Positions 1 through 60,122 of a stretch of 60,122 nucleotides of DNA are shown here, piece by piece. The translations under genes and the position numbers were made by a program. The notes beneath the pieces are model-generated. The model was not told the DNA's origin. It saw only the letters and a list, made by a program, of their open reading frames with translations, and made no database searches. The stretch is from a virus. Its lineage: Duplodnaviria; Caudoviricetes. Positions within the stretch are counted from its first letter, which is position 1. The number at the start of each line of letters is the position of its first letter. The stretch lies in the IMG/VR virus record IMGVR_UViG_3300030098_003345, positions 1 through 60,122 of that record. One strand, written 5' to 3'.

Positions 1-100
1 ATCCATTTCAACTCTCCAATATTATTTCATTTGGAGTGCTTAGTTTGATAGTATATGTGATGTGTGCAATCCTACTCGGTTTATGGAAAGAATCCTTTAG
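1..100. repeat. Terminal direct repeat (copy 1), probably assembly overlap of a circular or permuted genome
   Basis: nt 1-100 match 60023-60122 except at 99/60121 (a vs c). Confidence 0.95.
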
Positions 101-113
101 AGGGTAATTTCCG

Positions 114-155
114 ATGGTGGGAGAGGGGTTTGTGGTAATCCCCTCTACCCATCAT
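114..155 (+). other. Long intergenic stem-loop (processing site or terminator)
   Basis: ATGGTGGG-AGAGGGGTT...AATCCCCTCT-ACCCATCAT arms pair with one G.U and small bulges; no strong U-tract. Confidence 0.55.
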
Positions 156-191
156 TATTAATAATGTACCACAACTTTTAAATCAAACACA

Positions 192-479
192 ATGATAACT
201 TACACGACAGGTTTACGAATCAATCAACAGGCAATCAAAAGAAAAGCAAGGAAACAAAGCCGCATTCCCAATGGTTTAATTTGGGTGGTAATCTTTGTGG
301 TGCTTACATCGTTCAGCACTATCCAATCCTACAAGCTAAACGAGGCAATCAATACATTGGAGGACATCCACGAATGGGTGCAGTACGATGCATCTAATGG
401 GCTTGTAGACACAACTATTGCCGAGACATATATCTACAACTTAGAATCAACTATTGCTAACCTTAAAACAATCAACTAA
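192..479 (+). CDS. Hypothetical early protein with one TM segment
   Basis: ORF track; hydrophobic GLIWVVIFVVLTSF; TAAATCAAACACA leader. Confidence 0.75.
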   Translation: MITYTTGLRINQQAIKRKARKQSRIPNGLIWVVIFVVLTSFSTIQSYKLNEAINTLEDIHEWVQYDASNGLVDTTIAETYIYNLESTIANLKTIN

Positions 480-745
480 TGAAAACAAATATGAAGCAAT
501 TTATTAATGAAGTTTATCAACAAACCGATGCATCCGATGTATGGTCAGATTCCGAGAACGGAAAGAAGTACATTGTGGTGGAAATGGAAGGTATGAACCG
601 GAAAACAGAAAAGCAACTCAGAGCAATCGTTGAACCATTGTCATTGATACACAACTTTAAATACGTAGCTAACTACCACGTAGCACAAAAGTTAGGAATA
701 GAGGACGCATACGCAGACGATGCACTATTAATATATGTAGGATAA
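479..745 (+). CDS. Hypothetical early protein
   Basis: TAATG stop/start overlap with the previous ORF. Confidence 0.75.
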   Translation: MKTNMKQFINEVYQQTDASDVWSDSENGKKYIVVEMEGMNRKTEKQLRAIVEPLSLIHNFKYVANYHVAQKLGIEDAYADDALLIYVG

Positions 746-766
746 TAACAACTAAAACCAACTAAG

Positions 767-961
767 ATGAAAGAAAAAAAACACTACTTTAAGGTGCGAT
801 ATGCAACCAAGTTTATTGAAATTGTTCTTGCCCATTCTAAATGGGAAGCAATTGAGAAAGTTTATAGCAAAAATATAGACCGATACAAATGGATTCAGAG
901 GTCTAAATTTACTGCCGTTAGAGATTATAACGGCAACCCTAAGTACGAATACTTTTTATAA
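767..961 (+). CDS. Hypothetical early protein
   Basis: ORF track; operon context. Confidence 0.7.
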   Translation: MKEKKHYFKVRYATKFIEIVLAHSKWEAIEKVYSKNIDRYKWIQRSKFTAVRDYNGNPKYEYFL

Positions 962-967
962 AAACGG

Positions 968-1000
968 ATTAGGATATGTCGAATATTTGTCGTATCTTTG
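968..1000 (+). promoter_or_regulatory. Bacteroidota sigmaA-type promoter
   Basis: TATCTTTG at 993-1000 matches the TAnnTTTG -7 consensus; intergenic position. Confidence 0.7.
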
Positions 1001-1026
1001 TTCAAATCAAACATTAATCGAGGTCT

Positions 1027-1042
1027 GTGTCTTCAAAGACAC
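1027..1042 (+). repeat. Dispersed 16-bp palindrome GTGTCTTCAAAGACAC
   Basis: Exact motif, starting 36 nt upstream of ATG 1063. Confidence 0.95.
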
Positions 1043-1062
1043 TCCTCACAACATCAACCATT

Positions 1063-2166
1063 ATGTGTATAATTATTATCAAACAAAAAAACCAAGTAAT
1101 GCCACGAGAGGTGGCAAAAAATTCAGCCCGAATAAATCCTCACGGATTGGGTATAGTATGGCTCGATACATTCGAAGTCACATATCACAAGTCAAGTGAC
1201 TACAAGGTCATTATAACCGACAGACCATTCATTGCTCATTTTAGATATGCCACGATTGGCGAAATCAGCAAAGCGAACACGCATCCATTTGTATGCGGTA
1301 AGAATAAGGATGAACTACTAATGATGAACGGAACTATCAATGGATACGGAAATTTCAAAATGACCGATACTGAGGATTTAGCAATCCAACTTGGTTCAAC
1401 TCCGAGACACTCGTGGAAGCAACAACTTGCTTCATTTGATGCACGATTTGTTTCGGTCAATCTACGTCACAGGTCTTTCCAAATTTACAACAGACATTTA
1501 TATACCTACAAAGATGGGATTTGGTATTCTAAATCCAATGTACTCCAAGACAATGTGATTGCGGTCTATGGTACCTTGAAAAAGGGATTTGGAAACTACT
1601 ATGGATTCCTCACGAATGCCAAGCATATTGGCAAAGGCAAAACTCAAGACCAATATCCATTGGTTGTAAACGGATTGCCCTACCTATTAGACAAGAAAGG
1701 TAAAGGCAACAATGTGGTGGTAGATGTGTTCAAGGTATCGGACAAGCAACTTGCACAAATAGACCGATTGGAGTCACATCCACATTGGTATATCCGTAAG
1801 CAAATTCCGGTAGTGGTAAATGGGAAATCCATCTTATGTTGGACATACTTTAACCAAGATGGAGAGAACTATTGGAACGGACACAATCACGTAGAATCCT
1901 ATGAGCATCAACCCAAGTGGAGACCATCTACGTTTTCTTTCCCCAAGTTAGAAGAAGTAGAGACAGAGGTGGACACTCACGATTGCACTCAAATAGATTT
2001 GTTTGAGGATGATATTGAGGAAGAATTTAAGTCAACGCTTGAATCTCCTATATGCAAAGATACTGAATGCAATAATGATTTGGTGTTTGATGGGTTTAAT
2101 CAATTCTATTGTAGTGGATGCAACAGGTGGTATGCCGAAAACGATGTACTATCAATGGGGTGTTAA
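1063..2166 (+). CDS. Class II (Ntn) glutamine amidotransferase fused to a gamma-glutamylcyclotransferase (AIG2-like) domain and a C-terminal Zn ribbon
   Basis: Start at 1063 gives the N-terminal Met-Cys; NPHGLG, HFRYAT, NTHPF and NG motifs; AVYGTLKKG and IDRLE GGCT motifs; CxxxxC..CxxC at the C-terminus. Confidence 0.85.
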   Translation: MCIIIIKQKNQVMPREVAKNSARINPHGLGIVWLDTFEVTYHKSSDYKVIITDRPFIAHFRYATIGEISKANTHPFVCGKNKDELLMMNGTINGYGNFKMTDTEDLAIQLGSTPRHSWKQQLASFDARFVSVNLRHRSFQIYNRHLYTYKDGIWYSKSNVLQDNVIAVYGTLKKGFGNYYGFLTNAKHIGKGKTQDQYPLVVNGLPYLLDKKGKGNNVVVDVFKVSDKQLAQIDRLESHPHWYIRKQIPVVVNGKSILCWTYFNQDGENYWNGHNHVESYEHQPKWRPSTFSFPKLEEVETEVDTHDCTQIDLFEDDIEEEFKSTLESPICKDTECNNDLVFDGFNQFYCSGCNRWYAENDVLSMGC

Positions 2167-2175
2167 ACCGCAGTA

Positions 2176-2204
2176 AGGGTTTGTGTCTTCAAAGACACAA
2201 CCCT
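2176..2204 (+). repeat. 16-bp palindrome (2183-2198) inside an extended hairpin directly before hammerhead 1
   Basis: AGGGTTTGTGTCT-TCAA-AGACACAACCCT. Confidence 0.9.
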
Positions 2205-2254
2205 CTGTCTATCGGTGTGTGCCGATACTGATGAAGCCAAAAGGCAGAAACAGA
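2204..2254 (+). ncRNA. Type III hammerhead ribozyme, copy 1 (predicted cut after C2209)
   Basis: TCTG-TC | stem I TATCGG-TGTGTG-CCGATA | CTGATGA | A-GCC-AAAA-GGC-A | GAAA | CAGA. Confidence 0.85.
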
Positions 2255-2273
2255 AACCTTTAAATCCAATATA

Positions 2274-2426
2274 ATGAAAGCAAAAGTATATTTAACCAAA
2301 GAGGAACTAAGAGCTATTTCATCTAAGATTATTAATTCCACAAGTGATGAAATCCTTGATGATAATACTAAAGTAATAACCCAAGCTTGGGGGAAAATCT
2401 TTAACGCAATAAAAGAGCTAAGTTAA
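2274..2426 (+). CDS. Small hypothetical protein (50 aa)
   Basis: Hand translation MKAKVYLTKEELRAISSKII...IKELS; fills the gap after the ribozyme. Confidence 0.6.
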   Translation: MKAKVYLTKEELRAISSKIINSTSDEILDDNTKVITQAWGKIFNAIKELS

Positions 2427-2460
2427 AGACCAACAATTATTAACCTTTAAATCAAAGACA

Positions 2461-2961
2461 ATGAAAATTCAAATACGCAAATACAGAAAGGGATACCGAT
2501 TAACGCAGGGCAAGTTTATTAGTACATCTTCGCTTTATTACAAGGGATTTCCCTGTAGTGGAATAGTGTTAATGGGGATAGGCAGATTCCTACTTACTAT
2601 TCAACCAAAACCTAATCCCTATCGCACCCGCAGATTTTTTAAACGACAACTCCCGCAATTCATAAAAAGGCATAGCCGGATATTCAAGCTATGGGTACGA
2701 GAAGTGGTTTTAAGAAAGCCAATCTACTTTGAGTATTTCAGTCGTGACTGTGACTGTGTAGAAGTAAGTGGATACGGTGTAGCCAAAGACCGCAAGGATT
2801 TTGCGGAGAGTCAACAAGCAATGTGGGAGAATGCGGAAGGAACTTGCTATATGATACGATGCAGTAAGTCAGACTATATGCGTTATGGAGGACAAGAGCA
2901 AACAAGAGACAGGGTTATGGAGGCATACGAAAACGGAAGAGGAACTTGCGTAAACATTTAA
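2461..2961 (+). CDS. Hypothetical early protein
   Basis: ORF track; TAAATCAAA leader. Confidence 0.7.
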   Translation: MKIQIRKYRKGYRLTQGKFISTSSLYYKGFPCSGIVLMGIGRFLLTIQPKPNPYRTRRFFKRQLPQFIKRHSRIFKLWVREVVLRKPIYFEYFSRDCDCVEVSGYGVAKDRKDFAESQQAMWENAEGTCYMIRCSKSDYMRYGGQEQTRDRVMEAYENGRGTCVNI

Positions 2962-2984
2962 TATTAACAACTAAATCAAACACT

Positions 2985-3230
2985 ATGAGAACAATACAAA
3001 TAGAGATGGCAATAGGAGAAAGCGAAAACCTAAGAACATTAGACGTAGTTGTAGATGGGGATTCTTACAACTTTGAGATTTACGAATTACACTTTGGTAG
3101 ATTCGATATCAGCAAGTGGCTTGACAATCAGTCAGTCCACAATGATGTACGAGACGAAGTTATCAATGTCTTTATAGGCAACGAAGATTACAGAGCAGAG
3201 CAACAATTTGAACTCGAAAGAGGCAATTAA
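2985..3230 (+). CDS. Hypothetical early protein
   Basis: Start revised to ATG 2985 after TAAATCAAACACT. Confidence 0.7.
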   Translation: MRTIQIEMAIGESENLRTLDVVVDGDSYNFEIYELHFGRFDISKWLDNQSVHNDVRDEVINVFIGNEDYRAEQQFELERGN

Positions 3231-3243
3231 ATTTAATCCGGTA

Positions 3244-3259
3244 GTGTCTTCAAAGACAC
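3244..3259 (+). repeat. 16-bp palindrome GTGTCTTCAAAGACAC
   Basis: Exact; intergenic, starting 35 nt before ATG 3279. Confidence 0.95.
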
Positions 3260-3278
3260 CGCCACAAAACTAAATAAA

Positions 3279-3536
3279 ATGGAAACAACAGAAAACACAT
3301 TAGATTTAAAAGAAGTATCAACCGAAGATTTAAGACAGGAATTAGAACTGCGAGGATATCAAATGGATAACCTGTGGCAATCGGCTGATGTAATGGATAT
3401 CTATGACTGCGACTCAGAAGTGGCAATGAAGATATTAATAAAAGCATTAAATAATAACGCAACTATGGAACAAATATGGTTATCCATAGAAAGTGAAGCA
3501 GAACACAAAGGATTAATAAACTCAAAACTTAAATAA
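3279..3536 (+). CDS. Hypothetical early protein
   Basis: ORF track; CCACAAAACTAAATAAAATG leader. Confidence 0.75.
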   Translation: METTENTLDLKEVSTEDLRQELELRGYQMDNLWQSADVMDIYDCDSEVAMKILIKALNNNATMEQIWLSIESEAEHKGLINSKLK

Positions 3537-3537
3537 A

Positions 3538-3690
3538 ATGGAAAATATAAATATCAATATAACAGAGAATGAAATCCAAACATTACTTGATGAATCTTCA
3601 ACAGGCGAATTTCACGAAGTTTTTGAATGGGATTTTACATCGGACAAAGGAAATAAAATTAATGTAATAATATCGGTAAACGATGAATAA
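3538..3690 (+). CDS. Small acidic hypothetical protein (50 aa)
   Basis: Hand translation MENININITENEIQTLLDES...SVNDE; TAAATAAAATG leader. Confidence 0.6.
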   Translation: MENININITENEIQTLLDESSTGEFHEVFEWDFTSDKGNKINVIISVNDE

Positions 3691-3707
3691 CCACAAAACT
3701 AAATAAA

Positions 3708-3851
3708 ATGGATGCAAAAGAATTTCTAAAACACTTATTAAAGGAGCAAAGTGACGAAATAAAAAGAAGACAAAGGGGAATGGATATCATTCTTAGCTCT
3801 CTCAAAGATGAAAAAAAACTATCAAAAAATGACACTAATATCAAAAATTGA
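3708..3851 (+). CDS. Small hypothetical protein (47 aa)
   Basis: Hand translation MDAKEFLKHLLKEQSDEIKRRQRG...; leader identical to that of 3279. Confidence 0.6.
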   Translation: MDAKEFLKHLLKEQSDEIKRRQRGMDIILSSLKDEKKLSKNDTNIKN

Positions 3852-3858
3852 CACTAAA

Positions 3859-4014
3859 ATGAAACGAACACTTAAAGGTAGATTGGCAGAAATCCTATAT
3901 GAATATGGGTATATAGTCAAAGACGAAGTCAATGGAGACATTGGTTCCGAACAAGCAGAAATCAAAAAGGAAGTAATAATAAATAAAATTTTAACCCTAA
4001 TTGAAACTAAATAA
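3859..4014 (+). CDS. Small hypothetical protein
   Basis: Internal ATG (MKRTLKGRLAE) of ORF 3808..4014. Confidence 0.55.
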   Translation: MKRTLKGRLAEILYEYGYIVKDEVNGDIGSEQAEIKKEVIINKILTLIETK

Positions 4015-4079
4015 AAACGATGAAGAAGTATAAAAAATATTAACAAGGGGGTTAAACACCCCCCATAATACCAACAACT

Positions 4080-4271
4080 ATGACAACAATGAACTTACAC
4101 AAATTAATTGAAATAAGGATGATTAGCCTACAAGGCGAGGAATACGAAGTACACATAGATGCAACTGAACAAAGATTTATATTCGATGTATTTAGTGCCA
4201 ATCCATATAAGAAGGTAACAGATGAAATTAGGGGTATCCTTGATAAAAAAGTAAAGCAAATAGATAATTAA
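4080..4271 (+). CDS. Hypothetical early protein
   Basis: ORF track. Confidence 0.65.
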   Translation: MTTMNLHKLIEIRMISLQGEEYEVHIDATEQRFIFDVFSANPYKKVTDEIRGILDKKVKQIDN

Positions 4272-4282
4272 AACTAAATAAA

Positions 4283-4600
4283 ATGGAAAATGTAATTATA
4301 ACAGACGAAAACTTTATATGGTTAGACATAACATCGAAAGTAGGATGCGGGGTAAAAGCAATACAAGACATATGGCTAAACCATTCTATCTATGCCCTGC
4401 ACGAAGATGGAACACAAACCTTACTTGAATATAACGAGGAAATAGACGAGGCAATTAGCTTGGGATTGAAGATAGGAATGGAAGTAGGTTATTTACCCAA
4501 ACCCAAAAGTGTCTTCAAAGACACTTGGTTTAAGGATGCCGATAAGATTTTAAAAGATGGATATTGGTATGCGAAAATAAACGATATAAAGCTTGGATAG
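4283..4600 (+). CDS. Hypothetical early protein
   Basis: ORF track; AAAACTAAATAAAATG leader. Confidence 0.75.
   Translation: MENVIITDENFIWLDITSKVGCGVKAIQDIWLNHSIYALHEDGTQTLLEYNEEIDEAISLGLKIGMEVGYLPKPKSVFKDTWFKDADKILKDGYWYAKINDIKLG
4509..4524 (+). repeat. 16-bp palindrome inside a CDS
   Basis: GTGTCTTCAAAGACAC, read as SVFKDT. Confidence 0.95.
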
Positions 4601-4647
4601 TAACAAGGAATGTACTATCTTTATACAAACATTAAACACTAAATGTT

Positions 4648-4896
4648 ATGGCAACTATTATAAAATCAGACGGAACTCACATTGAAAACTACAATCACTC
4701 AGGTCTAAAAGCCAAGCAAGATGCAGTTGGTGGGTACATAGAACCTGTTTACACGCAGAAATGGGTAGTGCTTGTAAATGAGGAAGGATTATTAAAAAAC
4801 TTACCCCCTAATATAGAAGTATCGAAGATGGTAGGAACTCCTATTGTTGGGGATGCTCTTGTATTAACTCACGCAGAATGGAATGCACAAAATTAA
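4648..4896 (+). CDS. DUF3846-like protein
   Basis: QDAVGGYIE..VLVNEEGLLKNLPPN..IVGDALV pattern. Confidence 0.65.
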   Translation: MATIIKSDGTHIENYNHSGLKAKQDAVGGYIEPVYTQKWVVLVNEEGLLKNLPPNIEVSKMVGTPIVGDALVLTHAEWNAQN

Positions 4897-4902
4897 ATCA
4901 CA

Positions 4903-5316
4903 ATGAAAAAAGATAAAGTCAAAAAAGAAATATCAACTCCCCTTAAAAACAACGATGGAATGGTGGCTTCACACATAAAACCATTATTTATGTGGGGAAC
5001 GGCTAATTTAGAGGCAAAGCTAATGGAGAAACTTGTTTTATTAGGGATACTCCACATTCGGGCATTTGGTACGGGAAAGGATTTACTAATGGGGAAAGAT
5101 TATTCCAACATTATAGACCAACCACATATAAAGCTAATTGTCAGTTATGAACAAGAATGCGAAGATATGTTTAAGGTTTTAGAGAGAAGCGGGAAAGCCA
5201 CCTACCTAAAGGAAGACGATGAACAAAATTATGAGAATGATATTTATGCTCATAGTAATATTTATGGTAGATGGAGATTTGACCGAGAGGCAAAGAAAAG
5301 AAAGAATCAAGAATAA
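4903..5316 (+). CDS. Hypothetical protein
   Basis: ORF track. Confidence 0.7.
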   Translation: MKKDKVKKEISTPLKNNDGMVASHIKPLFMWGTANLEAKLMEKLVLLGILHIRAFGTGKDLLMGKDYSNIIDQPHIKLIVSYEQECEDMFKVLERSGKATYLKEDDEQNYENDIYAHSNIYGRWRFDREAKKRKNQE

Positions 5317-5434
5317 CCAAAAGCGTCAAGCGTTCAACTACTGCAAGTAGGGAGTAATCGTGGCATACGTTCAAATGTCTATAGGTGCGAATCCGTAAAA
5401 CTGAATATTTTTTATTAACTAATAACTTATAACA

Positions 5435-5785
5435 ATGAAATCAATTTATCTCAAAGAGGCAAACTCTGAAAAATTACGACACAAACCTGATAGAGGATAC
5501 ATCACACGGATGCATCACTATGCAGACAAGCAAAACCCATTTACATTAAGTGTCTTTAAAGACACAGGCAGATTAACACCTGTCAAACTATATCAAACTC
5601 ATTATCCGGATGTTGAATTGCATACGGAGTGTACAGGAGTAATGGTATATATCGGTGGAGCTTATATTGAATTGATGAAAAGTGGCAGATGGATTCTTCA
5701 TTTAGGCGGAGAACACATCGAATCAAAAGATATAAACTCCTTAGAAAAAAAATTATTTGATTGGCTCAAAGGCGAATTAAAATAA
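5435..5785 (+). CDS. Hypothetical protein
   Basis: ORF track. Confidence 0.7.
   Translation: MKSIYLKEANSEKLRHKPDRGYITRMHHYADKQNPFTLSVFKDTGRLTPVKLYQTHYPDVELHTECTGVMVYIGGAYIELMKSGRWILHLGGEHIESKDINSLEKKLFDWLKGELK
5550..5565. repeat. 16-bp perfect palindrome inside a CDS
   Basis: GTGTCTTTAAAGACAC. Confidence 0.95.
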
Positions 5786-5846
5786 TAAAAATTTGGACAA
5801 ATAATAAACATTGTGTATATTTACACGCTAATTTAAATCAAATCAA

Positions 5847-6035
5847 ATGTCAAAATCACAACGACTCTTTACGGAAGTAAGAGAGGCACAACAAGATGAT
5901 TATGGAGAAGAACTTTATAATCAATGGGTGCATCATTTAGATGCACAACCAAATCAGAAGTCAAATCAAGCAATGGATATTTTAAACGAAGTTTTTGAAT
6001 CGTTTAGTGATACCTGTGGCTACAAAAAAAAGTAA
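5847..6035 (+). CDS. Hypothetical protein
   Basis: ORF track; promoter-like TTTGG...TATATTTA at 5792-5823. Confidence 0.65.
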   Translation: MSKSQRLFTEVREAQQDDYGEELYNQWVHHLDAQPNQKSNQAMDILNEVFESFSDTCGYKKK

Positions 6036-6036
6036 G

Positions 6037-6324
6037 ATGAAAAAAGGAATATTTGATAGTTATGTAAGCAAGGTGGTAACCTTGTTTGCTATTACAAAAG
6101 AAGAGCTATTTGCGAAATCAAAGCGTAGGGATTTAGTAGATGCCCGACATCTACTATATTATTTATGCTATCATCGACCTATGCAAATAAGGTATATCCA
6201 AAACTATATGGCGGAAAATGGATATACGGTTGGACATTCTTCTATTATACACGGAATTAATCAAGTGTCGGACAAAACAACGGAAGACAAAGATTATGAA
6301 AATGTATGTCAAAGTTTAACGTAG
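6037..6324 (+). CDS. DnaA domain IV-like (C-terminal HTH) DNA-binding protein
   Basis: KRRDLVDARHLLYYLC...GHSSIIHGINQV resembles the DnaA C-terminal R.r.iv.aRqiamYl...dHtTvihg pattern; start revised to 6037. Confidence 0.7.
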   Translation: MKKGIFDSYVSKVVTLFAITKEELFAKSKRRDLVDARHLLYYLCYHRPMQIRYIQNYMAENGYTVGHSSIIHGINQVSDKTTEDKDYENVCQSLT

Positions 6325-6325
6325 G

Positions 6326-6760
6326 ATGTACACATTGGAAGATATAATGCAACAAGCAATAGATGATGCCTATTCTACCAATGTTGATAATAATAAAATC
6401 ATATCACGTTTACTCTATGGATGTAAAATATCCAAAGACCTTTTGACCAATAAAATAGAAATACTTAATACTGCGAAAGGTGGAGATTGGTATTGCAAAC
6501 TAACCCAATCAGAATTAAATTATTTCTTTGAAGAAGGGTGGAGAATAGGGGTGTATGAATTAGCATTATCTAATTATCGTAGAAAACTTGATAAGGTAGA
6601 ACGGCTAATAAAAGAAGAAATTAATGGAAGAAGAAACCCAAAACAGATTCTTTCATTAAAAGCATCCCGTGAGAATATAATGAATCGGTATGCTAAAATT
6701 AAAAAGAAGTTTAATCAAACTAAATCAAAACACAATGACAACGCAATTAAAAACAATTAA
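6326..6760 (+). CDS. Hypothetical protein
   Basis: ORF track. Confidence 0.75.
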   Translation: MYTLEDIMQQAIDDAYSTNVDNNKIISRLLYGCKISKDLLTNKIEILNTAKGGDWYCKLTQSELNYFFEEGWRIGVYELALSNYRRKLDKVERLIKEEINGRRNPKQILSLKASRENIMNRYAKIKKKFNQTKSKHNDNAIKNN

Positions 6761-7283
6761 AATTAAAGGAAAGGAATATGTAGAAGTTAATGAAAGACTT
6801 ATGTATTTCCGTGAACACTATCCTAATTATTCTCTTACCTCAGAGGTAATTGAAAAGACAGACAATTCTATTTTAATCCTTGCATCTATTATGGATGAAC
6901 AGGGAAGAGTGGTCGCTAATGGATTAGCAGAAGAGGAGAAAGGTTCTACATTTATTAATAAAACATCTTATGTTGAAAACTGCGAAACAAGTGCGTGGGG
7001 TAGATGCCTTGCAAACTTTGGTATCGGCTTAAAAACATCCATAGCAAGTGCAGAGGAAGTGCAAAATGCTATATCCAATCAAGATAAAGTGTCTTCAAAG
7101 ACACCGGAAAAAAAATCTACTATTAATAAAATTAAATTAGAATTAGATTCGGACAATTGGGTAAGGGCATTAAAGTGGATAAGTGCCAACAAAGAAATGG
7201 GTTTAACTAAAATAGTACAAACCCTTCAACGCAAATATTCAGTCCCCAATGTAGTCAAGGCGGAAATCAAAAAAAACATATAA
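6735..7283 (+). CDS. Single-strand annealing (Sak/Rad52-like) recombination protein
   Basis: IKGKEYVEVNERL..INKTSYVENCETSAWGR..GIG; adjacent to exonuclease and SSB. Confidence 0.65.
   Translation: MTTQLKTIKIKGKEYVEVNERLMYFREHYPNYSLTSEVIEKTDNSILILASIMDEQGRVVANGLAEEEKGSTFINKTSYVENCETSAWGRCLANFGIGLKTSIASAEEVQNAISNQDKVSSKTPEKKSTINKIKLELDSDNWVRALKWISANKEMGLTKIVQTLQRKYSVPNVVKAEIKKNI
7089..7104 (+). repeat. 16-bp palindrome inside a CDS
   Basis: GTGTCTTCAAAGACAC, read as VSSKT. Confidence 0.95.
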
Positions 7284-7284
7284 G

Positions 7285-8019
7285 ATGATGAAAAAAATTA
7301 TAGAACAATTAAAGAATGATGATGAGTATTATAATGGGGTAGGTAGGCAATTTTTGTCTAATAGTGACATTGGTACCTTATTAAAAAATCCAAAGGAATT
7401 TGGAGAGAAAAGGAGGGATAGCAAAGAGTTTGCAATGGGAAGATACTTTCACCATTTATTTCTTGAACCCCACAAAGCGAAAGATGTAATACATATTGAC
7501 GTATCTTCAAGAGCAACTAAAAAATATAAAGAAGAACTCGCTGCGTCTCAAAAAGAAATCATTCTGTTAACTAAAGAAAAGGAAGAGGTGGAAAAATGGG
7601 CTGATGCAATGAGAACTAACTTTGACTTTCATAACTATATTTTTTGTGATAATAACAAATTTGAAGTACCCGCTATAACAGAATTAAGCGGTCATCTATG
7701 GAAAGGGAAGGCGGATATAGTGGGAAAGGATTTTTTGTTTGATTTAAAAACCACCTCAAACATTAATGATTTCCGGTGGAACTTTCGGAAATATAATTAT
7801 GATAGTCAAGCATATATCTATTCTGTTCTTTTTAAAAGACCTATGATGTTTCTTGTTATTGACAAAACAAGTCTAATGATGGGAGCTTACACCGTAAGTC
7901 AAGAAAGTTTAGACAAGGGTAAGGAGAAAGTGGAAAAAGCGGTTGAGATTTATCAAAAGTTTTTTGGAGAGAATCCTACCGAAGATATAAACCAATATTA
8001 TTTCTATGAAGAAATATAA
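7285..8019 (+). CDS. RecE/exonuclease VIII-like PD-(D/E)XK exonuclease
   Basis: LSNSDI, GRYFH, KGKADIV..DLKTT, YDSQAYIY motifs. Confidence 0.8.
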   Translation: MMKKIIEQLKNDDEYYNGVGRQFLSNSDIGTLLKNPKEFGEKRRDSKEFAMGRYFHHLFLEPHKAKDVIHIDVSSRATKKYKEELAASQKEIILLTKEKEEVEKWADAMRTNFDFHNYIFCDNNKFEVPAITELSGHLWKGKADIVGKDFLFDLKTTSNINDFRWNFRKYNYDSQAYIYSVLFKRPMMFLVIDKTSLMMGAYTVSQESLDKGKEKVEKAVEIYQKFFGENPTEDINQYYFYEEI

Positions 8020-8029
8020 AGATATATTA

Positions 8030-8045
8030 GTGTCTTCAAAGACAC
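8030..8045 (+). repeat. 16-bp palindrome, intergenic
   Basis: GTGTCTTCAAAGACAC. Confidence 0.95.
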
Positions 8046-8118
8046 CGGATATGAAAGTGGATACCTCAACCACTTATTAATTTTTTGGGGTACAAATTTT
8101 TAATAAATAAATTATATT

Positions 8119-8382
8119 ATGGCACAAGAAGAAAAAGTGTTTGCGGATGGATTTAGTTTCAAACGCAGAGAAAATGCTCCTGAATTTGTAGTAGGGAGAG
8201 TGAGTATTAAGTGTGACGATGCGGTTGCATTTATGAAGCAAAATCAAAAAAATGGTTGGTTAAACCTGAATATTAATCAGGCGAAATCGGGCAAGTATTA
8301 CATCGAACTTGATACTTTTGAACCAAAGAAAGTAACAGAATCTGCTCCTCCACAAGAGGAAGAGGCAGACCTACCTTTCTAA
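8119..8382 (+). CDS. Putative single-stranded DNA-binding protein
   Basis: Small beta-rich protein with acidic tail ending EEEADLPF. Confidence 0.65.
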   Translation: MAQEEKVFADGFSFKRRENAPEFVVGRVSIKCDDAVAFMKQNQKNGWLNLNINQAKSGKYYIELDTFEPKKVTESAPPQEEEADLPF

Positions 8383-8398
8383 AGTTATGTTTAATGTT

Positions 8399-8427
8399 AG
8401 GGGGGGAGGAAACTCTCCCCTTTTTTT
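8399..8427 (+). terminator. Intrinsic terminator
   Basis: G-rich arm, GAAA loop, CTCTCCCC arm, then T7. Confidence 0.85.
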
Positions 8428-8428
8428 G

Positions 8429-8590
8429 CCTAATGACTGCTGAGTTTTAGTGGCTCTATATATTTATTTTATTATTTTTATTTATTTTTTATTTCCCATA
8501 TGATAAAGAAAAGTTAACAAAGTCAGCAACTCATTGATAATCAGACATAAACTTAACATAAAGTCAACATCAACTCAACATTAAACTTAA
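8429..8590. other. Origin-like module A (AT-rich tract plus ~11-nt iterons)
   Basis: TGCTGAGTTTT, AT-rich run, ATTGATAATCA, AAAGTYAACA-like repeats; homologous to 56896-57090. Confidence 0.5.
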
Positions 8591-8594
8591 ATTT

Positions 8595-11009
8595 ATGACA
8601 TCAAAGATTACAATATTTAGGAATATTAAAACCACAGATGCTCCTTTCCATCGGGAGGTGGAGGATATTATAGACAGGATAAAAAATGGAGCATCCAAAG
8701 AATTAGTTAAAAGAATCAGGTTAGAAAAGAGGAAAGCAGAACGCAATGAACTGAAGAAACAACTACCCGCTATATGTTTTTCCGGAACTTTTACTAAACG
8801 AAACGACAACTCCATTCAAGAACATTCGGGATTAATCTGTTTGGATTTTGATGGATACGAAAAAAGCAAAGAGCTTTTACAAGACAAGGAGAATATAACA
8901 AAATCTCCTTACACATATTCGGTGTTTGTATCTCCATCCGGAAGAGGACTAAAGGTTTTAGTTAAGGTTCCCCAAGACATAGACAATCACATTCATTACT
9001 TTAATAGTTTAGGAAAACATTTTAATAATGACAAGTTTGATGAAACGTGCAAGAATTTATCTCGTGTGTGTTATGAATCTTACGACCCTTTAATCTATGT
9101 CAATGCAAACTCTTCTGTTTGGGATAAGATTGAAGAAAGAGAATACCAAGAGAAACATCAATTTAGGGATGCTCCTACTCTTCCCATTACTGATGAAAAT
9201 AAAATAGTAGAAATACTTACCAAGTGGTGGACAAAAAAATATCCAATGCAAGAAGGACAACGCAACCATAATTGCTATGTACTTGCTTCAGCATTTAATG
9301 ACTTTGGAATAAACAAATCATTGGCGGGATATATTCTTTCTAACTATCAAACCAAATCATTTAATGAAAGCGAAATAAATAGAACTATAGATTCCGCATA
9401 TGCCAATACGCAAAACTTTGGAACTAAGTATTATGAAGATGAAGAAAGGGTTACCAATCTGAAAATAAAACTCAAACGTGGTGCATCAAAAAAAGAGCTA
9501 CGTCATTCCTTAGAAGAGTCACAAGTGGATGACGAAATAATAGATGCGGTATTGACTCGTATAGATGAAGAGGCACAGGAAACTCAGTTTTGGACCAAAA
9601 ACGAAAAGGGAGTAATTAAGATAATCCATATACTATTCAAACAATTCTTAGAAGATAATGGATTCTATAAGTATTGCCCTGAAGGAAGTAAAAATTATGT
9701 GTTCGTTAAGGTAACCAACAACCTTATAGACCATACCGATGAAAAGGAAATAAAAGATTTTATTCTAAATCATTTAATAGATATAGACGATTTAAGTATC
9801 TATAATTATTTTGCAGACCATACTCGTTTTTTCAAAGAAGAATTTTTAACTCTTCTTTCTACTATTGATATTTATTTTATCCAAGACAATAAAGATACCT
9901 CTTATTTGTATTATAGGAATTGTGCCGTTAAAATAACTACCAAAGAAGTAGTAATGATTGACTATATAGATTTGGGAGGGTATGTATGGAAAGACCACGT
10001 AATAGACAGAAACTTTGCGTTATGTTCTCCTAATACCGATTACGCTACTTTCATCCAAAATATCTGCAATTCCGAAGAAGACCGAGTAAAGTCAATGGAA
10101 TCAACCATAGGGTTTTTGATGCACGGGCATAAAAATCTTTCTTACTGTCCGGCAGTAATTCTTAATGACGAAGTAATTTCCGATAACCCCGAAGGGGGGA
10201 CAGGTAAAGGAATTTTTATGACTGCATTGGCACAAATGAAAAAAGTGGTAACTATTGATGGAAAATCTTTCACATTTGAAAGAAGTTTTGCTTATCAACT
10301 TGTCTCGGCTGACACTCAAATACTTGTCTTCGATGATGTAAGAAAGCACTTTGATTTTGAAAGATTGTTTAGCGTAGTCACAGAAGGGCTAACTCTTGAA
10401 AAGAAAAACAAGGATGCTATTAAGATTCCTTTTGAAAAGTCTCCTAAGATATCTATTACAACCAATTACGCTATAAAGGGAAGTGGTAATTCTTTTGCTC
10501 GGAGAAAATGGGAACTTGAATTACATCAGCACTATCAAAAGAACTTTACTCCTATTGATGAATTTGGAAAATTATTATTTGGAGATTGGAATGATGATGA
10601 ATGGTGTGCTTTTGATAATTATATGGTTAGGTGTTTACAGGGATATTTAAATACAGGATTAGTAGAGAGCAAATTCGTTAATCTTAAAATCAGACAACTC
10701 TCTGCAGAAACATCACACGATTTCATTGAATGGTGTGGTCTTATAAATGGGAGTGAAAAAAACCCCTTGTTACAAAGGGATGTAAGAATAAATCTGCAAG
10801 AGTGTTATCTTGATTATATAGAGCAGTATCCGGATTATGCTCCTAAATCAAAACTAACCCTTAGCAGAATTAGATTTAATAAATGGATGTCAGCTTTTGC
10901 GGTTTATATATCAAGTGTTTCCCCACAAGAGGGAAGAGATGAAAAGGGAAGATGGATGCGAATTAAACCAATAGAAGAAGTTAATACTCAATCTAAACTA
11001 AATGTCTAA
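8595..11009 (+). CDS. Primase-helicase (BT4734/VirE-N-like AEP N-terminus, PriCT, P-loop helicase)
   Basis: KKQLPAICFSG, CLDFD, SPSGRGLK, EGQRN, Walker A EGGTGKG, Walker B LVFDD. Confidence 0.85.
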   Translation: MTSKITIFRNIKTTDAPFHREVEDIIDRIKNGASKELVKRIRLEKRKAERNELKKQLPAICFSGTFTKRNDNSIQEHSGLICLDFDGYEKSKELLQDKENITKSPYTYSVFVSPSGRGLKVLVKVPQDIDNHIHYFNSLGKHFNNDKFDETCKNLSRVCYESYDPLIYVNANSSVWDKIEEREYQEKHQFRDAPTLPITDENKIVEILTKWWTKKYPMQEGQRNHNCYVLASAFNDFGINKSLAGYILSNYQTKSFNESEINRTIDSAYANTQNFGTKYYEDEERVTNLKIKLKRGASKKELRHSLEESQVDDEIIDAVLTRIDEEAQETQFWTKNEKGVIKIIHILFKQFLEDNGFYKYCPEGSKNYVFVKVTNNLIDHTDEKEIKDFILNHLIDIDDLSIYNYFADHTRFFKEEFLTLLSTIDIYFIQDNKDTSYLYYRNCAVKITTKEVVMIDYIDLGGYVWKDHVIDRNFALCSPNTDYATFIQNICNSEEDRVKSMESTIGFLMHGHKNLSYCPAVILNDEVISDNPEGGTGKGIFMTALAQMKKVVTIDGKSFTFERSFAYQLVSADTQILVFDDVRKHFDFERLFSVVTEGLTLEKKNKDAIKIPFEKSPKISITTNYAIKGSGNSFARRKWELELHQHYQKNFTPIDEFGKLLFGDWNDDEWCAFDNYMVRCLQGYLNTGLVESKFVNLKIRQLSAETSHDFIEWCGLINGSEKNPLLQRDVRINLQECYLDYIEQYPDYAPKSKLTLSRIRFNKWMSAFAVYISSVSPQEGRDEKGRWMRIKPIEEVNTQSKLNV

Positions 11010-11247
11010 TATTCACAGAGCAATGATGAATACCTATAATGTTTTTATGGGTTATGAGAACTTACACGATTTAGTAGTAAAGAATGAGGGATATTTTATT
11101 TTCAACCCCGAAGCTCCGGTGTCTTCAAAGACACTTGATATATTGTTGAAATACTTTATATCCATAGAAGATTATTATAAATGTATTAATATTGAAAAAC
11201 TTATAAAAGATGGTAAAACTATTGGGCGAGACTTTCGCAAGGAGTGA
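11002..11247 (+). CDS. Hypothetical protein
   Basis: ORF track; coupled to the primase gene. Confidence 0.65.
   Translation: MSNIHRAMMNTYNVFMGYENLHDLVVKNEGYFIFNPEAPVSSKTLDILLKYFISIEDYYKCINIEKLIKDGKTIGRDFRKE
11119..11134 (+). repeat. 16-bp palindrome inside a CDS
   Basis: GTGTCTTCAAAGACAC. Confidence 0.95.
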
Positions 11248-11458
11248 CTGTGAGCATCTAAAACAATTACGTCTGTTAGAACAGGTTATGTTTCAGACAG
11301 AAAAGCATAAGGTGGGCAGAGGAAAGAACGCTACCTATGTAGAAAGATTCAGATGGAACAAGGAATCTGACAAGGAAATAAGAAAAAATATATCATATTC
11401 AATTAAATTTTTTAAAGAAAGATGTTTAAATTCCGAGAATACCAATGGCGAATTATAG
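11210..11458 (+). CDS. Hypothetical protein
   Basis: ORF track. Confidence 0.55.
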   Translation: MVKLLGETFARSDCEHLKQLRLLEQVMFQTEKHKVGRGKNATYVERFRWNKESDKEIRKNISYSIKFFKERCLNSENTNGEL

Positions 11459-12657
11459 AAAAAGCCACAGACATAGTTAAGAATCATAGATTTATTTACC
11501 TCGCAATGGAGGTGCGAACCGGCAAGACTCTGACAAGTTTGGGTTTGGCTCAATCTTTGGACAGTAAGGAGGTTCTTTTTGTAACCAAAAAGAAAGCTAT
11601 TAGTAGTATTGAGTCCGATTACAAAATGCTCAATCCCTCTTTTGGGTTATCAGTTATCAATTACGAATCTCTTCACAAGATAGATGAAGAAATAAATTAT
11701 GATATGATAATTCTTGATGAAGCTCATACGCTTGGAGCCTTCCCCAAACCGAGTAAACGGGCAAAACAAGTTAAGGAGCTAATACAAAAACATAATCCAT
11801 ATGTATGTTTGATGTCAGGCACCCCTACCCCTGAAAGTTACAGTCAGATGTTTCATCAGGTGTATGGGATTCCTACTAACCCATTTAAGGAGTATGGAAG
11901 TTTTTACAAGTTTGCTAAAGACTATATAGATGTAAGGCAGAGGAAAATAAACTCATTGTATGTTAATGATTATTCACGAGGATTGATTACTATTTTAAAG
12001 AAAATGAGTCCAATGACTATATCTTATTCCCAAAAAGAGGCGGGATTTAAAAACCAAATAAACGAAGTAGTGTTAGAAGTAGATTTAGAGGATAGCACCT
12101 ATTGGTTGACCTCCAACTTAAAGAAAAACCTCGTAGTAGAGGGGAATGAAGAAGTCATACTTGGTGATACTCCCGCTAAGTTAATGCAGAAGTTGCATCA
12201 ATTATATTCGGGAACTATAAAGTTTGAAAGCGGTCAATCTATGGTATTAGATTATTCTAAAGCCGCATACATTGCTGAAAAATTTAAAGGGAAAAAGATT
12301 GCTATTTTCTATAAGTTTAGAGAAGAATACAATGCACTAAAGGAAATATTTAAAGATAATTTATGCAATTCACTTGATGATTTTACAACCTATAACAAGA
12401 ATATTGCGTTACAAATAGTAAGCGGAAGAGAAGGGATATCTTTACGACAAGCGGATGCATTGGTGTATTATAACATAGATTTTAGCGCAACAAGTTATTG
12501 GCAAAGTAGAGATAGGATGACAACAAAGGATAGGACCCATAGCAAGGTGTATTGGGTGTTTTCTAAAAACGGAATAGAAAAAGATATCTATAAATCCGTC
12601 ATAAAAAAGAAAGACTATACGGTCCGACACTTTAAGAAGGATTTCCTAAATTTGTAA
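11422..12657 (+). CDS. SNF2-like superfamily 2 helicase
   Basis: REYQ, RTGKT, ILDEAH, MSGTP, SGREGISL, QSRDR motifs. Confidence 0.9.
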   Translation: MFKFREYQWRIIEKATDIVKNHRFIYLAMEVRTGKTLTSLGLAQSLDSKEVLFVTKKKAISSIESDYKMLNPSFGLSVINYESLHKIDEEINYDMIILDEAHTLGAFPKPSKRAKQVKELIQKHNPYVCLMSGTPTPESYSQMFHQVYGIPTNPFKEYGSFYKFAKDYIDVRQRKINSLYVNDYSRGLITILKKMSPMTISYSQKEAGFKNQINEVVLEVDLEDSTYWLTSNLKKNLVVEGNEEVILGDTPAKLMQKLHQLYSGTIKFESGQSMVLDYSKAAYIAEKFKGKKIAIFYKFREEYNALKEIFKDNLCNSLDDFTTYNKNIALQIVSGREGISLRQADALVYYNIDFSATSYWQSRDRMTTKDRTHSKVYWVFSKNGIEKDIYKSVIKKKDYTVRHFKKDFLNL

Positions 12658-12659
12658 TA

Positions 12660-12890
12660 ATGAAGAAGTTCTTTTCCTTTTTCATAGTATGGATAAGTCA
12701 GAATCTTGCAATGCCCTTTTGGATAGTTGGTCATATCCACTTATCTACAAATGTATATGCTGACATCAAGGAGATTTTAGCATCCGTTGGAATGAATATA
12801 ATAGTATTAGTAGGATTTATAATTGACTACAGAAACAGTTTAAAAAGTGACAGAACAACAATTACAAAAAAAGAGAATAGAAGAACTTGA
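12660..12890 (+). CDS. Small membrane protein
   Basis: Two hydrophobic segments. Confidence 0.6.
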   Translation: MKKFFSFFIVWISQNLAMPFWIVGHIHLSTNVYADIKEILASVGMNIIVLVGFIIDYRNSLKSDRTTITKKENRRT

Positions 12891-13086
12891 AAATCAGGGA
12901 TATTATGTTATTAAATTAATCAAGACCAATAAGAATGGAATACCGGACTTGATAGCCATACCACCAAAATCTAATGTAATTTTTAGTGAGGTAAAAAAAC
13001 CTGAAGGTAAAGTTTCTAAATTACAAGAGTTTAGAATGAAAGAATTAAAAGCGTATGGAATTGAAACAGAAGTATATAGAGGGTAA
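12847..13086 (+). CDS. VRR-NUC family nuclease
   Basis: EQQLQ..GIPDLI..FSEVK..SKLQ. Confidence 0.8.
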   Translation: MTEQQLQKKRIEELENQGYYVIKLIKTNKNGIPDLIAIPPKSNVIFSEVKKPEGKVSKLQEFRMKELKAYGIETEVYRG

Positions 13087-13423
13087 TTTTTTTGAAGTTG
13101 ACGAATGGTTTATCGAGAGATTGCAAAAATATCCTCCCAAAGCGGGGATAGATGTAGCCCGACAATTGGAGATTAATTTTGATGATTTAGAAGAACTGTC
13201 GGGATGGACTCAAAGGGTTGGAGGGGTTTGCACTACCTTAGAGGAGCCTATTTATTTTGAAATAGAATATTTAAAACAACCTGACGAGCCACCATTATTT
13301 CTTGATATCTCAGCAATAGAAGTTGATGATTATCTTGATTATATATTAGAAAACAAAACACTTAAATTAAATAATGATGAAAAAAAAAGTAGTAGACCAA
13401 TATGTAGCCGACAATCTCGCTGA
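13055..13423 (+). CDS. Hypothetical acidic protein
   Basis: ORF track. Confidence 0.65.
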   Translation: MELKQKYIEGNFFEVDEWFIERLQKYPPKAGIDVARQLEINFDDLEELSGWTQRVGGVCTTLEEPIYFEIEYLKQPDEPPLFLDISAIEVDDYLDYILENKTLKLNNDEKKSSRPICSRQSR

Positions 13424-13913
13424 AATAATCTTATCCTTTTTAGGAGTAGATATATATTCCAATTCTCGCAACCGGAACTGCGTTAATGGTAGAATGATAT
13501 ATTATAAAATATTGCACGAACAAAACTATGGTTGGTCAGCCATTGCTCAAAGTGTAGGTAAAACCCACGCTACTGCTATTCACGGAGTGAGGCAATTTAA
13601 TAACTTAATATGTTATGATAAAGAGCTATTAGATGACTATAAAATAATAATGGAGGTATATAGTGAAATAGAACAAGAGAATCCTGTATCTTGGATGACA
13701 CGAGCCGAGCTGCTTAATGAAGCGTATAATTTGGATAAACAAAATAAAAGTTTAAATTTGTCTCTTGACGAGTTGAATCATAGTCTAATTTCTTATCAAA
13801 TTTCTTATCAAAAATATAGACCTCTTATTGAGTTGATTGACGAAAGGGGATTGTGTGATGAGGATTTAAAAATAGTTGCCACTAAACTAAAGCGTATATT
13901 AAATGGTCTTTAA
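13374..13913 (+). CDS. Second DnaA domain IV-like HTH protein with coiled-coil tail
   Basis: SRNRNCVNGRMIYY..SAIAQSVGKTHATAIHG. Confidence 0.65.
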   Translation: MMKKKVVDQYVADNLAEIILSFLGVDIYSNSRNRNCVNGRMIYYKILHEQNYGWSAIAQSVGKTHATAIHGVRQFNNLICYDKELLDDYKIIMEVYSEIEQENPVSWMTRAELLNEAYNLDKQNKSLNLSLDELNHSLISYQISYQKYRPLIELIDERGLCDEDLKIVATKLKRILNGL

Positions 13914-13924
13914 CCTTAAATATA

Positions 13925-14119
13925 GTGAGTAAGCAAATATCATCTATAGACTACCAAAGATTACGTTACATTAATATGTTAATGGATGGACTATATGCGA
14001 ATCTCGCAGATATTTATGAATGCATTGTGGACCGGGAAATAGATGAAGCTCAAATAGAAATAACAAAAACCATAGAGGAACTTAAACGTCTACACGAATC
14101 AATGGAAGACGAGCTATGA
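13925..14119 (+). CDS. Hypothetical protein
   Basis: ORF track. Confidence 0.65.
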   Translation: MSKQISSIDYQRLRYINMLMDGLYANLADIYECIVDREIDEAQIEITKTIEELKRLHESMEDEL

Positions 14120-14538
14120 TAGAGCAAACGTGGGAGGATAATGAGGAGAGGGAATGCCGAACTTGCAGTATAGTAAAACCTATATTACAGTTTCCTACTG
14201 CGGGAGTTAAGCGTAACAAGCAATACCGAAGAAGAGTATGTAATGACTGTTATACCAAAAATAAAGCTCTACATAGAACTAAACAAAGAGCTTGGTTAAA
14301 CGAATACAAGTCAACATTGTCTTGTAAGAAGTGTGGCTACTCTAAAAAGACACATTTGAATTTTACCACATCGGCATTGCAATTTCATCATCCTCGTGCA
14401 GATAAAGAGTTTGAAGTAAGTAATGGTGCTCACAGGGGAATGGCAAAAAAGAAGATACTTTCAGAAATTAACAAATGCGTAGTTCTTTGTTGTAGGTGCC
14501 ACGCAGAAATACACTTTAATTCACACAATGAGATTTGA
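14116..14538 (+). CDS. HNH endonuclease with Zn fingers
   Basis: CxxC pairs, LQFHH, KCVVLCCRCHAEIH. Confidence 0.8.
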   Translation: MIEQTWEDNEERECRTCSIVKPILQFPTAGVKRNKQYRRRVCNDCYTKNKALHRTKQRAWLNEYKSTLSCKKCGYSKKTHLNFTTSALQFHHPRADKEFEVSNGAHRGMAKKKILSEINKCVVLCCRCHAEIHFNSHNEI

Positions 14539-14968
14539 AACAAATAAAGATTTAGCGAGAGAAAGGAGAGCTATTGAAAAGTTTGTTAGCCGATTTAAAG
14601 GGAGTTTCAAAAAGCTTTCTCCCAATGATGTAGATTACAGGGTGTATGATTCCAAAGGAAAACTAATTGCTTATGTTGAGGTTAAAGGAAGGTTCCGCAC
14701 TATTGCAGAGGCTTATCCTCTCCCTGTAGCAGCACGAAAGGTTGTAAAGTTGTGTGACAAAAGATTAAACCCTGTTCTTATTTGGTCTTGTGAGGATGGA
14801 ATAATATATGGCAAACCCACGCATCTAAAGGGTATCCTAAAGTGGGGAGGAAGAAAACCACGAGAGGGAGCCGTTAACGATGAAGAGTTAATGATTTATT
14901 ATGACAAGCAAGACGAGTTCAAATACCACAAATACTACGATAGTGTCTTTGAAGACACCAATCTATAG
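14528..14968 (+). CDS. PD-(D/E)XK nuclease-like protein
   Basis: VDY...YVEVKGR motif. Confidence 0.6.
   Translation: MRFETNKDLARERRAIEKFVSRFKGSFKKLSPNDVDYRVYDSKGKLIAYVEVKGRFRTIAEAYPLPVAARKVVKLCDKRLNPVLIWSCEDGIIYGKPTHLKGILKWGGRKPREGAVNDEELMIYYDKQDEFKYHKYYDSVFEDTNL
14943..14958 (-). repeat. 16-bp palindrome at the convergence of the two arms
   Basis: GTGTCTTTGAAGACAC (CA-centred on the minus strand). Confidence 0.95.
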
Positions 14969-14993
14969 AATATAATTTTTCTTTTTCTATCAC

Positions 14994-17900
14994 CTAATCC
15001 GCAAGTTTATCTAACATATCTTGGACTTCCTTCTTACTCGGCTTATCTTCGGTAGATTTAGATTTTTTCTTTTTGTTAGTAGGTCGGTAAGAGTAGGAGA
15101 CCCCCAATAAATCATACATTGCATCTTCATCCATACCATCGGTAAATATTTCCGCAAGCCCTACGAGAGGGTCTGCTTGTACACCTACACCAATCTCTGT
15201 TAGAACTTGTGCTGCCTTTAATATTTTATCAGCATCATCATACTTAACTCCGTTGTGCCATTTTTTATAGATACTTCTTACAGGGTTAGTTGGTTGAACT
15301 ACTGTCTTTCTATCCTCATCTACCCAATCTGCCCAAGCCTGTTCTGCCGTTTCGCCAAAAAAAGGTATCTGATAAATAAGGTTAAGACCAAACATTGCAT
15401 CTCTCATACGAGCAAACGCTTCTGCTCTATCTTTAGGGTCATCACTTGTAATCTTAAATATATTAGCAGCACCGGTGAACAATACGTTGGCAACGGCGGC
15501 ATTTAAGTAAAGTGAACGTATATCTTCAAGCTTAATTTTAGAAGGGTCTTTAGTTTTAATTGCCTCCTGAGTTTGCCTTCCAAGATTGGTTGTTGCCTGC
15601 ATAACCTTGTTCATTTGTAAGAACAAGGTACTACCAAACATAGTAAATGCCCTTGTAAAAGCGTGAGGATTCATTTGTAAAGGAATTTTTTCAGTAGCTC
15701 TACGAGTTTGCTGAGTAGCATTGTAATCATTAAACTCTTGCAAAGCTTGAGCTTTACTCATTCCATTTTTAATATTACGTCTGTAGTTTACCATATACCC
15801 CATAACACCCATAATATCTCCAATGATAGTTGGGGAAGCAGCTATCCTTCTTCCTCTCCTTCCAAGCTTTGCCCACATAGCTTGGTTAGTTTCAAAATCC
15901 TTGAATGTAGGTTGCCCTGATTCTAATCCCATCAAGTCTCCTTTAACACCAAGCTCTATCCTTTTTCTAAAAATAGCCGACATATTCATAGCCTCAGAAA
16001 GCGGTCTACTTTCTAATCCAATATGTTTACCTGATACCTTCTCTGCTCCCAAAACTGCAATCTCAGCTAAAAGATTAGCAGCTAACATTGCGGTATCCAT
16101 CATAAACATCACAATATCTACCCCTGCGGTTGCCTTACCTTTTCTATAACGATACTTTTCTAAAGCGTTAATAAATGAGGTAGCCTGCTTAGGTATCTGC
16201 ATCAGCTTCAATGCTAAAGCAAAAGATGTATAACGACTCTGTAGCCAATTTAGCGCTTTCGTAAGTTTACTTGGGTGCTTAGTAAAAGCGTCAGGATTAA
16301 TGGCATAGTTAATAGCATTTCTTACAACCGATGTTAATGACATTGACTCCATTAGACTTTTAGTGTAAGGGTTATCAAATATCCCTTGAATAATCTTTGT
16401 AGGCATAGCGTAAGCCTTATACCTTTCCATAGTTTTAATGTGAGTTTCTAATGTAGCAGCAAAGTCTACATCTAACTCCACCCCGCTTTTTATATTCGAC
16501 CTTACCTTCAATGATGGTGCCGACTCTGCATTAAATATTTTACTAAAATCTCCGGTAGACAAAATGTTTTCAGTTTCCTCTGTCTGAAGCGTCTTTGTTG
16601 GGAAATAGTTTTCTATATATCCAAGATTCACATCATTAACCTGCCTATAAACATCGTTAACCTCATTGTAATATTCATTACTTAAGAAGTTGACTATCTT
16701 GTCGGAAACACTTACGAGTTGTGGACCAAGAAAAGCTTCTACCTCCTCCATAACCTGTGGTGTAAATCCTTGCTTTTCTAATTTGTCACGCTGCAAATCG
16801 TTTTTATAGAGAGAGTAGATACGCAACAGTTGGTCAACACTTCCATTCCATTCCTCAGCAGTCTTTCCTATCGTACCATCCTTATTGATTTTCCTAACCA
16901 TCACCGGCATAGTTCCTGACGTATAAAGAAGCTCCCTGACTTGTTCCATCCCCCTATCTATACCTTCGATACTATTGACTATCTCATCTAACTTATTTTG
17001 AGTTCTGAAATACCCTTCCATATTAGCCTCATCAGCTCGGTTTAATCTGTTATAGATGTTCTCGGTAAAGAAATTACCTGAAATATCCATCTTGTTCATT
17101 AAGGTACCCATATGCTGAAGACTGTGTTTAAAACCTGCTATAAACTCAGAAAAGGTAGTCCACTTGTAATGTTTTATATATTCCATTATCCACTTAGAAT
17201 ACTTCTTATCGTGGTATAGCTTATGTATCTTGTCCCGTTCCATTATTAATTGGTTACGGTCTTTAGGTGTGCCATCCTTATCTAAAATAGCATCACCAAA
17301 ATCTTTAGTCATCTGAGCCTCGCCCTCTCTGTTGATGGCTTTTATCTGCTCGGCTCTTGCTTTTCTACGACTCTTGTATCGTCTTATACCCTCAGCATTG
17401 ACATCTTTTAAAGATGATAACAACAGTTGAGTATCTTCAAGACTCATATTTTCTAAGTCACTAAAGTTATCAAAGGCATAAGACAGGTTGAGTAACCTTT
17501 CCTCAGCTCTTGTTAGCTTTTCGTTTTGGTTCTCTTTTAGAATTGCTTCATTAATTAGAGATTCGTTCTCTGTTAATTCATCCAAGATTGCAAGCATTGC
17601 ATCGGTATCCCCCTTTATTACATTCTGTAGCACCTTATTGGCTGATTGCATAAAAGCCTGTGTCTCTGCAGCTATCCCTTTACTTTTCTTTTTCTTAGAT
17701 TCAGAAATCCTTACTTTAGATTTTTCTTGAACCAATTTTTTTATTTCCTTAACTACATCGTTCTTTATCCTCTTTCTAACAAGCTTTATTTCCTTCTCTA
17801 TCTTTCTCATATCATTAAGGATACTTGCATCTGTAGCCTTTGCAATGATATTGTTCAGCCTATTGACTGTACCTGTAGTTATATTCTCTGTCTTAGGAAG

Positions 17901-20900
17901 AGCTTTGCGAATCATTTCACGCACCGCTAACTTAACGCTTTGTAAGTTATCAGAAGCCTCCTTACGGGTCTTTATCCTTTGTTTAATGGCATCTATCTCT
18001 CTTTGTACAGAAACATTAGCACGAGTATCTATCGTCTTATCTAAGGCTATAATAAGGGAGTCTTGAGTCTGCTTAGGTTGAGCCTCAAATATTGGTTCAG
18101 CCTTTAAAATTTCAATAGCCTTTAGTCTTATTTGAGATTTAGTTTTTGGGGGATTTGTGATTGTTGTAGCTACACCAACTCGTGGATACCTGTTAAGAAT
18201 CTCTTGGTCGGTCAACGCAAACAATGTCGGGTTAGCCTCACGTAGTTGAGTGGCACGTTCAGCCTTTTGCTCTGCAGTCTCTCTTTGATACGTTGTAGTG
18301 CGTGTAGGTTTAGTATATGCCTTTAATTTTTTTCGTACATTATCAAACAACACCTTTCCTTCACTCATCCCGCCCTCTACATTACCAAACTCCGGTATAA
18401 CGGCTACGTCATTAAATAATGTGTTATCAAGATTAACTACTAAGGCTTCGTTTATTTGAGCTTTCTTAAATCCTTCCTCCTTTAATACTATTCTAATTGC
18501 CGCATCACTATATCCTTGCTCTCTTGCGGAAGAAACAATAGTGGTTGCTGACATATCATTAATACTATTTCCTGTCATCAACTGCAGTCCGCTTTTAATC
18601 TCTTGTGCTTGAGCTTCGGCAAATACCTGCTCTCCTGACAGTAAATCCACTACCACACCTTGCAAAAACTCATCAAGCGTTAAATTTTGAACCTCTTCAT
18701 CACTCATTTTTGATAGACCAACTAAAGATTTAACAAAATTGTATAGCTTGTTAAGCCAATTTTTAAAGTCAGCTTTTATAGAGGCATCAGCAAATGATTG
18801 TCCTTTATCTCCAATTGCGGTGGCAAGAGCTTCTTCTAAAATAAATTCTCTTATCTCTGCTTCTGTCGCACCATCTTCCTTCATACTCTTGATAACCCTC
18901 TTATACTCAGGACTATTTTCAATTTGTGAGATGTAGGTATCGTCAGTTTCTATAAGCTCTATCCCTTTCTGATATAACTTGGGGTTAAATTCTTTAGCAA
19001 CGGAGTTCCATATGTGACCAAATTCGTGAATAGGTGTGTTAGTATTTGCAGCTTTAGGATTTAGGTAAAGCTTACCCTTGTATACGGCTCCATACACCTT
19101 ATTTTCATCACGTTGTGCTTTTGTCGTAACCGCCACCACATCAGGTTGAATTAATAAATTATCAAACTGTTTTTGGTTTGTTATCACTTCTATATTAGGG
19201 AATGATTTACTAAGTAGATTTACAAAATTATCATAAGACCTTGCTGTTATAGGAGAAACCGTCTGCGCTTGTGAGGCACTAACAGAGGCTTTATACATTG
19301 TATCGGACATAGCCTCAGCCGCAGTAAATGGTCGTGTGGATGCAGGAGTAATAACCTTGCCTGTTTTTTTATCTCTCTTTTCAGCTACTTTCTTTTTTAT
19401 TACCTTTCCAAACTTAGCTTCAATCGTATCCTTAAAGCCTTTTATCACATTCCAAAACGGAGTAGTCTCTTGTAATAAAGCGACAGGCTTACCCCTTAGA
19501 TAAAAATCATAGCTTGGGTGACTTGGTATGCCTTCTTGTTTTTGTTGTTCAGGACTAACTATAGCATCATCAATTGTCTTTTCAGTTACCTTGTTACCTT
19601 CACTATCCTGAATCTCTAAGACCATAGTCATTGTACCCGCAGGTAAGTCTTTTACAAAGTCTTCTGTTAAAGGTTCTCTAAGGCTTTCTATAGAGATGCC
19701 CTTAGATTCTAAGGTCTTCCCTACATCGGTTTTGGAAGCCTTACCCTCCACCGGTATTATATTCTTAAATACCTTAGCTTTTGTTCTAAGATTTAAAACG
19801 TCTATATTTTCCAACAATTCCGTTACGTTTGTGGATTTAGCAACTATATCGGCAACTTTTTGGGTATCATCAAAATCTTTTTCACGGAAGACCTTCCCAT
19901 CTAATTGAGCTACTATTTGGTCGAATATAAGTTTCTGAGTATCGGTATCTAACTTAGACAATTCATTTAAGAACTGTGTCCTTATAGCTACATTGGAACT
20001 GATAGCATCAGGGTTCATATTATATACCACCGTATAGTCAGATTTGACTGCTCCCTTTGCAATCTTGCGTACTGCATTTTCATCAACATTTGCCCACGCA
20101 ATATTATGCTTACGCATTCCTTCTTGCAACGAAAAGAATGGACCACCCATAAACTCTTCATTAGTTACAAGTTGGTCTGCCATTATAAGATTAATCTTTT
20201 TCCCAATCAGTTCACTTAGACCCATACGTTTCAGGTCTTTAGCAAGGGATGTGTTCTCATCTATAACGATAGGAATTGTTTCCACATTAACCTCTTCTAC
20301 GGTGTATGAGTTTTCTGCCATACTCTCCTGCTGAAGCTCCATCAATCTCGTTGCCTCTTCAGTCAGCTTCTCTTGTCTCTGCTCGTTAGTTATACCTGCA
20401 GCTAATTGGAATTTTGGATTTTCTTTTTTAATAAAAGCTTCTAAGTCTTTTACCTCTTGTTCTAAATTTTGTTTTCCTTCTACTTGCGTTTTAATCTCTT
20501 CACTTGGAGTTATAATAGCGTCAATCTCCACCTGCATTCCATCCCCAAACATTTCTGCATATCCCGGAGCATTGGCAATAATGTTTTGAGCATCTTTTTT
20601 TGTTGACACAATTGGACCAACTTGGTTTGTAACTTTATTAACAACTACCCATTTACCATTTTCTGCTGCAGGACCAAATGTGCTACCATCTCTGTTGTCA
20701 ATTATCTCAAAGTCTTTAGACCAAATCTTTTTATCGGTCTTATTCATTGTATAAGTAACCATCTCATCTTCAATCTTCTCAGTAGGAGCTACCTCTATGT
20801 TAGCCGACAAAACCTTTACTGCATCTTCTTTAGACTCTACATTTGACTCTATGATTTCTTCTCCTTGTCTTACCGAAAACCTACCATCAGGCTGAGTGAT

Positions 20901-23900
20901 AATCTGACCTTTAACCTCGTTAGTTGTCTCGCCTATTACATCCTCAACTATCGCACCCTCTTCTACTTGTATCTCTGTGGTAGTAGGTTTAGTTGAAATA
21001 GTTAACGCTTCTGAGACTTCAGTTGTCGTAGTGGTCGGAGATTCTTGGGTTTCTTCCGAAACCTCCCGTACAGTCTCTTCCACCGCTTGTATATCTCCGG
21101 TTTGTTTATCTTGAGAAACTGTTCCTGCTTTTCGCTTTGAAATGGCATCTTTTTTATTTATTAATAGTTTTTGTACTTCAGGGTCATATAATACCGCCGT
21201 AGACCTATGGAGTATTTGGTTTAAATTTTTAGCTTTGTTAATGTTTTTAATAAATTGGTCACGAGTCACCTGTTTTCCTCGCCACATATATTTACCGGTT
21301 TTACCTCTTTCAGTCTTACCTAAAATTAAGTCCAAGTTTACTTGATTTGCTACACCTTCATTTAGTAGCTTTCTATATTCTTTAGTGGTAAGCTCACCCT
21401 CATCCAACATCTTCTTATATTGAGTCCGTTGTTTTACACTTAATCCTTGCACATTTCCTGTTTCTGCTATCTGTGCTATCTCAGCATTTATCTCTTTTAT
21501 CTTTTCTTTAAATACAAGTTTTGTATTTTGTGTTTGGCTTAATTTATTACGAGCTTCAATAAGCCTACCTAATCTTGTCTTAACATCTTTTTGTGTAGTG
21601 ACTTTGGTTCCTCTTACGGCTAAAGAACTAATCGGTCCCCCTGTCACAGATACAAGTTCATTAACCTCTCTCCTTATACCAATATTTTCTCTAATCTTTT
21701 GTGCTTGGTCTGCATCTATCTTTCCAAGCTTGAGCATATTGTCGGTCCACGTATTTATCCGGGTATCACCTGTAGACTCATTCATTATAAAGCTCATATC
21801 GTTGGCAAGCTTATCTGCAAGCCCTACATTGCTTCTATTCCTTTGGTCGATATAAACATTAATTGCCGCATTAGATATGTTATTACCTCCTGCACCGCCT
21901 GCCTCAGCTCCAATGTCTTTCCAATCAAGCTCATCTCCTACACTTGCTTGTGCCAATCCTTCACCCAATGCTTCCATAGCCGGGTCAAAGACTGCACGTT
22001 CTGCTGCAAATAGACCTAATGCTTGAGAACGAGTAGCAAAAGTTCCGGCTTTAAAAACCCTACCGGCAAGACCTGCTGACATAAAATCTACTGCTCCAAT
22101 TACAAGACCTCTCTTAACACCCCTATCATTGGCTTCCTCCCATACAGACGGCTCCATCAACCCTTCAGCAACCTCGTCAGGATTAAGTGTATTAAAATTG
22201 TGATTTTCTAAAGCCTCAATAACGGCATTAGAATATTCCATTGCAAAACTTGTTGCTCCAAATCCGGTCCTTATACCCCAAACCATTCCGGTCCCCGCAC
22301 CACTTATTGCACCGGGAATTGCACCCACTCCACCGGCAGGTGCTCCGGTTGCTGCTCCAATACTTCCTCCAAGAGTGGCACCTTGTGCTGCGGCAGTAGG
22401 TATAAGCCACATCCCATAGGGCAACATTTGACTTATAGAGTTAGCCGCTAAACCAACCATCCATTCTGCAGGGTCCCTTAAGAAGTTATTCCATCCCTCT
22501 TTCCCACTCACCTGCCCAAAGTATCGTGCATTTACCCGTGATGTTTTACCGGATTGCTCCGATAGATGTTGAGCAATTTTTTCGGAGGCTAATTTTCTAT
22601 CTTCAGGGTCTTCAATGTCTACAATGCCTGCAGCCATTAAGACTATTTGCTCCATAGCATTACCACGAGCTAACCCATCATTCCAAGCCGTTGCTATGCT
22701 TTCCCAATCATCTACATAGGCATCTTGAATGTTTTTATTTTCTTTCTTAGAAAAATAAGTCTGAGCAATATCAAACTTAAGTGCTGCTAAATTTTCAGTA
22801 GCAGCCACAGTATTTAATTGGCTAATGTATATATCTTTTAGTTTAGTTTCATATCCGTCTTTAGGAATGTAATTAACAATATCCTTTGCTCTTATACCAA
22901 GATTATTTATAACATCAGCATCTATCTTCATATAATCAATCTGTGCTTGTCTATTTATCTCAGCCGCTTTACCTGCAGCTTGTCGTTGTTTTTTCGCTAA
23001 ATATCCATCAAAGTCTTCTCTTGCCCTTGCTATTTCTTGGTCATCTATATAGATTTCAAATAACCTATCTTCTGTTTCCTCTATCTCTTTTATTCTTTCT
23101 CCGGCATCAGACCGTAACACACCATTGACATAGAATTTACCATAAAGTTCTTTCTCTTCTTCTGTTAGATTGGATTCTAATCTGTCTCGGGGGTCACCCT
23201 CTAATACTTCTTCAAGGAATAATCTTTCATCCCGTGCCTGTTCGTACATTTCAAACCCTTCTCGTGCTACATTATAATCAAGACCTCTCTCTGAGTAAAA
23301 GCGTTCTGCCTCCAAATCTACGGTGCTTACATCTTTCCACCCTCCCTCTGCAAAATCCTGTGCCTTTTCTTGAGAATCAAAAGAAAACACTTCGCCTCTT
23401 TTCTTGGCTTCCGTAATCGCATCTTCAAAAGACAATACCTCCCAATCTATAGGTTTAGAAGTTACATTATCAGGGTCTTTTGGGAATAGGGTTGGTGCTA
23501 CATAATGTTTACCATCTTCCTCATAAGACATAAATTTTACAGTAGATTGTGAGCCATCAGGATTTACTAACGCTACAGGTCTTATAGTCTTAGCTCTTAA
23601 GGCATTATCTAATATAGTTTCTTCCGCCTCATCTAACTCTCTACCTACAGGAACTGCATTATCTCTTACAAAGTTTTTCAGTTTCTCGGCATATCTCTCA
23701 TCTAAATATGCGGTAAAGTTATCAAGCTCAATAACCTCTTTTGCATTGGTATAGATATTTCTTATTACTGCCCTATCGAACCCTAAAAAACCATAATCCT
23801 CCACTACAAAACCGTATTTTCCTAAAGTAGAGTTGAGGACAGAAACAACATCCTGAGATTGTCCTGACATTAAATCGGAGTTTATAATATCTAAGGACTT

Positions 23901-24614
23901 ATTAAAGTCTTCATCTCCTGCAAGTCCTGCACGTTCAGTATTCTCCTTAATCGTTTCTTCTGCTTGTCTCTTAGCTTCTTGTTCAATTAATAACGCTTGT
24001 GCCGCCTTTGTTTCTTCAGCTTCCTCAAGTTCTGTGGCAAGTTTATTTTCGGCTGCTATCTTTTCTTGGGTTTCTTTTTGTTGTTGCACATAAAGCTGAC
24101 CCGCTTTACTTTCTTTCCACTTATTTCTGTATTCCGTTACTTCATCAAGTGCAGCTTGAGTGCTGAGTGGACTCTCCGATGCAAGACTCGTATAGTCAGG
24201 ATTAAATCCTATGGCTTCATAAAAATCTTTTTCTGAAATAGGAGTATCGGAATTAAGGATATCACTCTCCCTATCTTCTCTTGATACCGACCCAATATCT
24301 TCCGATATTGAATCCCCAACTTGCTGCTCTTGTGGAGTCTGAATTGGATTTTTTTTTTCAAACTGAACAGACACCTCCTCCCATTGATTGCCAAACCGTT
24401 CTTGAAGTTCGTTCTCTGTAAACTCTTTTCCGTTAGGAGCAATATATGTAGATTCAGATATTTCTTCAGTAGATACTTCTTGGATTGGCTCTGTGGATTC
24501 TACAAACTGACCTGAAGCCACAAGCGTGCCAAAGTCTTCTCCAAATCGTTGACGTAAATATGATTCTGTTAGAACTTTACCGTTTGGGGTTTTGTAGTGT
24601 TTTTCTTCTCCCAT
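14994..24614 (-). CDS. Giant internal virion/ejection protein (polyvalent-protein type) with zincin metallopeptidase motif
   Basis: 3206 aa; TPIHEFGHIW plus downstream EEALA; Gly/Ala-rich hydrophobic stretch; last gene of the virion operon. Confidence 0.7.
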   Translation of the reverse strand: MGEEKHYKTPNGKVLTESYLRQRFGEDFGTLVASGQFVESTEPIQEVSTEEISESTYIAPNGKEFTENELQERFGNQWEEVSVQFEKKNPIQTPQEQQVGDSISEDIGSVSREDRESDILNSDTPISEKDFYEAIGFNPDYTSLASESPLSTQAALDEVTEYRNKWKESKAGQLYVQQQKETQEKIAAENKLATELEEAEETKAAQALLIEQEAKRQAEETIKENTERAGLAGDEDFNKSLDIINSDLMSGQSQDVVSVLNSTLGKYGFVVEDYGFLGFDRAVIRNIYTNAKEVIELDNFTAYLDERYAEKLKNFVRDNAVPVGRELDEAEETILDNALRAKTIRPVALVNPDGSQSTVKFMSYEEDGKHYVAPTLFPKDPDNVTSKPIDWEVLSFEDAITEAKKRGEVFSFDSQEKAQDFAEGGWKDVSTVDLEAERFYSERGLDYNVAREGFEMYEQARDERLFLEEVLEGDPRDRLESNLTEEEKELYGKFYVNGVLRSDAGERIKEIEETEDRLFEIYIDDQEIARAREDFDGYLAKKQRQAAGKAAEINRQAQIDYMKIDADVINNLGIRAKDIVNYIPKDGYETKLKDIYISQLNTVAATENLAALKFDIAQTYFSKKENKNIQDAYVDDWESIATAWNDGLARGNAMEQIVLMAAGIVDIEDPEDRKLASEKIAQHLSEQSGKTSRVNARYFGQVSGKEGWNNFLRDPAEWMVGLAANSISQMLPYGMWLIPTAAAQGATLGGSIGAATGAPAGGVGAIPGAISGAGTGMVWGIRTGFGATSFAMEYSNAVIEALENHNFNTLNPDEVAEGLMEPSVWEEANDRGVKRGLVIGAVDFMSAGLAGRVFKAGTFATRSQALGLFAAERAVFDPAMEALGEGLAQASVGDELDWKDIGAEAGGAGGNNISNAAINVYIDQRNRSNVGLADKLANDMSFIMNESTGDTRINTWTDNMLKLGKIDADQAQKIRENIGIRREVNELVSVTGGPISSLAVRGTKVTTQKDVKTRLGRLIEARNKLSQTQNTKLVFKEKIKEINAEIAQIAETGNVQGLSVKQRTQYKKMLDEGELTTKEYRKLLNEGVANQVNLDLILGKTERGKTGKYMWRGKQVTRDQFIKNINKAKNLNQILHRSTAVLYDPEVQKLLINKKDAISKRKAGTVSQDKQTGDIQAVEETVREVSEETQESPTTTTTEVSEALTISTKPTTTEIQVEEGAIVEDVIGETTNEVKGQIITQPDGRFSVRQGEEIIESNVESKEDAVKVLSANIEVAPTEKIEDEMVTYTMNKTDKKIWSKDFEIIDNRDGSTFGPAAENGKWVVVNKVTNQVGPIVSTKKDAQNIIANAPGYAEMFGDGMQVEIDAIITPSEEIKTQVEGKQNLEQEVKDLEAFIKKENPKFQLAAGITNEQRQEKLTEEATRLMELQQESMAENSYTVEEVNVETIPIVIDENTSLAKDLKRMGLSELIGKKINLIMADQLVTNEEFMGGPFFSLQEGMRKHNIAWANVDENAVRKIAKGAVKSDYTVVYNMNPDAISSNVAIRTQFLNELSKLDTDTQKLIFDQIVAQLDGKVFREKDFDDTQKVADIVAKSTNVTELLENIDVLNLRTKAKVFKNIIPVEGKASKTDVGKTLESKGISIESLREPLTEDFVKDLPAGTMTMVLEIQDSEGNKVTEKTIDDAIVSPEQQKQEGIPSHPSYDFYLRGKPVALLQETTPFWNVIKGFKDTIEAKFGKVIKKKVAEKRDKKTGKVITPASTRPFTAAEAMSDTMYKASVSASQAQTVSPITARSYDNFVNLLSKSFPNIEVITNQKQFDNLLIQPDVVAVTTKAQRDENKVYGAVYKGKLYLNPKAANTNTPIHEFGHIWNSVAKEFNPKLYQKGIELIETDDTYISQIENSPEYKRVIKSMKEDGATEAEIREFILEEALATAIGDKGQSFADASIKADFKNWLNKLYNFVKSLVGLSKMSDEEVQNLTLDEFLQGVVVDLLSGEQVFAEAQAQEIKSGLQLMTGNSINDMSATTIVSSAREQGYSDAAIRIVLKEEGFKKAQINEALVVNLDNTLFNDVAVIPEFGNVEGGMSEGKVLFDNVRKKLKAYTKPTRTTTYQRETAEQKAERATQLREANPTLFALTDQEILNRYPRVGVATTITNPPKTKSQIRLKAIEILKAEPIFEAQPKQTQDSLIIALDKTIDTRANVSVQREIDAIKQRIKTRKEASDNLQSVKLAVREMIRKALPKTENITTGTVNRLNNIIAKATDASILNDMRKIEKEIKLVRKRIKNDVVKEIKKLVQEKSKVRISESKKKKSKGIAAETQAFMQSANKVLQNVIKGDTDAMLAILDELTENESLINEAILKENQNEKLTRAEERLLNLSYAFDNFSDLENMSLEDTQLLLSSLKDVNAEGIRRYKSRRKARAEQIKAINREGEAQMTKDFGDAILDKDGTPKDRNQLIMERDKIHKLYHDKKYSKWIMEYIKHYKWTTFSEFIAGFKHSLQHMGTLMNKMDISGNFFTENIYNRLNRADEANMEGYFRTQNKLDEIVNSIEGIDRGMEQVRELLYTSGTMPVMVRKINKDGTIGKTAEEWNGSVDQLLRIYSLYKNDLQRDKLEKQGFTPQVMEEVEAFLGPQLVSVSDKIVNFLSNEYYNEVNDVYRQVNDVNLGYIENYFPTKTLQTEETENILSTGDFSKIFNAESAPSLKVRSNIKSGVELDVDFAATLETHIKTMERYKAYAMPTKIIQGIFDNPYTKSLMESMSLTSVVRNAINYAINPDAFTKHPSKLTKALNWLQSRYTSFALALKLMQIPKQATSFINALEKYRYRKGKATAGVDIVMFMMDTAMLAANLLAEIAVLGAEKVSGKHIGLESRPLSEAMNMSAIFRKRIELGVKGDLMGLESGQPTFKDFETNQAMWAKLGRRGRRIAASPTIIGDIMGVMGYMVNYRRNIKNGMSKAQALQEFNDYNATQQTRRATEKIPLQMNPHAFTRAFTMFGSTLFLQMNKVMQATTNLGRQTQEAIKTKDPSKIKLEDIRSLYLNAAVANVLFTGAANIFKITSDDPKDRAEAFARMRDAMFGLNLIYQIPFFGETAEQAWADWVDEDRKTVVQPTNPVRSIYKKWHNGVKYDDADKILKAAQVLTEIGVGVQADPLVGLAEIFTDGMDEDAMYDLLGVSYSYRPTNKKKKSKSTEDKPSKKEVQDMLDKLAD

Positions 24615-24627
24615 ATACTATACATTG

Positions 24628-24643
24628 GTGTCTTTGAAGACAC
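24628..24643 (-). repeat. 16-bp palindrome, intergenic
   Basis: GTGTCTTTGAAGACAC just upstream of the 3206-aa gene start. Confidence 0.95.
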
Positions 24644-24647
24644 TATT

Positions 24648-26564
24648 TTATTTACATTTCACAGAGGCACCTGTCTCCGGGTCTATTCTCCAACCATCCA
24701 CGCAGTCACCTTCCTCTCCTGTTTTCGCTTCAGCTATCACATCGGCTACCATCAATCTCGCTATCTCTTCCTTACTTAAACTCCTTTCAATATAAGCTAT
24801 TAAGTCTTTCACTTGAGTGTCAGCATCTTCACCTTCCTCATTAGTCTTTATTTTTATTTGAGATTTATTCTCACCCTCACCCTTGCTAACTACAACCTCG
24901 TTGACGAAATCCGTAGGAGCAACTACTTCAAACCCTAATTTTTTCAATGCAGGTCCGTAAGCATTTATCCAATCATCTTCATTCATATCATCCGCTTTAA
25001 AATTTAAAGAGGAAAGATGAGCTTCAAGATTGGCTTGAGCACTTGGCTTAGTAGGTTTGGTGTATTTCGCACTCCCTGTGTCGACAGATAATTCTTTCCC
25101 TACAATATAACCACTATTGTTCAACACATCATTTACATCGTCTATTTCTGTGAACTCTGTAATGGCACCTGTAATCCATTCATCTTGAGGAATAGTTTGA
25201 AGTCCTCCTTGTGAATCAATAGCCCTAAAAGGAAACTCTCTTTTAGTTCCATCTTCATAAGTAATGGTTACGTTATTTTGATTTCTATCTAATGTTAACG
25301 CTTTATTTTTTGGATTGGTTTGATTAATCAATCCTAATAAGAAGTTAGAAGCACTACTAATCTCTCCTTCATCACCATACCATAGCTGCCCTAAATTGTT
25401 AGCTACCTCTATCTGTGACTTGTCCGCTTTTCCTTCTTTAATTATGGCTGAAGGTGGGAATTGAGTAGCACCTGCTTGTTTTATTTGTTTCTTAACATCA
25501 ATATTGGCACGTATAGCAAGTTTTAATTGTTGTTCAACAATTTTCTCTTGGTCCTCAGTAAATACCGGTTTACCGTTGGCATCGACAGAACGGTCTAAAT
25601 AAATCAGTTGACCTTTATTTATACTCTTATCATCATACTCAGCTTTATCATAAGTGAAAGTAAGTTTCATTTTCTCGGTACCTCCTTTTCCATCAGGAAC
25701 CTCAATCCAACCTTTCCTGTCCGTTAAAACTGAAGCCACATTATTAGGGTTTATCATCATAGCACCTACTTGATATTCCTCCCATTCTTTATATCCTGCT
25801 GCCCAAGTTTCTCCTTCTAATCCAAAGTTGTGTTTTTTAGCATCTATATCCGTAATGATTTGATTTATATTTCCTGCAGATGCATATTTAAAAGTAGACA
25901 CTTCTAAAGCACCTAATTGGTTGGTAGCATTTTCTGCGGCAGACTCAATATTAAAGCGGTTGTATTTCATCTTTAACCGCTTGTTTAATTCATTTACAGT
26001 AACATAATTATTTTGGTTTGGGTCTAACTCCATCATCCCTGTCTCTTCATTCATTTTCAGTTTACCCACACTCACTACTCCATTGGTAGGGTTAATGTAT
26101 GCACGAGAATCTCGTAAGTTAGCAAGTCCTTCGGCTTGTTCCATTTGCCAAACCTCAAGGAAAGCCGATTCCTCTCCCTCCCAACGTGCCATTTTATCTG
26201 CATACTCCGCTTGATATTCCTTTTGTAAATCAAATAGTAAAGATGCACCGCTTTGAATATTTTGTCGACCTATTGTATAATCCTTTAAGTTCATTTGACC
26301 CGTTTTTAAAAAGTGGTCTTGCATTCTACGTTCTTCTTGAGCAGCCTCAGCAAACTCTAAAATAAAAGTATTTCCCGCATCATAAGTTCCTGTAGGTGCA
26401 TTAGATAAAGTTTCACCAAACTGTCGTGAGGCAGCATCTATCTCTTGTCTTTTACTTTCTCTAAGTTTCCTTTCTTCGAGCAACATATCGGACATTTCCT
26501 TTCCAACCTCTGCCCAATTTATTCGTGTATCTACTTGCCGTTCAGCGTACTTATAGTAAGTCAT
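24648..26564 (-). CDS. Internal virion (ejection) protein
   Basis: 638 aa helical protein between the pilot-like and giant genes. Confidence 0.6.
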   Translation of the reverse strand: MTYYKYAERQVDTRINWAEVGKEMSDMLLEERKLRESKRQEIDAASRQFGETLSNAPTGTYDAGNTFILEFAEAAQEERRMQDHFLKTGQMNLKDYTIGRQNIQSGASLLFDLQKEYQAEYADKMARWEGEESAFLEVWQMEQAEGLANLRDSRAYINPTNGVVSVGKLKMNEETGMMELDPNQNNYVTVNELNKRLKMKYNRFNIESAAENATNQLGALEVSTFKYASAGNINQIITDIDAKKHNFGLEGETWAAGYKEWEEYQVGAMMINPNNVASVLTDRKGWIEVPDGKGGTEKMKLTFTYDKAEYDDKSINKGQLIYLDRSVDANGKPVFTEDQEKIVEQQLKLAIRANIDVKKQIKQAGATQFPPSAIIKEGKADKSQIEVANNLGQLWYGDEGEISSASNFLLGLINQTNPKNKALTLDRNQNNVTITYEDGTKREFPFRAIDSQGGLQTIPQDEWITGAITEFTEIDDVNDVLNNSGYIVGKELSVDTGSAKYTKPTKPSAQANLEAHLSSLNFKADDMNEDDWINAYGPALKKLGFEVVAPTDFVNEVVVSKGEGENKSQIKIKTNEEGEDADTQVKDLIAYIERSLSKEEIARLMVADVIAEAKTGEEGDCVDGWRIDPETGASVKCK

Positions 26565-26587
26565 ATCGTGTTAATTAATAATCGTGA

Positions 26588-27493
26588 TTATCCTTTATTG
26601 GCAAGTTTTCTTGCTCTAAGTATCATTTCCTTCTCCTCTTCGGTTATACCACTTGTACCTCCACCAAATTGCCAAGCCATAGGGTCTTGTACAGGTTTTT
26701 GATAAAGGTTCGACCAAGCTTCACTACCAAAGATAGATTTACTTTGTTGGGCATCTAAACCTCCGGTCCAATCTTTCCATTGCTTGTTAGTCATATCCTC
26801 AAAATTTACATCCTGTAGATTTGCATCCTCCAAAGTTATTTTATTTTTACCTCTTCCCACATCTCCGGTATATGTTACATCTCCGGTGTAATCAGCAGAA
26901 TACTTTTGCATTGCAGCTTTTTCCCCCTTTGTATCTGCTCCATACAATCCCACTCCTAAACTAATTCCTTGTTGAAGGGTGTCTGTGGCACCCTGTATAC
27001 CTTCTTGTTGTGCCGCAACTGACCGTGCTTCCGCATCTCGTGCTGCCGCTTGTGCTCCTGCAACTTCCTGCAAATCTAACTGAACTCCAATATCTCTTAA
27101 ACGAGAATCTTCTTGTGCAGATAACTGTTCTAATTTCTGCAACTCAGCACCCATTTGAACACGAGTTTGTTGTGCTCCGGCAGCCGTTGCTAATTGAACT
27201 CTTCCGGCAGTAGCTGACGCACCTCGTGTATCTCCCTCTATACCTAATTGTGTTGCTGCTTGAGCTTGGGCTAAAATAGTATCTTGTTGCATTTCATAGG
27301 CTTCCTTATTGATGGATAATGCATCCATATAGTTTACCCTCAGTTTTTTTCGTGCTTCCACCATTGCATTTGCTGCAGCCTCATTTGCCATATTCATTTT
27401 ATCTCTTTCTTTTGCAGCTTGAGCAAAAGAGAGTCCGGTAGTAGTTGCACTAAGTGCTAACCCCCCTAAAGCGAGTCCTGTTGCTATTCCCAT
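26588..27493 (-). CDS. Internal virion/pilot (ejection) protein
   Basis: Hydrophobic G/A N-terminus and A/Q-rich coiled coil; position. Confidence 0.6.
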   Translation of the reverse strand: MGIATGLALGGLALSATTTGLSFAQAAKERDKMNMANEAAANAMVEARKKLRVNYMDALSINKEAYEMQQDTILAQAQAATQLGIEGDTRGASATAGRVQLATAAGAQQTRVQMGAELQKLEQLSAQEDSRLRDIGVQLDLQEVAGAQAAARDAEARSVAAQQEGIQGATDTLQQGISLGVGLYGADTKGEKAAMQKYSADYTGDVTYTGDVGRGKNKITLEDANLQDVNFEDMTNKQWKDWTGGLDAQQSKSIFGSEAWSNLYQKPVQDPMAWQFGGGTSGITEEEKEMILRARKLANKG

Positions 27494-27494
27494 A

Positions 27495-27905
27495 TTATAA
27501 TTTTTTTATTAATTCACTCGTATATGAATCACCGTGAATATAACCAAGTTTTTCATATACGTCAATTAATCCTTTATGTTTTATTAAAGCATAAACATAT
27601 TTATGCCCGGTTTCTTTTGCCAAATTTGTTAAACTATTCACTAAAATATCAAGGGCAATTGCTCTTTCGGGTTTTTTTCGGTAGTTTTTATTGGATATAA
27701 TCCAATCTACCCACGCAACTGCAGAGTTAGTGGTATAAATAAATCCGGCACACACAGGAATACCATCATCCACCACCATTAAACCTCCGGTGCCATTATC
27801 AGGGAGAAAATCTTTTTCTATAGGCACCCATTTCCAATCTTTCCACCATTCTACTAAAATAGTTTCGTAATCTTGGTCTATTAGTGGTCTTATTGTTAAT
27901 CCCAT
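27495..27905 (-). CDS. GNAT-like acetyltransferase fold protein
   Basis: IRPL..GFIY..AWVDW..YEKLGY; usual position before podovirus ejection genes; TATCTTTG box at 27914-27921. Confidence 0.55.
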   Translation of the reverse strand: MGLTIRPLIDQDYETILVEWWKDWKWVPIEKDFLPDNGTGGLMVVDDGIPVCAGFIYTTNSAVAWVDWIISNKNYRKKPERAIALDILVNSLTNLAKETGHKYVYALIKHKGLIDVYEKLGYIHGDSYTSELIKKL

Positions 27906-27927
27906 TTGTCTTACAAAGATACTAATT

Positions 27928-28740
27928 TTAAGGGAATGATTTCATTACTTCTGATTCTATTGCAAACAACTCTGTAGGGTCTACCGAATTGGCAGGACTC
28001 AATACAAGGTGGACTTCACAATAGTGACCTAAAATGCCGTGAGATTCGGCTATTGGGTTTTTAATATACAAGAAATAAGCATCTTGAATAGGAATAGGAT
28101 TTGTAGCTCCTACTGCCGTACCGTCAACAATAATTTGATTAGTACCGTTTACTTTATCTACAATAATGTCAGTCACCGTACCGGCATATACAGGGGTGTC
28201 ATAAGGAGGAACTGCATAATATAAATCATCACCGACACTAATGATACTTCCAATTTGCACATTAACATCAAAGTCTATAACGTATGCCGCAGCCGGTCCC
28301 GATACTGCATCACTTCTACCTATACCATTTAATGACCTTAATTCCCATTGACTCTCATCAGTAGAAGCTCCCACCGGTCCGTCACTCCTTACAAATGCAA
28401 ACCACGCTGCTTCCTTTTTCTCAAACCACGCATCATCTATAAACCCGGTGTCTTGAATATCACTAACTAAAGTAGCTTCCCACGCTTGGTCGCTTTCTAA
28501 ATTTAAAGTCTTAAATATTTTATTCTCTAATGGCTGCTGATTAAATACCGTAGTTATAGTAGAAGACTCAATTTCACCATAAAAAGTATTATGATTATTA
28601 TTGGTGTTGTGTCTATATAGATTTCCCCCCTTAAATGTATAGAAATATTGATTCATTCCTATCATCCAATCGGGATAATAAGAATAAAAAGAAGGAAAAC
28701 CCTGAGAACTTTCTGCGTATGTTAATGTATAGTTTGCCAT
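27928..28740 (-). CDS. Tail protein resembling the C-terminal part of nozzle/stabilization proteins
   Basis: TLTY..GFPSFYSYYP..YTFKGGNLYRHN..KIFKTLNLES..ELFAIESE. Confidence 0.6.
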   Translation of the reverse strand: MANYTLTYAESSQGFPSFYSYYPDWMIGMNQYFYTFKGGNLYRHNTNNNHNTFYGEIESSTITTVFNQQPLENKIFKTLNLESDQAWEATLVSDIQDTGFIDDAWFEKKEAAWFAFVRSDGPVGASTDESQWELRSLNGIGRSDAVSGPAAAYVIDFDVNVQIGSIISVGDDLYYAVPPYDTPVYAGTVTDIIVDKVNGTNQIIVDGTAVGATNPIPIQDAYFLYIKNPIAESHGILGHYCEVHLVLSPANSVDPTELFAIESEVMKSFP

Positions 28741-28756
28741 TTACTTCTTTTTAATA

Positions 28757-28772
28757 GTGTCTTTGAAGACAC
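28757..28772 (-). repeat. 16-bp palindrome, intergenic
   Basis: GTGTCTTTGAAGACAC upstream of start 28740. Confidence 0.95.
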
Positions 28773-28781
28773 AAGTTATTA

Positions 28782-29705
28782 TTACGGACAAGCACTTATA
28801 CTTGTTATCACCCCATTTGCGTCTACTACTATTTGTTTCTGTCCTGATGGGGGATTTATGGTGTAATTTCCTGCAGGAACTCTTACGCTTCCATATTCAT
28901 CTTGAACGTAAAACTCGTGTATTGCCGGTTCTCCTGCCACTCCTCCACGATTAGGGACATTATAATATTCATTGGGATATACTTCAGTACAATCTCCACC
29001 TATGGTACTCGTAGGACAAGCGGTAAGCAATAATGGACAGTTTATCTCTACATTCCATTGACTTACGGCACACGGACCAAATATCTCTAACAACATCGTT
29101 TCGGGTGCCACCGTAGTTTTAGGGATATATAAGGTAGAATAACCGGGTGCAGGAGTAGTAAGATTTACATCTGCTAAGTCTCCCGTTACCGTACCTGCCG
29201 TTCCGGTCAAATCAAAGGAAGCTCCATTCCACTCAAATTCATCTTGCCCTGCATAACCTCCCCCTGCTAATGTGGCACCTATTCCACAATCAGAAGCCGT
29301 CAAACCGATATAGGTATAGTTGGTTGGGGAAGAGGCAGCAAGATATCCCTCTGTTATACTTGTTAATTCATTATAAGTATTTCCACTCCATAATACTCTT
29401 ATACCTTCAGGTACACTTTGAGGGTCAAAATAAATAATAGTACATCCTAAATCGGCGGCAGTATTAAAGGATACTGAATAGATTCCGCTACTTCCTGCCG
29501 AAAGAGTAATGCCGGTTCCGCAAGGATAAAAGCATTCAGGACAGGTTTGAGGTATCCCCAATACACCACCCACTTGCTCTCTCACTACCGTTCCATCAGA
29601 ATACCATCCATCAGGAGCAGGAGTGACTAATGCGGCAGTTGTAAAGACTGCCGTTGCTCCCGCTAAGGTGGGGGAATCTAAAAAGTAACTTCCAAATGTT
29701 GCCAT
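28782..29705 (-). CDS. Virion structural/tail-associated protein
   Basis: G/T/P/C-rich beta protein with APDGWYSDG repeat-type motif. Confidence 0.6.
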   Translation of the reverse strand: MATFGSYFLDSPTLAGATAVFTTAALVTPAPDGWYSDGTVVREQVGGVLGIPQTCPECFYPCGTGITLSAGSSGIYSVSFNTAADLGCTIIYFDPQSVPEGIRVLWSGNTYNELTSITEGYLAASSPTNYTYIGLTASDCGIGATLAGGGYAGQDEFEWNGASFDLTGTAGTVTGDLADVNLTTPAPGYSTLYIPKTTVAPETMLLEIFGPCAVSQWNVEINCPLLLTACPTSTIGGDCTEVYPNEYYNVPNRGGVAGEPAIHEFYVQDEYGSVRVPAGNYTINPPSGQKQIVVDANGVITSISACP

Positions 29706-29726
29706 ATTATATTTTTTTACATTTTA

Positions 29727-32700
29727 TCACTCACATCCACAATTTAGCTTACTTACTTCAAATCCTGCAGGGAAGGTAGCCAAACCAATTTCTTCTGCAC
29801 AAATTGATAACGTGCCTCCCGGTGCTATAATTCCCGTATTAACCCAAACTCCCGCACAATTTTTATAATCTACTGCACCCCCTATTAAGGTAGGGTTATC
29901 CACTTGATAAGTACCACACACATCTTGACAAGAAGTAACTCCTATAGGGACTCCGCTAATAGTATCCGTTACCGGTAGTGCCACTCTATAAAGTGCTTTA
30001 TAAACGCAACTTGGATGACCTGTAAGATTCCATAGACTATTCGCCGTTACGGGGTATGCTCCCGCATCTACAACTTCATAATTAGGACTTGGAGTAGGAT
30101 AGGCTTCCGTACACTCTTCCATTAACCAAAATTCCTCACAATCGCATTCTTCAAAAGTTATCTCTATAAATTCAGTATCCCAAAGAGTAATGTCTGTTGC
30201 ACAAATATCAAGAGTACCTCCTGATGGTACTTCTACGGTAACCGGACCTGCACCATCACACGGAACATATGTGACATCGTGAGTAGAGTCATCGGTATTA
30301 GTAAGGGTGTATTTATTACATACATCACTACATTCACCCTCCTCAAGTATATTAATCACCGCATCTTCTACCTCTTCCGAAGTTCCTATTACTTCAAATT
30401 TACATCCTGTATACAATGGATTGGTAATGCTAACCAAATCTCCTACAATAGCTCCTACAGTATTAACAACCGTAAAGGTTACGGCAGGAGTAAGGATTCC
30501 GGCAGCCTGACATCTTTGAATTTCAAGTTTTTCTGTTGTACACTCACAACACGCTGCATACATATCGGATGCATCATAACATAAGGCTACCCCTGTTGGT
30601 CTTCGGTAATTATATATTAAATATAAATATTGGTCATTACTTACCGGCATTGTAAATTGAGCTTCATAGGAATTAGGTCCACCTGTAATCGGTACTGCAT
30701 CCGTAGAAGCAAAGAGTAATGCTGCCATATCTACAGGGTTATTGAGATATAACGTATTACTTCTTAAATATCTTAATTCATCTATTGCAGGGTCAAACTC
30801 ATAATCATCAATTGGTAAAATTCGGTTGCTAATAATAGTTATAGTAGCTCCGTCATTAGGAATAAATCCTGCTCCTTGTGGTCCGGAAATTGGTGAATAT
30901 TGGGAAATTAATGGGTTAGTAACTCCGGAAACTAATTCCACTTGCTCGGAATGTAGTGGAGAAACGAACATTCCATCTACCCATCTAAATTCATTGTGAA
31001 TAAACTCTCCTGCATCATTATCAAGTGAATAACACACTTGGATAATAGTTATTTCTTGTGCATCAGGACAATTTACAGTAATCTCTAAAGTAGTTTCACC
31101 GCTATCTACTTCTACCTCTATATCTACCGTATCTACCGCTACATTATCTTTATCTACTACCAATGGTGACCCGGCATCATTGTTTACAAATCCTGTTGTT
31201 GTAGTTACTGCATTATAAGTAGCATCTATTTTTACATTAGAAGTGGTTGAAATAATATTGTAATCTATATTTACATCTCCTACAAGATTCCCTACATTGA
31301 CGCAGAACGTAAAGTTATTGTCAGCTTCAGTAACAGTAACCGTTCTACTAATACCACATTCAATACATTCGGGAATATTAGGCAAAAGCTCATTATTGGA
31401 ACTTAAAACAAATTCATTCATATAAGGGTCATAGCCACCAAGTTTCTGAGTATTAAACGCTTGAAGAAATAAATCTCTAAACCACGACCTCATACCCGCT
31501 TCGGAAATAACCTGCAACTGTTCGTTCTGAGCCGAACTTCCTCTGAGCTGAATAACGGCTCCTCTTTTTGCGTCAGTAAAGAACTTATTTGGACCCCACT
31601 TAGCATAGCTTTCCGGGTTTTGGCTTACACCAAAATCTTCTATTCGAGCTATTTGAGTTCCTAATACCTCCGGTACAGAAGCTATAGTTCCTCCACCTAC
31701 TGAATCGGATAATAAATTTTTTCCCTGTAATACATAAGATATCTTATCTTCTTGAAGAGTTAGAACATCAGTTTCTCTTCCATCCACTAAATAAATAGGT
31801 CCATATCTTTCTTCAAGTGGTTTAAAGTTTAATAACCCAAGATTAAACTCATTAAGTTTATTTACATTGGATTCATCATTATATACACCACTATAAGTTA
31901 AATCAGAATACCTACGCATAGCCATATAGCTTTCGTTATTGGTAGTAAATACCCTGTTTCCTAAAGTTAAAACTTTCCCGGTAATAGAATCTTGAATCTG
32001 ATAGCTTTCTACACCATTACCAAAAGCATAACAATTAAAAAATTCTGTTTTGATAATGGCAGGTTGAACTGCAGTTTGGTTCTGTATGTTCCCTTGATGA
32101 TACCCTGTTGCTTGGTCTATGGGATAAGATTTGGAACTTTCAAACCACACATCGGGTAAAGCATCTTGGGGTTCGGTTTCAAATACAACCAAAGAGTTCC
32201 CTCTAATTAGCTCCATATTTACTTTTAATACCGCTTTCTTTTTATTGCCACTATATCCCTTCATTCCCACTACTACCAACCACATTGCACCTGAAATAGT
32301 GTCATCTTCAAAAAATTGAACGTATAAATTTAAGTCACAAGGAAAATCAGTCTGCATAGGAACGGGGAATCCTGTTCCGCTTGATGTTAACAAAGCCGGT
32401 ATATACGTACAAGTAGGAGGTGATGCTCCACAATCTGCTTCAGAAATTACTTCCGAACCACTTAATATACTTGCTACATTATCTCCATCCCACCACGCTT
32501 TTGCATTGGGGTAATCTTGAGTAGCAATTAAGGTAGTGTCAAGCAAATACTTTCTACGTTCTACTCCGGATGTGGCACACGCTTTTCCTTTACGCAGGTT
32601 GTCTATACGAATATTTATCCTTGAACCTGCCGGAATGGTTACCGGAACATAAGCGAAATTACCGGGTCCCGATGGAAGTGAAGAATCAAAATCAGGATTA

Positions 32701-35006
32701 GGTAAATAAGCAGGATAAGAAATATGACTACAATTCCCGCTTGTATCTTCAGTAGTTTTCTCTCCATATGAAACCACCGCATTAGCATCTGTTTCAGTAG
32801 AAAAATTGTTAGCTCTCATTTTGGCATATACTCCTGCGGGGATAGGAATCTCATTTCCTACACTATCTTGAGGAGGAGGGTCTAAAAAGTCTTGCTCTTG
32901 GGCTACCTTTTCTAATACCGAAGTTTGGACACATCTGCTTAATGCGCCATTTGTATCTAATTTTACTCTTAACAAATCTCCCTCTTCTACCTTACGTGCA
33001 TTTTGTCCTTCAAGTAAAAAGTAATCAGAACCTGATATAGGGTCCCGGAAAAAGAACTGAGTATATACATTCCAATAATTTTCCTTATCCTGTTTGCACA
33101 CAAACTTATAACGAGTTGCCCACTCAGGAGCTATTTGAGTTGTAGGGATATTCACCCTTATCCTATTGGCAAAGACTGAGTTTTCACAAGGCACTTCAAT
33201 AGAATTATTTGGACTTACTAAAGCCGTTGTAGCTCTATTAAAATCATCCATATACACTATTCCTATTTGATAACCTCGTTTACTATGTAAACTTTTTGGG
33301 TTTCCAATCTCGGAAAAAGATGCTTCCGAAGCGGTAATTTCATAGTATTCAAAGACTTCTTGAGTGATAGCCACTCCGGTTGGGTCATCCACATATCGTA
33401 CTATAGGAAGAATAAACCCTATGTCCGGTGAAGCCGGAGAGGTAACTATTTCTACCGGTTGGTCCGCCGCACTTATACCGCTTTCATACTTAGTTAACCC
33501 ACTCAATGTGTTTAATACCGAGCAATTAAAGTTGTCTGTAAATGTAGTTCCTAACGCACAATCAGCAACCGTCTGAATATTAAGTGCCGTTCCTATCTTT
33601 TCCACAAAGTCCGTACTGATAGCTAAATCATATGCACTTGGGAATGACTGCGGAAGGAGGTAAGAAAATTGCAGAGTAGTTAAAGGTGTAGTATCAGCCG
33701 GGAAAGGTAAATCCCCTGTAAAAAACGAATGCTGAAAAGTAATTTGAAACTCTAATAAAGCTCCCTGTGTTAAATTTAAGCCTCCAACACCTTGTATAGT
33801 TACTTCCGAATTGGTTCCGCTTTGCGGTCCATCCCACGTATAAGCCGGATTGGAGGTAGCAGTTGACAAGTCAGTTAAACCTACATCTTCAGAATCTAAC
33901 GAAATGGTATATTCAAGTTTAGTAGGGAACCCACTTAAAGTAGTTAAATCATATTGCTCTAAATAATTTCCATAAATTATTCTATTCCCCATTAAAGTTT
34001 GAGCTTTTGCAAGTCGGGGGACATTGTCATAAAGTCTCAAAATTTCTGATATAGGCAATACGGTAAATATCTGACTACTACTAAAAGAATAACTGTAGTC
34101 GGTATTATCTACAAGTCCTAATAAATCTTTATCAAGTTTTTCAATAATACGGATACTTCCATTTTGCATATCCTTCCATAACAAATCAATCCCGGTCACA
34201 AGAGGTCCACCGGAATTATACTCAATAACTGCTAAATTCGTATTATTAAGCATTCCTTCATTTAAACCTGTAGCATAAGAATAATTAAAAGGCTGCGGAA
34301 TAAAGGAGGGTTCTGTAAACTGAGAAGTGGCTGAATAATCGTCATCCTTATATTTCCATCTATATCCAAAACATACAAATCTATCCTCCAAGAAAGTGTC
34401 ATCTGCGACAGTTGAGCTTTGGGTAAGAGTAGGAGAGTCTGCAGGGGGTTTTTTTATTACAAGTAATTCCTCTTCGGTCACACCATCTATTAAAACTACA
34501 GGATTCGCATAGTTGCGATTAACATTTATAAATCGTGGAGGGTTATAATCGTCAGTCCAAAATAATAAATCTTCGATAAGATTAACTCCCGTAATTAAAT
34601 AAGAAGGATTAAAATTTAAAGTAGTATCGGTTCCTCCACCATCATCAATGCTGATAATATGATAAGTAAGAACATTGGTGAGAGTATTTAAGGAAACTAC
34701 TAAATCAAGTTTACCTGTTGCTCCTAATGCAAAGTCAGGGTCGTGAACAAACCAATATAAGGTTTCTGTAGCACCATCCTCAAAGGCTCCAATACACCGT
34801 GCATTAGTCGATAATGCCTGTCCATCATATTGTAAGGTGGTGAGCTGAGTATTTCCTTTAGCATTTTCTACTGACCCTACTTCGGATTGTTCAGTAGAAC
34901 CTAAACGCACATTCATTGCGTCTACATATTCACCATTGGGAAGTAACCTTTCATCAAGGCTTTTATTCATCCTCCCTAAAACAAAATTTCTCTGTACATT
35001 AGCCAT
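29727..35006 (-). CDS. Tail nozzle/stabilization protein with Cys-rich C-terminal extension
   Basis: MNKSLDERLLPNGEYVDAMN, LLFWTDDYNPPR, GNRIIYGNY, FTDAKRGAV, GGYDPY. Confidence 0.7.
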   Translation of the reverse strand: MANVQRNFVLGRMNKSLDERLLPNGEYVDAMNVRLGSTEQSEVGSVENAKGNTQLTTLQYDGQALSTNARCIGAFEDGATETLYWFVHDPDFALGATGKLDLVVSLNTLTNVLTYHIISIDDGGGTDTTLNFNPSYLITGVNLIEDLLFWTDDYNPPRFINVNRNYANPVVLIDGVTEEELLVIKKPPADSPTLTQSSTVADDTFLEDRFVCFGYRWKYKDDDYSATSQFTEPSFIPQPFNYSYATGLNEGMLNNTNLAVIEYNSGGPLVTGIDLLWKDMQNGSIRIIEKLDKDLLGLVDNTDYSYSFSSSQIFTVLPISEILRLYDNVPRLAKAQTLMGNRIIYGNYLEQYDLTTLSGFPTKLEYTISLDSEDVGLTDLSTATSNPAYTWDGPQSGTNSEVTIQGVGGLNLTQGALLEFQITFQHSFFTGDLPFPADTTPLTTLQFSYLLPQSFPSAYDLAISTDFVEKIGTALNIQTVADCALGTTFTDNFNCSVLNTLSGLTKYESGISAADQPVEIVTSPASPDIGFILPIVRYVDDPTGVAITQEVFEYYEITASEASFSEIGNPKSLHSKRGYQIGIVYMDDFNRATTALVSPNNSIEVPCENSVFANRIRVNIPTTQIAPEWATRYKFVCKQDKENYWNVYTQFFFRDPISGSDYFLLEGQNARKVEEGDLLRVKLDTNGALSRCVQTSVLEKVAQEQDFLDPPPQDSVGNEIPIPAGVYAKMRANNFSTETDANAVVSYGEKTTEDTSGNCSHISYPAYLPNPDFDSSLPSGPGNFAYVPVTIPAGSRINIRIDNLRKGKACATSGVERRKYLLDTTLIATQDYPNAKAWWDGDNVASILSGSEVISEADCGASPPTCTYIPALLTSSGTGFPVPMQTDFPCDLNLYVQFFEDDTISGAMWLVVVGMKGYSGNKKKAVLKVNMELIRGNSLVVFETEPQDALPDVWFESSKSYPIDQATGYHQGNIQNQTAVQPAIIKTEFFNCYAFGNGVESYQIQDSITGKVLTLGNRVFTTNNESYMAMRRYSDLTYSGVYNDESNVNKLNEFNLGLLNFKPLEERYGPIYLVDGRETDVLTLQEDKISYVLQGKNLLSDSVGGGTIASVPEVLGTQIARIEDFGVSQNPESYAKWGPNKFFTDAKRGAVIQLRGSSAQNEQLQVISEAGMRSWFRDLFLQAFNTQKLGGYDPYMNEFVLSSNNELLPNIPECIECGISRTVTVTEADNNFTFCVNVGNLVGDVNIDYNIISTTSNVKIDATYNAVTTTTGFVNNDAGSPLVVDKDNVAVDTVDIEVEVDSGETTLEITVNCPDAQEITIIQVCYSLDNDAGEFIHNEFRWVDGMFVSPLHSEQVELVSGVTNPLISQYSPISGPQGAGFIPNDGATITIISNRILPIDDYEFDPAIDELRYLRSNTLYLNNPVDMAALLFASTDAVPITGGPNSYEAQFTMPVSNDQYLYLIYNYRRPTGVALCYDASDMYAACCECTTEKLEIQRCQAAGILTPAVTFTVVNTVGAIVGDLVSITNPLYTGCKFEVIGTSEEVEDAVINILEEGECSDVCNKYTLTNTDDSTHDVTYVPCDGAGPVTVEVPSGGTLDICATDITLWDTEFIEITFEECDCEEFWLMEECTEAYPTPSPNYEVVDAGAYPVTANSLWNLTGHPSCVYKALYRVALPVTDTISGVPIGVTSCQDVCGTYQVDNPTLIGGAVDYKNCAGVWVNTGIIAPGGTLSICAEEIGLATFPAGFEVSKLNCGCE

Positions 35007-35010
35007 ATTA

Positions 35011-35934
35011 CTACTTTAACCATTTATCCTGTCCTCTCAAATTCATCAAGAGTCTTCCCGGATGTATGTTGCTTATTCTAATTTTAGCATTTCGCAATAG
35101 GGCAGTTTTTCGTTTCCTTGCTCTTGTTACAATGTATTCTTGTACTCCCAATTTAGAATTAAGAAGAGAATATTCAATAAAGGCATAAACATACTCTTCA
35201 AAAAGTTTGTTTACAGAAATTTCGGTGATATCTCCATTCTCCATTCCATCCGACACATATTCAAGAACACATAACTCTCCTGCCATTCCGGAACTAAAGT
35301 TTATTACTCCTGCTTTTTTATTTATACTAAAGGTGGGATTAGCATTAGCAGTTTCGGTGTTTAATCCAAACCGGTCTCCTATCTCCCATCCAAAATACCA
35401 ATAGCCATCATATTCCCATCCTTCGTATCCATAAAATATAGAGTTCTGATTAAGATAGATAGATTTCTTTCCTCCTGTTATTCGTGCTAAATCAAGGTTA
35501 GAATACTCCGGGCTTAAAGCATTTCCATCTTGGTCAAATAAAATCCTACAGTTATTATCTTGCAGATAGGCATTAGACCAATTGGTTTGAATATTTTCTG
35601 TCAATGGATATAAAAGCCCATTTTTAAATACGGATATTCTTACCCAATTCACATAGTCGGAAGGTAAAACATATCTCAAGGTATTACAAACTGATAATTC
35701 TAAAATTTTAATTTCTTTAAATGCGTCATAATTTAATTCCTGAATAGCACGTTTTGCGTGAAATAATATCTTATACCTTTCTTCATTGTTTATTAAACTA
35801 TGATTACCTGCGTACATCAACATAAAATTGTTAACTATATCATATAAAGAAACATATTGATAGGAACCCCAATTAGCATCTTCCGGAGCATTCCCATTAT
35901 TTTCGTAATATTCGTATTGTGAGATATAAGGCAT
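35011..35934 (-). CDS. Tail ring/adaptor protein
   Basis: HAKRAIQELNYD, LPSDYVNWVRIS; position. Confidence 0.6.
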   Translation of the reverse strand: MPYISQYEYYENNGNAPEDANWGSYQYVSLYDIVNNFMLMYAGNHSLINNEERYKILFHAKRAIQELNYDAFKEIKILELSVCNTLRYVLPSDYVNWVRISVFKNGLLYPLTENIQTNWSNAYLQDNNCRILFDQDGNALSPEYSNLDLARITGGKKSIYLNQNSIFYGYEGWEYDGYWYFGWEIGDRFGLNTETANANPTFSINKKAGVINFSSGMAGELCVLEYVSDGMENGDITEISVNKLFEEYVYAFIEYSLLNSKLGVQEYIVTRARKRKTALLRNAKIRISNIHPGRLLMNLRGQDKWLK

Positions 35935-35942
35935 AATTTATT

Positions 35943-36884
35943 TTATTTTTCGTCTTGTTCTTCTTTTACTTCAAGCTGACCCCCAAATTGTACTGCTGCT
36001 ACCTCTCTAATAGACATACCGGCATATTGCAATATCTTTAATACCAATGTGGGTTCATCTGAAATAGCCAATTCAAAATCCTGATAATCAGGTTGAGATT
36101 GGTCAAACGATGGCTCTCCTCCTATTAAATTAACATAAGTCCATTTAGGGTCGTTAGGATATCTAATGTATTGACATTGAACTGCTCCTATAGTATTAAT
36201 GCTACCCGGAAATAAGGACAAGGTTGGCTCTTCTTGGGTATATGCGGGAAATAAGGTAGAAGGTGCAGTTAACATAGAGTTGTTAAGCATCGTAATTTTA
36301 CTATGCGTAACCTTCTCTGCTTCATTAACTATGGCATCATCATATACCACATAATCTTCAGGTGTAGCTCCAAATATGTCGGCATCAATACCTAATTGAG
36401 TTAGGGCAACAGATGTGACAATAGCCGTTTGGTTTGTTGTGGTATTTCCTACAATATCTCCTACCTGAACTCCTGCGGCAATAAAATCGGTAGTATTATC
36501 TACCAAAGTAGAAGCTAATACTGCAGTATTAGTGCCGCTTGTTAATAACCGAGTATATGCAAGAACTTTATTTAATAAATAATAATTATCATTGGTAGTT
36601 ACCGGACTTGGGGTAAAAAACTTATTATTAGAATCGTGTACTAAAAATTTCGTTTCCGAAAAAATATTTATTACCTCTTCGTATCCCTTTGCTATATCAG
36701 CATACCCCATTCCGGATTGCCTTACATTTTCTTTATTTATTTGATAGTTATATTGATAAAAATAATCTTCAAAAATATCTAACTGTGCTTGTTTAGCAAA
36801 TAAATTAAAATCTGCCGGAGAAATATATCCGTAGTTATTTTTATTCAATATAGATAATACTGTATTTCTTACTGAATTTATCAT
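35943..36884 (-). CDS. Tail ring/adaptor protein
   Basis: LNKNNYGYISPADFNLFAKQAQ, YIRYPNDPKW; position. Confidence 0.6.
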   Translation of the reverse strand: MINSVRNTVLSILNKNNYGYISPADFNLFAKQAQLDIFEDYFYQYNYQINKENVRQSGMGYADIAKGYEEVINIFSETKFLVHDSNNKFFTPSPVTTNDNYYLLNKVLAYTRLLTSGTNTAVLASTLVDNTTDFIAAGVQVGDIVGNTTTNQTAIVTSVALTQLGIDADIFGATPEDYVVYDDAIVNEAEKVTHSKITMLNNSMLTAPSTLFPAYTQEEPTLSLFPGSINTIGAVQCQYIRYPNDPKWTYVNLIGGEPSFDQSQPDYQDFELAISDEPTLVLKILQYAGMSIREVAAVQFGGQLEVKEEQDEK

Positions 36885-36897
36885 TCTTAATGGTTAA

Positions 36898-37209
36898 TTA
36901 AAAGCCTATACACCCCGAAATTTCCTGTGAGAGTCTTGGGCACTCTATCGTGGTATCCGTATAGCCTTGCCCATTTAAGGCTACTAATGTATCATTAACT
37001 AAAGTTACATCAGCTTCGGTAAAACCCCCTTCAGCACTCGTTTGTATTTTAACTCCTTCCATCCAACCGGAGTTATTTCCTCCTTTTAAAAGATACAATT
37101 CATTGGTTTCATCGGCAAGTGTAACCGTATTCCAAGTTCCACCTACAAGAACATCACTAATAAAAAGACCTTCTTCATAGGTTTTTATTTTCATATATTT
37201 TTCCATCAT
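36898..37209 (-). CDS. Small protein, paralog B'
   Basis: Shares GQGYTD.TI..LSQ.I with 37675..37917. Confidence 0.75.
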   Translation of the reverse strand: MMEKYMKIKTYEEGLFISDVLVGGTWNTVTLADETNELYLLKGGNNSGWMEGVKIQTSAEGGFTEADVTLVNDTLVALNGQGYTDTTIECPRLSQEISGCIGF

Positions 37210-37244
37210 TAAAATTTTAAAAATTATACATTGCTTAACTGACG

Positions 37245-37556
37245 TTACTCTGTATCAGAAATTCCCACTACTGCGTTAACCAACTCACTTAAAGCGGGTA
37301 CTTGAACTCTTACGTTACTCCACGTAGAAGACAGAGATTCAATTAATGCTTCCTGAACTAAAACTGCATCATCATTAGTTAGGGCTGAAGCACTTCGAAT
37401 TTCTACTCTTCCTCCATTATAATAAGCCACAACAATATCTGACTCCCCATTAAGAGCACAATAAGAAACTCCATTTGCCAATACTAATCTTTGGCTTACT
37501 TGTTCGTCAAGTCCCGGCTCTCCGGTAGTCAACGTAATTGATAAATACTTGCTCAT
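37245..37556 (-). CDS. Small protein, paralog A'
   Basis: Shares SASALT..D and P.LSE.VNA with 37930..38208. Confidence 0.75.
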   Translation of the reverse strand: MSKYLSITLTTGEPGLDEQVSQRLVLANGVSYCALNGESDIVVAYYNGGRVEIRSASALTNDDAVLVQEALIESLSSTWSNVRVQVPALSELVNAVVGISDTE

Positions 37557-37586
37557 CGTAAAAAAATTATTAGTTTATATTAAATA

Positions 37587-37634
37587 CAAAGATAATCAAA
37601 AAAAAAGAGAGGATTGGAAAATCAACCCTCTCTC
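37587..37634 (-). promoter_or_regulatory. Terminator followed by TATCTTTG promoter box
   Basis: Minus strand GAGAGAGGG..CCTCTC plus T-tract, then TATCTTTG (37594-37587). Confidence 0.7.
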
Positions 37635-37674
37635 AATAATCCAAACAAAAAGTTGTTTTTCAATAAAACAATTC

Positions 37675-37917
37675 TTATGAAATTGTTGTTATTGCTTGAC
37701 TTAAAGTTACGTCAATGGTTGCGTCAGTATAACCTTGACCCCATACAGTTACAAGAGCACTTTCAATAGCAGTTTTGTCTGCAGCAGTCATACTGCCTGA
37801 ACCTGCTAAAGTTATTTCCTTGTCCAAGTAATTGAGAACAATGTCATTTGTAACTAAACCTACATACAAGACATCCCCTCCAAAAACATAATCTCCGATT
37901 ACTAAAAATTTATTCAT
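37675..37917 (-). CDS. Small protein, paralog B
   Basis: Paralog of 36898..37209. Confidence 0.75.
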   Translation of the reverse strand: MNKFLVIGDYVFGGDVLYVGLVTNDIVLNYLDKEITLAGSGSMTAADKTAIESALVTVWGQGYTDATIDVTLSQAITTIS

Positions 37918-37929
37918 AGTTTCTAAGTT

Positions 37930-38208
37930 TTAAAAGGTGAATGTAAAAGCATTGACAACTTCGCTTAAAGTTGGTATACTATATAATACTTGTGTCCATT
38001 TTTCTTGTTGGGCACTTTTAATGACACCAAAAACGATGTCTACGTCTGCTTGAGTCAAAGCGGAAGCAGAAGCAATTTTACTTTGAGAGCCGCCAATGTA
38101 ATCAATGACAATATCGTCAGAACTGTCTAAATAGCAAGATGCTACATTCTTTACAGAGAACTGCTCTACTACACCCCCATCAAGGGTGATATTTGCGTAC
38201 TTGTTCAT
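37930..38208 (-). CDS. Small protein, paralog A
   Basis: Paralog of 37245..37556. Confidence 0.75.
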   Translation of the reverse strand: MNKYANITLDGGVVEQFSVKNVASCYLDSSDDIVIDYIGGSQSKIASASALTQADVDIVFGVIKSAQQEKWTQVLYSIPTLSEVVNAFTFTF

Positions 38209-38236
38209 AATAAAAAAGTTTATGAGTTAATAAACA

Positions 38237-38279
38237 CAAAGATACAAAAAAAAAAGAGAGGAATTTCTCCCTCTCTCTT
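38237..38279 (-). promoter_or_regulatory. Terminator followed by TATCTTTG promoter box
   Basis: Same architecture as 37587-37634. Confidence 0.7.
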
Positions 38280-38302
38280 CACCAAACAAATATAAAAACA
38301 AC

Positions 38303-39040
38303 TTAGAGTTGAGTCTCTAAGAACGATAAAACTTCTACTCCTTCATCAGATTTAAACCATTCGCCTAAATATTCTATCGGCTCTACTCCAAATGGGATAG
38401 TTGTCATTCTTTTTTTATTGCCTTCTAAATTAAAATATACATCTTTCTTTTTATTTCTATATGCAAGTAATTTGTTATCGAAGAACAATTGTACTTTAGC
38501 TTGTATTTTTAAACGAGGGTCTGATACGGTGCGTAAAAACGCTTCAGGATTTCGTTTAGCAAATACTAAAACATCTCTTTTTAATTCGGCAGTAGTCATC
38601 GTAGATACATCACGAGTAAAAATAACCCTACCTAAATTTTCAAGTTGGTCTATACTCATTTTTTTCACTTCTACTAATGCATCAACCTCTTTATTCATTA
38701 TTTCTAATTCCTCTTGTGCATCTTTTTGAAGATTTACTTCTTCAAACTTTTTACCATTTAACGGATGATAATGTAAAAATTCTTGAAGTACCGGATTATT
38801 TTTAGGGACTCTTAACATTCCATCTTCAAATATAATCGGTGTTACAAGCACATTGCCATCTTGCTCATCTTCAAAGGGAGACTTTTGATTAGCCGCATAA
38901 CGTAGACTTCGGTTTACACCTTTCTCTTCATCGAAATAAAGCAATGGTTTGTTTTTACTTTCTCTTGAGGGAATAATACAAGACAGAGGAGTCTTGTTTC
39001 TTGTGAGTTTATAAACTCTATCTTTTAATTCTAATTTCAT
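38303..39040 (-). CDS. Hypothetical protein downstream of the capsid gene
   Basis: ORF track, 245 aa. Confidence 0.75.
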   Translation of the reverse strand: MKLELKDRVYKLTRNKTPLSCIIPSRESKNKPLLYFDEEKGVNRSLRYAANQKSPFEDEQDGNVLVTPIIFEDGMLRVPKNNPVLQEFLHYHPLNGKKFEEVNLQKDAQEELEIMNKEVDALVEVKKMSIDQLENLGRVIFTRDVSTMTTAELKRDVLVFAKRNPEAFLRTVSDPRLKIQAKVQLFFDNKLLAYRNKKKDVYFNLEGNKKRMTTIPFGVEPIEYLGEWFKSDEGVEVLSFLETQL

Positions 39041-39066
39041 TTTAATTTAATTTGATTTTTAACAAT

Positions 39067-39102
39067 AAAAAGGGGGAGTGTCTTTAAAGACACCCCCTCT
39101 TT
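39067..39102 (-). terminator. Terminator after the capsid gene, with the 16-bp palindrome (39078-39093) as its upper stem
   Basis: Minus strand AGAGGGGGTGTCTTTAAAGACACTCCCCCTTTTT. Confidence 0.8.
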
Positions 39103-39118
39103 CCTTACCTATTACATA

Positions 39119-40597
39119 TTAGTCTTCAAACAGTACGAAGTTGTTTGCACCCATTGTGCACACACATCTTTCTGATAAGAAGTGAACCTCCATAGCATCT
39201 AAGCTACTTGTAGCTGCACCACCCGCAGAACCTGTTATCCAAGTCTTATATCTTCGGTCTTCAGTTTCAGAAGCTCTATATCTTACGTGAAGATAAGGTC
39301 TTTTAGCATTCTTACCTAAGATTTGGTCATATACAGACGTTGAACCTGCAGGAACCAATAGACCATTGATGTGACCTGAAGACGCACCTGTAGGGTTTGA
39401 ACCCCTCATTGTTGGGTCGTTCAAGTATTTCCAATCAGTCTTGTAGAAATCATACCCTCTTCGGAATCCTGAGAATCCTAAGTTAAGTGCCATTTCTTCA
39501 TCATTGTCAAATAAACCATAAGAAGTACCACCTGCTCCGTAAGAGTTTTGGGTTGCCAACATATCGTCTATTGCAAATCCAAATGCTCGGTCTACAAATA
39601 ATACGTTTTCTTCGATAGCTCCTTGAGTATCAAGTCTTCCGATTATTGTATCAAAGTCTGCAAGAACATTAGGTATACCACCGGTCCATAAGTTACCTCT
39701 GTCTCCAACTGTATGAAAGATTCCTTCAGAACCTTTGTTACCATAAGTAGGGTTAGAAGCCGGAGTGATAACACCGGAACCTGCTTCAGCAGGAACTGCT
39801 TCAACCATTGCAGTCTCAAGATAATCGTCAAAACGCAATCTTGTTTCGTGCTCTGATTTTAAATACCACAGATAACCTGATGCTCCATTTTCAGTTGTTA
39901 CTTCAACCCAACCAATTTGAGCCATATCTGAGCCGGAAACTGCATATCTGTCTTTAATAATAATAGGAGAATTTTCAAAGATGAAGTCATCTGATTCAAG
40001 AGAACCTATCATTCCTTCAGTTCCTTTTCTAAATTCAGAACCATAAATCCAAACAGTAACATCTGCGTTACCTACACCTGTACCTGCCGTTACAAGACCA
40101 CCGCCTTCATAGAAAGCAACTGTGAATTGAATTGGAGAAACAGTTAAGTCAACATCGGTAATAATACCTTTGTTTTCTCCTGAGCCATCGTTTTGACTCA
40201 CAACTACAGTTTGACCTTCTCTTAAAGCAATACCGCCTGTTGCATCGAAAGGGTCTTGACCTGTAGTAGGTTGTCCAACCGGAGCTGCAGGGTCATTAAC
40301 TTGGAAAAGTGCATCATCGTCACCTGCCGCAGCAGCAGTACCAACTTGTGTATACTTAACGTGAAGCCTACCTTGCTCTGCCCATTTTATTAAATCTGAG
40401 TTAGAAGGTAACTCTGCACCTACTAACCTTAAAAAAGAACCTATAGTTCTGTTACCATATCTTTCAAATTCCTTATCATATGTATCAGGTAGATACTGAT
40501 TCAAAAAATCAAAGTTGGTAATATAGTTTGTTGCCAATGGCACCTGTTGTGCTGATGGCTGAAGGTCAAAACCGGGACCTGTAAATGTACCTGCCAT
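39119..40597 (-). CDS. Major capsid protein
   Basis: 492 aa after portal and scaffold, followed by a terminator; QYLPD..ERYGNR..WAEQGRLH resembles Bacteroidota phage capsid proteins. Confidence 0.75.
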   Translation of the reverse strand: MAGTFTGPGFDLQPSAQQVPLATNYITNFDFLNQYLPDTYDKEFERYGNRTIGSFLRLVGAELPSNSDLIKWAEQGRLHVKYTQVGTAAAAGDDDALFQVNDPAAPVGQPTTGQDPFDATGGIALREGQTVVVSQNDGSGENKGIITDVDLTVSPIQFTVAFYEGGGLVTAGTGVGNADVTVWIYGSEFRKGTEGMIGSLESDDFIFENSPIIIKDRYAVSGSDMAQIGWVEVTTENGASGYLWYLKSEHETRLRFDDYLETAMVEAVPAEAGSGVITPASNPTYGNKGSEGIFHTVGDRGNLWTGGIPNVLADFDTIIGRLDTQGAIEENVLFVDRAFGFAIDDMLATQNSYGAGGTSYGLFDNDEEMALNLGFSGFRRGYDFYKTDWKYLNDPTMRGSNPTGASSGHINGLLVPAGSTSVYDQILGKNAKRPYLHVRYRASETEDRRYKTWITGSAGGAATSSLDAMEVHFLSERCVCTMGANNFVLFED

Positions 40598-40616
40598 TTT
40601 TTTTAAGTTTTAATTA

Positions 40617-41756
40617 TTACTTACTTCTACTTTTAATTGTTAAGCCTCTACCCGATGAAGGGTTTATGGCTCTAATTTGCAATCCATCCTTACGAACTAC
40701 TTCCGGTGCTCTGCGTTGTTCCATATCAACATTTTTCATTTTCTTAGTCACATCTTCAGTAGCATCCGATTTGCCTTGTTCATAAAAGAACGTAGCAAAC
40801 TTATCAGGATTCATTGCAATAGCTAATGCTCTATGGTAACCTGCAGCATCATTAATTAAGCCTGTCTTTTCATCCACATACTTACCTATAAAGGCTGCAG
40901 AATCCATTTGAGCTTCCTTTAACTTACTTGCTTCACCGGGATTAAATGTCAAAGTAGTATCTCCAATTTCGAAATCAAAACCTTTGAAGTCTTGAAATAC
41001 ATTGTTGGTCTTATCAATAAACCAATCTCTTTTCCTTTTTATTTCCTCTTGGTTACTTTTAGCGTCAGCTAAATATTGCTTATACCTATCAAGTTCTTGT
41101 TGGTCCGACTCGGAAATTCCACTTCCACTTGACTCAAGAGGTTGCTTGTACATTTCTTTTTGTTCCTTAAAAAACTTTTTAGCTTTCGCAATAGCCTTTT
41201 TCTTTGCCAACTTAATTTTCTTTATTTCTTTTTCTTCGTCAAGCTCTTCATCAAATCTGTAGTCATCCATTAAGACATCCACATCTTCTAAATCTGTAGC
41301 CTCACCACTCGAAATAAGAAACTCCGATAATAGTTGGTCTTCTTGCATAGAAGAAAAATCTCTGTTTAGTTTTACGTAATCTTCGATTCCCCTTCCTGTT
41401 TTTTTCTTATACTCAAAATATCCTTTAACATCTTCAGGTAGCTCTTCAGTTTCTTCACGATGTGAAAACATATCGTCTACCGATGTGAACTCTTTTGAGT
41501 ATCTATTTTTAATAAATGAAAGAACGTCTTCCTCTTTTAACTCTGAGGGTTGAGTTTCTTTAACTTCTTCTTTAACCTCTTCTTTAACTTCCTCTTCCGT
41601 TGAAGAATCCGTCTTAGTAGCTTCTGTTTCTAACTTAGATGTATCTATATTAGATTGAGGTGGTTCATTATTTTCTGCTTTCTCAAGTAGTTCCTTTTCT
41701 CTTTCTTGTACAGATTTTTCTTCAGTTCCGTCTACTGCTCTTACTTTAATTTCCAT
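40617..41756 (-). CDS. Capsid scaffolding protein
   Basis: Acidic helical protein between portal and capsid genes; TAACTTTG box at 41773-41780. Confidence 0.65.
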   Translation of the reverse strand: MEIKVRAVDGTEEKSVQEREKELLEKAENNEPPQSNIDTSKLETEATKTDSSTEEEVKEEVKEEVKETQPSELKEEDVLSFIKNRYSKEFTSVDDMFSHREETEELPEDVKGYFEYKKKTGRGIEDYVKLNRDFSSMQEDQLLSEFLISSGEATDLEDVDVLMDDYRFDEELDEEKEIKKIKLAKKKAIAKAKKFFKEQKEMYKQPLESSGSGISESDQQELDRYKQYLADAKSNQEEIKRKRDWFIDKTNNVFQDFKGFDFEIGDTTLTFNPGEASKLKEAQMDSAAFIGKYVDEKTGLINDAAGYHRALAIAMNPDKFATFFYEQGKSDATEDVTKKMKNVDMEQRRAPEVVRKDGLQIRAINPSSGRGLTIKSRSK

Positions 41757-41809
41757 TAGATTAGATTTTTTACAAAGTTAATAAATATTTTTGGTTCATT
41801 TTATTCAAT

Positions 41810-44245
41810 TTATCTTGGAGAAAATTCTGCCAAATCAAAACCGTCTAAACTGTCTTCATTAGATTCAAAATTCTGAGGAGGCAAGTTGTTTCTACGCTGA
41901 TTAATCAATTTTGACTGTTGCGTGTTTTGTTGACTAATGCGTTTTTCTTTTGCGTTTTCTCGTTGTGTTTCTCTCTCTTGAAGAGCATTTTCCGAAATAT
42001 CTCTTAATTGTTGATTATACTCAAATTCTTCAGCCATAAGCATAGATTTTAACTTAGCTTCATTATTCATCTTTTCAATTTCAAATGCTATCTCTGCTTT
42101 CTTTAATTGCATCTTACCTTGCATTTCTGCTTGGAGTTTTTGCATTGCGGCTTGTGAAGCCATCTCTTGAGACTTCAAGTTTTGTTGGGCAGTTATGGCT
42201 TGTTTTTGCGTTGCCATCTTTTCATCCTGTTCTTGCTTTTGTTTACGTTTTACTTTTAATAGTTGATTAGCAAGTTTAAGATTTTTTATTTCCCGTATAT
42301 CAATTGCATCTTCTAAATTAATATCGTTTTTAGATAAAGCCATTTGAACATTAGCTTCAAGTTTAGCTTTTTCTTCTTCATCGGGAGAGATTTCTATAAA
42401 TATTCCAAAATCATAAATATACAAATCCACAATGTCATTTAAAATAGATACATTATATTTTCCAATTTTATTTGCAAAGTCATCTTTAAAGTCAGCATAT
42501 TCTAAGATATCTGCGATTCTATAAGTTAAGGCTTCAGAAATACTTCTAAATAGATATAAACTACCATCAAGAATATGTCGAGTAGCAGTATTGGAATTTA
42601 ATGCAGCTAATTTTTGTAATCCCACCAAAGAATTAGGGTCAGGTGTACTTCCATCTCGTGCTTCATTTAATCCTGTTACTGTTCTAATCATATTCAAATA
42701 GTGATTATAATTAGTAATAAGCATTTGAGTTTTAGATGCTCCTGAATTAGAGGTAAGTTGCTGAATAGGGACTTTGGCTTGATTATACTCTCCATCTTGA
42801 GTATAGGACCTCCCTATAACAGACCCTGTTTGAAAATAAAGCCGTAATGCGTCTTCGGGGTTGTATGCATTCCCGGTACCTAAATCCACTTCGTTAAGAC
42901 CATCAGCATCAATATATACTCCATCAGGAACAGTACGAGAAATAACTTGTTGTAACTTCAAATGAGTTAGTTGAATTAAATCGGCAAAAGGAATCATCCT
43001 TCTTACAAGAGATTCAAGAACTCCCTTATACATTCGAGGTGCACAAGCTACATAGTTAGGTAAAGCGTGTTGACTTGATGACTTAGGTCTTACCATATTC
43101 TTCGCAAGTTCCCATTTTAAGACAATATTAGTCCCCATCACCATCACCCCATCATACCATACGTCAATAGTTTTTTCAAACTTTTCAAACCTTCCTTCCT
43201 CCATCATTTCTACAGGAGGATTAAATTGGTCATCTTTCTCTATTACCTTTGTACCACCTGTCTCCATTATTTTTTTCTTATAGACCATTTTTTTAGTAGT
43301 CTTATAATTGAAATACAATAAAGTGCAAGTATCCCGGTAAAATATATCGTTTTGATAGTATTGGGCTACATTGTAATAATCAAACCACGTTTGACTATAT
43401 TGGGAAATCTTTTCTAAATCATCATTAGTTAATGTAGGGTCAATCTTTTTACACTCAATAATGGGAATAGTTTTTACCTCACCCCAATAAAAACAATCTT
43501 TAAAATATGGGTCTTCTGTATAACTATACACCACATTGGCAGGGTCTACATAATCTATTTCTACTCCGGAGCCTTTTAGGAATTGATGTTTAGCCACTCC
43601 GATTCCTAAGACCGTCATATCGTAATCTACCCGTTTACGTACATCTATATAGTGGTTTTCTTCAAGTATAGTATTAATAGCTTCTTCTTCCGCAATTTCT
43701 ATCGCAGGTTTATAGTTGAGCTGCATATATAATGATAACTCTTCATCAGTTTGCGGAAGCTCATCTGCAGGAACGACAAAAGGGTCAACCCCTGTTTTTT
43801 GTTGAATAATTTGCAAGGTGGGCTTTGCCGCCATTTGCCCGGTTATCATATCTTGATATTTAGAACGCTTCGCTTGAGACATTGCATCTTGTGCATAGGC
43901 TTTCACCTTAAACATTCTATCCGACATTCCATTTACCACAATGTCTACAAATTTGGGAATAATAGGAACAGGGGTCCAATCTAAATTTAGATAAGACAAA
44001 TCACCATCAATTGCTAATTCATTTTTGTATTTAGCAATAGATTGCTCCCCTCTTGCGTATAAACGTAATCTGTGGAAGTCTCTCCATTGATTGTAAAATC
44101 TGCAGCCATTCCCATCTTTACGAAACCATTCATATTGAATAGCCTGTCCAATCTGCAGTCCATATTCAACGGTTGCTTTTTCCGCATCCGAAACGAATTG
44201 GCTTGGGAATCCTGCAGATGAAATATTTAGTTTAACCTCTTTCAT
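41810..44245 (-). CDS. Portal protein
   Basis: 811 aa after the terminase; PIIPKFVDIVVNG, TGLNEARDG; Q-rich coiled-coil barrel tail. Confidence 0.8.
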   Translation of the reverse strand: MKEVKLNISSAGFPSQFVSDAEKATVEYGLQIGQAIQYEWFRKDGNGCRFYNQWRDFHRLRLYARGEQSIAKYKNELAIDGDLSYLNLDWTPVPIIPKFVDIVVNGMSDRMFKVKAYAQDAMSQAKRSKYQDMITGQMAAKPTLQIIQQKTGVDPFVVPADELPQTDEELSLYMQLNYKPAIEIAEEEAINTILEENHYIDVRKRVDYDMTVLGIGVAKHQFLKGSGVEIDYVDPANVVYSYTEDPYFKDCFYWGEVKTIPIIECKKIDPTLTNDDLEKISQYSQTWFDYYNVAQYYQNDIFYRDTCTLLYFNYKTTKKMVYKKKIMETGGTKVIEKDDQFNPPVEMMEEGRFEKFEKTIDVWYDGVMVMGTNIVLKWELAKNMVRPKSSSQHALPNYVACAPRMYKGVLESLVRRMIPFADLIQLTHLKLQQVISRTVPDGVYIDADGLNEVDLGTGNAYNPEDALRLYFQTGSVIGRSYTQDGEYNQAKVPIQQLTSNSGASKTQMLITNYNHYLNMIRTVTGLNEARDGSTPDPNSLVGLQKLAALNSNTATRHILDGSLYLFRSISEALTYRIADILEYADFKDDFANKIGKYNVSILNDIVDLYIYDFGIFIEISPDEEEKAKLEANVQMALSKNDINLEDAIDIREIKNLKLANQLLKVKRKQKQEQDEKMATQKQAITAQQNLKSQEMASQAAMQKLQAEMQGKMQLKKAEIAFEIEKMNNEAKLKSMLMAEEFEYNQQLRDISENALQERETQRENAKEKRISQQNTQQSKLINQRRNNLPPQNFESNEDSLDGFDLAEFSPR

Positions 44246-46479
44246 CTAATTATTTGACTTGTTGTGCCATCGTTACTATACCTTGCAAAGTTAATCATAA
44301 TTCTTGACTCTTTTTTAGTAGGCTGATATAAATGCCTTTGACAAGCCATTACTGCCAATCCCGAACTAATAGATGCATCAAATTGAGTTCGGTTAGAAAT
44401 GTCAAACTTTGCCCAATCTTCTAAAGTTCGAGTGAATGGCATACTGCCCATTTCTTCTCCTTCATTATTAATTATTCCTACAAATTTTTCAATATAGGAC
44501 TCAATAGCCGAAGCGTGAGATTGCTTCATATCTTCCGAACTGTTTGGAACACCTCCTAATTCTCGTTCAGTTTTAGATAATTTGTTAAAAATCTTGTCGG
44601 GTCTATTCATAGAATAGCCTCTATACCCTCTGTTTTTGAAATGATATAGTAAGCGAGGTTTATTGTTCTCTATGAGAATAGGCATTCCATAAAACACACA
44701 AGCCATCAATACATCTTCAAAAAATATCTCCGCAGTTTGAGGTCGTGCTATATATTCTAAAAAAAACTCATTACTCGGAGCTTCTTCCATATTAAATTTA
44801 GTAAGTCCGTGCAAAGAACCATTAGACCCTACTCCCCCAACGGTTCCACTTATATCATAAGAGTCACATCCAAACGCACCAATATGTTCATTGCCGGGAT
44901 ATTTAATTCCAAGTTTAGTATATTGGTTGTTTTGAAGAGCCTTGTTTGGTACCCAAGAAATATAAAACCTCCCCCGTTTGTCAGGCGCAAATATGACTTC
45001 ACTATCTTTAATTCCATTTTTCCATTGAAAAGAACCCCGAGTAAGATGATGCTCGGTAATGACTGAGTCATTATAATCAATTTGCTGATAAATACGAGTG
45101 AGATTAAATAATGACTGTTTGCTTTCATCTCTAAAAGCGTGAGATTCGCTACGAGGAAATTGACGATAATACTCATTTAAAGCATCAGGGTCATTCTTTA
45201 AAGATTCTACTTCATTCTCCCAATAACTTAATGCACTTTGATAAATGTAATCTCCATTAATTCCTTCTACCTCTTCTTCTCCCATTTCAAGAACCGGCAT
45301 ACCATATCTGTCTATAAACCCTTCCATATTCCACTCCATAGGAATAAATAAACTATAAAGTCCACTTTTTGTTTGTCCGTTTTTATTTCGTTTTAAAACA
45401 TCCGAGTCATAAAACAATTTTTTAAAATTACCCCCTCCTTTACTTAAAGCATTAGAAGTAGACCCCATCATACACTTTCCAATTATCTTACTTCCTAACC
45501 TCAAACAAGTCTTGGTTACTCGCCAATTGTTTAGTATATTGTTAGGCTTTATCCATTTCCCACTCTCATCGTGAACTAATAATAAAAGCTTTTCTCCATC
45601 ATACGAGTTATCATCGGTGTTCTTCCAATCTATGGTAGTATCTAATCCTTCAATCATTTCTTCATCTATATCATACATATTGTTTTTAGTAATCTTAGAT
45701 GCGGGAACTCGGTAAGCTAATTCGGTTTTAGGCTTATCCATTCCATCCATAATTGGTTTAAAAAAGAAGGGTAATCTATTATTTATAGGAACCACTTTAT
45801 CGGTAAACATCTTCTTAGCATCACTACCGGTCTTAGACAAAATACCTATACGAGAATCTTTAGCAAGTGTTGCGGTATTGACACATTCTGACGAGGACAT
45901 AAAAGAAAATCCTGACCGTCTAATTTTAAGATATATCATACCAAAGCAACGAGAATCCGCTTTACAGGCTTCCCAAAAAATAAATAACAACCTATTGGCT
46001 TCTCTAAATTCAGGATATCCTACATCAATATTGGTCCATTGGAGATACATATAATGAGCACCTGTCATATAGGTAGGTTTACCCTTATTCATAAACCACA
46101 CACCGTATTCTCTATTATCAAATTCTGTTTCTATAAAGTCTACCCATTTGCTTTTAAATTGCACCGGCATCTCATTCCAATGAAATATAGATTGAATTTT
46201 TTCTAAATGCTTAGGTAATTCTTTTCGTTCCCAATATTGTTTAGATTTATCCGAGTGTCTTTGAAGACACTCTTTAGGAGTTTTAGGTAACGCAATAGTT
46301 AAGCCGCTTATGGTTATAATGTCTCCTATTTCACCGGACTTAGATATAATGACAACATCATATTTAGGATTGTACCCATATCTCCACGACCTATTACGAT
46401 TTTTGTTTGTAATAACCTGTTTAGGGATATAGTCTTTTATAACCTTATATAGTTTTTTATTTTGACCTTCGTTCAGCAA
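44242..46479 (-). CDS. terL: Terminase large subunit
   Basis: Walker A-like KIRRSGFS, Walker B LVHDESGK, GST coupling motif, nuclease GCDSYD and ENNK; start uncertain. Confidence 0.85.
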   Translation of the reverse strand: MLNEGQNKKLYKVIKDYIPKQVITNKNRNRSWRYGYNPKYDVVIISKSGEIGDIITISGLTIALPKTPKECLQRHSDKSKQYWERKELPKHLEKIQSIFHWNEMPVQFKSKWVDFIETEFDNREYGVWFMNKGKPTYMTGAHYMYLQWTNIDVGYPEFREANRLLFIFWEACKADSRCFGMIYLKIRRSGFSFMSSSECVNTATLAKDSRIGILSKTGSDAKKMFTDKVVPINNRLPFFFKPIMDGMDKPKTELAYRVPASKITKNNMYDIDEEMIEGLDTTIDWKNTDDNSYDGEKLLLLVHDESGKWIKPNNILNNWRVTKTCLRLGSKIIGKCMMGSTSNALSKGGGNFKKLFYDSDVLKRNKNGQTKSGLYSLFIPMEWNMEGFIDRYGMPVLEMGEEEVEGINGDYIYQSALSYWENEVESLKNDPDALNEYYRQFPRSESHAFRDESKQSLFNLTRIYQQIDYNDSVITEHHLTRGSFQWKNGIKDSEVIFAPDKRGRFYISWVPNKALQNNQYTKLGIKYPGNEHIGAFGCDSYDISGTVGGVGSNGSLHGLTKFNMEEAPSNEFFLEYIARPQTAEIFFEDVLMACVFYGMPILIENNKPRLLYHFKNRGYRGYSMNRPDKIFNKLSKTERELGGVPNSSEDMKQSHASAIESYIEKFVGIINNEGEEMGSMPFTRTLEDWAKFDISNRTQFDASISSGLAVMACQRHLYQPTKKESRIMINFARYSNDGTTSQIIR
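46255..46270 (-). repeat. 16-bp palindrome inside terL
   Basis: GTGTCTTTGAAGACAC, read as CLQRH; extends to GAGTGTC/GACACTC. Confidence 0.95.
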
Positions 46480-46732
46480 ATCCTTGTTTAGTATCTATTT
46501 TAGTATTAGTATTAATTCCTTCAATAGCCTCTCTTTCCTCTTCTATGCGTTTTAAAATTTCAAATGCATCAAATATGGCAAGTTTTTTAGTAGCGGCAGC
46601 ATTCTTTAAACGGTCTGCAGCTAAATCATCTTCGGGGTCAGGTTTTATAATTTTTTCTTTAGCCACTTTTATAAGTTGTTCTACGGCTTGATGACCTGCT
46701 TCAATTATTTTTAACTTTACATCTTTACTCAT
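46457..46732 (-). CDS. Candidate terminase small subunit
   Basis: Small helical protein overlapping the terL start; position only. Confidence 0.4.
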   Translation of the reverse strand: MSKDVKLKIIEAGHQAVEQLIKVAKEKIIKPDPEDDLAADRLKNAAATKKLAIFDAFEILKRIEEEREAIEGINTNTKIDTKQGFAERRSK

Positions 46733-46785
46733 ACTATTCTTTACTATATGTATACTCTGTGTAATTGGTTACAATTGCTTATCAC

Positions 46786-47259
46786 CTATTCTTTATTTTT
46801 CAAAAACATTACCTGCACCATTCGTGCCTCATCTCCTTTCCCAAAATTTTCCTTTATATTTCTTGAGTGCTTATAAAAAGAATCAAAAATAAACACACTA
46901 TTAAATTGTGCTCTATGAATTAAAATAGGAACCTCATCATCATCATAGAGAGTGGTTCCATATCCTTCAGGATAGTTTTTGTTTAAGTAATAAATTAAAG
47001 TTTTATCTCCGTGCATTTCATCAGTATGAATAAAATTAGGTTCTTCTTGTTCTAAGGATGATTTCCTTACAAAGTTCATTACGATTTCATACTCCGGCAT
47101 AAAATTACTAACTAAAGAATACAGAGCATCCTCACCTCTCTCTTGTATTCCTTTAAATAACCCCGATTGTGTTTCCACATCTTCGAACTTACCCGCTTTA
47201 ATGCTTTTAACATATTCTTCAGCTTCAGGCAATACATTATGATATAACATTGGTATCAT
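46786..47259 (-). CDS. 2OG-Fe(II) oxygenase superfamily protein
   Basis: IHTD, LIYYLN, GTTLY, FNSVFIFDS..HSR. Confidence 0.7.
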   Translation of the reverse strand: MIPMLYHNVLPEAEEYVKSIKAGKFEDVETQSGLFKGIQERGEDALYSLVSNFMPEYEIVMNFVRKSSLEQEEPNFIHTDEMHGDKTLIYYLNKNYPEGYGTTLYDDDEVPILIHRAQFNSVFIFDSFYKHSRNIKENFGKGDEARMVQVMFLKNKE

Positions 47260-47819
47260 AAAAGCAAAGTTATTGAGTGGTCATACATTCTCCACAAAAT
47301 TTGATTATCTATATTAAATTCGTATTCTTGATTAGGTTTATAAGTAACTATATCTCCTTTCTTCACTCCCTTTTCCTTTAACCCATCATTTACAATAACC
47401 ATTTCCCCCATTAAAGGTTCTTTGGTTAAAGGTTTGAAAATATAGCTTTCGGTAGGGGGGATAGATTTTAAAAAACAATAGCGGTCATATCCATACCACT
47501 TGTCATTTTTTTTATAAGCAAAGAATTGGTCGAGGTCCACAAAAAATATGTCTTCTTTCAAAAAACTTCTACCGCTTTTTCTTCTGCCATACATATCGTT
47601 GTAAAACTTAAATACATTGTGATGTACAAGCAGTATGTCTCCTTTGGAAATTGGACCATCATAATTTAAAGGAGTCTCAATGACTTCGGCTTGTCGGTTA
47701 CTATAAGCCGCATCTTCTTCTGATGTGCTCATAATAAAGTCTACATTTCCGATTTTTTTTATATTGTCATATCTCCTTCCACCAACAGGTTTTACTATAA
47801 ACTGATAGAGTGATTTCAT
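47256..47819 (-). CDS. Divergent tandem GroES-like domain protein
   Basis: FIVKP..AEVIETP..ISKGDILLV and CFLKSI..GEMVIV..VKKGDIVTY. Confidence 0.5.
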   Translation of the reverse strand: MKSLYQFIVKPVGGRRYDNIKKIGNVDFIMSTSEEDAAYSNRQAEVIETPLNYDGPISKGDILLVHHNVFKFYNDMYGRRKSGRSFLKEDIFFVDLDQFFAYKKNDKWYGYDRYCFLKSIPPTESYIFKPLTKEPLMGEMVIVNDGLKEKGVKKGDIVTYKPNQEYEFNIDNQILWRMYDHSITLLL

Positions 47820-47868
47820 ATTTTATTTCACGAGGCATTTAATTTAATTTGAATTTTATAAAATTTTA

Positions 47869-48099
47869 TCAAAAGTTTATATTGTATTCAACCGATATAG
47901 GCATATTGGAGTTAAATTCCTTCCAACATACTACTACGTCTGTTCCTTTTTCTTCTATAAATATTTTGATAGAATCCGAATCAGTATAATGCTTAATTAA
48001 ATGAATAGTATAATTGCCTCCCAATACAGACTGCCCTACAATATAATGCATAGCACCGGACTTATAATCAGGACCAATTGAAATTTTCCTAATATCCAT
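47869..48099 (-). CDS. Hypothetical protein
   Basis: ORF track. Confidence 0.7.
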   Translation of the reverse strand: MDIRKISIGPDYKSGAMHYIVGQSVLGGNYTIHLIKHYTDSDSIKIFIEEKGTDVVVCWKEFNSNMPISVEYNINF

Positions 48100-48133
48100 T
48101 TAATTTAATTTTACTCTTTTCTATAAGGTGTTC

Positions 48134-48397
48134 CTATTGTTTCACCATTACAATTCCTGCTACTCCTAAAGAATGTGCTGCCGTAGTTTGCCACAGTTGA
48201 CCTGCCACAAGCCCTGCTGCTCCTGCTGCTGCATCGGATGCATACGCATCTAAAGAAATAGTCGCAGTAGACAACATAGCTATTATGCTTTCAATAGTAT
48301 AGTTTTTAGTTATATTAGAGTCATTTACGTCAGTTCCTATAACTTTATCATCTAACTGCGGACTTGTATCAATAGTATATGTGGATATTTTAGCCAT
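48134..48397 (-). CDS. Small virion/tail-fibre-related protein
   Basis: MAKISTY..DKVIGTD..TKNYT; YASDAAAGAAGL. Confidence 0.5.
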   Translation of the reverse strand: MAKISTYTIDTSPQLDDKVIGTDVNDSNITKNYTIESIIAMLSTATISLDAYASDAAAGAAGLVAGQLWQTTAAHSLGVAGIVMVKQ

Positions 48398-48629
48398 TTT
48401 CTTGCGGTTTGTTTTTCGTCACTTCTCCTGTTTGTAAATTAATTACTGAATCAGCTCCGTATTTTTTTATTAAGTTCTGCTCTTCTTGAGCAAATTTAGC
48501 CCTTATAACACTTACCTCTTGCATTAAACCGCTTTGTACTATAACGGCATCTCCAAGTTGTACCTTTTTTTCTACAAACTCTTTATTCAAGTCTGTAAGG
48601 GTTTGTAATTCGTCTTTACTAAGTTTCAT
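48390..48629 (-). CDS. Small coiled-coil protein
   Basis: KYG..INLQTGEV; TAACTTTG box at 48651-48658. Confidence 0.65.
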   Translation of the reverse strand: MKLSKDELQTLTDLNKEFVEKKVQLGDAVIVQSGLMQEVSVIRAKFAQEEQNLIKKYGADSVINLQTGEVTKNKPQENG

Positions 48630-48662
48630 TTGATTAGATTTGAGTTTCTACAAAGTTACAAA

Positions 48663-49061
48663 TTATTTTCGTTTAATCTTTTCAAAAGACCTGCCTCCAA
48701 AATATGCAGAAATTACAGTTATTAAAGTAAGTTGCAATAGGTCTACCCAATTAGCTTTCACTTCAAACTGTATAATCCCCGCATCTACAAATATTAAAAG
48801 AACCGTACTTAGTACAAGAAAAATTAATACTAAGGGTCTAACATTTTTACTGAGCCAAGAATCACTTGTAGTATCCGCCTTCCATCTCTCTGTGATGTTT
48901 TTTTGCATTTCAGTTTCGGCTGCAAGGAAAATTTCCGTTAACTCTTTTTCAAATTGAGCCTTCTCATCTTTAGTTTGAACAAACTTATCAACGACCCCGC
49001 CAATACTGTCTACAATACCGCCTCCGGCTTTACCAAATAGTTTTCCAAATATTTCTTTCAT
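48663..49061 (-). CDS. Holin (3TM GTA-type family)
   Basis: RWKAD..SWLSKNVRP, TM segments, AYFGGRS; ATGA-coupled to the amidase gene. Confidence 0.75.
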   Translation of the reverse strand: MKEIFGKLFGKAGGGIVDSIGGVVDKFVQTKDEKAQFEKELTEIFLAAETEMQKNITERWKADTTSDSWLSKNVRPLVLIFLVLSTVLLIFVDAGIIQFEVKANWVDLLQLTLITVISAYFGGRSFEKIKRK

Positions 49062-49471
49062 AAGCATTGATATTCTTCCGTAGCATCATAACTTGGACAC
49101 GCTTTAGGTGCAAAGTCTCGGTGTCCCTGAATAGTGGCATCCGGATAAATTAATTTTAATGTTTTCAATAAACTCAACAAACTTTCCGTTTGAGCACTTG
49201 TTCGTGTATCTTTTGGAGTTTTTCCATCTTGTTCCACTCCCCCAATATAACAAACCCCAATGGAAGTGCAGTTGAATCCCTTCGTATGGGCACCACATTC
49301 ATTTATCATTCTCCCTGCTTCAATAGTTCCATCTATTAAAACACAAAAATGATATCCTATTCCTTTCCATCCTTTTGCTTTATGCCATCTATCTATGACT
49401 TCCGCATTAATGGAATCATCACCCTCTCTCGTAGCCGAGCAATGAATAATTATCTTTTTTACGTTTTTCAT
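49058..49471 (-). CDS. Endolysin, N-acetylmuramoyl-L-alanine amidase (T7 lysozyme-like)
   Basis: IIIHCSAT, IGYH, GAH, SIGVCYIGG, GHRD, KACP. Confidence 0.9.
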   Translation of the reverse strand: MKNVKKIIIHCSATREGDDSINAEVIDRWHKAKGWKGIGYHFCVLIDGTIEAGRMINECGAHTKGFNCTSIGVCYIGGVEQDGKTPKDTRTSAQTESLLSLLKTLKLIYPDATIQGHRDFAPKACPSYDATEEYQCL

Positions 49472-49490
49472 TTTTCTATAAGTTTTTTAT

Positions 49491-49829
49491 TCATTTTCCC
49501 CTTATTAAATCAATTTCGTTTTGAATATGATGGATGGTATTCTTGGGCAACTTTAATCCTATGTCACTTTCTATTGTCAGAATGCGTTTATTGTTATGAT
49601 ATAAAATTACAGTAGGAAGAAATTTTATGTTTTCTTTGCGAAATAAATCCGTTTCTTCTGAAAGGTAAATAGTAGAGATTCTTGCTCCATCTATTTTTTT
49701 AAAATCTCTGTGGGATAATTCTGAGTGACATAAAAATTTAGCAGAAAACTGCACTACACTAATGTCATCGTGATACTGAGCCTTTAGTGTAAATGGTAGT
49801 AATATAATAATATATACCCATTTTTTCAT
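49491..49829 (-). CDS. Secreted thioredoxin-fold-like protein lacking CxxC
   Basis: Signal peptide MKKWVYIIILLPFTLKA; VVQFSA..IKFLPTVILY. Confidence 0.5.
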   Translation of the reverse strand: MKKWVYIIILLPFTLKAQYHDDISVVQFSAKFLCHSELSHRDFKKIDGARISTIYLSEETDLFRKENIKFLPTVILYHNNKRILTIESDIGLKLPKNTIHHIQNEIDLIRGK

Positions 49830-50137
49830 TGTTGTCGACTTATCTGATAAAGTCTTTCATCCATTTTATCAAGGTGCTCCTTAATCTCCCGTACATCCTC
49901 TCTTACCGTTCCTACGTCAAGTTGGATTTGTTCAATCGTTGCCCTAATTAATTGGTCCTTATAATCAAACTCAATTTTTTGAACTTCGGGCTTTGGCTCC
50001 TGCATTGCCGTTGCTATATCTGCTTGAAGGGTAAAATAAACACCGAGAAGACTTGACAACCCGATAGTGGCTGCAATCATTTCTTTCACCGTTAAACTAA
50101 ATCTGCTGCTCGTATTTAACTCTTTCTCCTGTCCCAT
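49826..50137 (-). CDS. TM plus coiled-coil protein (lysis-associated?)
   Basis: Single TM followed by a coiled coil; located in the lysis cluster. Confidence 0.55.
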   Translation of the reverse strand: MGQEKELNTSSRFSLTVKEMIAATIGLSSLLGVYFTLQADIATAMQEPKPEVQKIEFDYKDQLIRATIEQIQLDVGTVREDVREIKEHLDKMDERLYQISRQQ

Positions 50138-50240
50138 CGTCTGAAATTACTTCATAAATTATTATTATATTTTTCACATCCAAAGTTGTGTTTAAAGTAA
50201 ATTCCATTTCATTTTTTATTTACCTACTAAGGTAATTTTT

Positions 50241-50525
50241 TTATAACGTGGGGTTGATGTATTTTTCCGAAGGATATTGAAACTTATTACCTGTTTCTAC
50301 TGACTCTTTATAATAATCCTCAGAACCTGCAATGCTATCTACCTCAGATTCAAGTTCATCTTCGGTTAAAAAAGATGACAATGTATATTGTTCTCCGGTT
50401 TCAAGTTCTGTTTCCCCAAAAGTTCCCACATTACCAAACAGTATTAAGCTTTCTTCTCCTGTTCCTCCATTCTGTACCATAAACCATCTATTCGGGTTAT
50501 CTCGTTCTATAATGTGATTGCTCAT
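50241..50525 (-). CDS. Hypothetical protein
   Basis: ORF track. Confidence 0.65.
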   Translation of the reverse strand: MSNHIIERDNPNRWFMVQNGGTGEESLILFGNVGTFGETELETGEQYTLSSFLTEDELESEVDSIAGSEDYYKESVETGNKFQYPSEKYINPTL

Positions 50526-50535
50526 ATTTTTTAAT

Positions 50536-52296
50536 TTAAGCTATTCCTCCGTCTGTTATAGTCCATCCCTTAGTAATCAAATTTGCTCGTGCAGTAGCAG
50601 CAGCTGAACCTCCTGTATATTTTGAAGTTCCAAAATGAGCCACAACTGCATTACTATTAGAATTATCCAATAAAATTAACCACGCATCATAATCCGATGT
50701 ACTTATCGAAGAACCGTTTAATGCATTAGCCATATCAGTAATTCCCGCAAAACTCATTCCTGATTTAAACGTAATAGAAGTGCTACCTGTAAGATACCAA
50801 CATAAATTCATCGTAGTTACTCCTGATAGGTCACAATTGCTATCTGTAAAAGCAAAAGGGGTTGTTTGTGCATTTCTGAAAGCTTGTGAAAAATCAGTAC
50901 AACTGCTTGAAAGCTCCCACCCTGAAACATTTAGTGATGGAGATGAACCCGCTATATTGTATATTAGTTGCTTTATAGTTGTTGCACTTGACACATCCCA
51001 ACTACTTATATCTAAGGGAGTCCCACCTGTCCACTTTAATTGATAGAATGTTTGAATAAAATTTGTTACATTTGATACATCCCAATTACTTACATTTGGG
51101 GGTGCGCTTCCCGGAGCTAAATCGCCACATAATGCTAATGCACCTCTTAATGTTGTTGCTCCTGACATACTACCGAAATTTGTACCAAAATTAGATGTAC
51201 CACTTGCTCCAAAATCTAATCTTCGTGTCGCATACATAAAATACTGTAAACCCGTTCCTGTTATAGATGCAGTACTCCAACTTGACAATCCATCTATTTG
51301 TGTTAAATCATTATTAACGTAAAAGCAATACTCCATTGTTGTAACATTAGAAGTATCCCATCCTGTTGTATTTAATGTGGTTAATCCCACCATACTTCTA
51401 AAAGCACTACTAAGTTTATTGAAACGAGCAGTATTTGTCCACCCACTAAGGTCTAATGTAAAAGATGCCACCCCTGTTCCCTTTTCAGCACCTTGAAATA
51501 GTGAGGCAGCATTTACTGTACCGCTACTTTTGAAAGTCCAACCATTGATGCTAAAACTTTTTACATTAGCACCACTAAACGTATTTCTAATGGTAGTACA
51601 AGCAGCTAAATTTAGATTAGGCATAATAAACTCGCATCCATTTGTAGAATTTCCTGTATTTTGGCAAACATAACTAAAGTCAGTAACTGAACTCAAATCC
51701 CATCCTGTTAAATTCAATGTTTCTAAACTATCCATATGTTGAAAAGCATACAAAGCACTACCTGAGAAATTACCTGTATTTGTCCATCCCGATAAATCAA
51801 GGGTTACAATTGAATCACAACCAATAAACATACTCCTTAACTCTGTTCCCGAAGTTGCAGTTAGATTTGTTATATCAGGAGCATCTGTTGCGGTATAAGT
51901 CATATTAAGGCAGTTTGTAAACATATCCCTAACACCATTTATCTGAGTAGTACCCCAATTAGTAAATTCGGTCAGTTTAGCTCTTTCAGTAGCATTTACT
52001 CTACCCATTCTTAAACCTGCAAATTGTCCTGTAATTTTAACCTCGTAAGTACCTGTAGAAGCGTAGGTATGCGATTTGTCAGCAGTAGTTACTCCTGTAT
52101 CAGAAGAACCATCTCCCCAATCAACATCATAACTATTAGTAATAGTTCCCTGTTGATTCCATAGGGTGACTACTAAATCAGCCTCATCAGTCAAGGTCCA
52201 TTTCATTATGTGCCTTACATCACCGCCGCCGCCGCCGCTTCCTGAAAGATTTGATAAGGCTCCAATACTATTTGATATAGCAATATATGTACCCAT
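50536..52296 (-). CDS. PKD plus DUF285/BspA-like repeat protein (candidate receptor-binding protein)
   Basis: VDWGDG..HTY..GTYEV; repeats such as WDTSNVTTM, WDVSNVTNF and WDVSSATT. Confidence 0.75.
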   Translation of the reverse strand: MGTYIAISNSIGALSNLSGSGGGGGDVRHIMKWTLTDEADLVVTLWNQQGTITNSYDVDWGDGSSDTGVTTADKSHTYASTGTYEVKITGQFAGLRMGRVNATERAKLTEFTNWGTTQINGVRDMFTNCLNMTYTATDAPDITNLTATSGTELRSMFIGCDSIVTLDLSGWTNTGNFSGSALYAFQHMDSLETLNLTGWDLSSVTDFSYVCQNTGNSTNGCEFIMPNLNLAACTTIRNTFSGANVKSFSINGWTFKSSGTVNAASLFQGAEKGTGVASFTLDLSGWTNTARFNKLSSAFRSMVGLTTLNTTGWDTSNVTTMEYCFYVNNDLTQIDGLSSWSTASITGTGLQYFMYATRRLDFGASGTSNFGTNFGSMSGATTLRGALALCGDLAPGSAPPNVSNWDVSNVTNFIQTFYQLKWTGGTPLDISSWDVSSATTIKQLIYNIAGSSPSLNVSGWELSSSCTDFSQAFRNAQTTPFAFTDSNCDLSGVTTMNLCWYLTGSTSITFKSGMSFAGITDMANALNGSSISTSDYDAWLILLDNSNSNAVVAHFGTSKYTGGSAAATARANLITKGWTITDGGIA

Positions 52297-52297
52297 A

Positions 52298-52768
52298 TTA
52301 CCAAATTGCCAAAATATCAGATGCAGTAGTTCCTGTACTTTGTACGGTTCTCACCATAATTGGAATAAAGGAAGCATCTGCCACATTTACTAATTCTACA
52401 ACATCATTACCAACTGTGGTAATCGTAAGACCTCCGCCGGTTCCTACATATAAAACAGGTCCTTCGTTTACATCCACCGAATAGACCGCATATGCTTCAG
52501 GTGTGGCAAGGAAAATATTGGCACTTAAAAGAAGTTCTGTTTGAGATTGAACCCCTGTTACTGTTGCCCAAGCTCCGGTAGTTTCATTTACTATAGTGCT
52601 TCCGGGAATAACCTTTCCAATAAACGCTGCCGTATTGTCCTCTAATTGATTTGCTACGATTGAGGTATTACTTCCTGAAGCTGACAAGTCACTTGGACTT
52701 GGTACTTGTACACCATCAGTAGGGGTAACTGCGATTGCTCTTTTGCCTTGTAATTTTTGATATGCCAT
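52298..52768 (-). CDS. Virion structural protein
   Basis: LYVGTGG..FIPIMV..TGTTASDILA. Confidence 0.55.
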   Translation of the reverse strand: MAYQKLQGKRAIAVTPTDGVQVPSPSDLSASGSNTSIVANQLEDNTAAFIGKVIPGSTIVNETTGAWATVTGVQSQTELLLSANIFLATPEAYAVYSVDVNEGPVLYVGTGGGLTITTVGNDVVELVNVADASFIPIMVRTVQSTGTTASDILAIW

Positions 52769-52775
52769 TTTGTTT

Positions 52776-52943
52776 CTATTTTCTATAGGGTATTATTCTA
52801 TTTAATGTATCTCGCCTTTTATCACATCCGCAGTCCTTACCCATTTTTTTAGAAACTGCATTTGCTACCGACTTAATACCTGTAAGTCTTGTAACCTTTG
52901 CTACGGTATCACCGAAGCCTTTTGATTTCTCATTTAACTTCAT
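52776..52943 (-). CDS. Small basic CGC-motif protein
   Basis: Start revised to MKLNEKSKGFGDT..DCGCDKRR. Confidence 0.65.
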   Translation of the reverse strand: MKLNEKSKGFGDTVAKVTRLTGIKSVANAVSKKMGKDCGCDKRRDTLNRIIPYRK

Positions 52944-53076
52944 TGCACTTACAAAGTTTATATGGGCAATCAGGCACATTAAATAGAAGTTTGCTAATGA
53001 GGTAATTCCAATAACATTGGAATTTGCACCACATCTTCTGCATCCATAAACCTAATCTTACTAAAAATTTTCCCAT
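52930..53076 (-). CDS. Small Cys-rich protein (48 aa)
   Basis: Hand translation MGKFLVRLGLWMQKMWCKFQCYWNYLISKLLFNVPDCPYKLCKCNEVK. Confidence 0.55.
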   Translation of the reverse strand: MGKFLVRLGLWMQKMWCKFQCYWNYLISKLLFNVPDCPYKLCKCNEVK

Positions 53077-53077
53077 T

Positions 53078-53293
53078 TTACTTTCTCATAAGTTTACCTA
53101 AATGCTCGTGAACCTTCTTTGGGTAATGCTTCTCTTCTTTCATAGATTTATTACCTGAATAAGCGTGTCCACTCATTTTTTTAGCCATACCTTTAGACTC
53201 GTCTCTACGGTCTTTTAAAGATTGTTTGTGTGCACCTTTGTGCTTACTTCCTAAAGACTCATCAAGTCTTGCATTATAACCTTGCTTTTTCAT
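53078..53293 (-). CDS. Small basic protein
   Basis: K/H-rich ORF. Confidence 0.7.
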   Translation of the reverse strand: MKKQGYNARLDESLGSKHKGAHKQSLKDRRDESKGMAKKMSGHAYSGNKSMKEEKHYPKKVHEHLGKLMRK

Positions 53294-53301
53294 TTTTTTA
53301 G

Positions 53302-53496
53302 TTATTTAGTTTTGCAGCCAAAGTTCTTGGCGAAATTTGCCATTTTAACTACACTTGGTTTATATTTCTTTTTACGTCTCATTACTGCACTTGCAGCAGC
53401 ACATACCGATTTGCCCGGCATATTTCTTTTTGCCCAATTAGTAAATTTACCTTCATTGGACTTTTTAATTTCTATGTTGTCTTTTTTCTTAGCCAT
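53302..53496 (-). CDS. Small basic protein
   Basis: K-rich ORF; TATCTTTG box at 53520-53527. Confidence 0.7.
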   Translation of the reverse strand: MAKKKDNIEIKKSNEGKFTNWAKRNMPGKSVCAAASAVMRRKKKYKPSVVKMANFAKNFGCKTK

Positions 53497-53541
53497 AACT
53501 AATTAGTTTAAGTACCCTACAAAGATACTAATATTTTTCTT

Positions 53542-53781
53542 TTAAGTTATAGAGGGCTTTGGTGCAGAGGGACTTCCAAGTCTCCCTGTTTTAGGATTCA
53601 ATTTTTTTAATCCCCTTATCCCCTTACTCTTTTTGTTTTTTGAGTAATCATTATTTTTAGCTTGACTCAGCAATTTTTCGATAGCCTTATTTCTCATAGG
53701 TATCTTGTCTGCATCAACATTCTTATTAGTGCTATTTAAAACGCTTTGGAAGGCTTTGGTTGCTTTTTTTAAATCTGCCAT
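53542..53781 (-). CDS. Small basic protein
   Basis: K-rich ORF. Confidence 0.65.
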   Translation of the reverse strand: MADLKKATKAFQSVLNSTNKNVDADKIPMRNKAIEKLLSQAKNNDYSKNKKSKGIRGLKKLNPKTGRLGSPSAPKPSIT

Positions 53782-53794
53782 AATTTAATCTTTA

Positions 53795-53983
53795 TTAATA
53801 CGACTTTTTCTCCATTCCGTATCCCGGATTATTTTTTATTGAACCATTCATTAATTTAGCAAAAGCACCTGCTTGTGCTTTGCCTGTAGCATTATATGGA
53901 AACTTTTTAGTTTTCATCTTGCCTGTTTCGCCGCATTTGTATTTTACCGTTGGCATAACTTCTATTTTTTTATCTTTGTACAA
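53795..53983 (-). CDS. Small basic protein (true start probably the internal MPTVKY)
   Basis: K-rich ORF; TACCTTTG box at 53981-53988. Confidence 0.6.
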   Translation of the reverse strand: MYKDKKIEVMPTVKYKCGETGKMKTKKFPYNATGKAQAGAFAKLMNGSIKNNPGYGMEKKSY

Positions 53984-54009
53984 AGGTACTAAATTAAATT
54001 AATTGGTTT

Positions 54010-54444
54010 TTGGGAAATGATTATCTAAAATATTGGAGAGTAATTCGCCAATATATAAAAGTCAAATATAATCTTACGCAATCCGACCTTGACGTAATAT
54101 TGTTTTTAAATTCGGAAAACTATTTCTCCAAAGATAAGTTTGAAGAGTTTGATAGAATATTGTCGTGGGATGAAAATAGGTTTGACAAACTCCTAAGAGA
54201 TGGATGGATAGAAGTATTCAGGGAACGTAAAGGGAAGACCAAAGGGTTATATAACCTCTCTTATAAATCCAAAAGGGTTATAACATCTATTTATAAAAAG
54301 CTCAATGGAGAAGAGATGCCAACGTCACCATCTCAAAATCCTATGTTTCTAAAGAATGTATCCTATATGGATAAACGATACCGGGAAGCAATAAAGAATA
54401 TGAATGAGTTTATAAGACAACAACGACATCTCTCTCCTGAATAA
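54010..54444 (+). CDS. Putative winged-helix DNA-binding protein
   Basis: NLTQSDLDVILFL..FDKLLRDGWIEV..YNLS resembles MarR-type wHTH; only + strand gene in the late arm. Confidence 0.55.
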   Translation: MGNDYLKYWRVIRQYIKVKYNLTQSDLDVILFLNSENYFSKDKFEEFDRILSWDENRFDKLLRDGWIEVFRERKGKTKGLYNLSYKSKRVITSIYKKLNGEEMPTSPSQNPMFLKNVSYMDKRYREAIKNMNEFIRQQRHLSPE

Positions 54445-54667
54445 TCGTCACTTGATTTCCTTTAATAAGTAAAGTGTAAGATTGTCGAGTATCATAATAA
54501 ATAATATCGTCTTTCTTTAGTTTATCTACGTCACTTCCAACCAATATTATTTTTCCCTTTTGATAACGGAAATCTTTTACATCTTCATTGGACAGAAGCA
54601 GACCGCTTTCAGTCTTTATCTCCTCCTCTATCTTTTCTATTGCTATGTTCTTTCCTATTGCTTTCAT
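54410..54667 (-). CDS. groES: Co-chaperonin GroES
   Basis: MKAIGKNIAI..KTESGLLL..GKIILVG..IIQERDVV. Confidence 0.85.
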   Translation of the reverse strand: MKAIGKNIAIEKIEEEIKTESGLLLSNEDVKDFRYQKGKIILVGSDVDKLKKDDIIYYDTRQSYTLLIKGNQVTIIQERDVVVVL

Positions 54668-54763
54668 TGATTAGATTTCTTACCTCTTTTCCTAATTCTT
54701 TATCGTTAGGAAAGAGTTTAGTTAAATATTTGATTTGCGATACAGTAAGCTCTCTTTTTCTCA

Positions 54764-54976
54764 TTATATAACAGTTTCTAAACACAGTTTAGCTAAAACA
54801 CACACGCAAAAAAATAAGATAACTATTACGATTGTATTCTGTATAGAATAGTTTCTCTCCCATTGCTCCCTACTTCTCCCCTGCCTATACTTATTGTTCT
54901 CTTCAATTTCAGCTTCCTTATCGTTTAGGATTTGGTTTTGTGGTTTAAGTTTTGTCTTCATTTTTCCAAAGTACAT
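54764..54976 (-). CDS. Small membrane protein
   Basis: C-terminal TM segment. Confidence 0.5.
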   Translation of the reverse strand: MYFGKMKTKLKPQNQILNDKEAEIEENNKYRQGRSREQWERNYSIQNTIVIVILFFCVCVLAKLCLETVI

Positions 54977-55207
54977 ATTTAATAATCTTTAGGGTTTTAC
55001 TTGTGGTAGCTTGAGCACCACTTAATTTAGCTAATGCATATAAAATACATATCACTACTATCCATTGTAATATCTCGTTAATCATTTTTAGTTTGTTGTT
55101 CCCAATTATAGGTGATTGCACTCTTTTCCACTTCCCAAGATATAGGCATATGATATCCTTCTTTTATCAATTTGCTCCTAATCTCCTTAGCTTCTTTTAA
55201 TTTATCT

Positions 55208-56827
55208 TTAAGACCCTTTCTCATAGTTGTCATAGCTACGTGCCATAGTTACAATAGCATTAGTTGATAATATTGTAACGGCAACCGATACTGCATTTTG
55301 CAATGCTTGGCGGGTTACTTTCACAGGGTCTATAACTCCCATTGTCATTAAGTACCCGTATTTCTCTTTTTTAACGTCATAACCATATTGTTGACCCTTT
55401 GCATTTGCATATATCTCCAAAGCATCCAATCCTGCATTTGCAAGAATCTGAACTAAAGGAGCTTTTAATGCGTCAGCTAAAATTCCATAAGCAGTTTTCT
55501 TCGCACTATTTTTTTCGTCATTATATTTAATGGTATATGACTTATGGTGATGGTAAAGGGCTAACCCGGCACCCGGCAGAATACCTTCTTCAAGTGCCGA
55601 CTTTACTGCACAAACCGCATCATCTACTCTGTCATATAATTCTTTTTGCTCAAGGTCAGTATTACCACCTACATACACCACTCCTATACCACCACATAAA
55701 GATGCAATACGCTGATTAATGAAATCTTTATCAATTTTATTTTTAGCATTCCCTAATGCCTCCTGCAATTCTGACACACGATTTTGAATCTCTTCTCCTG
55801 TCTCTTTATCATCTTTGACGATGACCGTTGAGTCACGGCTAACTATCACCTTAGCACAATGACCCAAATCGTTGAAATCAATCAAACTCAAGTCATCGCC
55901 TGTCTTCTCAGAATAATAAGTAGCACCTACACTAATTGCTATATCCTGCATTAATTCGTGTTGCCTATAACCAAAATCCGGAGGATTAATCGCACAGATT
56001 TTTAATCCATTCTTCATCACGTTGGCTGCAAGGGTATTAACAACATTTCCCGAACAAGGAGCTATCATTAATAATTTTTTACCCTCATTTATTATAGGCT
56101 TTAATATATTTTCTATTTGTAAGATGTTACTAATCTCCGTATCACATACCAACACATAAGTGTCTTCAAGGACACACTCATCTCGTTTTTGGTCATTAAT
56201 AAATAAGGTGGATGCATAACCTCTTTTTACTTTTAATCCTTTAGTTGTTTCGTAAAAAGTGTCTGAGGTTTTGCTTTTTTCCACCGTGACTATGCCATCA
56301 TTACCGACACTTTCGTGTACATCTGCAATTATGTCACCAATCTCTTTGTCATTGTTGGCAGAGATAATAGCTACATCTCGCAATCGTTTCGCATCTAATT
56401 TCTTTCCTTTCGTTTTTAAATCCTTTGCAATTACTTTCGTCTCGTCAACCAAATGTCGCAGCACTTCGGTTCGGTTTGTCTCCGCACCAATATATTGCGT
56501 TCCTGCATCCACCAATGCTTCAGCTAATACAATTGCCGTAGTAGTACCATCACCGGCTGAGGAAGCCGTTCTGTCTGCTGCCTCTTTCATCATCCTAACC
56601 GCAAGGTTTTCTACAGGGTCCATTAATGAAATAGACTTAGCTACTGTAACACCATCCTTAGTGACAGTAATGCCGTGTAAATGTTCAGGTGATTCTATGA
56701 GTACGGTATTCCCTCGTGGACCTAATGTGGATTTAACTGCGTTTGCAATTTTGTTTATGCCGCTAATTAATTTGTTGCGCCCTTCACCCGCAAAGTGAAG
56801 CTCCTTTGGATTGAATCCTTGTTGCAT
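55208..56827 (-). CDS. groEL: Chaperonin GroEL
   Basis: TLGPRG, VTKDGVTVAK, AGDGTTT, RVDDA, GVIDP; no GGM tail; TATCTTTG box at 56862-56869. Confidence 0.95.
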   Translation of the reverse strand: MQQGFNPKELHFAGEGRNKLISGINKIANAVKSTLGPRGNTVLIESPEHLHGITVTKDGVTVAKSISLMDPVENLAVRMMKEAADRTASSAGDGTTTAIVLAEALVDAGTQYIGAETNRTEVLRHLVDETKVIAKDLKTKGKKLDAKRLRDVAIISANNDKEIGDIIADVHESVGNDGIVTVEKSKTSDTFYETTKGLKVKRGYASTLFINDQKRDECVLEDTYVLVCDTEISNILQIENILKPIINEGKKLLMIAPCSGNVVNTLAANVMKNGLKICAINPPDFGYRQHELMQDIAISVGATYYSEKTGDDLSLIDFNDLGHCAKVIVSRDSTVIVKDDKETGEEIQNRVSELQEALGNAKNKIDKDFINQRIASLCGGIGVVYVGGNTDLEQKELYDRVDDAVCAVKSALEEGILPGAGLALYHHHKSYTIKYNDEKNSAKKTAYGILADALKAPLVQILANAGLDALEIYANAKGQQYGYDVKKEKYGYLMTMGVIDPVKVTRQALQNAVSVAVTILSTNAIVTMARSYDNYEKGS

Positions 56828-56895
56828 ATTTAGTTGATTTAATTTGGATTAGATTATTCAGCAAAGATATAAAATTAATTTATAATAATAAGAAT

Positions 56896-57090
56896 CCTAA
56901 TGCTGAGTTTTTTTCTGCTATACTACTACTACTACCTTTATATATAAGGTATTACTCTTTATACGGGAGGCTTTTAACTTAACATTTCAACATTTTTATT
57001 TCTAACTAATTGATTATCAATAGATTAATAACTTTAAAGTCAACAGAAAGTCAACAGAAAGATAACATTTAGTATACTAATTATAACATT
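56896..57090. other. Origin-like module B
   Basis: CCTAATGCTGAGTTTT, ATTGATTATCAAT palindrome, tandem AAAGTCAACAG. Confidence 0.5.
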
Positions 57091-57106
57091 ATTTCTATGG
57101 AAGTAT

Positions 57107-57139
57107 AAAAAAAAGAGGAGCATATAGCTCCCCTCTTTC
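57107..57139 (-). terminator. Intrinsic terminator
   Basis: Minus strand AAAGAGGGGAGC-TATAT-GCTCCTCTTTTTTT. Confidence 0.75.
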
Positions 57140-57171
57140 AATCAAACATCAACCACTATAATTACGACACG

Positions 57172-57375
57172 CTATAGTTTCTTAAATAAATCAATATTTG
57201 CATTCGCTAATTCGTTTCCTTCTGCAATCATCCTTACTTTCTCAGCCCTCTTAATTGCCTTTTTCATATTGGCTAATTTCGTAAGACCCATTTCAGGGGA
57301 AGGTGCGTGATTAATTAGTCTGCCGTCTTTTACTAAGTATCCCTCTTGTGAAGGCTTTAAATTCCAATCTGACAT
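57172..57375 (-). CDS. Hypothetical protein, first gene of the leftward arm
   Basis: ORF track; TATCTTTG box at 57400-57407. Confidence 0.7.
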   Translation of the reverse strand: MSDWNLKPSQEGYLVKDGRLINHAPSPEMGLTKLANMKKAIKRAEKVRMIAEGNELANANIDLFKKL

Positions 57376-57718
57376 ATCTATAAGTTTAGTTGTTCATTAC
57401 AAAGATAAGAAAAATATATTAGATATATAGGGTCTTTGGGTTCCAACAACTTACACGAGCACCACCCCCTCCCGAAAAGTGACTTTTTTTGGGCAAGGGG
57501 GGTATGATTTTTTCCGTTTTTTTTCTGATTTTTTTCGCTTTTTTTTCAACCCTCTTCCCCTCCTAAACAAACCCCCTGACTGTCCCTACTGACCGGCTCC
57601 TGCTCTCCCTTTGTTGTACCCATACATCAATCAATGGGAGCTATGTATCGCACCTACTTTGCGACGTATACAAAGTAGATGCATTGTATTCAAATTGTAT
57701 TGCTTAACCATTCATTTA

Positions 57719-57771
57719 TTCCCTCATTCATTCCCTCAATACCTTCCCTCAATACCTTCCCTCATTCCCTC
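57719..57771 (+). repeat. Five TTCCCTC repeats in the divergent non-coding region
   Basis: Copies at 57719, 57731, 57744, 57757, 57765. Confidence 0.8.
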
Positions 57772-57794
57772 CAAAGAAAAGAGAGAGAGAGTAT

Positions 57795-57810
57795 GTGTCT
57801 TTAAAGACAC
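57795..57810. repeat. 16-bp perfect palindrome
   Basis: GTGTCTTTAAAGACAC. Confidence 0.95.
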
Positions 57811-57952
57811 AGAGACAAGGAGATGTCTCTTAACCTCTGACCGACATTTTTAACGACATAACAAAACGTGGTGAACAGACCACCATTAACCGACCAATCC
57901 ACAAGGAAGAAAAGAGAATTAAACCCTCAATGAAACAATATTAAAATTAATA

Positions 57953-57983
57953 CTTGTTTATTAAAGGAATTTGACTATATTTG
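57953..57983 (+). promoter_or_regulatory. Bacteroidota sigmaA-type early promoter
   Basis: TTG at 57954-57956 and TATATTTG at 57976-57983. Confidence 0.7.
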
Positions 57984-58045
57984 TACCAACGATGAACGAC
58001 TAACGGACATCGATTAAACCTTAACTACTTAAAAACCAACAAATT

Positions 58046-58687
58046 ATGAGCAATTTAATGCAAATCGAGACAGACTTTTTAGCGAGTGCGGAAGTCAGAA
58101 CAAGTATCAATTTTGATACAATTTTTAACTTGCGTGATTCCGTCAAAGACGCAAAGAAATCCAAGTTTGAGAAATCGCTGAAGTTAGCGAAAATGGTAAG
58201 CCAATCAGTACAATGGTTTAACGCATCTGAGACCAAACAACTCCTTGAGGATAACGGGATTGATTGGGGTAATACTGAAGAGTTTTTCAACAAAGTTTAC
58301 GGATGGCAAAAATCCTTTGGCTACAAGATGGTCAAAGCGGGTAAGCTACAGGAAGACGAACAGGCAATCGTGACGAAATTCAAACGTCAATGTACTCAGG
58401 CGGAGAACAATGGCGAAGACGCAAATAGAAGTATAGAAGCATTATTGAAATTTGCGAAAGCGGAAGCGGATGGAGAAGAAGCTGAAGTTACAAGAGCAAA
58501 GACCTATGCCACATTCAGTATAGCGAAAGATGGTATCAATGGCGAGTCCGGTGTAAGCATTCGTTTAACTGATGATGGTGTAGTAATCAATGGTGACATT
58601 GAGAACGATAACATTAAATCCTATGCTATAGCACTCTTTAACAATATGGAAATCATTGCAAGACGTTTAAACCAATCAAATCAATAA
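58046..58687 (+). CDS. First early gene; hypothetical, possibly DNA-binding
   Basis: 213 aa; FFNKVYGWQKSFGYKMVK is HTH-like. Confidence 0.7.
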   Translation: MSNLMQIETDFLASAEVRTSINFDTIFNLRDSVKDAKKSKFEKSLKLAKMVSQSVQWFNASETKQLLEDNGIDWGNTEEFFNKVYGWQKSFGYKMVKAGKLQEDEQAIVTKFKRQCTQAENNGEDANRSIEALLKFAKAEADGEEAEVTRAKTYATFSIAKDGINGESGVSIRLTDDGVVINGDIENDNIKSYAIALFNNMEIIARRLNQSNQ

Positions 58688-58695
58688 TCTAATCT

Positions 58696-58711
58696 GTGTC
58701 TTCAAAGACAC
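58696..58711 (+). repeat. 16-bp palindrome
   Basis: GTGTCTTCAAAGACAC, starting 36 nt upstream of ATG 58732. Confidence 0.95.
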
Positions 58712-58731
58712 AACTAAAAACCACACAAATT

Positions 58732-59817
58732 ATGAGAAATTTAAACAACACAGGGCACAAATTCGAGTGTATCGGAGATACCGATATAAGAGGTGAAATT
58801 GTTGGCTATGGTAGCAAAGCCGAAGCCATAAAAATCAACAAAGCACTCCCTTTAGATTTCAACGGAATCCGGATGCAAGACAGGAAGAACGTCTTGTTTG
58901 ATGGGGTTGAAGCTACGTCAAAATTCACTATCGGCTTTGAAGTAGAGAAAAACACATTTCATAGGGGATGCGTTAAAGAATACCCATTGTTCTGTGGATT
59001 CGAACGGGATGGTTCTTGCGGATTTGAAGCGGTTACTCACGTTCTACCTTTGTTAGGGAAATCATATTGGAGAACGAAAGTTTTCAATATGTTCCACGAA
59101 GCACAGAGAGTAATTGAAGATAGCTACTCCCCATCTGATGTGTCTTGCGGTGGACACATTACCGTAGGTGTAGAGGGGATGGATGGAGCTGATTTGATGG
59201 AAAGAATGCGAAAATTTGTTCCTATCCTGTATGCCATCTTTCGTAAGAGGTTAGCTAATACCTTTTGCTATGGCAATCCACAGATGGTAGATACAAGAGG
59301 TGGTGTAGGAATCAATATTAATGTAGGCAAATACTCTGTAGCTCTCAATAAGCACTTTGGTGTAGAAATTCGCTTACCATCAAGAGTAACGTCTGTTAAG
59401 CAGATGATTCGCCGATATGAGCTAATGTATCATATCGTTGATTTTGCGGTCAATCATCCGAATGCTACTTACAACAGGTTCATACGAACAATTGAACCAA
59501 TCTTACTTTCAATGTACAATCAGGATGCAGACAAAGTTACGCAGTTAGTTGAATTGTCGAAGCATTTCCGCAAGTTTATCTTTACGGGTAAAGTAGATAT
59601 TAATACTATAGGATGGGTAAATGGATGGTGGAGAAGTAATTTTCCTTATAGCGGTAGTAACTACATTCCAAGCGAGAATTACCAACGCAGTTTGGTATCT
59701 CTCATTCAACAGAATGGTGGTGTTTCTGATGTAAGAGATTTATGGTACAACAATGTGTTATCCTCACGTCTTGACAATTCAGTTTACAATCCAATTGGCG
59801 GTATCAGTAATTTCTGA
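58732..59817 (+). CDS. Putative amidoligase (COOH-NH2 ligase, glutamine synthetase/GCS-like fold)
   Basis: FTIGFEVE, ERDGS..FEAVT, SCGGHIT, KYSVAL, VEIR motifs. Confidence 0.75.
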   Translation: MRNLNNTGHKFECIGDTDIRGEIVGYGSKAEAIKINKALPLDFNGIRMQDRKNVLFDGVEATSKFTIGFEVEKNTFHRGCVKEYPLFCGFERDGSCGFEAVTHVLPLLGKSYWRTKVFNMFHEAQRVIEDSYSPSDVSCGGHITVGVEGMDGADLMERMRKFVPILYAIFRKRLANTFCYGNPQMVDTRGGVGININVGKYSVALNKHFGVEIRLPSRVTSVKQMIRRYELMYHIVDFAVNHPNATYNRFIRTIEPILLSMYNQDADKVTQLVELSKHFRKFIFTGKVDINTIGWVNGWWRSNFPYSGSNYIPSENYQRSLVSLIQQNGGVSDVRDLWYNNVLSSRLDNSVYNPIGGISNF

Positions 59818-59824
59818 CTCAGTA

Positions 59825-59854
59825 AGGGGTGGTGTCTTCAAAGACACTACTCCT
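59825..59854 (+). repeat. 16-bp palindrome (59832-59847) inside an extended hairpin directly before hammerhead 2
   Basis: AGGGGTGGTGTCT-TCAA-AGACACTACTCCT; 13 pairs including two G.U. Confidence 0.9.
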
Positions 59855-59902
59855 CTGTCGATAGGTGTGTGCCTATCCTGATGAAGCGAAAGCAGAAACA
59901 GA
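59854..59902 (+). ncRNA. Type III hammerhead ribozyme, copy 2 (predicted cut after C59859)
   Basis: TCTG-TC | GATAGG-TGTGTG-CCTATC | CTGATGA | A-GC-GAAA-GC-A | GAAA | CAGA. Confidence 0.85.
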
Positions 59903-59922
59903 AATCTTTAAACCATAACAAA

Positions 59923-60122
59923 ATGAAGACATTAAACACTATTCAAAACGCAACCCTAACACTTATAGCACTATTTGTGCTCACATCAATTATTAGGGTA
60001 TTGGTTCACATCGTACAAACGCATCCATTTCAACTCTCCAATATTATTTCATTTGGAGTGCTTAGTTTGATAGTATATGTGATGTGTGCAATCCTACTCG
60101 GTTTATGGAAAGAATCCTTTCG
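59923..60122 (+). CDS. Small two-TM membrane protein spanning the origin (68 aa, stop at nt 105-107 on the circle)
   Basis: Hand translation MKTLNTIQNATLTLIALFVLTSIIRVLVHIVQTHPFQLSNIISFGVLSLIVYVMCAILLGLWKESFRG; A-rich leader; missing from the ORF track because it wraps. Confidence 0.7.
   Translation, partial: MKTLNTIQNATLTLIALFVLTSIIRVLVHIVQTHPFQLSNIISFGVLSLIVYVMCAILLGLWKESF
60023..60122. repeat. Terminal direct repeat (copy 2)
   Basis: Matches nt 1-100 with one mismatch. Confidence 0.95.

What the first reader, a model, noticed from the sequence alone, without database searches (positions are those of the whole stretch)
2171..2254. Hammerhead ribozyme 1: one of a covarying pair with a non-canonical A.A at the base of stem II
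Seen: directly after the GATase/GGCT stop lies a complete type III hammerhead with a GUC cleavage triplet, CUGAUGA and GAAA core. Compared with the copy at 59854-59902, core, loop I (UGUGUG) and stem III are identical. Stem I changes compensatorily (UAUCGG/CCGAUA vs GAUAGG/CCUAUC), and stem II changes from GCC-AAAA-GGC to GC-GAAA-GC. Established: a UG-rich loop I docking on a purine tetraloop II is typical of natural type III hammerheads such as sTRSV, and position 10.1-11.1 is normally G-C. Both copies here have A.A at that position instead. Inference: these are active variant ribozymes that process phage early mRNA.
Basis: partly seen in the sequence, partly recalled or inferred. Interest (0 to 1): 0.9.

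Follow-up and report, generated by a model that had tools for sequence, protein, structure and literature searches.

The report
Phage hammerhead ribozymes with A·A variant
Two small self-cutting RNA motifs (hammerhead ribozymes) sit between genes of a 60-kb phage; they belong to a large, known kind of phage ribozyme but carry an unusual, recurrent A·A mismatch where a G-C pair is normally found.

Summary
Both sites (2204-2254 and 59854-59902, + strand) have the complete type III hammerhead layout, with a GUC cleavage triplet, the CUGAUGA and GAAA cores, and A·A at 10.1/11.1.

Rfam does not call them at its gathering score. Canonical G-C relatives in related phages also fail that threshold.

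Pattern scans and a covariance model found the same design in many viral contigs. Among 38 distinct A·A hammerheads, stem I is paired in 100% of cells and all 6 stem I pairs covary. Stems II and III also covary.

In a survey of 175 unique family members, position 10.1/11.1 is G-C (64), U·U (54) or A·A (24), and never A-U, U-A or C-G. At the same gene slot, related phages use A·A, U·U or G-C.

The ribozyme is part of a regular module: stop codon, strong hairpin, hammerhead, about 22 nt, next ATG.

The most likely function is self-cleavage of a polycistronic early mRNA. Cleavage itself is untested, because no RNA run was listed.

Phage hammerheads and the U·U variant are in print. I found no paper naming the A·A variant.

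The scan has met this Rfam-missed family before on other DNA, in CPR bacteria and phages.

The parts
1063..2166 (+). Upstream gene of hammerhead 1: a GATase-like plus GGACT (gamma-glutamyl cyclotransferase-like) protein. Its stop codon TAA lies at 2164-2166.
   Evidence: Pfam PF06094 GGACT scores 75 bits; GATase_4 and GATase_6 are weak. PHROG 2520 is gamma-glutamyl cyclotransferase. Homologues at 44-74% aa identity occur in 21 related viral loci.
2177..2203 (+). Strong hairpin containing the genome-wide GUGUCUUCAAAGACAC palindrome. It ends directly at stem III of hammerhead 1.
   Evidence: Fold. The palindrome family appears. An abutting hairpin of -9 kcal/mol or stronger is present at 48 of 58 family hammerheads, against 66 of 2000 random 41-nt windows.
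2204..2254 (+). Hammerhead ribozyme 1 (type III). The predicted cut lies between C2209 and U2210. A10.1 is at 2235 and A11.1 at 2246. Stem II is GCC-AAAA-GGC.
   Evidence: A near-identical copy occurs in L182, and the same stem II in L052, L002, L005, L013 and L036.
2274..2426 (+). Next ORF (50 aa). Its ATG lies 19 nt after the hammerhead.
   Evidence: An ATG 10-30 nt downstream occurs at 45 of 58 family hammerheads, against 154 of 2000 random positions.
58732..59817 (+). Upstream gene of hammerhead 2 (361 aa from the ATG at 58732). It has no Pfam or PHROG match here.
   Evidence: Homologues at 34-65% aa identity occur in 24 related loci, usually next to a hammerhead.
59826..59853 (+). Hairpin with the same palindrome, including two G·U pairs, so the full stem forms only in + strand RNA. 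It abuts hammerhead 2.
59854..59902 (+). Hammerhead ribozyme 2 (type III). The predicted cut lies between C59859 and G59860. A10.1 is at 59885 and A11.1 at 59894. Stem II is GC-GAAA-GC.
   Evidence: The sequence is identical to the hammerhead in L019.
59914..60122 (+). Next ORF (71 aa, running across the circular junction). Its ATG lies 11 nt after hammerhead 2.
   Evidence: Homologues follow the hammerhead in L052 and L108.

Best explanation
Both elements are functional self-cleaving type III hammerhead ribozymes. They belong to a large phage-borne family with a 6-bp stem I, a UGUGUR loop I, a short stem II and an RAAA loop II. In these two, the usual G10.1-C11.1 pair is replaced by an A·A mismatch that stacks on the A9·G12 pair.

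They are transcribed as part of a polycistronic + strand mRNA. Each cuts 6 nt after a strong hairpin and 11-19 nt before the next start codon region.

The cut leaves the upstream cistron with a hairpin-protected 3' end carrying a 2',3'-cyclic phosphate. The downstream cistron is left with a 5'-OH and a structured 5' end. The stability and translation of neighbouring cistrons are thereby uncoupled.

Shown: the motif, its conservation and covariation, the module layout, and the interchange of A·A, U·U and G-C at the same gene slot.

Inferred: catalysis, co-transcription and the effect on mRNA fate.
For: (1) Both copies have the complete core, the NUH site and three helices.

(2) Relatives of the A·A form.
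- A viral-contig scan with the stem II/core pattern of the window copies returned 52 loci. In 41 of them, the unconstrained upstream sequence supplies CUGUH, a perfectly paired 6-bp stem I and a UGUGUR-like loop. The other 11 do not.
- A second A·A scan that left stem II free returned 12 new loci. Ten are hammerheads with GUC/GAC or GC/GC stems II and varied stems III; 2 are not.

(3) Covariation in 38 distinct A·A hammerheads.
- 12 of 16 pairs change on both sides.
- Stem I is paired in 100% of cells, with 6 of 6 pairs covarying.
- Pair 35-42 is CG in 31 and UA in 7.
- The covariation score is 0.588, against 0.170 in shuffles (0 of 500 reach it) and at most 0.106 when the partners are slid.
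- The first set of 24 gave 95.6% of cells paired, against 74.9% in shuffles.

(4) Synteny. In 28 related loci sharing the GGACT gene or the 361-aa ORF, the model finds 56 hammerheads, 1-5 per locus.
- Directly after the GGACT gene: A·A in the window, L052, L019, L031 and L150; G-C in L002 and L036; U·U in L074, L083, L103 and L138.
- After the 361-aa ORF: A·A in the window, L002, L005, L013, L020 and L022; G-C or an extra U plus G-C in about 20 others.

(5) A natural U10.1·U11.1 hammerhead is reported in PMC3088659 (section 8), which cites earlier mutational work for its retaining cleavage activity. The same paper reports active stems II of 1-2 bp.

(6) Module regularity across the 56 related hammerheads plus the 2 in the window.
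- 49 of 58 have a stop codon 10-40 nt upstream.
- 48 of 58 have an abutting strong hairpin (control 66 of 2000).
- 45 of 58 have an ATG 10-30 nt downstream (control 154 of 2000).

(7) No sigma-70-like promoter or U-tract terminator excess lies near either site. This is consistent with read-through transcription.
Against: - No cleavage data exist, and no RNA run was listed.
- Rfam's curated threshold is not reached (31.8 against 48.5 bits for copy 1; no hit for copy 2). Canonical G-C siblings also fail it: 33.4-41.7 bits, or no hit.
- Per PMC3088659 section 8, earlier mutagenesis found U·U to be the best-tolerated mismatch at 10.1/11.1. That implies A·A was worse in a minimal ribozyme; I did not see that primary paper.
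- Core invariance in my A·A set is partly by construction, because the scan patterns fixed the core letters.
- In its 91-nt context, the minimum-free-energy fold of copy 2 pairs CAG 59820-59822 with CUG 59855-59857. That competes with stem III.
- The sequences in the covariation counts are related, so shuffle controls overstate significance.
Confidence: 0.68

Rival explanations
1. The A·A hammerheads are deliberately weakened or conditional ribozymes. Replacing G10.1, a ligand of the A9/G10.1 metal site, slows cleavage or changes its ion dependence. Only a fraction of transcripts is then cut, which sets a fixed ratio of joined to separated cistrons.
For: - PMC7151607 (passages) states that metal ions bind the A9 phosphate, a nitrogen of G10.1 and G12. 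It also shows that a natural phage core variant (A6C, Bcep176) cleaves poorly with Mg2+ but well with Mn2+.
- PMC3088659 section 8 implies that mismatches other than U·U reduce activity.
- A·A and canonical hammerheads coexist in one phage: L007, L008, L012, L027, L039, L050 and L052, and L002, L019, L031 and L036. This fits different settings at different junctions.
Against: - There are no kinetic data.
- A·A, U·U and G-C swap at the same gene slot among relatives. That fits near-neutral interchange as well as tuning.
- A10.1 keeps a purine N7 (established chemistry, not tested here).
Confidence: 0.2
2. They are inactive relics, or structured RNAs kept for a role other than cleavage, such as protein binding or a 5'-UTR structure.
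For: - A non-canonical 10.1/11.1 pair.
- Only 2 Watson-Crick pairs in stem II of copy 2.
- A sub-threshold Rfam score, or none.
Against: - All three stems covary while the loops and the cleavage-site context are kept, across 38 distinct sequences from many contigs.
- The same variant recurs with four different stems II (GC, GCC, GUC, GCU).
- It also occurs in MAG contigs labelled as CPR bacteria (5 of 68 genome-contig pattern hits).
- Stems II of 1-2 bp are active in tested natural hammerheads (PMC3088659).
Confidence: 0.08
3. The two same-strand hammerheads excise the 2,372-nt RNA between the cuts (four small ORFs plus the GGACT gene). A ligase then circularises it; this is another of the first reader's notes.
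For: - The two cut sites lie 2,372 nt apart on the 60,022-bp circle.
- Hammerhead products have ends that an RtcB-type ligase accepts (established knowledge).
Against: - Relatives carry from 1 to 5 hammerheads at varying junctions, so a defined excised unit is not conserved.
- No ligase gene was looked for or seen.
- There are no RNA data.
Confidence: 0.03

Closest known systems
Hammerhead ribozymes of bacteriophages and prophages, including natural U10.1·U11.1 variants (Perreault et al. 2011, PMC3088659; review PMC6155905)
   Same: - Intergenic position in phage DNA.
- Several copies flanking small ORFs.
- A consensus core.
- A very short stem II.
- A homo-mismatch replacing G10.1-C11.1.
- In the loci held here, U·U is common in the same family (54 of 175 unique hammerheads).
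   Different: - The mismatch here is A·A. The section I read names only U·U, and searches for A10.1, A11.1 and 'A-A mismatch' with 'hammerhead' found nothing relevant.
- Their supplementary alignments could not be opened and may contain A·A examples.
- Here A·A goes with GUC or GUU sites and never with A17, whereas U·U goes mostly with GUA or AUA.
Rfam RF00008 Hammerhead_3 (type III hammerheads of viroids and plant satellite RNAs; clan CL00010)
   Same: - Type III topology.
- Full-length alignment of copy 1 to the model, positions 1-54.
- CUGUC ... CUGAUGA ... GAAAC framework.
- A UGUG-type loop I and a purine-rich loop II. The similarity to sTRSV is recalled, not tested.
   Different: - Scores fall below the gathering threshold: 31.8 bits for copy 1 and none for copy 2.
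- Canonical phage siblings also fall below it (33.4-41.7 bits).
- The element lies in a DNA phage mRNA, not in a rolling-circle RNA replicon.
- A·A replaces G-C at 10.1/11.1.
Hammerheads with an extra unpaired nucleotide between A9 and G10.1 (for example the CChMVd extra A; recalled from De la Pena and Flores 2001, not read here)
   Same: The same family here contains forms with an extra U (25 unique) or an extra A (4 unique) before a normal G-C pair. The junction between A9 and stem II therefore tolerates additions.
   Different: - In the window copies an A is present on both strands.
- The 12-nt stem II unit AGCC-AAAA-GGCA has the same length as canonical GUUC-AAAA-GAAC. The As therefore occupy 10.1 and 11.1 rather than being insertions.
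RNase III processing sites between phage T7 early genes; synthetic ribozyme insulators such as RiboJ (functional analogues; recalled)
   Same: Cutting of a polycistronic phage mRNA between cistrons, leaving a hairpin at the 3' end of the upstream piece and a defined 5' end on the downstream piece.
   Different: Cleavage here would be by the RNA itself, with no host enzyme. The end chemistry differs (2',3'-cyclic phosphate and 5'-OH).

Membership tests
Hammerhead ribozyme, type III | Conserved core C3 U4 G5 A6 N7 G8 A9 and G12 A13 A14 | tested here: met
   CUGAUGA lies at 2228-2234 and 59878-59884. GAA lies at 2247-2249 and 59895-59897.
Hammerhead ribozyme, type III | A15.1-U16.1 pair and an NUH cleavage triplet | tested here: met
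   GUC lies at 2207-2209 and 59857-59859. U2208 pairs with A2250, and U59858 with A59898.
Hammerhead ribozyme, type III | Three helices around the core, with stems I and II closed by loops and stem III open | tested here: met
   The minimum-free-energy folds give this junction. Stems I, II and III covary in 38 distinct relatives.
Hammerhead ribozyme, type III | G10.1-C11.1 closing pair of stem II (quasi-conserved) | tested here: not met
   Both copies have A·A (2235/2246 and 59885/59894). A natural U·U exception is accepted in PMC3088659, so this feature is not strictly defining.
Hammerhead ribozyme, type III | Rfam RF00008 gathering score (48.5 bits) | tested here: not met
   Copy 1 scores 31.8 bits and copy 2 has no hit. 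Canonical siblings score 33.4-41.7 bits or have no hit, so the threshold misses the whole phage family.
Hammerhead ribozyme, type III | Site-specific, divalent-ion-assisted self-cleavage giving 2',3'-cyclic phosphate and 5'-OH ends | not testable with these tools
   No RNA run was listed. A bench assay is needed.
Hammerhead ribozyme, type III | Loop I-loop II tertiary contact of extended hammerheads | tested here: inconclusive
   The loops are conserved. In loop I, U14 is invariant and G15, U16, G17 and U18 are kept in at least 90% of sequences. In loop II, A39 and A40 are invariant. Part of this was fixed by the scan patterns, and no 3-D test was possible.

The most novel reading that the evidence does not exclude
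A10.1·A11.1 is a third natural, selected way to close stem II of the hammerhead, beside G-C and U·U. Watson-Crick alternatives are absent: 0 of 175 unique family members have A-U, U-A or C-G.

The choice appears coupled to the cleavage-site nucleotide. A·A goes with C17 or U17, and U·U goes with A17.

The variant would re-tune the A9/10.1 metal site and the cleavage kinetics.

The hairpin-plus-hammerhead cassette would be a modular, movable intercistronic insulator. A family of about 60-kb phages would place it at chosen junctions of an early operon built around a GGACT/GATase gene and a conserved 361-aa ORF.
Probability: 0.3. Interest if true: 0.6.

Novelty: new variant of a known kind. Interest (0 to 1): 0.45.

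Why it matters
The biological role of bacterial and phage hammerheads is still described as largely unknown (review PMC6765202, section 13 passages).

This phage group offers an unusually regular comparative system. Each early operon carries 1-5 ribozymes, always in the layout stop codon, hairpin, ribozyme, about 22 nt, start codon. The junction that carries one differs between relatives. That pattern makes the mRNA-uncoupling hypothesis testable with reporter constructs.

For ribozyme chemistry, the survey shows which replacements of the 'most conserved' stem pair nature actually uses: G-C, U·U and A·A only. A·A sits next to the general-base G12 and the A9/10.1 metal site, so it is a natural experiment on that site.

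In practice, Rfam's Hammerhead_3 threshold misses this whole family, canonical members included. Annotation pipelines will therefore overlook it.

Tried and rejected
- Rfam at gathering on the whole window gave no match. Rfam at gathering on 12 related loci gave only two tRNAs. I rejected this as evidence against the motif, because canonical siblings are also sub-threshold.

- blastn of 8 kb and of the 116-nt element against GenBank phages gave no match. The tool may leave out the window's own record.

- tblastn of the GGACT protein against GenBank phages gave 5 weak or partial records. The best, MW202828.1, has a 36-nt gap after its GGCT gene and no hammerhead by the model.

- Duplication of a gene-plus-ribozyme cassette is rejected. 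The two upstream proteins are unrelated (BLASTP E 0.11).

- Sequencing runs: no RNA holder was listed.

- Genome-contig scan with the A·A pattern: 63 of 68 hits are not hammerheads, being mostly coding coincidences.

- In viral scan 1, 11 of 52 loci lack the type III layout. In the scan that left stem II free, 9 of the 13 unparsed new-locus matches are not hammerheads. In scan 3, 2 of 12 new loci are not hammerheads.

- A possible type I hammerhead reading of L003, L014 and L024 got no Rfam support in L024 at E<=1.

- The sigma-70 promoter and U-tract terminator scans were no better than shuffles.

- Literature searches for 'hammerhead' with A10.1, A11.1, 'A-A mismatch' plus 'stem II', or amidoligase found nothing relevant. 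The first search, using 10.1 and 11.1, was swamped by DOIs. Supplementary files of PMC3088659 were not opened and may list A·A variants.

- The metagenome-contig scan, protein structure tools and complex prediction were not used, because they do not bear on the question.

Full report
**What is there**

The window is a 60,022-bp circular or terminally redundant phage genome; bases 1-98 repeat at 60023-60120. It encodes a portal protein, virion proteins, a GroEL-like chaperonin and a primase-helicase.

Each has:
- a stem III 5' strand UCUGU
- C17, giving a GUC triplet
- a 6-bp stem I, UAUCGG/CCGAUA in one copy and GAUAGG/CCUAUC in the other
- loop I UGUGUG
- CUGAUGA
- an A
- a short stem II, GCC-AAAA-GGC in one copy and GC-GAAA-GC in the other
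- a second A
- GAAA and the stem III 3' strand CAGA

The predicted cuts fall at 2209/2210 and 59859/59860.

The combination CTGATGA-N4-30-GAAAC occurs only at these two places. Shuffles average 0.18, and 1 of 100 has 2 or more. Both cores fold into the three-way junction by minimum free energy.

**Rfam**

No family reaches its gathering score in the window.
- In a local search, copy 1 aligns end to end with Hammerhead_3 at 31.8 bits. The threshold is 48.5, and the E-value is 2.5e-5.
- Copy 2 gives no hammerhead hit at E<=10.

This is not due to the A·A.
- In 12 related loci holding many canonical G-C hammerheads, nothing but two tRNAs passes gathering.
- In a sensitive search of five small loci, three canonical siblings score 33.4, 36.4 and 41.7 bits. 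One canonical sibling (L075) and two A·A siblings (L150, L009) are not reported at all.

The curated threshold therefore misses the whole phage family.

**Relatives**

Scan 1 searched viral contigs with the stem II/core pattern of the window copies and returned 52 loci.
- In 41 of them, the sequence upstream of the pattern supplies CUGUC or CUGUU, a perfectly complementary 6-bp stem I and a UGUGUR-type loop. The pattern did not constrain that sequence.
- The other 11 do not show this.

Scan 2 fixed only CUGUC, UGUGU and CUGAUGA.

Scan 3 fixed A at 10.1 and 11.1 but left stem II free. It returned 50 loci, 12 of them new.
- Ten of the new loci are hammerheads with A-GUC-RAAA-GAC-A or A-GC-AAAA-GC-A.
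- Their stems III vary: CUGU/ACAG, CCGU/ACGG, UUGU/ACAA, ACGU/ACGU.
- The other 2 new loci are chance hits.

In cellular genome contigs the first pattern hit 68 places. Only 5 are hammerheads: four in MAG contigs labelled as CPR bacteria, and one in a MAG labelled Aliivibrio. The last differs from window copy 1 only at position 17.

**Covariation**

On 24 distinct A·A hammerheads:
- 95.6% of cells pair, against 74.9% in shuffles (0 of 500 reach it).
- All 6 stem I pairs change on both sides with no unpaired cell.

On 38 distinct sequences:
- 12 of 16 pairs change on both sides.
- Stem I is 100% paired.
- Stem II pair 35-42 is CG in 31 and UA in 7.
- Stem III pairs 3-51 and 4-50 covary.
- The covariation score is 0.588. 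Shuffles give 0.170 (0 of 500 reach it), and slid partners give at most 0.106.

Two caveats apply. The sequences are related, so the shuffle control overstates significance. The core letters, and A·A itself, were fixed by the scan patterns, so their invariance is not evidence. The stem complementarity and the upstream half of the motif were never part of scans 1 and 3.

**What nature puts at 10.1/11.1**

I ran a simple hammerhead scanner of my own over viral loci L001-L152 plus the window. It found 264 hammerheads, 175 of them unique.

| Class at 10.1/11.1 | Unique hammerheads |
|---|---|
| G-C | 64 |
| U·U | 54 |
| extra 5' U, then G-C | 25 |
| A·A | 24 |
| extra 5' A, then G-C | 4 |
| G·U types | 3 |
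| C·U | 1 |
| A-U, U-A or C-G | 0 |

The sample is biased by how the loci were fetched.
- Scan 1 enriches for A·A.
- In the scan that left stem II free, 100 new loci gave 104 matches: 55 G-C, 28 U plus G-C, 4 U..U by end letters, 3 A plus G-C, 1 A·A and 13 unparsed.
- 16 loci already fetched in scan 1 were also re-hit by that scan.

A·A is thus a minority variant, but it recurs with at least four stem II contexts (GC, GCC, GUC, GCU).

The 12-nt unit AGCC-AAAA-GGCA has the same length as canonical GUUC-AAAA-GAAC and as U·U UUCC-AAAA-GGAU. The As therefore occupy 10.1 and 11.1 rather than being insertions.

**Gene context**

tblastn with the window's flanking proteins shows that many of these loci come from related phages, with contigs often 56-62 kb long. 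They share the GATase-like/GGACT protein (44-74% identity, 21 loci) and the 361-aa ORF (34-65%, 24 loci).

The covariance model finds 56 hammerheads in 28 such loci, 1 to 5 per locus. The closest relative, L052 (74% identity), has the same order as the window: 361-aa ORF, hammerhead, small ORF, GGACT gene, hammerhead.

Directly after the GGACT gene the hammerhead is:
- A·A in the window, L052, L019, L031 and L150
- G-C in L002 and L036
- U·U in L074, L083, L103 and L138
- not detected there in several others

After the 361-aa ORF it is:
- A·A in the window, L002, L005, L013, L020 and L022
- G-C or extra-U forms in about 20 loci

Some phages instead, or also, carry one before that ORF: L036, L054, L074, L104, L108, L115 and L127. 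The two window upstream proteins are unrelated to each other, so the pair is not a duplicated gene cassette.

**The module**

Counts cover the 58 hammerheads: 56 in the related loci plus the 2 in the window.

| Feature | Hammerheads | Control |
|---|---|---|
| Stop of an open frame of at least 60 codons, 10-40 nt upstream (median 31.5) | 49 of 58 | no control run |
| Hairpin of -9 kcal/mol or stronger ending within 2 nt of the ribozyme (median -14.75 kcal/mol) | 48 of 58 | 66 of 2000 random windows (median -4.1) |
| ATG opening at least 40 codons, 10-30 nt downstream (median 22) | 45 of 58 | 154 of 2000 random positions |

In the window this hairpin is the 16-nt palindrome. It recurs many times, oriented with transcription.
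- Only two of its copies are followed by a hammerhead.
- The hairpin before copy 2 uses two G·U pairs, so it is an RNA-level structure.
- No U-tract terminator or promoter excess lies nearby.

**Mechanism (inferred)**

The + strand arm is read as polycistronic RNA. Each hammerhead folds once transcribed and cuts 6 nt after the hairpin.

The upstream fragment ends in a stable hairpin plus UCUGUC with a cyclic phosphate. The downstream fragment begins with a 5'-OH at the base of stem I, 11-19 nt before its start-codon region. This would uncouple the decay and translation of neighbouring cistrons.

The 2019 review gives the same idea as a suggestion for bacterial hammerheads, and calls their roles largely elusive (PMC6765202, passages).

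For copy 2, an alternative pairing of CAG 59820-59822 with CUG 59855-59857 competes with stem III in the 91-nt fold. It might delay cleavage.

**What is known**

- Phage and prophage hammerheads that flank small ORFs, stems II of one or two pairs, and a natural U10.1·U11.1 mismatch are described in PMC3088659 (passages; section 8 read in full).
- PMC6155905 covers related ground (passages).
- PMC7151607 (passages) places a metal site at the A9 phosphate and G10.1. It also shows that a natural phage core variant shifts ion preference.
- I found no paper naming an A·A at 10.1/11.1, nor one linking hammerheads to these genes. Subscription papers and supplements were not searchable, so this is not proof of absence.
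- Earlier reports of this scan on other genomes had already met this Rfam-missed type III family in CPR bacteria and phages, including the idea of a protective adjoining hairpin. My CPR MAG hits and the hairpin statistics agree with them.

**Verdict**

- These are real ribozyme motifs, and membership in the hammerhead class is well supported.
- Activity is likely but untested.
- The kind is known. The A·A closing pair and its pattern of use are a modest new variant, and the regular module is a useful handle on function.

Noticed in passing
viral loci L001-L152: The identity of 10.1/11.1 appears coupled to the cleavage-site nucleotide. A·A hammerheads have GUC (18) or GUU (6) and never A17. U·U hammerheads have an xUA triplet in 49 of 54 unique cases. 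The sampling is biased and the sequences are related, so this needs a proper test.
   Followed up: partly
L081, L116, L133, L140: These hammerheads of the same family carry an insert of about 30 nt between CUGAUGA and stem II. The insert looks like two extra small hairpins, the first being CCAC-GAAA-GUGG. This is the same junction where other members have one extra U or A.
   Followed up: no
L003, L014, L024: The A·A stem II/core pattern also occurs in what reads by eye as a type I arrangement. Stem I would be open, with a 2-bp stem III closed by AGAAAU and followed by GUC. Rfam gave no hammerhead hit in L024 at E<=1, so this is unconfirmed.
   Followed up: partly
window, many sites, e.g. 1027, 3244, 4509, 7089, 8030, 11119, 58696; reverse-oriented copies at 14943, 24628, 28757: A 16-nt palindrome GUGUCUUCAAAGACAC recurs in intergenic positions, oriented with the genes. 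Related phages have compensated versions, with a GUGUCC...GGACAC or GUGAGGG...CCCUCAC core. Only two window copies carry a hammerhead, whereas some relatives have one after most early hairpins.
   Followed up: partly
window 59820-59857: CAG of the conserved CAGUAAGGG left flank can pair with CUG of stem III of hammerhead 2. This extends the upstream hairpin and gives a non-ribozyme minimum-free-energy fold in the 91-nt context. Copy 1 has the same flank but folds as a hammerhead.
   Followed up: no
It is nevertheless conserved next to the GGACT gene in 24 related loci.
   Followed up: partly
window 14994-24614 (- strand): A 3,206-aa ORF has no PHROG match at E<=0.001.
   Followed up: no
L055 1475-1548, L108 8337-8410: tRNA genes lie upstream of the hammerhead-punctuated module in two related phage contigs.
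   Followed up: no
L182 1177-1229 (- strand): A 35-kb contig binned as an Aliivibrio MAG carries a hammerhead identical to window copy 1 except for U in place of C at position 17. It is probably a related phage contig. This is not evidence of the host.
   Followed up: no

Follow-up and report, generated by a model that had tools for sequence, protein, structure and literature searches.

A hammerhead-like sequence whose stem II is reduced to two Watson-Crick pairs lies between two genes of a tailed phage, and it raises the question of whether such an element still acts as a ribozyme and, if so, what it does for the transcript that carries it. The window considered here is the whole virus record, IMG/VR IMGVR_UViG_3300030098_003345, analysed at its full length of 60,122 nucleotides (positions 1-60,122).

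Portal and large-terminase genes found in the 60 kb genome identify the virus as a tailed phage. Bases 1-98 are identical to 60023-60120, and because of this 98-nt exact terminal repeat the assembly closes on itself (circular or terminally redundant); the final two bases of the record (60121-60122, CG) mismatch bases 99-100 (AG). By large terminase, the closest GenBank relative is the uncultured podovirus MW202828 (73% identity). The best-matching Flavobacterium phages are ~45% identical, and remoter matches include phages of Cellulophaga, Tenacibaculum and Maribacter. Based on these terminase relatives, the host is probably a member of the Flavobacteriaceae, which agrees with the A-rich leaders lacking a Shine-Dalgarno sequence in this genome. 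The phage also encodes a Cpn60/GroEL-type chaperonin (PF00118, E 8e-58; 55208-56827, minus strand). A 3206-aa ORF (14994-24614, minus strand) adjoins the structural genes and has no PHROG family at E<=1e-5; its product is a giant virion-associated protein.

Hammerhead architecture of the spacer and its second copy

The element at 59854-59902 on the plus strand, here called HH2, is a genuine type III hammerhead motif in an intergenic position, within the 105 nt that separate two genes of a long plus-strand block. Behind the stop codon TGA of the upstream gene (59815-59817), the spacer carries CAGTAAGGG at 59820-59828, which has only two exact matches in the window, one at HH2 and one at a second hammerhead, HH1. 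A 12-bp hairpin occupies 59826-59853 and includes the two G.U pairs described in a first-pass annotation of this DNA, at 59828.59851 and 59831.59848. The same annotation held that the hairpin folds fully only as plus-strand RNA; the folding energies are -22.4 kcal/mol for the sense versus -14.0 kcal/mol for the antisense strand.

Immediately downstream is the 5' strand of stem III, UCUGU (59854-59858), which pairs with ACAGA at 59898-59902. Cleavage is predicted at 59859/59860, after C17 of GUC, where the hammerhead consensus position agrees with the site proposed earlier. Stem I has six pairs (GAUAGG/CCUAUC, 59860-59865 with 59872-59877), deduced from sequence and covariation, and is closed by the loop UGUGUG. 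The core segments CUGAUGA (C3-A9, 59878-59884) and GAA (G12-A14, 59895-59897) flank stem II, AGCGAAAGCA at 59885-59894, which consists of an A59885.A59894 mismatch, one G-C and one C-G pair, and a GAAA loop, exactly as the annotation had read it. A 20-nt A-rich leader without a Shine-Dalgarno sequence (59903-59922) then leads to the ATG of a small gene at 59923, likewise as annotated; leaders resembling it precede other genes as well (repeat family D10).

The core of HH2 is complete, with all 13 bases present: C3 U4 G5 A6 N7 G8 A9, G12 A13 A14, the pair A15.1-U16.1 (A59898-U59858) and H17 (C59859). The topology is that of type III, since stems I and II are closed by loops and stem III is open. 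G10.1-C11.1, which normally opens stem II, is absent, and A59885 and A59894 stand in its place. Alternatively, G59886-C59893 may itself correspond to 10.1-11.1, with an additional A to either side; the sequence fits both descriptions. The active fold (-30.3 kcal/mol) lies 3 kcal/mol above the nearest-neighbour MFE fold (-33.3 kcal/mol), in which CAG at 59820-59822 pairs with CUG at 59855-59857 in the 5' strand of stem III, as an alternative to that stem. This CAG...CUG pairing appears in the MFE folds of both HH1 and HH2.

The gene upstream of HH2 (58732-59817, plus strand, from ATG 58732) encodes a 361-aa protein that was annotated as an amidoligase. Pfam, PHROGs and PDB sequence searches gave no significant match for it, and the label stands as a lead from a protein language model only: PF12224 occurs in 12% of the members of the second-ranked look-alike cluster, and 26 of 30 matches share that family set. 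We therefore call it a possible amidoligase. GTG 58696, the start assigned by mechanical ORF calling, was rejected because it falls within a palindrome discussed below, and ATG 58732 is likelier. Downstream, the small gene (59923-60120 and across the assembly junction to 107, plus strand) encodes a 68-aa membrane protein with two helices, seen as two hydrophobic segments in the translation; its stop codon TAA lies past the junction at 105-107. The protein is holin-like (phrog_8269 holin, E 1.7e-5).

The layout of HH2 is shared, part by part and in the same order when read base by base, by HH1, as had been claimed for the two copies. HH1 follows a plus-strand gene with class II GATase and GGACT domains (1063-2166). 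For that gene, ATG 1063 is the likelier start, giving the N-terminal Met-Cys expected of a class II amidotransferase, and GTG 1027, again assigned by mechanical ORF calling, was rejected since it falls within the palindrome. The full HH1 layout of CAGTAAGGG, hairpin, hammerhead and leader spans 2171-2276 on the plus strand, with the hairpin at 2177-2203, the hammerhead at 2204-2255 (stem II A.A plus GCC-AAAA-GGC, supported by sequence and model) and a predicted cut at the consensus position, 2209/2210. HH2 and HH1 thus bracket five genes over ~2.35 kb, from the holin-like gene to the GATase/GGACT gene.

A recurrent short-stem form in a covarying family

There are two occurrences of the pattern CTGATGA-N4-30-GAAAC in the window, with 0.18 expected, and 1 of 100 shuffles reached two. 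At the gathering score, Rfam returned no hammerhead at HH2 or HH1; around HH2 none was reported even at E<=10, and at HH1 the one match was to Hammerhead_II with 16 bits. Rfam misses both copies because of their unusual stem II. On RF00008, for which the gathering score is 48.5, a canonical sibling (L039:13339-13393) reaches 47.5 bits (E 8e-10). We rejected the type II reading of HH1 suggested by the 16-bit match, as the downstream GAAACAG completes a type III fold.

Covariance model R2 was built from 27 relatives, all of which have G10.1-C11.1, with the window sequence and the A.A variants left out, and was searched against the entire window on both strands with filters off. HH1 scored 66.3 bits (E 1.6e-17) and HH2 57.1 bits (E 9.3e-15), and the next-best match reached 14.8 bits (E 0.054). 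We regard this match, at 41789-41834 on the minus strand, and a second weak one at 23070-23132 on the minus strand (11.8 bits) as noise. MW202828 gave no match to the model. Among GenBank phages, the sole blastn match of the element is a 22-nt stretch of Pelagibacter phage HTVC106P, which lies in a coding repeat, has no model match and is attributed to chance.

We surveyed IMG/VR with two pattern scans, both of which fixed CUGUC, CUGAUGA and GAAACAG. The scan that also fixed both A residues gave 36 loci, and the scan that allowed any stem II gave at least 119 DNA stretches, some of them shared with the 36 loci. With the window included, the matches listed number 167. Those with 4 or more stem I pairs number 140, of which 124 are unique; the 27 matches with fewer than 4 stem I pairs were dropped, and some of these are probably real, bulged hammerheads. 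Of the 124 unique members among the matches listed, 100 have a same-strand ATG ORF beginning within 120 nt (median 27 nt) and 84 have a same-strand ORF ending <=150 nt upstream (median 35 nt).

Sixty-one members with a UGUGUG-type loop I, among the matches listed, were aligned; in these members, which were chosen by that loop I, UGUGUG in loop I and GAAA or AAAA in loop II are retained. In hammerheads, a tertiary contact between loops I and II makes cleavage fast. There is strong covariation across stems I, II and III in these viral contigs. In the alignment, 93.6% of cells are paired, versus 65.9% in shuffles (0 of 500 reach the observed value) and at most 45.3% when the partners are slid. 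All six stem I pairs are 100% paired and changed on both sides, with the first four biased by the fixed patterns and the stem I filter, and stem II has double changes in three of four column pairs, in which rows of the insert class are misaligned. The fifth, outermost pair of stem III is unconstrained by pattern or filter and is paired in 55 of the 61 members (UA 29, AU 14, CG 6, GC 5, GU 1, other 6). Searching seven related loci with R2 identified 12 hammerheads, including relatives with stem III CCGU/ACGG in place of CUGU/ACAG and relatives with a GUU cut site. Related genomes have one to three hammerheads each, spaced 1-4 kb.

Stem II falls into several classes, whose frequencies are biased by the fixed patterns and the stem I filter: among the matches listed, 53 of the 124 unique members have the canonical G-C start, 41 carry a single-base insert behind A9 (U in 36, A in 4, C in 1), 20 have an A.A mismatch plus 2 bp, 5 an A.A mismatch plus 3 bp, 3 a U.U mismatch plus 2-3 bp (L051, L078 and L091), and 2 are of other kinds. 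The exact 10-mer of HH2, AGCGAAAGCA, recurs in 18 of the 124 among the matches listed. The 25 A.A members in this set have 17 distinct stem I sequences, every one of which is fully paired, and because the short-stem form recurs with so many different paired stems, we deduce that the A.A form seen in HH2 is probably active. A pattern scan of MAG contigs for the A.A form gave 43 matches, four of which are further A.A examples, binned to Paceibacterota, Saccharibacteria and Micrarchaeota; the other 39 lie in coding DNA and were put down to chance.

In the closest relative among the matches listed (L038), synteny was established by blastn. Its HH1-syntenic site keeps A.A+GCC and has compensatory changes in stem I, and at its HH2-syntenic site stem II has 5 bp and an inserted U. 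Given the latter, the stem II form of HH2 is probably derived, but the A.A design itself is maintained. Another related genome (G005; 13562 region, L060:1638-1689) has three hammerheads in 2.3 kb, which carry G-C, U.U and A.A, respectively, at positions 10.1/11.1 of stem II.

GNRA loops form a sheared G.A pair. The A.A mismatch, the two Watson-Crick pairs and the sheared G.A would therefore give four stacked layers, equal to a canonical 4-bp stem with an AAAA loop, and by this analogy loop II would be held at an unchanged height for contacting loop I. A literature search found no report of a natural A10.1.A11.1 hammerhead variant. HH2 is a rare but recurrent short-stem variant of an already described phage ribozyme type.

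A genome-wide palindrome in the upstream hairpin

The top of the hairpin that abuts stem III in HH2 is a 16-nt palindrome, GTGTCTTCAAAGACAC, at 59832-59847. With up to 3 mismatches, this palindrome occurs at 17 sites in the genome versus 0.6 expected, each 16 nt long and starting at 1027, 2183, 3244, 4509, 5550, 7089, 8030, 11119, 14943, 24628, 28757, 39078, 46255, 56160, 57795, 58696 and 59832. Of the 14 copies that can be oriented, 13 have the CA centre on the strand that is sense for the neighbouring genes. Four related phage genomes of ~60 kb preserve the palindrome without a letter changed and have 9-16 matches each (counted on both strands, so that symmetric copies score twice), and MW202828 has zero matches. 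A text search of the literature did not find the string.

Most copies are a bare hairpin of 6-7 bp. Some are situated 13-20 nt before an ATG (starts 1063, 3279 and 58732, and 24614 and 28740 on the minus strand), and others are within long ORFs. Long GC-rich stems occur in three copies only, the two before the hammerheads and the minus-strand copy at 39078, which lies behind a virion structural gene, is followed by UUUUU and, from its sequence, looks like a classical terminator. The HH2 hairpin was rejected as an intrinsic (Rho-independent) terminator, as it is followed by UCUGUC with no U tract and was not reported by a terminator scan. An N4-like hairpin promoter was also considered for the palindrome and set aside, as the 3206-aa protein has no PHROG match. 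Because the palindrome occurs 17 times across the genome, the HH2 hairpin was not made for the ribozyme, and it is not ribozyme-specific in this phage.

A hairpin abutting stem III is nevertheless a general trait of the family. Hairpins of <= -8 kcal/mol were found in the 45 nt upstream of 94 of the 124 unique members among the matches listed versus 38 of 119 controls drawn from 340-400 nt farther upstream, and in 78 of these 94 listed members the hairpin ends 0-3 nt before CUGUC. Since hairpin and stem III are contiguous in HH2, it is plausible that the hairpin stacks on the weak 5-bp stem III. The CAG...CUG pairing was rejected as a conserved switch, being found in 3 of 77 hairpin-bearing relatives among the matches listed, and is a local feature at most.

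Spacing relates the ribozyme to its surroundings. At three plus-strand junctions without a ribozyme, the distance from hairpin to ATG is 19-20 nt, and at HH1 and HH2 the distance from ribozyme end to ATG is 20-21 nt. The leader after HH1 is a member of a repeat family, D10, that also occurs before other genes. Given these matching spacings and the generic character of the leader, the 49-nt ribozyme looks like an insert separating this leader from an equally generic intergenic hairpin. No hairpin-hammerhead module was found reported in a literature search.

Proposed role in transcript processing

Hammerhead cleavage leaves a 2',3'-cyclic phosphate on the upstream product and a 5'-OH on the downstream product. 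We consider it likely that HH2 is a functional type III hammerhead in a long plus-strand operon and that it processes polycistronic mRNA as follows. Docking of stem I (59860-59877) with the miniature stem II would follow transcription of the spacer, and the 5-bp stem III would form, stacked end to end on the preceding 12-bp hairpin. The RNA would then cut itself after C59859. The upstream mRNA would be left with the hairpin and the 6-nt tail UCUGUC, ending in a 2',3'-cyclic phosphate; pairing of the upstream CAG with CUG, which both this phage and L038 allow, could cut the tail down to 2 nt. The downstream mRNA would begin with a 5'-OH and the folded ribozyme body, followed by the A-rich leader of 20 nt and the small membrane-protein gene. 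The first-pass annotation had proposed the same two ends, which follow from established hammerhead chemistry, and a protective 3' hairpin on the upstream mRNA, an effect that remains hypothetical; its interpretation is thus supported in part. Together with HH1, 2.35 kb further on, HH2 would release the five-gene block from the polycistronic transcript, and each released piece could have its own stability and translation. From sequence, we infer both that HH2 cleaves and that it is most likely used to cut the long phage mRNA into pieces.

Several observations stand against this explanation: G10.1-C11.1 is absent or displaced in HH2, Rfam reports no hammerhead at HH2 even at E<=10 and only the 16-bit match at HH1, the nearest-neighbour MFE differs from the active fold, the family sets are biased by the fixed patterns and the stem I filter, the closest GenBank terminase relative (MW202828) lacks a model match, and the hairpin is a genome-wide repeat that may stand next to the ribozyme without a functional reason. 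The first of these underlies the possibility that HH2 is a decayed, catalytically dead relic of a canonical ancestor, whose activity was killed by the loss of G10.1-C11.1 and by the 2-bp stem II. The lack of an Rfam match at HH2 and the canonical 5-bp stem II with a U insert at the HH2-syntenic site of L038 are in keeping with decay, as are core variants that were inactive according to the text of Perreault et al. 2011 (PMC3088659). A relic would hardly keep an identical AGCGAAAGCA in 18 unique contexts, or accompany 17 different, perfectly paired stem I sequences in the A.A class, both among the matches listed, and all 13 of its core bases are intact. U.U analogues, reported active in the text of the same study (PMC3088659), also occur in this family (L051, L078, L091 and G005), and we judge the dead-relic explanation improbable. 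That HH2 resembles the hammerhead consensus by chance and has no RNA function could be argued from the shortness of the motif and the silence of Rfam; against this are the E value of 9e-15 with the independent model R2, the two copies in the same context and the family-wide covariation. The covariation and R2 scores exclude chance resemblance in practice, and we give it next to no weight.

A different alternative accepts an active ribozyme and assigns it the making of a defined, insulated 5' end for the small gene, which would make HH2 a natural counterpart of synthetic ribozyme insulators. The hairpin would then be unrelated, acting as a generic operator, weak terminator or protein-binding RNA hairpin, and protection of the 3' end would be irrelevant. 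Consistent with this, the palindrome is found at 17 sites, mostly without a ribozyme, and the distance between hairpin and ATG at hammerhead-less junctions (19-20 nt) equals that from hammerhead end to ATG here (20-21 nt). The hammerhead end lies 19-36 nt before the ATG in most of 100 cases among the matches listed, and in Flavobacterium phage elemoA a related hammerhead is found between divergently oriented genes, immediately in front of a small gene. Over many unrelated phage lineages, however, strong hairpins adjoining stem III are enriched (94 of 124 among the matches listed versus 38 of 119), and within this genome the long GC-rich stems are confined to the two ribozyme-linked copies and the terminator copy at 39078. 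We view a role restricted to the 5' end of the small gene as unlikely, and transcript processing by an active HH2 remains our preferred explanation.

A further possibility concerns the fate of the ~2.35 kb RNA that would be released between 59860 and, across the junction, 2209. Because HH1 and HH2 share the strands of stem III, its ends, ACAGA with the 5'-OH and UCUGUC with the cyclic phosphate, can re-pair into a complete hammerhead. They could be joined end to end by the reverse reaction of the ribozyme or by an RtcB-type ligase, yielding a circular phage mRNA. The geometry is the same as in viroid-like type III hammerheads, but in a DNA phage. If formed, the circle would encode the holin-like protein, three small proteins and the GATase/GGACT enzyme. 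We hold this outcome to be very improbable.

Both the kind of element and the role proposed for it are already in print, and the gain in principle is modest. As described in the text of Perreault et al. 2011, prophage and phage hammerheads flank genes, occur several to a genome and bracket short gene blocks, several prophage examples cleaved in vitro or in E. coli, and polycistronic RNA processing was proposed for phage hammerheads (PMC3088659). The text of that study also states that stem II is often 2 bp, calls G10.1-C11.1 the most conserved pair of the consensus and, in section 8, reports a U10.1-U11.1 mismatch as tolerated and active (PMC3088659). The text of a 2019 review considers the biological role of the many hammerheads in phage genomes still undefined (PMC6765202).

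HH2 shares with RF00008 type III the core (CUGAUGA, GAA, A15.1-U16.1 and the GUC cut) and the topology, and differs in having A.A at 10.1/11.1 and only 2 Watson-Crick pairs before its GAAA loop. Like the phage hammerheads described in the text of PMC3088659, HH2 and HH1 are intergenic, on the coding strand and of a class in which a 2-bp stem II is frequent, but those emphasised there are largely type II with pseudoknots, whereas HH2 and HH1 are type III. In the U10.1-U11.1 hammerheads of that text, a homo-mismatch replaces the same stem II pair, and U.U is also found in this phage family; the purine-purine A.A of HH2 is wider than U.U, and its activity is a prediction (PMC3088659). In the text of PMC3088659 there is no mention of an A.A mismatch or of a hairpin adjoining stem III; the paper's figures, Dataset S1 and Figures S6-S8 may bear on both.

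The proposed arrangement also resembles a protein-dependent system. At RNase III sites of phage T7, the cut falls just 3' of an intergenic hairpin, and the upstream polycistronic mRNA keeps a 3' hairpin. HH2, by contrast, would cut its own RNA without help from a host enzyme, leaving cyclic-phosphate and 5'-OH ends.

As an apparent insertion between generic parts, present in two copies that bracket a defined gene block, and with distant relatives that can be grown, the locus is a compact test case for the role of phage hammerheads, and the genome-wide palindrome and the possible circular RNA are the parts of most interest at the bench. Natural hammerheads with an A.A or U.U mismatch and a stem II of 2-3 bp form a recurrent class that escapes standard Rfam screening, so ribozymes in viromes have probably been undercounted. 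Among the cultivable relatives, Flavobacterium phage vB_FspP_elemoA_7-9A, which grows on Flavobacterium sp. BAL314, bears a related, unannotated type III hammerhead (L154:786-837, minus strand, equal to MT497017.1:19085-19136, minus strand), with the core CUGAAGA, a cut after GUA and scores of 29-34 bits. The nearest CDS upstream of it is at least 86 nt away on the opposite strand, and no same-strand gene precedes it within the 1.7 kb viewed. In another related viral contig, a DUF805b RNA motif (RF02914, 42.7 bits, above gathering; L045:3733-3765) lies ~530 nt downstream of a hammerhead.
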